From Podarcis muralis (taxonomy: Eukaryota), in assembly GCF_964188315.1 (NCBI RefSeq), contig NC_135660.1:41478001-41542000 (forward strand): DNA of 64,000 nucleotides, written 5' to 3'. The notes under the pieces are model-generated. The model was not told the DNA's origin and searched no databases. It was given only the letters and a program-made list of their open reading frames with translations. The position numbers and the translations under genes are program-made. Below, one piece after another: positions 1 to 64,000 of this stretch (the first letter of the stretch is position 1; each line of letters begins with the position of its first letter).

Positions 1-221
1 AGGAACCGTCCAGTAGTCAGTATATAAGGACAGAAAGACTGAACTGTTCCTTGGAGGGGCAGGGCGCAATAATGGACACTGCAAAGGCTCTTAAAATTGA
101 GCGGCAGGTTAACAGGAAAGAAAGAATTTAACAAAACCCAAAATAGAGGGAACTATTGTAATCTCATTTTTTATTTTTTTGTTCGAACCACCTGGGGATC
201 TTCGGATGAAGGGTGGTGTAC

Positions 222-247
222 TAATTAATTAATTAATTAATTAATTA
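222..247. repeat. (AATT)n self-complementary microsatellite, tail of a LINE 3' remnant
   Basis: TAATTAATTAATT... preceded by GGGGATCTTCGGATGAAGGG. Confidence 0.8.
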
Positions 248-444
248 AAACAGCATCACTACACCTTTTCCTTGGTGGTAATGGAATGAGGAGTCCTTCA
301 ACTAACCTCCTGCAAGGAGGTCATTCTCTGTTCCCCATCTTGCTCTGGGACAGGGTCTCCACAGCCCTCCTCCCTTCCATCTCTTTGAGACCCTCATTTG
401 TCCTAATTATGAGGCAGGAGAACATTTTGACCCCTCCCTCTCAC

Positions 445-20045
<19,601 letters not shown>

Positions 20046-20162
20046 GGCAAGGCACTTCTTCCTCCTGCCTTTGTCTGACCTATCAGCCAGAGAGGCTGAG
20101 CAGGACGAAAGTCTCACAGGTTCAACGGAGGGGCGTTGGGCACAGCCTCTCAACAACAGATC

Positions 20163-20175
20163 ATTAATCGTTAAC
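20163..20175. promoter_or_regulatory. HNF1-like site upstream of the ABCC2 start codon
   Basis: ATTAATCGTTAAC matches the palindromic HNF1 consensus GTTAATNATTAAC with 2 mismatches, about 120 nt upstream of the ATG. ABCC2 is a liver/kidney/gut gene. Confidence 0.55.
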
Positions 20176-21779
20176 TCATGGTGTGCAGTCAGCCCCATGG
20201 ATCAAATTCATGAACCTTGGATGGCATAGGCAGAGGAGCTGCCTGGGTATGGCCAGAGACACTGCAGGAGAGGTGGCGGCGTGGATTCTGGTGGGCAGCA
20301 ACATGTGCTGTCTTGGATGAGATCCCTCAAGTTGACTCACCACTAGTCTAGGACCCCCTCCCCTGTGGTGATAAAGTTGAATAATGCCTGGGAAGAAAGC
20401 GTGGGAAGACAACCATCACCCCTTTTCCACACCAGGGAATTTCGCATGCTACTCTCTACCTCAGCGGATTTCCAGGATAGTCTCGGTCTGATTCTGCCCC
20501 ATTGTTCTTCTGCATCATGATTTCTGTGGGCAAGGCATTTCTGAAAGTATGCAGCAGAGTCTTACCCATTCCAGCACCTAGGTATCCCCCCCATTGTGTA
20601 ATCCTACACAGCCAGTCAAGCGTCATGGACTGTTCTAGTGTCCCATCAGATTGGTACTGCACTGGGGGATCCATAGATCTCAACTGGGAAGTACTGAATC
20701 ACAAAAAGTGGTCTGAGAGTGAGCAAACCAGGTTGGAGGGGGGCGGTGGGCCGGGAACTATGAAAATACTACTCGGGATGAAAGACAAAAACTGAACCTG
20801 TCCCTAGCTACCAGCAGTAGTACTGACCTCATTGTGTCCCCCCCCCCCTTGCCCAAAGTGCTCCTGAAACGAACTAAAAAAAGCCAAGAGAGATTCTGCT
20901 GTCTCATTCTTTATACAATCAATAAACTCAGAACCGACTGTGATTCATAGTCCTGACTAAAGGGTCCAATGTCCACGGAACAAGCAATTTAAATCCCTCG
21001 TGGTTAATTATTAGATAGTTAATCAAATCTCATCATATTATAAACAATGTCCCTATCTGGATGGCAGCAGTCTGTTAAAATTCAGGAGCACACAACACAA
21101 CCTTAGGAAATGGGAAGTGAAGACCACCTTTCCACAATGGACAACTTTATAACTCCCAATTCTGCCTTACGCTGAGACACAGGGAAGGGCCAATGTGTGG
21201 TTCTACCACAGGGTGAAATAATTCCTTTCCTACAAATTGGTGTTAATGGTAGGCTGTTGCAACGGTGTTCCCCTTTCTCAGGGTACTTTTATTTGTAAAG
21301 GTGGAGGGGGGCAGAGTTGAATTTCATAGATCAGTGCAGAAACACAGGTTCTCAGAATTCACATCTACTTTGCTCCTTCTCTAGTCCTGCTGTTGTAAAG
21401 TAAGCCTAAGCTCATGGTTTGTCTTGCTTCAGACATGGGCCCAGGCTTAGCCTGAAGCAGCAGGCCCAGAGGAGCAATCACAGTCTCTCCTCCTCTGTAT
21501 GCCAGAGCATTTGTGCCAAGTCATGATTTGGCTTAGCTTTACTTGTGAGTCATTGTGTGAGATCCACAATGGCCTTTAGCAGCAGAAACCACATGACTAA
21601 CTCTTACACAATCTCTGAATCTCTAAACTCCCCTTACCAGAGTCAGCTAAAACATCAAACATTTTCTGAACTTCTGCTCCTCCTCAAGATACTGATTATT
21701 CTGGAAGGTTAACTTACCTGAGGAGCTGCCCTGCTTGTCAAGAAGCTATGCAAATAGAGGCAAATGCCATAAGGGCAAG

Positions 21780-22200
21780 AAAATGATGCCCTTATGGCAA
21801 CCTTGCAGCCTGGCTACTCTAGTCCATGTGTTGATAAACGTGAGGTTGGATTACTGCAATGTGCTCTGTGTGGGGCTTCCCTTGGCCTCGTTCCGCCTGA
21901 ACCCTTATATTCCAGCTCAGTCACTAAGATCATTTGCAGGAGCGTCGTTGGTTATTCCCCAAATTGGTGGAGATCTGACAATAAGCATCCAAGCCTTTAG
22001 CGTCATCAGTCCAGCACTGTGGAATGTTCTGCCAATAAGGATTAACAGGTTCATGCAGGAAATCAAGAATACATCTTTCCGTAAAAGTTACCTCATTGCT
22101 GATTTTAACTTTTCAATATGGTTTTCGTTGTATGGTTTTATGTGTAATTGTTGCAAACCACTCTGGCATTTTTATGAAAAGTGATATATAATTTTTTTAA
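21780..22200 (+). mobile_element. Degenerate L2 LINE fragment
   Basis: ORF 21735-22184 contains RLDYCNVLCVGLP and AFSVISPALWNVLP, with an internal deletion relative to the 15845 copy. Confidence 0.7.
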
Positions 22201-22851
22201 TATAAATTACATAGAAACTTCACCCACTCTAATGACTTCTGTAGGACAGGATCCAGAACCTGACAACAATGAAATTTTGGCTGTCAGGTGTACGGGATTG
22301 CAGTGTTTGGTCACCTTGTGGTCGCTCTCTTAACCCCTGTTCTGAGAGATCCCTCCTCCCGCAATTGCAGTATTGCTTTACCACTTTCCTCTATGTACTT
22401 CAAAGAGGTAGTCTTCCACTCCAATCAAACTGAGGTGGGGTGAAGGAAGCCTGCAACACCCAATGTGCTCTCCCCCCCTCCCGGCCCATTTCCTTTGGGA
22501 GCAGTTTAAAGTCTTGCCATGGCCTCTACAGGAAGAAGAGCCACAGTGATACGGAGTGGCTTCAGGGTTTATTTGAGAAGAGACCTTAACAGGGAGAGTG
22601 TTGCCCGATGGCGAGTGCCCCTTTAATTAAGCCCCTCCCCATCATTTGCTCCCCACAGACAAAACGGCATTACGACAGCTGAGGAAAAAACGCTGTGGAG
22701 CAAGTGGGAACAGGAGAAAAACAAGTAGAGGCTTCTTCATTTGATTGACCCATGTCCTTTAAGCGCTGGCAAGGATGCTGTTGAAATGTCTAAGTCTACG
22801 GATTGCGCAGGTCACAGGGCTCTGGGTCTTCCTGGCCCACAGTAGCTTGTT

Positions 22852-25800
22852 CTACAGGATATTCTTTGCAATTGCATTCAGGGTCCTCACTTTAGCCACA
22901 TCGGCCACCTTGATGGAATATTCAGGTGTGGAGAGGTAGGCCCCCATGGTAATGTAAGGGTTTCTAAAAGAATACCAACAAGTCTTTGGTTACTGTCTGG
23001 AACCTGGACCTAGAAGAGCCGGAAAAAGAACCATCCTAAGTCCTACCCACTGGGCCATAATCTGCTGTCATATTGCCTTTTGGGTGCTACCTTAACCCAT
23101 TGCATCTGCAACTATGAACTACAGACACAAGTCTATCCCTAATGCAACAATGCCTTGCTCCCAGCTAAATGCACCTGTCAGGTTCCAGTGCCCCAGATGT
23201 TCTTAGTCAAGTTACTACCCCAAACGGTGGAGCTGCATCGGGAGATGGAAGCAAGGCTTGGGCCCCTCAGTAAGTCAGGATAGAAACTTGCTCAGTTACC
23301 TGAACTTCATTCCTGAGTCTTTGAGTGAGCGCGCCGAGCAGTGAAACTCAGAGGCGCCAGAGCCTTCTAAGATTCTCTGCAGGTTTCTCTCGGTTATGCC
23401 TCCCCCTGGTGGAGAGAACCCATCACTCAGTCACAAACATGAAGTTAAGCAGGAATAGACAGAGCTACATTCTGGGTCATTAAATAGATGGGGGAAATCC
23501 CTTTGCTCTGAACCAGAGGCTAATCTTTAGGGTCAACGCAGGCTGCACTTGCAGCTCTGAAGCAGGTAGAGCTCCTAAATATGCCTCTGGAAGGGAGCAG
23601 ATGCCCATCATGTATTATCTTATCAGTTTAGCTGCTGATTAGCACAAATGGCCAACTGCTTTTGTTTTGCCTGACAGTTAGTGATCACTCAGGAACACGG
23701 TAAGGAAACATTAGGTAATGTTCCTTGATGCCTGGAAATCTTTGCCTTCATAATGCCATACCTATAAGAGTTTGAGGAAGGGACAGGTAGCTAGAAGCAA
23801 ATTGAATTTGGATTGACAGAGGCAAAGAGTCTACAGCAGCAAGTTAAGCAGGTAGGGGTTGTGTGTGGGTATCTACACTATTCCTTTAACCTAATACAGT
23901 TTCAGCAGTTGTGCCATCCATCTATTTCTACTAAGCTCTGTCTGTTTTTATATCTGCAAATAAATAAATAAATATTATAAAGTCTTTCGTGCACTCTCAT
24001 CCAAAGGGAATTACACCCTAAAGCTCTGTTCCTGGACTTCTTGCCACTTGGGCAAGTGTGGCTGCCTAACAACATGCTTGGTTGGTGCTAGAGTTCTGAT
24101 CTATGCCAACAAGTGGTACTCACTGCAGAGTCTTACCTGGCACTACAACAATCCTGCCCTTAGCCTGAAAAGGAAGAGAAAATGGGTTTAGTGGTCTTGC
24201 TTATAGGAGAAAACACACCAAATGGGTAGCACAAATATTCTGTTAAGGAAGATGTAGAATGTATTTATTTGCAAAATTTAATTTCATTTTTTTAATGCTG
24301 CTTTTCAAATGGTTTGCTCCAAGTAATACTGTCACGTTGAGTTTCTTACATGCTCCTCTAGGAAAGTATGCTCCCACACTTGTCTATCATTGTGTATATT
24401 TCACCTCTGAAAAGTCAAACAACTGAGGATCTACCAAGTTTCACCTCCATCCTCGGATGGTTGAACTTCAGAAACTATATGCTGCCATATCAGTATCAGC
24501 AGGACTGCTTCAACTTCACCCCAGTGTTAGAGACTGGAAGCAACTTTAAAATAACTGAGCGACTCCTGCGTTGTCTTTTGTCTGTTGTGCATTCTTCTGG
24601 ACAGGTGTGAGATACGGGTGTGCCATGCGCATATTGTGTACTTAACAGAGAAGAAGGGAGCTAATTTACTGCAGTAGCCTACGGGAATTAACGCAATACT
24701 GAAAGAAGCTATTGTATCAGAAGGTGCAAGGCAGTTTCTGTATATTCAATAGGGAAGCCAGTTTTCACCCTGAATCGCTGAAAAACCCTCACCCATCTGA
24801 AGACCATGAAAGACTGCTAGCTGGCATTTCTCTGCTCCCACCACACTCTGTCCAGTTCCTTGGATAGCCCACTCTTAAGTAGGCAAGAAAAGTGTATCAG
24901 TAGAGTTACAAATTTGGGAGAGATGATACCTCACCTGTTCTGTCAGTCGTTTTATCAAGGGCAGCCCCTCTAGAACAGTGCTGTCACAGCCACTAGTCAG
25001 GACCCGTTCAAAGCCCATCGATATTAGCGTTTCCAAGGCTGCCAAAGGGTCATAGACCATGTCAAAAGCTGCTGAGAAAAATGGAGCATGTCAGTCTTTA
25101 CTGCCAAATGTTCTGGAAGGCAAATCTACTGATATATTCCAGGCTTTAGCCTAGTCCCAAATCCCTGGTAGACAGTCCTAATATGTGCAATTCCCAGAGT
25201 ACATTCTCATAGTCCCCCCCCCACCTCACCAAGGTAAGGCCATTGTGCCTGAGCCTACAGCCTGCAAGTAGGCAGTCCAGCTTTCATTCCCCACTCCAAG
25301 CTCTGTAAGAAGAGTGCTGGACCTGTCCAACGGCCTATCCAGTCCAGCATCATGTTCCCACAGTGGCCAACCAGATGCCTGTGGGAAACCAGCAAGCAGA
25401 AACTCACCTCTGTGGAAGGTGACTGGCAGAGGGCGGGAAGCAGCTGCAAAAAGAACAGATCCCAGATGGTTAGTATACCTTTGCTTAGGGTTTGGCTTTG
25501 TGAAGGCAATGCTTCCGCTACTGGCCCTGGAAAGAAAGGAAACTTCTCCAGATGGTTCAACCAAGGTGGCTGTAGTCATCTGACACCATTTCTGCAATAT
25601 GGATTCATCATCCTTTCTCATTTCCACTAAGACTGCCCACTAGCTAGCTCTTTGAATGGCATTTCTTTTCACGTTTTGTGTATCAAACCCCTCACACATG
25701 TTGGGCTTATGCACTTATTTTAAAAAGTAATCCTGGTGTAGACTATAGATGTATCCACTCGTTTCCCTAGGTAGCCTGTGGAATAATGAACCATGGAGTG

Positions 25801-28800
25801 AATGGATACTGGCTTCTGGTTAAAATAGTTTAGCTGCTGTATTTCAGCTTGCCTCACAGAACTTTCCCCACCTTTCCTCCTTCTGTGTGCTGTTCTGTGG
25901 GGGGGAGGGGGACATGCAGGAAGAGGACAGGGTTCACCTAAAGGTAAAGGTACCCCTGCCCGAACGGGCCAGTTGTGTCCGACTCTGGGGTTGCGCGCCC
26001 ATCTCGCTTAAGAGGCCGGGGGCCAGCGCTGTCCGAAGACACTTCCGGGTCACGTGGCCAGCGTGACAAGCTGCATCTGGCGAGCCAGCGCAGCACACGG
26101 AAACGCCGTTTACCTTCCCACTAGTAAGGGGTCCCTATTTATCTACTTGCACCCGGGGGTGCTTTCAAACTGCTAGGTGGGCAGGCGCTGGGACCGAGCA
26201 ACGGGAGCGCACCCCGCCGCTGGGATTCGAACCGCCGACCTGACGATCAGCAAGTCCTAGGCGCTGAGGTTTTACCCACAGCGCCACCCGCGTCCCATAG
26301 GCTTCACCTAGCTAGAGCCAATTTTGGGGGGCATGCAGGGAGAGGACAGGCTTCCCCTAGCAAGACTAATTCTTCTTCAGAAGATATACTGTCAGTTTCA
26401 GTTAAATAGAGAAAATAGCTAGTAATTATTTTCTTTGCATTTTTGAGGGTCCAGAAAAACCATAGAGTTATCATTCTTTCAAAAAAGTTTCCTATTCTTC
26501 TGGATAATTCTTCCTTCTGTACAGAATTTATGGCTGCCTAACACTCTCTCCATACAGAGCTGCACAGTGCCCCTTCTTACCAACAAAGGTCACTCGTCCC
26601 AACCATTACAGCGTTTGGCTCCTGCTTTATCTGAATAATTCATTCATTTATGGAATGACCTATGGAATGTCCTCCCTCTAGAGCAGCCTTTGTCAAATTA
26701 GCTGGGGCTAATGGGAGTTATAGCCCCAAACATCTGGAGGATACCAGCTTGGTGTAGACTGCCCTAGGAGCACGACTGGTGCTAAAGCGCTGTTGTCATT
26801 TTGGCATCAGGTGAAGCTTCAATATTTCCCCAGCCTCTTTTTTTTGGAGTGAGGAGTCAGAAGTTTCCGTCACTTCTGCAACTGAAGAGACTGTAGCACC
26901 ATGGCCGTTTCCCCCCTAATAAGCTCCATTTATATATGTTTTTATAAATTGTGCTGCATTGTTTTTATTCTACTGTAACCCACCCTGGGATCACATGATG
27001 AAGGGTGGATTAGATGTTCTCTTATACTGTAAATGAATGAATAGCTCAATATAGTGAGGCAGGCTCTAGTATCTCGTGGATCTTGCCTGTAGGAAATATT
27101 TCTTAATTTGAACCATGGAATTATTAGCTGGTGGCACTGTATGACAATCACTACTCAAGTACCAAATAAGCCCTTTGAAAAGTAAAGCCTGCTCACCCAG
27201 CAGTGCTGTGCAGAGCTCTGTATCCACACGTCCATCCTCAGTCAAGGCTCCAAACACCAACCCATCAGCCCCATGTTGTTTGGCAAGTCGGATGTCTGCT
27301 TTCATCACCTCCACTTCTCGGTCAGAATAGAGGAAATCCCCCCCACGGGGGCGGATCATCACAAATACAGGCACCCTTATACACTGCTTCACCACTTGCA
27401 AAAGGCCTGCAGACAAACATGTTTGGGACATGGTGTCAGTTTTGTACTGGATTGTTCTATGAGTTGGACAAGAAGTGAAACCTAGAACATGGTACGGAGG
27501 AACTTAGGAACATAGCAAGATACCTCATACAAAGGGAGACCACTGAGCCATCTAGGTCAGTTCTGCCTATGTCTGGAGTAGCCAACAAGATGCCCTCCAG
27601 ATGTTGGTGAACTACAACTCCAATCAACTGACCATTTAGGCTGAGGCGAGTTGGAGTCCAACAACATCTGGAGAGCCACACGTTCCCCATCCCAGAGCTA
27701 GACCATCAGCACTGGGTCTAAGAGAAGCAAGGGAGAAGAGAACAGGGCAGATGTCAAACCCTTTTTGCAGAATTTGGGAGAAAGGGCTGCTGAAGGAGAG
27801 AAGGTGAAATAGGGTGATTAAATAACAGCCTGTCTTGCAAAAAGACCAGGAGGTGCTGATGACACAGAAGAACACAAAAAGAGCAAGCAGAACAACAGGT
27901 ATTTTCTTTCTGTTCCAGGAGCAGAGGGCCTGGAGGGCAGAGGTCCAAACATTTCTCCACATTGCTTGGCTGCTCAGTACTGCTACATGTTGCAGAGAAA
28001 TGGTGGATTGGATCTTGCTTGTATGTGCCAACTCACCTATAGTAGGTGTTGTTCCTCCTTCCATGAGGTTGGCACACAGTTCAAGGCGGCCAGCACCTGC
28101 AACAGGGTCACACATTAAACCTCTGAATATAAGTGGTTTGCAAGATTTTAAGAGAGATCTACATTATGAAGAAACCATGTGGTTCTTGCTATAATCCAAC
28201 AAGGGAAGTTCGCCCAGCTCCATCATTATATGTCTTTAGCTGCTAGGCAAAAACCTTCCTCTATAAGCAGGCCTTTGGCCTTTAACTATCTGCGGCCATT
28301 TAGAAGTGGGTGGGATTTTTTTTAAGTATTCCCTCCCTCCTCCCCTTGGTTTTAATGTATCTATGTTGGGTGTGTTAAGGTATGGGGGTGCTGTTTGTTT
28401 GTAAATAGCAACTAACAAATTTAAGTAATAAATAAAATAAACCAATGGGTAGGAGTGCTGGAAATTTTCGAGCCAAGAGTGAGATTGGTCACCTGCATTT
28501 AGCTTATCCACATAGACTTCAACCCCTACTCAGGCAGTAACTAAGAAAGAAAATTAATTAATAGGTGATTTGAGTATCTCAGCCCATGTTTTATAATGCA
28601 CTGCAGCAAAACAGAGCAGGACCACTTAAGTAGTTAAGGCAGCTGAAGACAAGGCAAGTTGACATTTATTCATTTAAATTTGCAGTTTGCCCTACTCTCA
28701 AAGGCTAGAGTAATTGGGTTGCAGGCAATTAAAATATATAAATGCATATCCTGAATCTATGTGTCACTAACCTAGATCAGAACTTTGGAAGTCTTTACTT

Positions 28801-31360
28801 ATTGACCAGTTTATAACATTTAATATCCTACCTTTCAAGCCTAAAAGGGTTCATAAAACAGTTTCACACTGCTTGGGGAAGTAAGTGTGCCTCTCTTTTC
28901 AATACATATAGCATGTGTACCCAGAGGTGTCCTGGCCTAGAAAGACCCCTCAAATGATCCTTAAGTATTTCCATCTTCCATCTTTTTTATGGGATTACCT
29001 CCTCTCTCTGCATTCACAGCAGACTCCACAGAATCAACACATACTTCCATGAGAAAGCCATTGGCCATTCCTAGAAGAGAAACACAACCAGAGGTTATAG
29101 GGCAATCAGGCTCTGTCTCAGAGAAAAGGGACAGACAGTGATTGAGAGAGGCGATTCCTTCCACCTCAAGCTCCAGTGCTTTGTCTTTTAACTGGCTTCT
29201 TTCATCTTGCTCACCCAAGCACATCCACAGCTCTCAGAAACAGAAGCTTCATAGATTCCCCATCACCAGTAACCTTAAAAAGCCTTAACCTGTCAGTAGC
29301 TGCTTTAAAGGGAACACACAATAAGAACAGAAAACTTGCATCACCATGCGAATTTAAAGAAGAAATCAAGCTTGATCTGTATCAGCTCAAAACAGGTACA
29401 GAAAAAACACATGGGAAGTTGAACACTACTTTTGCTGTAACTCCTGATCCCCTTGCCTTCTTGCTCTCCCTGGATCTTGTTCTCTGTATTGCACTGTCTG
29501 AACAGATCTGTCTGTCTGTCTATGTGTTTATATGTTTGTTTATTTATTACGAAATAAGTCACTTTTCAGCCTGGTCTCCCAGAGTAGTATACAAAATTAA
29601 ATAATAAACATAGAATACCAAATAATTAACAAAAAAGTAACTGTGAAAGTGGCACATACAAAAGTCAGCAGACTAAAAACCTGAAAATTCTAAAATATTT
29701 TAAAAGACCTGTGCAATTAAAAAATGTTTATCTGGCACCAAAAAAGAAGAAGAAGAAGAAAAAGAAGAAGGGAAAAGATCAGCACTAAGTGAACCTTCCA
29801 ATGGAGAGAATTATAAACCTCCGCTATCCCAACTCTTCATCAGTTTCATTACTTACAGGGGCACAGGAGAAATTACTTAAAGGGGCACAGGAGAAATTAA
29901 TACACTGGCAAGTTTATTCAGTAGGTGGTCCTTAATGTAACTGCATCATTAAAAGAGACTCTTGAACCTGATTTCTGCAGATTAGCACAACCTAGCAGTT
30001 CGAAAGCACCTTCGGGTGCAAGTAGATAAATAGGGACCGCTTACCAGCGGGAAGGTAAACGGCGTTCCGCGTGCTGCGCTGGCTTGCCAGATGCAGCGAT
30101 GTCACGCTGGCCACGTGACCCGGAAGTGTCTGCGGACAGCGCTGGCTCCCGGCCTATAGAGTGAGATGAGCGCACAACCCTAGAGTCTGGCAAGACTGGC
30201 CCGTACGGGCAGGGGTACCTTTACCTTTACCTAAAGTGGAATAAGGGTTTGAAGGGGGGCTCCAATTTGGAGGATTCAAGGATGGGTCACAGCTCAGCGG
30301 TAGTGCCTTGTATTCAGAAGGCCACAGGTTCATTTCCCAGTAAGTCCAAGTAGGGCTAGGTTGTTCCGTTTGAAACCCTGGAGAACTGCTGTCAAGTCAG
30401 TGCAAGCAATACTGAACTAGATGGCTCTATGGTCTGACTCACTTTAAAGTAGCGTTCTACATTCTGAATAAAAAGTCTGTGCTAGTGATCCCGATTTTTC
30501 CTCCTTTCAGAATACTAAATTGAGTAGGGCTGACTTCCCTTCCACCTTTCTCCATATATTTCAGAGGATTCAGGTTCTCCAGCAGGAAGATGAAGTTGAG
30601 ATGCGTGGTAACAGCTGACCGCAAGGCCAGCTTGTAATTTGCAGAGTCTCCCTTACGCAAATGCAGAACTTACTCTAGAAACTCCAACAACAGATGGAAC
30701 TTTGGCCAGTAACATAGTGCATTAAATGTGCATTCTGTAGTTGACGTCCTTTGTTATGCTTTGTTTTGAAATATTTTAAGGTAATGTTTTAGTTTCCTAT
30801 TAACTCTGTCGCTTTGAAGGTACACTTTATATTTGTTTTTATTCCGTTATGTTTTATTCAGGATTGCTTTAATTGATGCTTCAATGTAGCTTGTAAAGCG
30901 CTTCAACTCCCCCCTTAAAAATATAGAAATTAAATAAATACGCAAACAAGCAAGCAAGCCCCACTGAGTGCAGGCAAGATTGCAGTCCTCAGGCCTATAG
31001 CTACAACCCTGCAGACGCTCACCTGAGAATAAGGACCCCTTTGGACTCAATTGGGTTTTACGTTTTAAACACAAAGGCCTGATATGTAAAAATGCCAATA
31101 AAATCTATCCCACTTGGTTTTGCTGAATGCACATAGCGGCCGTGAGTGTGCACAGCCCCCCCCCCCCCAGAACAACAGTATTAAAATTTCTGGCTCCTCT
31201 TGCATCTGTGGAGGGGGAAAGGGAGGCCTTGAAGCCGCCCGGATTTCCGGCCCCGCCCTCGGGATTCCTCGGGATCCCCAGCGCTTCCTTCCGGCCGTCC
31301 CTCCGCCCACTCACCCTCACACCCTTCTGCCTGGCCCTGCTTCCGGTCCCATCTCCTCAT
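22852..31360 (-). CDS. CUTC: Copper homeostasis protein CutC homolog
   Basis: Exons: tentative 31360-31315 (MRRWDRKQGQAEGCE, donor GTGAGT), 29070-28999 (MANGFLMEVCVDSVESAVNAERG), 28096-28037, 27406-27197 (VFVMIRPRGGDFLYS), 25443-25408 (PVTFHR), 25068-24935, 24164-24137, 23405-23300 (EFHCSAR), 22963-22852 (ends NAIAKNIL*). 804 nt in frame. AATAAA on the minus strand at 22573-22568. Exon 1 is uncertain; exons 2-9 are secure. Confidence 0.93.
25939..26296 (-). mobile_element. Sauria-type SINE (subfamily B), full length, in CUTC intron 4
   Basis: Reverse-strand GGGACGCGGGTGGCGCTGTGGG head and GGGGTACCTTTACCTTTA tail; TTCACCTA on both flanks. Confidence 0.9.
29989..30232 (+). mobile_element. Sauria-type SINE (subfamily B), 5'-truncated, in CUTC intron 1
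   Basis: Starts at AACCTAGCAGTTCGAAAGCAC and ends GGGGTACCTTTACCTTTACC; near-identical by eye to the copy at 33571. Confidence 0.88.
30281..30455 (+). mobile_element. Degenerate tRNA-derived SINE
   Basis: CAGCTCAGCGGTAG A-box-like and CAGGTTCATTTCCC B-box-like motifs, followed by a body resembling the repeat at ~60930-61030. Confidence 0.45.
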
Positions 31361-31800
31361 TCCGCCTCGGGGCCGCTCCGGAGGCGCGGCGGATGTCGGC
31401 AGTTCTGCGCCAAACCAGCCCTGAGCTGAGGAGGAAGCCCCGCCCACCCCTGGGGCCTCGGCTCCCGCGCGGCGACGGCGCACACGCAAGAGGAGGCGCC
31501 GTCCTACCTGTCACGTGGCGTCGCGGTCACTGAGTGCGCGGTCGCGGCGTTTCCGGAAATAGCTCGGATTCCTTTCCGTGTCAAGAGCGAGTCGCTTCCG
31601 GGTTGCAGCTTGAGGAGCGATGCTCTTGCGGGCGGCACTAAGAGGGTCTCGGCTGTTGCTGGCCCCACGAGGAACGGGGTCCCCCGGCCAGGTACTCCAG
31701 GGGCGGCGCTTGGTTTCCATAGCAACGGGGACCGGGTCAAAGATGCCTCTTTATCCGCCGAGGGTTGCATAACGAAGCCACCCCCGGCGGCTCCTCGTTT
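31300..31800. promoter_or_regulatory. CpG-island bidirectional promoter shared by CUTC and COX15
   Basis: High CpG density between divergent starts. E-box GTCACGTGG (CACGTG 31512-31517), palindromic ETS-like TTTCCGGAAA 31550-31559, CTTCCGG 31595-31601. The head-to-head CUTC/COX15 arrangement is also known in human. Confidence 0.75.
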
Positions 31801-34800
31801 CTTAGCCTTGCGAGCAGGCTGAGTACCTGCTATCACCCTCGCTAAGACACGCTGCTGGGGAAAATGCCAGGAGTTTCCGCCCTTGTGCATCCTTTGCACT
31901 GTGGGAGGTGCTAATCAATGCTTCCTCATTTCCACGTGGGGACCTCTAATTATGGATGGATATTCAAAAAAACTACAGACTCTATTGCCTGCACCTGTCA
32001 CAACCAGACACATTAAAGGGGGCAGACTGAAGACTAGGAGTTTCGGTGACTGCCAAAATATTTCACTTGTATAACCACAGCAAGCCCTCAACCTATGCGG
32101 GGTTACATTCCAGGAATCATGCCTAAATCAAAATTCACATATCATCAAAACACATTAGGTTCAATGGCAGGTGGGATTGCCAAAGTCTTTTTCCCTGGAC
32201 GCTTGTCCTCTTTTTAATTATGTTTTAATTTGCCAAGTGCATATAGCTAAATGTGCACCAGTTAAATGTGTAAGTCTCTTTCTAATTTTAACAATAGGTG
32301 TAATGTTTCATAGTTTTAAGTATTTTAGTATAGGGATTTTTTTAAAAAAAGGTTCTATACCGTGAACTACTCTGGTCCCACCTAGATGAAGAGTAGTGTA
32401 TACATGTTTTAAACAAATAAAATAACAATTATGAATATAACATCACATTTTATTACATGGTCACAGGCCCTGTAAAAGCATGAACACTTCCCCCTCCATA
32501 TGCTTTCAGCATTTAAATAACATATGAAAACCCTACTGGATCACACTTAGAGTCCATGGAGTTCAACCTCTTTTTGCAAATGCTTCTGAAGATTCCACAA
32601 GCAGGACGCTTAAGAACATATTGAAAATAAAAATAAGTTTTGCTGAGCATCTCAGTGAACAGCTGTTGACATTCCTGTTGTCCAGTTTTTTTGTGCTTGC
32701 ACCATTGATGATCTGGTCCTTTATCCTTGTCCTTGTATTTTGTAGAATAATGTCTGGCACTGAATACAACCTTTCTGATGTAGTGAACACAGGTGTGAAC
32801 TCTTTACAGCAAAGAGAGTTCATTCATGAATTGCAAATGTATGTTTAGTGGGGTGGCATAATTATAAACAGCCTCCTCACTACCTTCTCTGTCCTCAGCA
32901 ATGTCAACGGTGGTGGCAGCTCCCACAGAGACGGTCACAACACAGTGTAGTGTCAGAAGTTGCTTCCCATCCCAGAGTGGTGGTACCACCTGTCCCCAAT
33001 GCTGTGACCAACCGGGCTGTAGGGCGCTGGCTTCTAATATGCAGTGGTACTGTGGCCGGAGCTGTGGTGTTGGGTGGTGTCACTAGGTAAGGAAAATTAG
33101 CACCTCCTCTTCAAGCCTTTACTATTTTTTATTTACCCTTGACACTATGGTTCTTCAACTGTCATAGATTGTATCTTTCTGCAACCAGCAGAGATCTTCC
33201 TAGGGGCATTGCTTCCTCTTGGTCATGCCAGTGTGTGGGCCTAAACTAACTTCTGGTATCTCTCTGCCCTTTGAATGCCTGTGTCTACCCTTATTTTATA
33301 AATGCATTGTAGATAAACAATGCAGGCAGTAAAAGAAAGGTGGGATTAAAGGGTAACAAATAAATACTTTTTGTACTTACAGTCATAACAACCTTTTGAG
33401 GTATGGTAGTTAATTTAGACTATTTCAGAATTTAAAAGGTGTGATTACATATATATTTGCATCTAATTGATCACCGGTATGTTTGTGTGTAGTCAGACTT
33501 TGCATCTGCATTGCCCCCAATGTCTGAATTTTCCCATTGTGGCTTCATTCTGCTTTTCTAGATAGATGGAGGGATGCGGGTGGCGCTGTGGGTAAAACCT
33601 CAGCGCCTAGGACTTGCCGATCGCATGGTCAGCGGTTCAAATCCCCGTGGCGGGGTGCGCTCCCATTGCTCGGTCCCAGCGCCTGCCAACCTAGCTGTTC
33701 GAAAGCACCCTCGGGTGCAAGTAGATAAATAGGGACCGCTTACCAGCAGGAAGGTAAACGGCGTTTCTGTGTGCTGCGCTGGCTCGCCAGATGCAGCTTG
33801 TCACGCTGGCCACGTGACCCGGAAGTGTCTACGGACAGCGCTGGCTCCCGGCCTATAGAATGAGATGAGCGCACAACCCTAGAGTCTGGCAAGACTGGCC
33901 CGTACGGGCAGGGGTACCTTTACCTTTACCTTAGATAACACACACCATTATATCCCACATTGCTAGCATCTTCCCTCAATGGTGTGTCATTGCTGTTCTT
34001 TCCTTCTCAGGCTGACAGAGTCTGGGCTTTCAATGGTTGACTGGCATCTTGTGCGGGAGATGAAGCCTCCTCGGACACAGCAGGAGTGGGAAGCAGAATT
34101 CCAAAACTACCAGCAATTCCCAGAATTTAAAATGTATGCATGGGTTGAGCTAAAGTTCCTAGAGACTAAAATTAAATTGGGGGGGGGGGGGGGAGCCTAT
34201 TCTACTATCCCAGCAAAAGGGAAATGAGAAAAAAAGAGTATCTTGAATAGTATCTTGATAGAACTTGTCATGGAAAGAGGGGAATGGGTAACTACACCTT
34301 ACTGCAGGGTTTGTTGTTGTTTTATAAACCTTCTCTCTGAATCTAACAGCCTGAACCACAACATGACGCTGACAGAGTTCAAATTCATCTGGTACATGGA
34401 GTATTCACACCGAATGTGGGGACGGCTTGTTGGACTGGCTTACATCCTTCCAGCAGCTTACTTCTGGAGGAAGGGTTACCTCAACCGGTCCCTGAAGGGT
34501 CGTGTCGTTGCCCTCTGTGGACTTGTCTGCTTCCAGGTGGGAAAGACCACTGGGACCTTGAAATTGTTAAATGAATCATTAAATTACTCTGCCCAAGATA
34601 ACTGAGATAGAACATGAAAGGCATTGATCCTTTGCACACTCCAGGAGCTGATTTGTATGTGATCTTAGGTCTCTGGTGCACAGAAGCCCAGCAGAAGCTT
34701 CAGATCATGTTGCTTGGAGTGTTGTTAGATCTTAGTTCCTTGGAAGAGAATGTACATGATATTGGCAGGAGCAAAAGTGGTCTTAGTTTCATGCCTCTAT

Positions 34801-37800
34801 GGTACTTTTTCTTTGTTTTGGCAGGGCCTATTGGGCTGGTATATGGTAAAAAGTGGATTAGAGGAAAAGCCAGACTCTCATGATATCCCACGGGTCAGTC
34901 AGTACCGTCTAGCCGCACACCTGGGCTCTGCACTTGTTCTTTACTGCTACAGCCTGTGGACTGGACTCTCATTACTGCTGCCGCAGCACAAGGTAAGCGA
35001 AAAGTGAGGCAGACCGGGGGCATGTATTGAGTCCCAGTTGGGCCAAGAAAGCCTGTACACCAATTGCGCCTTTGGAGGGAGGCACACTGCCACTGTGCAG
35101 ACCAAACTGCCACTGTATCCTACATGTGCTCAGCCTGGAAGAGGAAAATTACAAATCTTGGGAAATGTCAAAGAGATAACGTTCCTGGAAACACCACCAA
35201 AGCTTACCAGTCAAGAACTCTGTTAGCACTGACACTCCCATGCATAGAGGGAGCCAATGAACTTGCAGTGGGAGGCACACACTCCTGCATCACATGCAAA
35301 ACTAGCACCTGTTGGCAATTCTCATATTAGGTAGGGTTCCAAATCTCAGGTAGGGTTTCAAATCCCTTTATGGTGATCACAGCCACTTCTTCGGAGCATC
35401 ACACGAAAAGGGAAGAAAGGAGAGCCCACACAACACTGCACCCTCATAGTTCACTTGGTAGGATGGCCTCTTAAGAGGGTAGTTATTTAAGAAAGCATAG
35501 CAGGAGAAATGCAGACTGAGAAGAATTCAGCCTGGCATGAGCTATTCCATTTCTTACAGTGCAGTCTGCCACAACTTCCTCCAGTTCTAGCGAGGCGGCA
35601 TCCTTGCCACAGAAGATATTGCCATGCACTTTTGCCCTACACATCCAGGCAGTAGATGCTTCTGAGGCCTGTGGATCTGGTCTTGGTATGGTGACTTGAC
35701 AGTAGGATTAAATCAAGCATGCAGATGCTAACTGGCTGCTTCCAAGAACGCCTGGTGATTTCTATAAAATTTGGTAGATTTGGGTTCATAGATATAATTG
35801 GATGTAAGCCATGTCCATTAAGGGCCGTGCAGCATAACAGCTGAGTGAGAAGAGCAGAAGTCCTTGCTGCCTTAGCCATTGAGAGTGAAATAAATACGTT
35901 CCTCTTCTGTCAGGAGTCTTATTGGAAACGTGTATATATGCTGAGCCTATGGAACACTAGTTTCCTTTGCACATACTCCCTTTAGAATATATAAAAAGGC
36001 CATTGCATATTCTTGTGATCCTCCTCCTGTTTTGACAGTTACCAGAAACCCGTCAACTCCTGCGCCTAAGAAGGTTTGCTCATGGAACATCAGGCCTGAT
36101 CTTTCTCACTGCCCTCTCAGGTAAAAGTCCCTGTCACTTTTGCACCAATCTCTTTCTTTTGAGAAGCAATAGGCAGCATGGTCATGGATGTGTGTTTCTT
36201 GCTTCATTTCCCATTGGGAGGGTCTAGACTTTTTCAATTCCAGGTTACTGAAATGCTTCCTCTTCATGCTGGTCAGACAACATCACTGGGAACTGTTTTG
36301 TGGCCTTGAGGGAAGGACCTAAAACTCTCACCGTGTTGGCTTTTAGGTGGCTTGTTCTATTACATTCATACTTCCAAGTGTGACAGACTCTCTTCTCTGG
36401 AACTCTAGGGGCATTTGTGGCAGGACTGGATGCTGGTCTTGTATACAATTCATTTCCCAAGATGGGGGAACGCTGGATCCCTGATGATCTCCTTGCCTTT
36501 TCCCCAAAGTTGAAGAACATATTTGAGAATCCCACAACCGTGCAGTTTGATCACAGGATTCTGGTATGTTTCTTCCTCTTTATGCTCTTAGATAACACCT
36601 CTTTTTTAATTGGTTGCCGTTCTTGGGTTTGTGTTCATTCCAGGTGGCAGTGTAACTGGGAATGTGGGAATGCAGGCCCCTTAACTCAGAGTAGAGCACT
36701 TGTTTGCATGCCTAAAGTACTGGTTTCCATCTCCACTGTCTCTAATTAAAGGGTGCAAGTTACAAAGGGGGGGGGGTTAGTCTAAACATTAAGGAGAACA
36801 TCATGATGACATGAGTTTTTTGAAAGAGGAGCAGACTGCCCCAGAAGTGATGGACTCTTTTTCAGAGGCTGGATGGTCAGGGATGCTGTAGTAGTGAGGT
36901 TCCTGCATTGCCTTTGGACTAGAATCAGTGTTTCCCAACCTTGTGCCTCCAGCTGTTTTTGGCCTACAATTCCCATCATCCCTTGCCACTGGTCTTGCTA
37001 GTCAGGGATGATGGGAGTTGTGGGCCAAAAACATCTGGAGGCACAAGGTTGGGAAACACTGGACTAGATGACCTTTTAAGATCCCTTCCAACTCCACTTC
37101 TAAGCCCTTTGTTGTCATTGCAAAGCTTCTCTGGTTCCCTCACTGGATATTTACTCTTTTCCCTTTAGGGAGTTTCCTCTGTCGCAGCCATTACAGGTCT
37201 GTACCTGTTTTCCAGGAAGATTCCTCTCCCACGGAGGACAAGGATGGCAGTTGCTTCCTTACTGGCTGTGGCATACCTCCAGGTATTAACTATGCCCTTT
37301 AAAACACCCTTTTAATTGTCACTTAGTAGTGTCCGCTGATGGAATGGCAGGTTTCCCCTTCCTTCCAGGTAGGTGCCTGCCTTCTCGTCACTGATAAAGC
37401 TATCTTGGTTGCTGGTCTCAGGCATTTAAAACTGAAATTGGTGGGGACCAATTTTTATTTATTTATTTATTTGGCTTTGACGAACAAAGGGGGGAAATAG
37501 AGCTGCAGTCGTGCTCTTCTGTGGAAATATTGCACAGTGCTATGGTCACTGCCCTTCTCTGCCTTCTGGGTTTAAACTGAGAAGGCAAAGGGGGAACATC
37601 AGTGCAGTTTCATTAGCATTTTATCATGAAGCACAATGACAGCTACCTCATCCTGTAGCAGGTTATTTACGGTGGGAGAGAGACAGAACATATAAAAATC
37701 CCCATACCAATTGCTTATGAAGCTTCTTGTGTATAATTCTGTGCTATAAGAATACGATGCAGATGTATTTGCACATACTTCTACATTTCAGGTATACTGG

Positions 37801-37985
37801 TAAGCAAACTTTGCTTACGTCTGAAACTTCATTTTATTCTTGCTCCTCTGCAGGTTACCCTGGGCATCAGCACACTTCTCCTGTATGTCCCAACTCCTTT
37901 AGCAGCCACTCATCAATCAGGTTCCTTGGTATTGCTCAGTGTGGCGTTGTGGCTGATGCATGAACTGAAGCGGATCCCAAAATAA
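31620..37985 (+). CDS. COX15: Heme A synthase COX15
   Basis: Exons: 31620-31691 (Arg/Leu-rich presequence [18 protein letters not shown]), 32899-33086, 34011-34133 ([11 protein letters not shown]), 34350-34536 ([12 protein letters not shown]), 34825-34992 ([12 protein letters not shown]), 36039-36120, 36409-36563 ([10 protein letters not shown]...QFDHR), 37169-37282, 37854-37985 (LAATHQSGS...RIPK*). 1221 nt, 406 aa, all GT-AG. AATAAA at 38517-38522 and 38795-38800. Confidence 0.96.
33571..33931 (+). mobile_element. Sauria-type SINE (subfamily B), full length, in COX15 intron 2
   Basis: GGGATGCGGGTGGCGCTGTGGG head, (TTTACC)n tail, possible TAGATA target-site duplication. Confidence 0.9.
36926..37061. 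mobile_element. Palindromic hAT-type MITE nested in a CR1 3' fragment
   Basis: 27-bp perfect TIR CAGTGTTTCCCAACCTTGTGCCTCCAG; flanks GACTAGAAT and GACTAGAT. The surrounding sequence (~36828-37100) reads as a CR1 tail (GGACTAGATGACC...CCCTTCCAACTC). Decayed relatives near 811-930, 14800-14930, 27574-27693, 40985-41110, 51320-51560, 61410-61460. Confidence 0.8.
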
Positions 37986-38819
37986 CCCTGCTTCCCTATT
38001 TAGCCAGCCTCTGCTAGTGCTGAAGGTTCACGGTTGCTGCTACCTTTGCCCCACGTGTTGTATGCTCCTCTTCCTGAAAGCCTTAATTTGAACAGAAGGC
38101 GAGGCCGAGCAGCACCTTGATGTCAGGAGTTGAAGTGCTTTGTTGCAAAACTTTGTGAACATGAATACCATCCTTTGCTTAAGGTGTGATGTTGATAAGG
38201 CGGGCTCTGGCAAGAATGATGGTCGCTTGAGGTGTGTCTTGCTTCCTGCTGAGCTATCTGTATGAGGCTACAGCCATGAGCCTTTTACATTCTTTGTAGG
38301 CTTGATATAGACAATGGATTATGGGGTTAGTGGGCCTAGAAATTTGGATGAATAGCAAATGAAGGCATTTCAAAACTGTATTATAAGGGTGATGGGTGGC
38401 CTAGTTTGTGGATTTTCTTTAGCAGAATGGGGTTTGAGTGCAATTTTTTGCATTAGAATATTGAAATGTGCACTGTAATTTAACCATGCAGAAGACCCAC
38501 AGTCCTTTCCTTATTTAATAAAAAAAGTTTCTCAATATTTCTCAATATCTCAGTATTTTAAAACTGACTGTTCTTACAATGTCCCTATGCAATGTACCTT
38601 CATAAGAAACTGCTGCAGCAAACCAAAGGCTCCATTAAGTCCATCATCTTGTTCTCAGTGGCCAACCAGATGCCTGTGGTAGCTTTCAAACAGGCACATG
38701 AGTGGGTTGATTTGGAACACGTTTCATTAACATCAATATCCACAAAGGATTTTTTCTGGGAGGGGTGGGGGGGAGTAAATGCTGCAAATGAGTAAATAAA
38801 CATAACTAGCAGCAGAGAA

Positions 38820-39250
38820 CCTCGCAATACACCCTCCGAGGCAGCAGGGGGCGGTACGACACAGGCAACTCCATTCGGAACCGAGGCTCCAAAATACGGG
38901 GTGGCGAAGGGGGGAAAACACCGGGAGGGCGCACGGAATTCTGATTGGTTGCGGACCGGGCCAGAAGCGAAGGAAGCGACCGGCGGAGGGGCGGAGACTC
39001 ACTCTTCTTGCGGTCTCGGCGGCGGCGGCTTCTTGTCCTTCATCCCGTCGGTCGCTCCCAACCTGCCTCGCTATGACGGCGCACAGCTTCGCGCTGCCGA
39101 TCATCCTCTTCTCGGTCTTCTGGGGGCTCGTGGGAATCGCCGGGCCGTGGCTCGTGCCCAAGGGGCCCAACCGCGGGTGAGGCTCCCCGCCCGCGCAGCC
39201 TCCGCCCGCCCGATCCACCGCCAGGTCTCACGGTCATCGCCATCGCCAAA
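38820..39250 (+). promoter_or_regulatory. CpG-island promoter of the ATP6V0E2-like gene
   Basis: CpG-rich segment with reverse CCAAT (ATTGG 38944-38948) and GC box GGGGCGG 38988-38994 upstream of the ATG at 39073. Confidence 0.65.
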
Positions 39251-39343
39251 TAGATCAATATATGCATTGTGATCTATAATTGCGAGGGAAGGGTGGTGGT
39301 GGTCCCTGCTAAAGGCTTTGAGAATATCTGTATCTAGATAGAT

Positions 39344-39388
<45 letters not shown>

Positions 39389-40796
39389 GTGAGAATGACC
39401 TATATATCAAAATAGATCACTATATAGAGATACTGATATATTGGGAGATGACATGACACACACAAAGCCTTAGCAGGGACCAGCACCCGCTTCCCCCGCA
39501 AGTGCGACACTCGCAGGCTTTCCTTCTCCGCAGCCGCCTTTGGCCTTGAAGGCGGCCTGATCCACGGATGCTGTGAATGGGACTCCGCATCGCTTCAGAC
39601 TGCCAAGTGTGTGTGTGGGGGGGGTCACATTTATGAATGCTCCCTCGCGTTGGAAACACCAACGACCCTGCAAATAGCAAACTAGTATAGCAGCCAAAGG
39701 GCTGGGCTAGGGTATTTTTCTCTTATGAACACGGTATATAGGAGTCGGGGTGTGGGAGCAGGGAGGAAGAGGGTTGAGGAGTGCCTGATCTGGGAATCCT
39801 TTCTCCTGTGTGACCCCCTTGATTGCTTCTGTAACAGCACAATCCTATCCATGTCTACTCAGAAGTAATTCCTAATATATTCAGTGGGGTTTACTCCCAG
39901 GTAAGTAGGGTTAGGATTGCAGCTTTACTCAATCTTTTTTCTTTTTCATTGTTTTCACTTCACAGAGTGATTATTACCATGTTGGTGACCACAGCCATTT
40001 CCTGCTATCTCTTGTGAGTATTGCGTAGGGGAGATGGGTTGTGGGTGTAGGGCTGGGTTGTACCCAGCAGGAAACCAACCACCCTCATAACTTTATCTAA
40101 CTGGCTGCTTCCTGAATATTGGGGATCTAAGAAGGAATCCCAAATAGAAGAGGCTCTCCTGTATACACCACCTTGGAGATGCTCAAGCCAGGTCCTTATT
40201 CTACACATAGGTGCATAAACAGCGTGCCTCTCTCTCATAAAATAAGCTTTTGGGTAATCTTGGATCATGGTACACTGTCTCTTCCAATATGTCCTAGCAT
40301 CATTCATGCATGATACTCCCAGGACCCCATATATGAACAAGGAGTGGATTTTGCATCCCACAACAAGCCTTAGACCATCTCTGATCATGCACCAAAGCAC
40401 TAGACTGTTCTAGCTGCTATGACATCCTGTCTGGCTCAGCTGTTATGCTAAGCTTGACACTCTCAGGCATAATGCACCAGGGCAGATCTTATCTCCTTGT
40501 AGTACATTTAAAGAACTAGAAGACCTTGCTCCCTAGATTGTATATCCCTCCTACAGTGATACTGTCCTCTTTATAAGAATAACTGTTACTTGCAAAAATG
40601 ACCTAGCAGTTACTTGCAAAATATAACTTTTTGTATTTCAGCACTAGTGCAAAAGGAGTTGTGATCCAGTTTATATGTCTCCTTCCTATCTTTCCCTTGC
40701 AGCTGGCTTATAGCACTCCTGGCCCAGGCCAACCCGCTGTTTGGACCCCAGCTGAAGAATGAGACCATCTGGTATGTGCGCTTCCTGTGGGAGTGA
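39073..40796 (+). CDS. ATP6V0E2: V-type proton ATPase subunit e2 (V0 sector), 81 aa
   Basis: Exons 39073-39176 (104 nt), 39966-40013 (48 nt), 40703-40796 (94 nt), all GT-AG. They encode [81 protein letters not shown]. The KGPNRG and [14 protein letters not shown] motifs are those of subunit e, and the termini MTAHSFALP and YVRFLWE match e2 rather than e1 as I recall them. Non-coding last exon from ~41316 with AATAAA at 41817-41822. Confidence 0.93.
39335..39388. repeat. (GATA)n microsatellite
   Basis: About 13 GATA units with one GAT interruption. Confidence 0.95.
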
Positions 40797-43082
40797 ACTG
40801 GACCACTATCAACCAATTCAACAGGTACTTGCTCTATCCAGCGCTACCTAACCTACCTTACTAACACACACATACATTAGATGCAACTCATTAATAGCTT
40901 GTAAGAAAAAGGAATCTATTTGCTTCCAGTTTACAAAGATTCCCTTCCTTGGTTCATTGCCTGACTCACCTGTCAATGGCATAGCCCAGGGATGGGGAAC
41001 TTATGGTTCTCTAGATGTTATTGGATTCTGACTCCTATTAGCCCAAGCCAATATAGCCAGTCAGGGATCATAGTCCAGCCACATGAGAATCATAGGTCCC
41101 ATCCCTGGCTTAACCAATAAAACCAGAAAGGTACCTGTAATCTGTCTCCCAGAGTGTTGTCACTGTGGTTCTATAAGACAAGTCACTTTCTCGTTGTCTG
41201 TAAAAGGTAGCTATGGTAAATCTCACTGAAAGGGCAACAGGTTGATTGTTCCCAGATATCTTCTATCCTGCTGGGGTAAAGTGAATACTAAGAAATCTTT
41301 TTCTCTTTTTCCTAGGCTTCCTTCTGATGCTAGATAACAGCTCCACCCCTTGTCCTTTCCAGTACTAACTCAACGGATCTTTTGTTTGCACTCTAAATTT
41401 CCCCACAGCGGTAGGGCCAAGACCCAAACATATGAAGGGACCATTTCACTTGTTTAACCATCTCCCACCTGTTTTAATTGATGCATCTTGGTGGCATCTG
41501 CTCTTGGGTTTGATGTTGTAACTAAATGTTCCTCTCTTGGCAGTTAGGGGAAATGTTTAGATTTTGAAAGTCCTGTAATGAACGCTAAGACTGAATAATT
41601 GCTGATGGAGCTCTGGAACACCCTCTTGGGCAAGATACAAGACACCTTCCTTACTTTTACATGGTGATGCTCGCCCAGTAGATCTGTTCTCTCCCTATCT
41701 TTCTCCATTAGCAGTGAGGCTGCTGCACTAGGATGCATTTGCCTAGAATTCCCCCTTCCACTATTATTTATAATGTTGTGTATTTGTATTTATTCAGTGT
41801 AAACTGGTATCGTGAAAATAAATTTTTTTAGTATGTGAGCTTTTTTTGTCTTCTGTTAAAGAGATCTGATATGGGGCCCAGAAGTGCTTGAAATTCAGCC
41901 AAGGTAATACTCCAGCCTCCATCCATAGCATCTAATTGGTACTGGGCTGAAATCAAAAGTGGTGTGTGTTTCCTGACAAGGAGCACTTCAGTAAACTATC
42001 CAGGTGGTGTAAGCAACTAAGCCACTGCAAATTTCCAGACTAGGATTTATGAAAGTAACCCTATTGTGTTCAGGACGATACAGCAATAAAGCAAGCTCTT
42101 TTCCTTTGGTCTACAATTGTAGATTGGTTCTCATTCTTGAGCACAGGTGAGAAATTATGGTTTTTACAGCTAGTAAAACCAACCAGCTACAGCAACCAAC
42201 AAGCTTCCAGCACAACTAGCATCAAGAAACGCTGCTTACACAGTTCAGCATAATTTATTGCTACAGTAACTGGAGTTCAAGTATGAAAACAAATTCATAA
42301 TTTAACTTAGCCCATAGTTGATTGAGTTTATGGGCTAGGTGTTGTTAAAACAAGTACCAGGGACAGCGTTCCACACTTCAAGGTGGTCTTCTGTGAAACT
42401 TGGAACTGCTGGAAGCCCCAGTGCCAGGACAACAGCACTGAGACACACTGAATGATGGGTAAATGTGGGATTTGAAAGGAGTTTGTGCAAAATGTATTTG
42501 TGGGGAGGAGTGTGAAGGAAGGCAGCAGATTATCTGCCTTGGTTTTTTTAAAAGGATATTTCTTACCCTCAAGGAATCCTGTTTGCACAACTCCTTTTTT
42601 GGTCCTATCACAGACATCAACAGAAGTAGGGGGGGGGGAAAGATGTGATCGTAGTAAAGCATCAGAAAGAACCACTTTCTTTCCTTTTGCGGGAGAGCTG
42701 TCCAGTTCTTGGCCACACAAGGTCCTTCTCCCTCCCTTCCTGAGTAAATCAAGTTTCTTTGGTCACTTTCAGCTATGTTGCCTTTTGCCCACTGTCAAGG
42801 GTAGCAGAGATCAGCTTCCCTTGCCTCACAGCACCTGCAGCTTGATTCTCCCACAGTGGCTGGGGATTTCAGCCACGGAGGAAAATCTAGAGTCCATTAG
42901 GGTTGAGCGGCTTAGGTTTGGGGGCAGACAAATCTGAGCAGACACTGTTTAGGCCCTGGGGTTGGGCTGGAGTCCTGCAGAATTCTGGACTAGCCCGCAA
43001 GAGAATCACAGCTTCTGGCCCATTAAAAGCCACTGCCAATAGGGCAGACATGGAGAGAGTTCACCAAGAGGTAGTTCTTTTG

Positions 43083-46000
43083 TCAGGAGGCTGCCTCCTG
43101 TGCTGGCAGCGGCACCACTTCTGCTAGCCACAGCAGGTCCAGCTGTGCCACGTGCAACTGCTTCTGGTGGATGCGGCGCAGACGGAAGAGGTAGAGTCCA
43201 ATTGCAAGCATCACCACAAGAATGCACACAAAGAAAAGATAGTGGTTATAAACAAAGGAGAGACGGAGCCAAGGGCTGCGAGGTTGGTGGATGCTCTCCT
43301 GGCGGAGATCCCTGAAAAACAAAGAAAAATCAGTCTGAAGTTGAAATGTGAAGCTGTGCTAAGCTTGAATCTCTTGCAACTAGCAGACAAAGAAGCATTC
43401 CAGATACTGCAGTAAGTATGATTCCCAAATACCTGGCTTTTCTCAGGCCTATGCCCTACAGACCATTTGTAAATAGATGAGAGGTGTCAAAAACATAGGT
43501 TTTAGTTTTTTAACATTTAAGACATCATGTTGCCTACTGATAAAGGATCAACTTCCTTTTCATGCAGGCTCTGTGCTTCATTGAGAGTGCATTTGATGTC
43601 TCTCCCTTAGGTACCTCTTAAAAACATACCAGGTCTCTGCATGCATCTGCTTTCTCCTTTTCTGTTTTTTTCAGAAAAGCAGTGCTGGCAGATCACTTGC
43701 TTTCTCAAGTTTAAAAAATGAAACTTCGGACTTTAAACACAGGGTACTGAACTCTTCCATGTTTCAAGATCAATCCTATGCATGCTTATTGAGAATAAGC
43801 CCTCCTCAGGTTGAACTCTGTGAAGCTTACTCCCAAGTTCACATATTAAGATGACCGAGCACTCTAATTAGGGCTAGAAAACCGGCATTTTACTCCTAGT
43901 CAAGCGCCATGGTCCAGTTCTTTACTGAAGACCTTGTTTGAAAGACTGATTCTGAAGTAACCAGAAGAACTCTACCACTCTTAAGATGAGAAAAGATGCA
44001 GTGGACAGCAATTTAGATTACCTGAGTGGCAGGAAGCGAGTTTTATAGAGAATGGCTCCCAGTGTCCATTGTACCTCACGATCATACACCAACTGGGCTG
44101 TGCGCAGACCAGAATAATCCTTGGGGAAATGAAAGCCTTCGTGCAGGACTTGGTGCATCCATGCTGATTTGAAGCACTGGTACCTGCAAGCAGAGCATAG
44201 AGACTCGATCACAAATATGCTGGGCTGAGGCTCATCAGTTGAGAAGACTGCTGGGGGGCAATCTTATCCCCACCCCTTCACCGTCCATGGAAGAAGAGTT
44301 AAGGACCAAGCACATTCTCTGTGAAAGGGAAGAATGGATTCTTACTTGACACGGTGCAGGTCTGCATGTGCTGAGTATAGATGGTCTCGGAACCTCTGGG
44401 TCAGTACGGACCAGCTCAGGCTGCAATAATCCTGGAAGGAGGCAAAAGACATGAGTGGGCACAGAAACAACACCCCCTATCCTGGCAAAGTGGTCACGTA
44501 TTCTAGAGTCACCTGGGCAGCGCGTGTGAACGTGGGCATGTGGTACAGTCCTCCCATGCGCAGCACATCTTCGGTGCAATAGTAGAATTCAGAGAACCCA
44601 TAGAATTCGCTGTTAACAAAGTCAATCGGTGCCTGATAGGTGTTGCGCAGAGAGACCGTGGTTCTGTTGTCTCCCGCCAGCAGGAGGCGCACTTGCTTCG
44701 CACACGACTGCCAGTCCCCCTGGCCCTTGATGTGCAGGGTCTGGCCGCCATGCTCCACAACATCCTCCAGTCCCACAGGCAGGCAGGGGTCCAAGACGGG
44801 CACCCCAGCATTTGCGCCGAGCTGCTCACCCTGCAACCTGCAATGAGAGCCTAAGCTTCAGGGTTGGGAAAACACAGACATCCCCAGCGGCAAGTTATGA
44901 TCGGTGAGTTCTTCTGTGCCACCCCGAAACAGGCTAGAGGACCATCAAAAACTTATCCCACTGATCTCATCACTCAGGGAGCCTGCCTCCTACAAATAAA
45001 CACACACAAAGAATGCCCTCTCCCAGGCTGCCACTCCTTGAACTTCTGGGGGCAGTGGAATCCAGAGTTGCCTTTAGAAACCTTTTGAAACCTGGCAGCA
45101 TGAGGACATCACCTGTTGTGGGTGGTGGTCTGATTCAGCACCAGCTCTTCATAGCGCTGTCGGGCGTAGTTGCCCCCAAAGCCCAGGAAGGTGCTGACGT
45201 AGACTCGGTACACGTGCTTCGTGTGTTGCATGTCACAGCCAAGGTTGAAATCAGCAAGCAGGCTCTTGGCAGCTTCCTCCTGTCGGTAGCAGAGGGGAGG
45301 GTGGCAGGGGGAGGGAGAGCGGGAGTAAGAAACAGGGCCCAACCTGGACCATAGCACATATTTCCTTCCCAAGCTACACACCTCCTGCGGGGAAGAGAAG
45401 GACGTGGAAGTCGGCACCTCATAGGCGATTTGCAGAGAGGCACCTCCCATGTCAAGGATCCCAACAGTCCTCTTTCGCACCAGGGTTTCTTCCTGGCCAG
45501 CCAGGGTCACAGAAATCACTGCATCTTCCTCTACAATCCCAGAGGGAGGGAGAGAAAGAGAAAGAGAGAGTTTCCAAAGCAATGGAAAAGGGAGATGGAA
45601 GATGGCACATCCCCATACCTCTTGGGCTGAACACTAGAAATGTCTAGGGTTTGATGGGGCAGAAGTTAGGGAAGAAGTGGGGATCAGCTCTAGTCTCTCT
45701 TGCTCACCTTCACTCCTGCTAAACTGCAGAATGGGAAGGGGCCTTAGTTCAGGTCATGTGGGAAAGCCAAATCTCCATTCCTGCTGGGAATCGAGCAAAC
45801 TGCTGGAGATTCCCTCCTTCAACAGGGAACTGAGCCAAAAGAGAAAACTTCTACCTACCCATTCAACTCCACTGTCCCTTTCCCGCAGTCTCACCTTCTT
45901 CGTGGTCAAATCTTCCCAATACAAAGTTGATGCCTATCCAAGAATAGACTCCTGGGAAATTGGGGGTGGGGGAAGAAAGAGAATCAAGAGCAGTGTTGGG

Positions 46001-49000
46001 TTCTTTGAAGGTACAGGACTTTGTATGATGCATAAGTAGCACCCTGTGAAGTTTGAGGGGAGGGAACAACCCCAAGGGACAGGCACCGCCAACAGCAAGT
46101 TAAGCTGGTGTAATAGCTAGCTAAACCCCCAGATCCTGTGCAGTGCTGCCTCACTACCTACCTTCCCTCCCCCCCTCGCCCTTTGCCAAACTCCCTAAGA
46201 AGGAGTAAGCGAGCCTTTCTGGCCCAACACCTACCTTCTTGCTTCCCAGAGATCACTTCTGCCTGAGATTCTGAGAAGAGGAAATCAAATTCCAAGGGCA
46301 CATCCCTCACCAGGTCCTGCAGGATGGCCGTCTGCTGCCTGCGAAGATCCACAAGCAGACAAACTGAGCAGCTCCCATTTCTTTGTACTGAAATATAATG
46401 AACTCCACTGCTCCTTTGCCAAATGGTCAAGATGTCTAAACAGCAGGCTCCACCTCATTTCAGAAACCCGTCCTTTTGTCCCCCTGTGCAAGTCACCCTT
46501 CTCACTTGGTCTCTTTCCAGCCACGAATCTGCAAACACTCACACAACTTCATAAGCAGGACTTAATTTTTAGCTCCACTTGGGGCGGAGATGACGCATTG
46601 CTCACTATCAAGTTAGGGAACCCTATGTGGGAATGTTGTGGATAGTAAGAGAGGATATATTGATTAAATATTATCCTTCCTCACTCACGTTAGTGAGCTA
46701 GTCTCCACCCCCATCGTTCAGCCCAGACGATGAGGTCCAGCGCTGAGGGCTTTCTGGCGGTTCCCTCACTGCAAGAAGTGAGGTTACAGGGAACCAGGAA
46801 GAGGGCCTTCTCGGTAGTGGTGCCCGCCCTGTGGAACACCTTGACATCTGAAGGCAGCCCTGTTTAGAGAAGTTTTTAATGTTTGAAGTTTTATTCTGTT
46901 TTTAATGTTCTGTTGAAAGCCACCCAGAGTGGGTGGGGAAACCCAGCCAGATGGGTGGGTAGAAATAATAAATTATTATAATTATTATTATTACTAGTAG
47001 CAGAGCACATTCCCTTGCACATTGCTGGAAGCTAGTTGATGGATTTGTTAGAATCATTTGAATTGAATTGTTCCTTGTAAATTTCCCCTTTAGTTCGCTC
47101 TTAAAAACAATAATGACATGACAGTCTTCTTTTAAAAGTAATGATAAAGTTTACTTACATTCAGTTCACAGTATTGTCCTGAAGGCAGGCTTTATTTTGT
47201 AGTCACAGTTACAGTTGTAGAGAAAAGAAGTCTGAGCTAGGCCTCAGACTTTCTACCTTGTGGCTTCCATCCTCTGTAAGGATGAGCCATGTGCTGCTGG
47301 CTAAGAGCCAGCAGAGGAGTTGCAAAAGAGCAGTGAAAGAGGAAGATGGCTGCATGACTGGCCCTTTTATAGGGTCTGCTAGGGTCACACCCATCTACCT
47401 GGTCGCACACAGGGAGGATGCTCCAGAGCAGGTATGACAGGAAGTCCTCCCTGTTTGGAGCAACATTCCCCTGTGTGTCCACTCTAGGAAACAGGAAATG
47501 TTGTATTTGACTGCTACAGTGAAGATACACCCCACACCCTGTCCCTTTCCACTTCAGGATGCAGGTCCATCTGTAGCTTCAAGAGGCCCAGCAGTTCCTG
47601 CTCCCCAGTCCCAAGCCTACTCTGCTCAGGTCTTGGAAAAATATAGCTCACTCACCAGTCAGGCAGCAGCCTCATTCCTGCAGTACACAAAATGTAGAGG
47701 GGAGTCTCTTTGTGCTTGGTACTGGGCACATAGGCAGCAGCAAAGCTGAGCAGCGGCCTGATGTAGTCACTAGCTTTGTCTGGAGTGGCTGCCAGAGTAG
47801 AGATCCCTGTACAATGAAAAGGGAATATTCCCTCAGCTGCCATCTCTACAGAACAACTCTGCCCACCTCCAGGTGCTTGGTGCTTGTGGGTTCACAGCCA
47901 CCAACAAAAAAGGCATTTGGAAATCTCCAAACCTGGCTTGATCTTCTTGACAACAGGCTGGCCGTTACGGTCTCGCATCTGCCGGATGTCCAGCAGGTCG
48001 TGCGGATTCCCATTGTGTGGTGGCCAAAAGTATACAAAGACCCGGGACCCACTGCTCCCACAATCAATAACCACCCCGTAATTCAGAGATGGGTTATTTG
48101 TGTCCGTTGCCTCCAAGGTATGAAACCGTTCCAGGTACCTGCAAGCGGAATGAGGAAGATTTGGAATTAAGAGACAGAGACCAGACCAGTCTTCACACCC
48201 CTAAAAGAAAAAGAAAAAGGCAGATCCAGCATTCCATAGAATGCCTGCTCTGCTCTTTCAGAGGCTGCTATTATTGCACAACAGCAATAATAGGAATTAC
48301 AGGAACACAAAATGCCTATATCACTTCTCCATAAATGCTTCAAGCAATGCTGACCCAGCATGTGCATCCAGTCCCTGCGGAGGCTCTCGTTCCCCCTTCT
48401 AGAAACCAGATGAAAGTTATTGGAATCCCCCTAGGCACTGGCTTCAGCTCCCCAGGAACCGGAGAACTGAAGCAGACATCCCAACCCACCCACTTTGTGC
48501 CATTTCATTGGTGCAATCAGAAAACAGGACTGAGAGACCACAGCATGTCCAGCCATTAAGAAGAAAGCTAACCAAATTAGTGGGTTTTGCAGATCCATTA
48601 GACAGAGAATTCATGCCACCTTAGTTCTTATTGATCCTGCTCCCCTTTCTTGTGCTAAAGGAAATTCTGGCTCAGTCAGCACAGCCTCTGCTGCTTCCCC
48701 CACCCTGCAGCAACAGCAGTGGAACAAAGCAAGGGTTTGAAGAAGGCCATGCCACAGCCAACTGCCATAGGGCCAAATGTTCCAACATCCTGACTTTTGC
48801 AGAAGAGGGCTTAGATTCCCTGGGCACTCAGCTAGAGCAGCAGCTCTCACAAATGCCACGCACCACCCAAGTATTCCAGTTGGATTTCCCCATGGACACA
48901 GGAGCCAAGAGATGCACAAATACAATTGCATCTTATCCAAGAGGGAGGAGAAGCCAGACCTATCACAGACAGAAGGTCAGGTCACAAAAGTTAAGGCATA

Positions 49001-52000
49001 AGCTGGTATATCAGTCTTTGTTTACATCTGTTAATCAGCATTCATGGAAGGAAGAAAGGGCAAAGGAAGAGGAGAAGCAGGAAGACCCAAGGCCTGCCAT
49101 GTGGTAGGACTACCACGGATGAGGCAGTGCCAAGCCCTCTAAACTGTGTCAGGTGGGACAAGAAGTTTATCAGAGTCTGAGTTCTAGAGGAGCCATTGAA
49201 TGTCACATTATCTGAGTACAGTAATTGGTAGTCTGTCCCAACAAGAAAATTCTGTCCAGTCCACATCACATTGAAAAAATAAAAGCCATGCAGCTAAATG
49301 CATCTTGTGGGATCAGCTCTGCTCTTGAAGGAAGAGGCACAAGCATTGGTCCCAAGGTCCAGCAATGAACCTGCTGATGGTAAGCTGGTGTGCATCTGAT
49401 GAATGGCTGGGGTAACCCAGCCAGATGAGCAGGGCATTATTATTATTATTGCCAGGATGGGCTCACCTGGGAATCCCATATATGCCACCTTGAGTTCCAT
49501 GATGAAAGAAAAGTAGGATATACATTCCATAATTAATAAATATATTTATTGCAGGATGTTATGCAAATAAATGCTGGATGTTACTGGATATTATGCAAAC
49601 AAAAGCTGCAGCAGAAATGCCCTTTTAAAATTAAAGGCAAGTTGCTACCTGCCATAAGGGAAGCTGAGAGAATGTATACAATGTGAATGTATAGTTTAGA
49701 GGAAATGTGAATTTAAAAGTAATTACCAGTCTCTCCTTTGGTCTGAAAATGACTTGTTTAAGGTGGTTGTCAAATGCAAATAGCTGGCTTTTGCCAAAAC
49801 ATTTACCCTACCTTTATCTTAATGGCCCATTTTAAAGTGATAACATCAACAAGTCTAGACTTGTTAATCTTATAAAGAACCACAGCTGGAGAGACCCTCT
49901 TTAGCATATCAAATAAAATTCTGGCTTCAGAGGAAGTACTGTCATTTTCCAGCAGACCATGAGAAGTCTGGTTCAGATTGAGGGATCCTAACTTAGAATC
50001 TTAAAACTATCCCCTTATTTCTTAAGATGCAACTGGGGGACAGGCAGTATTGCCTATAGAAAATCATCAGCTTTCATCCTTGACTTAAATAACTGTTCTT
50101 TGTCATCTTATGGACAGAAATGTAAATAATTACTTCCTAGTTTAGTAATTTTTAATTCTTAGTAGTCTGCCAAGCATATTTAACACCAATGAAGAACCAG
50201 TTAGTAATGTTAAGAAGTTTTGTTGTTGTTTTTTACCTTTTGTTTTCTTTATGAGTTGCTTGTTGTCTTTTATGCTTTCCTATCTCTCTGGTGTTATATT
50301 TATTGACAACTTCCTTTCTTTAGGAACAGCAGACTGGTGTTAATACTTCAAGTCACACATCTAGTCATTTTGAAATTTTACTCATCTTAAGAGGAGTGGG
50401 TATAGGGAAAAGTGAGGTGTCTGAAGTGGGAAGCCTCTTCTCCTCATGGCAGTTCCTTGTGCGATTTAGAAGTCTGCTAAATCAGGACTTCACACACAGA
50501 GAGAGAAAGAGAGAGAGAAAAAGCTCTGAACTTTGTACAGATGATGCTGTGGAGAGGGTTTGGCAGCACAGTTCTCCAGCTTCTCCTCACATGTTTGCTT
50601 ACATGTGAAGCCTGAATACCCAAACAGGGACTGTGTAAAAGAAGGTGGGCAAACCAGTTCAAGCAACTGCTTCTGTGCCAGATACCTCACACTTTCCAAC
50701 TGCAGAACACCAATTGGCAGCAGAATTGCCAGTCCCTGTGCAAACATACTGAAGAGCAATATATGCATGCGTTGGGCATCATTTAAGGACAAAACCCCTT
50801 CAAAATTTGGGACTTCCCAGCAATTAAACTTTGGTTCTTATGTTGACACGCTGACAGTCCTTCGTTCCCAACATTTCACTAAATGAAGAAAGCCAACAGC
50901 AGCCCTGTGAAAGCACTGCCCAGCAGGACTAGCACAGCATCTTCCTCCTTCCCCTCCAGCTTAAAAGGGTTTCAGCCTTTGTTGGTGGGAAAATGCCAGC
51001 TGAACTCAGTTCATGCGGCTTCTTCCCATCACTCCCATTTTGCTATTGGATGGGAACTGTGAAATATGCCCTGCCATTTCCTCTGCAGTTTTTTCCATCA
51101 AGCATCTCCTTTTCTACTGCTATATTTGTGTTACACAAAAAATGCAGAAATATATGCCCAATTTTGCAATCCAAGACCAAGATCGTAGAAGAACAGAGGG
51201 GAAAGGAGGGGGATAGAAGGACTTCGTGTGCCATAGAAACTGCCACCTTGTTTGGTGCCACTAACTCTCCCCTTCCCCCCAGTTTCCCCAGGAAACCAGA
51301 TTCTACATTATGCATAGCATGTGTAGCAGGGGTGAGGAACCTGTGTCCCCCCAGGTGGTGTTGGGACTCCCAGCTCTTGTTAGTAACAGTGACCATTGTC
51401 AATGGTCAGGAACAATGAGCCTTGTAGTCCAACAACATCTAGAGCAGGGGTAGCTACCCTTGGCTCTCCATATGTTGATGAACTTCAGTTCCCATCATCA
51501 CCAGCTATTGGTCATGTTAGCTAGGCATGATGGGATTTGGGAGTCCAACAACACCCAAAGTACAGAATAATCTTAGCTTTGATTAAAGGGCACACAGTAC
51601 TTTCTGACCCTGAAGACACCTAATATACACCATGCAGCGTAGCACTTTCCTTTAGGGTTGGTTTCATTTCATGCATAAACTAATTTGTTTTGCTGGACAA
51701 TTGCTTCCTTAAACCCATTTCCTTCAGCTCTCCTCTATTTTAGGCAGGAAAAAAATAATTATATCTGGCTTTATCTCACAAAGATGTGCAAAAAAGGTAT
51801 TTTGTGCTGCTGTACCTTACTTTAGAACATACTGTTTTTCAGAAGTCTGTTGGCTGCCCTAGCTGTCTCAGAGCAGTACTGTGCCGTATTCTTAACTAAT
51901 CTCTCTAAGCGTTTTGTAGGGTACAAAGTGGCCTTTTCGCCTATATGAACAAGCCATTTCAGAAGCTATTAATTTAGAATGCTTTGCTAAAGCTTAGCTA

Positions 52001-53724
52001 ACTTGGAAATACAAGCAATGGAAGTTGACTGACTCCTTTGAAAGCATCTTTTTGCCTTATCTCAGCATGCTTCATATGCCAGTGCAGTCACATTCACCCA
52101 CCTTTCAGACTGCCAGTCCCGAGAACTAGTTTTCCAACGCCATAGATTTGTGATTCCCACAAACAGCAAAATACTGGCTGCAACTAAGAGGCCCAGCAGG
52201 CCCAGCCGCTGACGGAGACAAAGGCTCACTGAAGGCACTGTGAAGTGCCAAGATGCTGGACACAGGCAGGAAAAACTGATCCTGGAAGAAGGGAGAAATC
52301 AGATTAAACAGTTGTTAAACGTCTAGCAAAGCCTCATCAGTCATCCACAGGTCCTTGCCAACAAAATGATCTTAGAAATCCAAGTGCTGAAGCTTCCAAC
52401 ACACACAGCTAAACCAGCATAGCCTACAGCTGGAAGTTTGGTACAGGAGGATCCTTCTTCCAAAGCAGCTGGGAATGTAACAAGGAGCAGACGGGACCCA
52501 TGTGAGTACCGAGTACTGCAGTCTTAAAAGGACATTTTAATGGCATTGGCAACCTTGCATCTAAACAAGCCAACTGAGTCAGCTAGCAATAGTTTGCAAT
52601 TAATCACCAACAATGCAAGCCTATGCATGTTCATTCAGAAGTACATCCTACTATATTCACTGGGCTTACTCCCTGGGATTGCAGCCATAATCATTAACAC
52701 AGCTTTGTGGAAGGGCACACACGAAGTGCATTGTACATTTTCAATCTTTCCTAACTTGCAGGTGAGCCTCTGCTACCCTGTTCTTCGTTCCCACTTCCCC
52801 TTTCCCAACCATTCATTTGGGACTTGAATAATAATGGGGTTAAAGTGCTGGGAAACAATCACAGATACTCTGCAGAGACAACGTGGAAACACTCAGGCTG
52901 CCCTTCTACCCTGCACCGATTAGCACCAAGCTGTGATCTTTGAACTTAAGTGGCTGCTAGCCAGGTTAGCTGTAACAGCAGAGGTTTTTAAGACATGCCA
53001 GCCTCACAGAGGGAGCAAGGGAAGAGGCTGACAGCGTCACTGTAACTAGGGTCATCAAGGGCAAGGGAGCAGAAGAGAAGGGTAGATAACGCTGTGTGTA
53101 TCCCACTCTCTGAGCGGCAAGAGAAGGTCGTGCCATGAGCACAAATCAAAAGGCAACGCCAAAGCTTTCAGGAAGAATCCCTGCAGCAAAGCAGTTCTAA
53201 ATGCAAAACCCTCTCCCAAAGCCATGCCGATCAACAAGCAATCTCGAACCCAGATCAGTGCTGGGCTATATCTCATTTTCAGATCAATAGATCTTTGTGG
53301 GATTCTTCACTTTCTTTGTTGGTCTCCCCCTGCGCTTGTGGGTCAGAGGTCTCAAACTCTAGACCCCAAGCAGTGGCGTAGCGTGGGTTGTCAGCACCCG
53401 GGGCAAGGCAAGTAATTTGCGCCCCCTAACCTGTGGATTTTAGCAGGGGGCAGAGAGCTGCGAGTGCGAGCGAGCGCCCCCAGATGTTGCGCCCGGTGCG
53501 GCCGGGCCCCCCTGCACCCCCCGCGCTACGCCACTGACCCCAAGGCTCCCACAGCGCACCTGCTCTCCCAGCGGCATCAAGGTGGCCACCGCCCTGCCTG
53601 GCAGCCGGGAAGCGACCCACGCCCATGGAGCAAGGAGGAGGAGGAGGAAGCCAGCAATGCTGGAAATGAGACCGTGTGGGTAATCCGGAGGGGGACCCGC
53701 GATCCCATCGCCTCACCTGGCCAT
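43083..53724 (-). CDS. ENTPD7: Ectonucleoside triphosphate diphosphohydrolase 7 (LALP1)
   Basis: Coding exons: 53724-53717 (ATG GCC AG), 52281-52102 (ISFSCLCPASWHFTVP), 48138-47933, 47806-47656, 46338-46235, 45951-45895, 45530-45382, 45279-45113, 44837-44513, 44431-44346, 44183-44022, 43311-43083. 1824 nt, 607 aa. Apyrase motifs VIDCGSSGSR, TAGMRLL, ISGKQEGVY, DMGGASLQ, WTLGA; two terminal TM segments. Non-coding exon 1 ends at 54116 (donor GTAAGT); exon 2 spans 53818-53717. Confidence 0.96.
46720..46992 (+). mobile_element. L2 LINE 3' fragment, same family as the 15845 copy, in ENTPD7 intron
   Basis: CAGGGAACCAGG..AGAGGGCCTTCTCGGTAGTGG is near-identical to the reverse complement of 16085-16125; it ends in GGGGAAACCCAGCCAGATGG and an (ATT)n tail. 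Confidence 0.8.
53371..53536. mobile_element. hAT-type MITE with perfect 8-bp TSD
   Basis: TIR CAGTGGCGTAGCG ... CGCTACGCCACTG; TSD ACCCCAAG at 53363-53370 and 53537-53544. Confidence 0.85.
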
Positions 53725-53956
53725 GTGCTCGCTCCACAGTCCGTCAGCTTCCAGTGCGGGTCCCGGGAGGAAGTAGCATCTCTTTCGGCTCCTCCAAGTT
53801 GCGGGATGATCCTGGACCCTGAAAAAGAAAGGAAGAGACGGAGTGGTTAAACCAGGGATCAGCGCCGACCACCTTCCCGCCTCTACCCCCTGAATGGGCC
53901 ACAAAATCGGTCCGTTAATTAATGGTCCGCATTTCATCTCATGCTGAGAGCAGCTT

Positions 53957-53960
<4 letters not shown>

Positions 53961-54010
<50 letters not shown>
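53961..54010. repeat. (GA)25 microsatellite in ENTPD7 intron 1
   Basis: Perfect dinucleotide run. Confidence 0.95.
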
Positions 54011-54011
<1 letters not shown>

Positions 54012-54115
54012 GCGCCTCTGGCCGCAGAGGAGGCTCCTCCGCCCGGCAGTGCCACGGTTCCCCTTCCACACAGGCAGCGCTCCTTTCCCCCCGCTTCCCC
54101 GGGGAGCCGACTTAC

Positions 54116-55013
54116 CGCTTCCTTCGCCCCGCGCTCGCCGTCCGGCGCCACGACTTCGTCGGCCCTTTGCTCCAGCCACGTCCCCAGGGCGACCGGGCTG
54201 GGCGGCAGCCAATGGCAGAGCCCGGGTAAGGTTGACGCAACGGAACCGAGTCGGCCTGGGCTCCGCCTCCCGCGGCGGGCAGCCAACCAGCTGCGCTTTC
54301 CGAAGGGCACGCCGCGCTGTCCAGGACGGGACCCGATACTCTCCTCAAGTGTCATTCAGTAATTTCCAACACGTCACAAGCTCTGAGCCAACCCGGCGAG
54401 GGTCATTCGGGCGGGTTTTCGTTACGTCATGCGTATATTGCCCAATTCGTAGGCCCAAGGGTGGCTTTTCAACGTACACCTCCTTCTTTTTTGTGGGCCT
54501 CGTCTTCGCCGGAACGCGCAGGCGCCCTGTTGCCCATTCGCAGCCTCCAGTCAACTCTCACACTACATGTTTGGTCCACCAATGTACAGGCATATTCTTC
54601 CCACGGCAACGTCATCACTGAAAGCAAGCCAACCAACATCCACAAACAAACCCCACGCACCATAGAAAACTGCGCAGCCTTATTACAAGCCTGTCACTTT
54701 GAACGGCAGGCATCGTAGCCAATAATTTTCTCCTTTTCCTCACGTATCTCGAATAAAGCGGGAAAGTAGCCAATCGGGTGAGGAACGAACGAAAGGTCAA
54801 AGAGGTATTGCCCAATATCCTCTCTGGATGGGCGGGAGACAGGACGGACGTTAGCCAATGAAAGCGAGCGTGAGTCGCAGCCTACCAATGGACATTGGCT
54901 CGGGGCGGCGCGAAAACCGTCCGCGGCCAATGAGTGACATCCATGGGCGGGGCGGACAGAGCGGGAGCCGCAGGACCGAGTGTGCAGCCCGCAACGGACT
55001 CGACGGCGGTGCC
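54116..55013. promoter_or_regulatory. Divergent ENTPD7/SLC25A28 promoter region with a CCAAT array
   Basis: CpG-rich. CCAAT at 54209, 54442, 54579, 54719, 54770, 54812, 54855, 54885, 54927; ATTGG at 54894; TGACGCAA 54233-54240; TTACGTCA 54422-54429; AAAGGTCA 54792-54799; GC box ~54945-54955. Confidence 0.75.
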
Positions 55014-58000
55014 ATGGAGCTCGGGGCGGGCGGCGCGGCGGGGCCCGGGCAGCGCGGTGGGGCAGAGCCGGGCCGCCAGCTCCTCCTGCTGCTGGGCGGG
55101 GGCGACGGTGGAGGGGCAGGTTGGGCGTGGCCCGCGGGGGGTGGCGGGGCGGGAGGGACTGGCACGGACACGGAGGCCGGCCCGGAGCCGGACTACGAGG
55201 CCCTCCCGCGGGGCTCCGCCGCCTCCACCCACATGCTCGCAGGGGCTGTGGCGGGGGTGCTGGAGCACAGCCTCATGTACCCGGTGGACTGTGTCAAGGT
55301 GAGAACGGGCGCCGAGCTGCTCTCCGGGAGCAGGGCGGGTGCTGGCGGGGGGCGGGGAGCTGAGACGAGACGCGGGAGTCCCTGGGCAGGACCTGAGAGC
55401 GGTTAACCGGCACACGATCTTCATTAGTGTTGCACTTTAATCCGCATCACCGGACGGTCCGACTAGATCCGAATTTAGCAAAAAGGGGAGAAGCCCCAGA
55501 GTTGACAGAAAGGCGAAGGAGGTGTCCCCCGATGAATGCGATGGAGCTAACGACTTCGGGGAGGGATGGATCAAACACGTTCTCGGCTCTTTTGCTGGCT
55601 AATGGCAGAAGTGCCAACGAACGATCACTTGACAGGAGAGTTAGGTGTTGCCGCCACTAGTTGACAAGAAGCAAGATCGGTTTCCTTGATCACATTTCAG
55701 GCCTTCACTTTTGCCGCCAAAGCGACCGACCTGGTTCCAGAAATATTTGGTCTCAGTCATGGGGTTGGGAGGAAGGGGTAAGGTGGTGGTGGTGGGGGTT
55801 GTACACACGGGAGAGTCCTGGCAGACGGGAAGCTCCCCCCCCCCCCCCCCTGATCTGCAGACACCTGCAAAGGCTGCCTGCCAGCACTCATTTGTGTGCA
55901 GCCATCAAATGCAGCTGAATGGCTCTGAAAGGAAGGAGTGTCCTGGGTTGGGAGAGCTGGGTGTGGAGCACTTACTAGGCTAAGTCCCTTGGCATATCTA
56001 ACCTGCTCCCCTCCCTGCGCTGGCAGACAAGGATGCAGAGCCTGCAACCGGAACCTGCTGCTCGCTACCGGAATGTGCTGGAGGCCCTGTGGCGGATCGT
56101 GCGGACTGAAGGGATCTGGCGACCCATGCGTGGATTGAACATCACAGCCACAGGGGCAGGCCCTGCTCATGCCTTGTATTTCGCCTGCTACGAAAAGTTG
56201 AAAAAGACACTTACCGACATTATCCATGCTGGGGGCAATAGTCATGTGGCCAACGGTATTGTCCCTTCTTGACTCCTTGCCCCACCCTGAGGGTCCCTAT
56301 GTTCCCAGCTAGGACTGTTAGTGAAATGAAGAACTGGATGCCTGGTTCTTTCTTACTGCTCTTATATTGCTAACTTCTGAATCCTGTTTACTATTGACAT
56401 TCTTCCCTGATGCTGTGTTCTGCTTCACTCCAAGCATTATCTAACCATGATCATTAGGAATGTAGGATTTGCCATTGACTTTTGAAAGGAATTTGTGAAT
56501 GAGAAGGGATTGTGGGAATATGGGGCAGATAGCTGCAGTTTCCACCAGAGCAGACAAACCTTTTTTTATTGTGAAGATAGTTTGAAATATGATAGAAGAA
56601 TGGGTGTGTTGCTGTTTGTATTTCATTTTGACTTTATATAGTGCTCTTCCTTTGAAGCAGCTGTCCCAGATGTGTCCATGTTTGTATCTGCTCTTACATT
56701 TGTCCTTTTAGCATCCTCATTTTTGAGTGGGGAGAACCCCAAGCTTGCTGTAACGTGTTGTAGAGTCTGGTCTGCTTACATTTACTTTTTCACACTAGCA
56801 TGCTTCTGAGGCTCCTTCATCTCTGATAGTCTGGACAGATAATAGGAAGACCCAATTAGCTGGAGATCCTAGAATTTTGGAACTAACTCGTCTCACTCTG
56901 AAGCTTGTTGGATGTGTTAGCAGGATGACGGCAGAATCCTAAATAGCTGCAAGAATCCTAAATAGCTGCAAGACGGTCTTGGCTCTTCTCTGCTCTAGGA
57001 ATTAAAGATGATAGATAATTTACAGTGCAATCCTAACCATGTTTACTCAGAAGTAAGTCCTATTTAATTCAGTGGACTTACTCCCAGGTAAGTGGAGTTA
57101 GGATTGCAGTCTTAGTCTTCTGATTCCCCCCCCCCCCCAATCCTTCCAATGTGGGTCAAGATTAATATGATAAATATTGCCTGCACTGGAACCTTGAATA
57201 TTTCTGATATTCCCTTTCTGAAAACTGATGCTAATTTCTCAATGAACTTTCATTCTGTCTTTGGGAGGTGGGTGTCCCTATTTGCTCGCGTACACTCCTC
57301 CGGTGGCACATTCTGAGAGCTCCTTAGGTCTTCTTCCCACTTTTCACATGTAATAGTCCTTGTTTTGCAGGCGCAGCAGGCTGTGTGGCAACATTGCTTC
57401 ATGATGCAGCCATGAACCCAGCAGAAGGTAATGTTGCTTCCCAGCAGTCCTGCAACTTTCATGCAGCTTGTGCTGCTCCCTTCTTGTCACCAGGGGGTGC
57501 TTTCATGTTGCTTGTGATACAGTTCAGACATGCAGCCTTACCTGCTACAAGGGTTCTTTGGATGCAGCGGGTGGGTGGTGGACAAGACTTTGGCTGAAGC
57601 AAAGAATGTATTTGTGTGTCTGCCCTTGCTCTTGGTGTTGATAAATGACATAAAAACAATATTGCAACTTGTCTTTCATATTTGTGTTCCCTACATTGCG
57701 TAGGCAAAATCAGATCACATTTCAGTAACCCCTGTTTTTTACTTGGTGTCTCACAATTCCAGAATTGGGGCATTACTGTTTTTTCATGAGTTGTAGAGTT
57801 CTGCAGGATTTGCTGGGTGGGTAGATAGATCACACTGAGGCAAGTTTAAGGGAATCTATTCAAGTGTTTACATAGAATGCACACTGTTCAGATCACTGCA
57901 CTTACTTATTTATTTTTTCTTTGCTCCTCCCTGCCCTTCTCTCGTCTCCATGGCTGGGCTGCTGCTGTCATCTTGTGATCAGTGGTAAAGCAGAGAATGC

Positions 58001-58500
58001 AGATGTACAACTCTCCATACCAGCGAGCAACAGACTGTGTACGTGCTGTATGGTGCAATGAAGGGGCAGGAGCTTTCTACCGAAGCTACACCACTCAGCT
58101 GACTATGAACATCCCCTTCCAAGCCATCCACTTCATGGCATATGAATCTTTGCAGGAACACCTCAATCCTCACAGACAGTACAACCCTAGTTCCCATATG
58201 GTGGCAGGGGCCTGTGCAGGGGCCATTGCTGCTGCTGTCACCACCCCATTGGACGTTTGCAAGACACTGCTGAATACCCAGGAGGCCCTGGCACTGAATA
58301 CCAACATCAGTGGGCACATTACAGGCATGGCTCATGCATTCAGGACGGTGTACCGCGTGGGTGGGCTGACTGCCTATTTTCGAGGGGTACAAGCACGTGT
58401 CATTTACCAGATGCCCTCCACAGCCATTGCCTGGTCTGTGTATGAGTTCTTCAAATACTTCCTTACCAAGCGAAAGGAGGAGCGATTGGCTGGGAAGTGA
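55014..58500 (+). CDS. SLC25A28: Mitoferrin-2, mitochondrial iron carrier
   Basis: Exons 55014-55298, 56027-56255, 57371-57427, 57983-58500; 1089 nt, 362 aa. Gly-rich N-terminus starting MEL, PDYEALP motif, carrier signatures [39 protein letters not shown] at 58905-58910. The N-terminus and the position next to ENTPD7 favour SLC25A28 over SLC25A37. Confidence 0.96.
57021..57115. mobile_element. Short palindromic MITE family (GCAATCCTA...TAGGATTGC); another copy at ~39836-39925
   Basis: Inverted ends GCAATCCTAA / TTAGGATTGC with shared core TACTCAGAAGTAA...TTACTCCCAGGTAAG. Confidence 0.6.
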
Positions 58501-59148
58501 AATGTGACTCCACCCGCTGGATTGGCTGGTGCCAGACTCAGATGACAAGCAAGCCTTTGGAATAACGATGCCGCCTCTTGCCTGCTGCTGCATTTTGCAC
58601 AGCCCATCATCCTTCTCCCAAATGGATAGTAGACAATGAGCAGCAGCTTGGCCTACCCTTTTCTAGCCTGTCACCTAACAAGCATCTCCCTTGCCCCAAA
58701 AGTTGTATTCCCTTAAAAGAGGTGGAGACTACCGTGAGCACATTGGAACTTGGGGTGATGACCTGCATACCCTGAATGGGTTGCTGTTACGATAACGTGG
58801 TGATGAAGGCAGGGGAAGTGTTAGCTGAGCTGTTGTCTAGTAGCACACACACAAACCTCATGCTCTCTGGGAAGGCTTTGATTGTTGTGGCCCTTGGCAC
58901 CTCCAATAAAGTCTGCTTTATCGTCACAGCCCTTGTTTGCTCTTATTCTCCTTATCTCTTGCTCTCTTTTTAGCAGCACTATAGGGCTTTGTTACAGGTA
59001 AGTGGGCCCAACCTATAGCAGGGTGGTCTAAATTGTTTCCTCTTGTGGTAGGTGAGAGAGTAGAAGGGAGATTAGTATCATATAATGCCACATCTTGTAT
59101 GACTAATATTGATCCATGAAGAACCAGCTTTCTATTGTCATTAAACAG

Positions 59149-59202
59149 TATTTGGAGAGCATCTATGTTCCTACATATTTGGAGAGCATCTATGTTCCTA
59201 CA
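59149..59202. repeat. Perfect 27-bp tandem duplication
   Basis: TATTTGGAGAGCATCTATGTTCCTACA twice. Confidence 0.95.
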
Positions 59203-62200
59203 GGATACCAGCACCACGCAACTGACAGCTTTAGGTGATTCTTGTTCCTCCCATATATATTTCAGCAGTATTCTTACCTACCAACATAGCTCAAACACAC
59301 ATTCTTATAGTAGCAAGGGAAAAGATGCAGTGTCTGCCTCAGTCAGGTGTTCTTTCAACTGGCTTGCAGTGTCCTCCAGTAATATATATACTGTGATGGA
59401 AAATACACAGGTGCATGTGTGCACATATGTAAAAAAAAATAGTTATTGTTCCTATTATACTCTATCACAACAGAGTAGCAATATGAAAGAGCAGAGCCAG
59501 GCTGTAGTTTGAGAACAGGCAGACAGGTGATACTGGGGAACGCCATTTATCCATCTGCAGTTATAAAGCATGCATTCTCTGCTTGCCTTGTCCTATGATG
59601 CTGGCCCCTCCATGCTGCAGGAACTCCAAAAGTACGGCACTTAGGTTCCAGGTAACTTTTAACTTGGAATGGCCAAGTGGGCTTCATCTTACTTCTTAGG
59701 GGGGAAGTGTGGCAATCTTTCCTCCTACTCTTGATCCCAAGATTTGGAATGTGTCATTTAGGAAGAGGAAGAATACACAAATAAGGCAAATATAAACCTC
59801 TGACTGAGCCAGTGTCTTACTGAACAGCCTGTCTGCTTCCTAAATGTGCCCTTTGCAGCAAAGTGAAACCTCAAAACAATACATCTGTCTTCACTGGCTT
59901 ATGATGGATGTAGCCAAGTTTTAGATTTCCTAATGCATACTTTCTGTTGCATTAGGGTTATGTGAGTGATGGAGAGAGAACTGATGTTTTAGAGCTTTGA
60001 AGTCGAACCAAAGGGGCAAATACTGTAGATCTTATGTTCAAAATGCCTATTCATACATGATTTTGCTAGCTGTGCTTCTTGCTGTTTTGACCTGTCTTGG
60101 AAGGGTAGACTTTGACAGGAAATTCTTGTCTTCCTGGGAAATAAAAGTTGTTGCGGCAATGCAGAGGAGAGCCTGGTGCTCATTTCCCCTCAATCTTTTG
60201 AGGTGGTGTAAACATTAATTTTGAGAAAATTTTCTCTCGTGTCCCAGTTCACATGTAATTCAAACCATGAATAAATAAGAATGCATAAGCATGCCAGGTA
60301 CAGGTGGGAAATCCTGCTGCTACACTCCTGAAACTAAGCCATGGTTTGGCTTAGTGTTCTATCCAAGCCTGGCCTTGTGGCTTGTATTCTGCAAGCAAAC
60401 CACAATTGGTAAGCCAAGAACAACCCCTAGTTGCGGCTTGTGCATTGTCAGGAGCAAGACAAACCATGAACCTCAGTATGGACATAATGCTAAGTCAAGC
60501 CATGGCTTAGACCTGGGTAGCAGGGCAACAGGAAAAACACAGAGTACCTGCACACTAGTGGAATTCCTGGCATGTGGCTTTTGCTAATTCTTTCAGGAAA
60601 ACTATGGATGTGGCTTGGAACTTGTACATAACTTCCAAGTTATCAATCCCTCTTCCTGCAGTAGTGACTTAACAGGCATAAACAGAGGAGCCAACTCTTC
60701 CCCCCCCCCCAGTTAATGGGCATTGTCATTCAAATGGGGTGTGTGCATCATGTCATGTTGATTATGGGGATGGCTTACATGCCCTCCCAGTATTTTATTC
60801 AAGTTGGCACCCCTAGGCAGAACTTGGGCTGGCAATGGGAGTTTCTCTCTCTCTCCCCCCCCTTTTCCTGGGACTAAGGTAAATAGTGGGGAGGACTTTA
60901 CCTGTTTAATTACTGACAGGCTGCTGCAAAAGACAGAAGAGCAGTGCCAGTTAAAAGCTCCAGGTTCAGTCCTCAACATCTCTAGATAGGATTGAGGATG
61001 TCCCCCATCCAAAACTCCAGGGAGCAGCTGCAAGTCAGAGCAGTTCAAGACAGACAACATCTGGAGTGCAAAACGGGGTATGATGTGTTCTGAGGACAAG
61101 ACAGCAAGGCCCAGAGGGCTGCATTTGCCCCCTGGGCCTGAGGTTCCCTACCCTGCCTTAAAGCAGGAGAATCAACTAGGCAGAAGAAATGAGCTGAATA
61201 GGATCTGTTATCTGGATCATATTCGATTATAATTAGTGCAGCCTTATTCCCCTTCCATTCTATTCCAGCTTTATGTATTGTTAATAAACACAGTAGTAAT
61301 CTTTTGTCTCATTTTCTGATTTCCTCTTCTGATCCTTTCCCTTCAGGGAGAAACCTTCCTTCCCTCTGTCCCCTTCCTCCTTAAAATTTTATGTCTCCAC
61401 ACCAGGCTATGTTGGCTTGAGGCTGATGGGAGTTGGGAGTCGTGTCCAACAACGTAAACCTTAACCTGATCTTTTATTCCCCTTCCTTCCCTCCCACCCC
61501 CCTTTTTATGAAGATTACCCGCACTGGGATCCCACAGCTAATTCTCCCCTGGTTCTCCTTGCTGGCCTAAATAGAACTAATGTAGCCAGCTAGCCCTGGT
61601 GATCATCTAATGTTTATTGGATGGATTTCCCCCTAAATTGATTTTGAATTCTGAATTTACTGTTATTCATGTTTTGCACTGTATTTTATGCTGTTGTGTT
61701 GCATCACTTAAGTGTTTTAAATTTTGTTGTTAGCCGCCCTGAGCCCGGTTTTCTAAACTGGGAAGGGCGGGGTATAAATAAAAAATTATTTATTTATTTA
61801 TTTAATAACGTCTTTAGCGGGTAGAATCATAGAATAGAGTTGGAAGGGATCCCGAGTGTCATCTAGTCCAACCCCCTGCAATGTAAGAATCTCACCCACA
61901 GCTGTTCCTGGGTTGGCTGGAACCACCAACTTCTGGTTAATAGCCAGATGCACTGATCAATTGCATCCAAGAGGTTTAAAATCTGGTCAAATGGATGTGT
62001 GTAATTTGCCAACTGCCTCACAGCACACTCAGACTGTGATTCATGGTTATGGGAGTGGCAACTGCCTCTTTTCCCATCACCCCAACTTCCTCAGGATCGC
62101 CAAGACCTAAAGAAAGGAGGCAAAGCAACTCCTACAGTAACCCCACCACCAACAGAGTAATAAACAGATCCCCTAAAAGTTTTCCCTCTGGTGGGCAGCA

Positions 62201-62851
62201 AATGCAATCTCTTTTTACCCCTTGGACTTTTTACCTCAGGATCCCTTCCAACTCTGTGATTATATGGCTCCCCCCCCCCCCCCCCGCTCAGCCCCTTCAT
62301 TCCTTCAGTTAATATTGTGGGCAGCATAAAGCAAACTGCTGGTACAGTATCCAGGAGGTCTATTTGGGTGCGCCCCCTGGTGGTTTCTTCCTTGTTCACC
62401 AAACTTACTGTGTACATTTTTTCATTCTGTCTCCCATGCCAACAAATTCAGTGGCGGGCGCTGGTGGTGCCCATCTGCAACAGGCAGGGAAGAAAGCAGG
62501 AAGCCCAGGCAGTAGACAGAACAAAAAAACCTGTAGTTTTGTTCTCACCAGGCACTGCTACGCTCTGGACCGGTTGCAAGTGTGGAGGCAGCGCCCCATT
62601 GACCCTTAATGGAGCCGCCTCCTCTGGCTAACCTGACACCTTCGGCGCTAGGCTCTTGTTCCAGACCATTTTAACCGCCAAGGGCTCACCTCCGGCGGCT
62701 GCCGTTCGTTCGCGGAGGGGGCTCCAATCCGCAGGGTCTCTTGCGGGGCAAGACGACCCAGCTCGCTCAGGTTCGAAGCAGCTCCCCTTTGCGCAGCAGT
62801 TGCGTCCGGCTTTTCTAAGCAATAAGAAATCTCTTCGCGGCCATTCATGTG

Positions 62852-63036
62852 CATAGGAGCCAACTCCTAGGGGCCGAGGGGGTCTTGGCCCACCCCCAAT
62901 AAAATATTTGAGGAGGCTCCCTCCCTCAATGGATGGGCATTGCCATTCAAATGTGTGCGTGCACCACATCATGTGATCGGTTATGCGGGGCGGGGCTTAC
63001 TCCCCCCCCAATACTTTATTCAATTTGGCACCCCTG
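62852..63036. mobile_element. hAT-like MITE (a second copy lies at 60683-60815)
   Basis: Ends ..GGAGCCAACT and TTGGCACCCCTG; the interior (ATGGGCATTG.CATTCAAAT, TGGGGC.GGGCTTAC-like, TTTATTCAA) is shared with 60683-60815. Confidence 0.6.
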
Positions 63037-63149
63037 TTCACGTGGGAAAAGACAACCCTGCTTTGAAGCAAGGAATGGCCGGACACAGACTCCCCACGTG
63101 CCTTGCCCGTCCCAGTGAGCTGGGTCCCCAGCACAGGCAGACCGAGAGG

Positions 63150-64000
63150 GGAGGTCCTCGGCGGTGCCTTTGGCTAAGGCTACCCCATCTATCTCGAGGG
63201 CATCCCGGAGGGGCGGGGCCAAAGCACAACTGACGGCGAGGCGTCTTTCAAGCATGTGCAGAGTACCTTTTCCCAACCACTAAGTAAGCCAGGCACATTT
63301 CTTCGCGTCAGGCCTGAGTCACACAGCAGCGCTTTTCCTTTACTGGGGGGGGGGGGGGGTATGCACTCTCTGTCTGCTTCTGCCCCGCTTCCCCGACTCA
63401 GGGCGGGGGCGGATCCGACATTGAACTGCGCCTCCTAATCCCCCGCTCGCCCCCCGGGATAAAAAAGGGGAACAAAACCGCGGCTCCCCCGCCCTCCCGG
63501 GCGCCGCGGGGGAGGCAGGGCGGGCCGTCAATCTCGCCCTTTGTCCGGGCCCCCCCTCGGCCCGCCTTTTGTCCCCCAATCCAATAAGCGCCGCTTCTCG
63601 GCCCCTTCCAGGCGCTTCCTTTCAGAGCCGGCCCGGCCGCCACAATGGGCCTCTCCGCGCCGCGCGCGGCCCCATTCAGCCCCTTGGCACCCTCTCCTCG
63701 CCCGGGACAAGGGGATTACAGCGGCCGGCTGGCCACCTATTAAAGGCCCGAGGGAAGGAGGCACCTCCGGCCGCGGGCAGGTACCCGGCCGCGCAGCCCG
63801 CCGTCTCGCCGCGCCTCCAGAGCGGCATCCAAATGATAGGAGAGCCGAGGCCACAGGGAGGCGGAGGGGGACCTTGGGCGGCCCTTCCAACGCCCGTCGA
63901 CCTTCTCCCTTCAGGAACCGGGAGCCTGCGGGCCACGGAGGTTGCAGGACTCCAACTCCCATCGTGCTCGGAGTTGTAGTCCAGCCGCGACTGGAAGCCG
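63150..64000. promoter_or_regulatory. CpG-island-like GC-rich element with no recognisable gene
   Basis: Dense CpG; CCAAT twice (~63576-63586), GC boxes, TAATCC/GGATTA, ACAATGG. No recognisable protein in any of the six frames. Confidence 0.45.

What the first reader, a model, noticed from the sequence alone, without database searches (positions are those of the whole stretch)
38820..41840. A complete ATP6V0E2-type V-ATPase subunit gene sits between COX15 and ENTPD7, where human has no such gene
Seen: a 3-coding-exon, 81-aa gene with its own CpG promoter, 104/48-nt first exons, a non-coding last exon and a polyA signal, so it is not a retrocopy. Established: human 10q24 runs SLC25A28-ENTPD7-COX15-CUTC-ABCC2 with COX15 and ENTPD7 adjacent, and human ATP6V0E2 is on 7q36 (ATP6V0E1 on 5q35). 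Inference: this is either the ancestral e2 position (the mammalian gene moved), a squamate DNA-level transposition, or a third e-subunit paralogue. As I recall the human proteins, it also differs at otherwise shared positions (AQANP vs AQLNP, ISCYLF vs VCCYLF).
Basis: partly seen in the sequence, partly recalled or inferred. Interest (0 to 1): 0.75.

Follow-up and report, generated by a model that had tools for sequence, protein, structure and literature searches.

The report
Ordinary lizard ATP6V0E2 at ancestral position
This is the normal, already annotated lizard gene for the small e2 subunit of the vacuolar proton pump, sitting where frogs, turtles, birds and lizards all keep it; mammals are the lineage that moved it.

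Summary
Window 38820-41840 holds an intact 81-aa V-ATPase subunit e2 gene on the + strand. It has three coding exons (104, 48 and 94 nt of CDS), a CpG-island promoter, a probable non-coding last exon and an AATAAA. It lies between the COX15 stop (37983-37985, +) and the ENTPD7 stop (43083-43085, -).

It is not new. The three exons spell exactly a RefSeq protein named "V-type proton ATPase subunit e 2" of Podarcis muralis, Lacerta agilis and other lacertids. The order CUTC-COX15-e2-ENTPD7(-SLC25A28) is annotated in a skink, three lacertids, a guineafowl and a sea turtle. In two frogs e2 lies next to ENTPD7 or next to CUTC. In echidna and seal it lies next to KRAB genes instead.

A tree splits e1 from e2 with 100/99 support and places this gene among squamate e2, following the species tree. 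Splice positions and phases are identical from shark to seal, so the mammalian move was at DNA level. dN/dS is 0.06-0.20. A 2025 paper already uses atp6v0e1/2 as markers of the NKX2-3/NKX2-5 paralogous regions.

AQANP is the general sauropsid state.

The parts
38820..39260 (+). CpG island / promoter and 5' end of ATP6V0E2 (transcription start not mapped)
   Evidence: GC 0.66, CpG o/e 1.04, 50 CpGs; upstream 38400-38820 has o/e 0.07
39073..39176 (+). Exon 1 coding part, 104 nt (34 codons plus 2 nt), donor GG|GTGAGG
   Evidence: PDB phmmer gives e2 62.6 bits against e1 39.7. Pfam PF05493 E 4.4e-5.
39177..39965 (+). Intron 1. It contains a (GATA)11 run at 39344-39387 flanked by 27-nt inverted arms, and a SINE-like stretch near 39850-39923.
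39966..40013 (+). Exon 2, 48 nt
   Evidence: The same boundaries and phases are found in shark, frog, bird, echidna and seal.
40703..40824 (+). Exon 3: CDS 40703-40796 with TGA at 40794-40796, then 28 nt of 3' UTR up to the donor CAG|GTACTT
   Evidence: The donor is conserved in Tiliqua.
41316..41840 (+). Probable non-coding last exon with AATAAA at 41817-41822. A second possible acceptor lies at 41543|41544.
   Evidence: The acceptor AG, the exon start GCTTCC.TCTGATGCTA and GTGAAAATAAA are conserved between the lacertid and the skink, while the intron is poorly alignable. No RNA evidence.
37737..37985 (+). Last coding exon of COX15 with its stop TAA at 37983-37985. Candidate polyA signals at 38517 and 38795, the latter just before the e2 CpG island.
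43083..43358 (-). Last coding exon of ENTPD7 with its stop at 43083-43085, convergent with e2. Candidate polyA signal (reverse complement) at 42254-42259.

Best explanation
The feature is the single-copy lizard orthologue of ATP6V0E2. This is the roughly 9-kDa hydrophobic e2 subunit of the membrane (V0) sector of the vacuolar H+-ATPase. It is transcribed from its own CpG-island promoter directly downstream of COX15 and converges on ENTPD7.

This position, inside the CUTC/COX15/ENTPD7/SLC25A28 block of the NKX2-3 paralogous region, is the ancestral tetrapod location of e2. Its sister gene ATP6V0E1 lies in the NKX2-5 region. In the mammalian stem lineage, before monotremes split off, the intron-containing gene was moved by a DNA-level rearrangement to a region rich in KRAB genes. 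In eutherians that place is directly downstream of ZNF862.

Shown here: the gene model, e2 identity, identity to annotated RefSeq e2, synteny in 10 non-mammalian assemblies with their 10-kb flanks, a different context in two mammals, conserved splice sites and purifying selection.

Inferred: the direction and timing of the move, expression, and incorporation into the pump.
For: - e2 identity: PDB phmmer of exons 1 and 3 hits brain V-ATPase chain e2 (6vq6, 6xbw) better than e1 (62.6 v 39.7 and 58.7 v 49.5 bits). Both exons match Pfam PF05493.
- Exact match to annotation: database protein P0137 is named 'V-type proton ATPase subunit e 2' in Podarcis muralis and Lacerta agilis, and its accessions include an older Zootoca vivipara record. 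It equals the three exon translations plus the two split codons. Locus L013 is 100% identical to the window's exon ORFs.
- Sauropsid synteny, from Pfam-labelled gene calls: Tiliqua, Numida, Lepidochelys and three lacertids all show [CutC(-)] COX15(+) e2(+) GDA1_CD39(-) [Mito_carr(+)]. tblastn of window exons confirms this.
- Frogs: in Pelobates, e2(+) is followed by a GDA1_CD39 gene on -. In Engystomops, CutC(-) abuts e2(+).
- Mammals: echidna has a KRAB zinc-finger neighbour. Seal has a 1170-aa KRAB+hAT neighbour. Neither has COX15 or ENTPD7 exons within 10 kb.
- Tree: e1 and e2 split at 100/99, and the window-identical protein sits inside squamate e2.
- Gene structure and selection: identical splice positions and phases from shark to seal, and dN/dS 0.06-0.20.
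- Literature: atp6v0e1/2 is listed among the paralogous families flanking NK4 genes, together with slc25a28/37 and entpd4/7 (PMC12019251). Chicken GGA13 carries ATP6V0E1-CREBRF-BNIP1-NKX2-5 (PMC12108394). Human 10q24.2 carries NKX2-3, SLC25A28, ENTPD7, COX15, CUTC (PMC3297573). Human 7q36.1 carries SSPO, ZNF862, ATP6V0E2, ACTR3C (PMC8606216).
Against:
- Only 10 kb of flank per locus could be seen. The second frog upstream neighbour (RhoGAP in Pelobates) and the Rhinophrynus locus (no neighbours) show that the frog arrangement is not identical to the sauropsid one. COX15 was not seen next to e2 in any frog.
- The frog GDA1_CD39 gene was taken as ENTPD7 from its identity level and orientation. 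It was not tested against ENTPD4.
- In shark, sturgeon and a teleost the immediate neighbours differ, so the exact COX15-e2-ENTPD7 order is shown only for sauropsids.
- Echidna and seal contexts share no sequence besides e2 within the flanks, so a single mammalian move is the parsimonious reading, not a demonstrated one.
Confidence: 0.93

Rival explanations
1. The sauropsid and frog position is derived, and the mammalian (7q36-like) position is ancestral.
For: Shark, sturgeon and teleost e2 do not have COX15 or ENTPD7 as immediate neighbours within 10 kb.
Against: This would need the same insertion next to ENTPD7/CUTC in amphibians and sauropsids, or one insertion in stem tetrapods followed by a move in mammals, which is the same as the main reading.

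Shark and sturgeon e2 lie head-to-head with a 571-579-aa amino-oxidase-fold gene. Its exons read like PYROXD2. PYROXD2 is a human 10q24.2 gene by my recollection; this was not tested against a named database. No KRAB gene is seen there.

e1 lies beside NKX2-5 and the ENTPD7 block lies beside NKX2-3, as expected for ohnologues. PMC12019251 lists atp6v0e1/2 among those paralogous families.
Confidence: 0.03
2. A squamate-specific DNA-level transposition placed e2 between COX15 and ENTPD7.
For: None beyond the contrast with human that prompted the idea.
Against: The same order occurs in a guineafowl and a sea turtle. Two frogs have e2 beside ENTPD7 or CUTC.
Confidence: 0.01
3. A third subunit-e paralogue, distinct from e1 and e2.
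For: Two residues differ from the mammalian proteins (A in AQANP, S in ISCYLF).
Against: The tree has only two clades (100/99), and this protein sits inside squamate e2 in a topology that follows the species tree. Squamate genomes show one e2 and one e1, on different chromosomes in Tiliqua and Rhineura (contig lengths). The exact protein occurs once in each of three lacertid assemblies. The two residues are lineage states.
Confidence: 0.01
4. The gene is intact but silent or decaying in lizards.
For: No RNA data could be examined.
Against: dN/dS is 0.12 against the skink, 0.09 against the guineafowl and 0.09 against the frog, and there are no non-synonymous changes among the lacertids. All splice sites, the start and the stop are intact and conserved. 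The CpG island is unmethylated-type, with o/e 1.04.
Confidence: 0.03

Closest known systems
Mammalian ATP6V0E2 (V-type proton ATPase subunit e 2; chain e of the rat and bovine brain V-ATPase structures 6vq6 and 6xbw)
   Same: Both are 81 aa, with the same three coding exons and intron phases. Full-length identity is about 85-88% for the close skink orthologue P0002; for this gene the checked exon parts give 79-82% (exon 1) and 90-93% (exon 3) against echidna and seal. The termini MTAHSFALP and YVRFLWE are identical.
   Different: Genomic place: COX15/ENTPD7 here, KRAB genes in echidna and seal. A few residues differ: A for L in AQ.NP, S for C in I.CYLF, and LFS for IFT in the first helix.
ATP6V0E1 (subunit e 1)
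   Same: Same Pfam family PF05493, same length, and an identical central block PKGPNRGVI...[24 protein letters not shown].
   Different: A separate clade at 100/99 support. About 65-69% identity for the skink orthologue P0002. Different N- and C-termini. Located on another chromosome beside NKX2-5.
RefSeq ATP6V0E2 models of other squamates, birds and turtles
   Same: Identical protein in Podarcis and Lacerta. Same neighbours and orientation.
   Different: Nothing of note. Some records carry predicted N-terminal extensions or alternative 3' exons, such as Rhineura X1 and the Lepidochelys model.

Membership tests
V-ATPase V0 subunit e (Pfam PF05493 ATP_synt_H) | Match to the family profile | tested here: met
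   Exon 1 matches profile positions 1-26 (E 4.4e-5, 24.3 bits). Exon 3 matches positions 44-62 (E 2.9e-4, 21.7 bits). Each piece alone is just under the 25-bit cut-off. The whole, sequence-identical gene product in lacertid assemblies carries PF05493 in the precomputed table.
V-ATPase V0 subunit e (Pfam PF05493 ATP_synt_H) | About 80 aa, with end-to-end alignment to the subunit seen in solved V-ATPase structures | tested here: met
   Exon 1 aligns to residues 1-34 and exon 3 to residues 52-81 of chain e in 6vq6 and 6xbw, without gaps. The total is 81 aa.
V-ATPase V0 subunit e (Pfam PF05493 ATP_synt_H) | Physical incorporation into the V0 sector | not testable with these tools
   Needs proteomics or a structure of a reptile V-ATPase.
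ATP6V0E2 orthologue group (e2, not e1) | Falls in the e2 clade of a subunit-e tree | tested here: met
   The e1|e2 branch has 100/99 support. The window-identical protein P0137 sits within squamate e2, next to birds, then mammals, frogs and fishes.
ATP6V0E2 orthologue group (e2, not e1) | Conserved gene structure (two introns, phases 2 and 2, at the same codons) | tested here: met
   gg|GT, AG|n, tt|GT and AG|c at the same codons in the window, skink, guineafowl, frog, echidna, seal and shark.
ATP6V0E2 orthologue group (e2, not e1) | Single copy in the genome | tested here: inconclusive
   The exact protein occurs once in each of three lacertid assemblies. The rest of this genome could not be searched.
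Expressed gene | Spliced transcripts | not tested

The most novel reading that the evidence does not exclude
The undescribed part may be the mammalian side. ATP6V0E2 left the NKX2-3/ENTPD7 paralogous region once, in the mammalian stem before the monotreme split. It moved as an intron-containing DNA segment and landed in a KRAB-gene region, directly downstream of the hAT-transposase-derived ZNF862 in eutherians. This gave it a new regulatory neighbourhood. I found no paper that states this explicitly. The link to a hAT element is pure speculation.
Probability: 0.45. Interest if true: 0.3.

Novelty: already known. Interest (0 to 1): 0.12.

Why it matters
It matters little for the lizard, where this is a correctly placed, already annotated housekeeping-type gene. 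There are two modest points of value. First, it is a clean worked example that a gene 'missing' between two human neighbours can mark a mammalian relocation rather than a reptile novelty. Second, it dates that relocation to the mammalian stem and shows it was at DNA level. That could interest people studying e1/e2 isoform regulation or the 2R paralogous regions around the NKX2 genes.

Tried and rejected

Exons were searched one by one by reference. Whole-protein steps used the database protein P0137, which is identical.

3. For the word search, exon 1 was given inside a stop-free 80-codon reference that includes 45 codons of 5' UTR, and only residues 41-80 were scored. Without this, the tool's length window would have excluded 81-aa proteins.

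4. The search of earlier findings near the place returned nothing. By words it returned only unrelated notes.

5. Long ORFs tried on Pfam to find the neighbours were mostly blank. COX15 and ENTPD7 exons were then read from stop-free ORFs and confirmed by tblastn against annotated loci.

6. A search for ZNF862-like or any other shared sequence between the echidna and seal flanks found only e2 exon 1.

7. The teleost (Cynoglossus) and Rhinophrynus loci gave no informative neighbours.

8. The supplementary synteny table of PMC12019251 is not held.

9. Mammalian COX15-ENTPD7 intervals could not be fetched. No human or other primate contig was fetched, saved or compared. A human/chimpanzee entry merely appeared in a cluster list and was not used.

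10. The big representative search, structure prediction and fold search were not used because the family scans left nothing open.
Full report
**What is there**

- The ATG is at 39073.
- Exon 1 coding sequence is 39073-39176 (104 nt), ending GG|GTGAGG.
- Exon 2 is 39966-40013 (48 nt).
- Exon 3 begins at 40703, with TGA at 40794-40796.
- The in-frame parts translate to 34, 15 and 30 residues. The two split codons, GG|A and TT|C, add Gly and Phe, giving 81 aa.
- A donor (CAACAG|GTACTT) follows 28 nt after the stop. That is too close to the stop to trigger nonsense-mediated decay by the usual 50-nt rule.
- An acceptor (TTTTTCCTAG|GCTTCC) opens a last, non-coding exon at 41316.
- AATAAA lies at 41817-41822.

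The 5' end sits in a sharp CpG island. Over 38820-39260 the GC content is 0.66, CpG o/e is 1.04 and there are 50 CpGs. The 420 bp upstream have an o/e of 0.07.

**Neighbours in the window**

- COX15 exons run on the + strand from about 31.6 kb to a TAA at 37983-37985. AATAAA signals lie at 38517 and 38795, the second only about 25 bp before the e2 CpG island.
- ENTPD7 exons run on the - strand from 52.3 kb down to a stop at 43083-43085, so ENTPD7 converges on e2.
- A CutC-family exon lies on the - strand near 28 kb, and a mitochondrial-carrier exon on the + strand near 55.2 kb.
- ABCC-type exons lie on the - strand at 2-14 kb (read by eye).

The window therefore runs ABCC2-CUTC-COX15-e2-ENTPD7-SLC25A28. 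Apart from e2, this is the human 10q24.2 order as listed in PMC3297573.

**What the gene is**

The exons were searched one by one by reference.

- Exon 1 and exon 3 each match Pfam PF05493, at profile positions 1-26 and 44-62.
- Against PDB sequences both exons prefer subunit e2 of the rat and bovine brain V-ATPase (6vq6, 6xbw) over e1. The scores are 62.6 v 39.7 bits for exon 1 and 58.7 v 49.5 bits for exon 3. The alignments are gap-free over residues 1-34 and 52-81.
- A word search was run with exon 1 embedded in a stop-free 80-codon reference, scoring only residues 41-80. It returned 53 proteins, all named e2 where named.
- Cluster members of the best squamate hit include P0137, named 'V-type proton ATPase subunit e 2' in Podarcis muralis and Lacerta agilis. 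Its accessions include an older Zootoca vivipara record, and the current Zootoca record, P0144, differs by one residue.
- The sequence of P0137 is residue for residue what the three exons and two split codons spell.
- One of the three assemblies carrying P0137 (L013) is 100% identical to every exon-bearing ORF of the window that was tested, non-coding extensions included. The window therefore comes from that lacertid assembly.

**Is the position unusual?**

It is not. The gene calls with Pfam labels around e2 give the following.

| Lineage | Species (call) | Arrangement around e2 |
|---|---|---|
| Squamate | Tiliqua scincoides (18) | CutC(-) COX15(+) e2(+) GDA1_CD39(-) |
| Squamate | Three lacertid assemblies (32) | COX15(+) e2(+) GDA1_CD39(-), with CutC(-) upstream in two of the three |
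| Bird | Numida meleagris (19) | Same as the skink, plus Mito_carr(+) |
| Turtle | Two Lepidochelys kempii assemblies (20) | COX15(+) e2(+) GDA1_CD39(-) |
| Frog | Pelobates cultripes (24, 36) | e2(+) followed 5.5 kb later by a GDA1_CD39 gene on - |
| Frog | Engystomops pustulosus (41) | A CutC gene on - abuts e2(+) |
| Monotreme | Echidna (21) | A KRAB zinc-finger gene upstream |
| Eutherian | Harbour seal (33) | A 1170-aa KRAB plus hAT-dimerisation gene ends 3 kb upstream |

tblastn of the window's COX15 and ENTPD7 exon ORFs confirms the sauropsid loci. The exons of the Pelobates GDA1_CD39 gene are 55-77% identical to the lizard ENTPD7 exons, about the same as the guineafowl's. The seal neighbour fits ZNF862 of the human 7q36.1 list SSPO, ZNF862, ATP6V0E2, ACTR3C (PMC8606216). 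No COX15 or ENTPD7 exon is detectable within 10 kb in either mammal.

With amphibians as outgroup to amniotes, the ENTPD7/CUTC neighbourhood is the ancestral tetrapod place and mammals are the derived lineage.

**Deeper outgroups**

- In a shark and three sturgeon assemblies, e2 lies head-to-head with a 571-579-aa gene of the amino-oxidase fold.
- The exon ORFs of that gene read like PYROXD2, a human 10q24.2 gene. Both points are my recollection and were not tested against a named database.
- A teleost and a third frog gave no informative neighbours.
- The ohnologue logic agrees with an ancestral 10q24-type location. ATP6V0E1 lies with CREBRF, BNIP1 and NKX2-5 on chicken chromosome 13 (PMC12108394).
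- The ENTPD7 block lies with NKX2-3 on human 10q24.2.
- A 2025 paper lists atp6v0e1/2 together with slc25a28/37 and entpd4/7 among the paralogous families that flank the NK4 genes (PMC12019251).

So the linkage of e2 to this block is already in the literature, at least at the level of a figure.

**Paralogue or orthologue?**

I built a maximum-likelihood tree of 44 subunit-e proteins, 23 named e2 and 21 named e1. N-terminal over-predictions were trimmed to the last 81 residues.

- The tree splits e1 from e2 with 100/99 support.
- The window-identical protein P0137 sits in a squamate e2 group next to birds, then mammals, frogs and fishes, following the species tree.
- Eighty-one columns cannot resolve the inner forks, but the e1/e2 split is unambiguous.
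- Squamates show one e2 and one e1. In Tiliqua and Rhineura these lie on different chromosomes (contig lengths).

A third paralogue is therefore rejected.

- The A of AQANP is shared by every sauropsid sampled, a sturgeon and a stickleback. Mammals and frogs have L, sharks M, and other teleosts T or V.
- The Ser of ISCYLF replaces a nearly universal Cys. It is shared with Zootoca and Rhineura, so it is a lineage substitution of lacertids and their amphisbaenian relatives.

**Function and constraint**

- Counting substitutions exon by exon (counts summed, sequences not joined) gives dN/dS of 0.12 against the skink, 0.09 against the guineafowl, 0.09 against the frog, 0.10-0.20 against mammals and 0.06 against the shark.
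- Against Lacerta there are only two synonymous differences and no non-synonymous ones.
- Splice sites sit at the same codons and phases in lizard, skink, bird, frog, echidna, seal and shark.
- The mammalian copy therefore kept its introns and was moved as DNA. It is not a retrocopy.
- The donor after the stop, the acceptor and start of the last exon, and the AATAAA context are conserved between the lacertid and the skink. The intron between them aligns poorly.
- An alternative donor inside exon 3 (ATCTG|GTATGT) and a second acceptor at 41543|41544 correspond to the alternative C-termini in the Rhineura X1 and Lepidochelys models.

The mechanism is inferred from the family. The protein would be the small two-helix e subunit of the V0 proton-translocating sector, as seen in the brain enzyme structures.

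**Not done**

- A search of the rest of this genome for other copies.
- Mammalian COX15-ENTPD7 intervals.
- Naming of the fish and frog neighbours.
- No human or other primate contig was fetched or compared.

**Verdict**

The only mildly new angle is on the mammalian side: a DNA-level relocation in the mammalian stem.

Noticed in passing
window 39286-39496: Intron 1 of e2 holds a (GATA)11 microsatellite (39344-39387). It is bracketed by 27-nt inverted arms that are 81% complementary (39286-39312 and 39470-39496). It looks like a small hairpin or MITE-like insert.
   Followed up: partly
window 39850-39923: A SINE-like stretch in intron 1. It also matches an unrelated place in the skink locus (L001 1515-1588, 80% over 74 bp), so it is a dispersed squamate repeat.
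   Followed up: no
window 15983-17198 (-) and 21696-22181 (+): Reverse-transcriptase and C-terminal ORFs of a non-LTR retrotransposon (267 and 126 aa without stops) lie between ABCC2 and CUTC. A related fragment lies inside the CUTC region. Read by eye only; Pfam gave nothing significant for the 267-aa ORF.
   Followed up: partly
window 38517-38990: The COX15 polyA signal at 38795 lies only about 25 bp before the e2 CpG island. The two same-strand genes are nearly abutting, so read-through or promoter occlusion is conceivable. Lacerta agilis has about 1.1 kb of extra sequence at this junction (L012 8604-9744).
   Followed up: no
window 41789-42259: The 3' ends of e2 (+) and ENTPD7 (-) converge within about 400 bp. 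A second reverse-strand AATAAA at 41789-41794 would make the two transcripts overlap.
   Followed up: no
L018 7549-12516 and L006: In two frogs no COX15 exon lies beside e2. CutC abuts e2 in Engystomops, and a RhoGAP gene lies 9 kb upstream in Pelobates. COX15 may therefore have a different place in anurans.
   Followed up: partly
L015 1-7091: In the seal, e2 lies 3 kb downstream of, and on the same strand as, a 1170-aa KRAB plus hAT-dimerisation gene (ZNF862-like). So a gene derived from a DNA transposase sits at the mammalian landing site.
   Followed up: partly
window 53959-54111: A long (CT/GA)n run, read as SLSLSL on the - strand, lies inside the ENTPD7/SLC25A28 bidirectional CpG island.
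   Followed up: no
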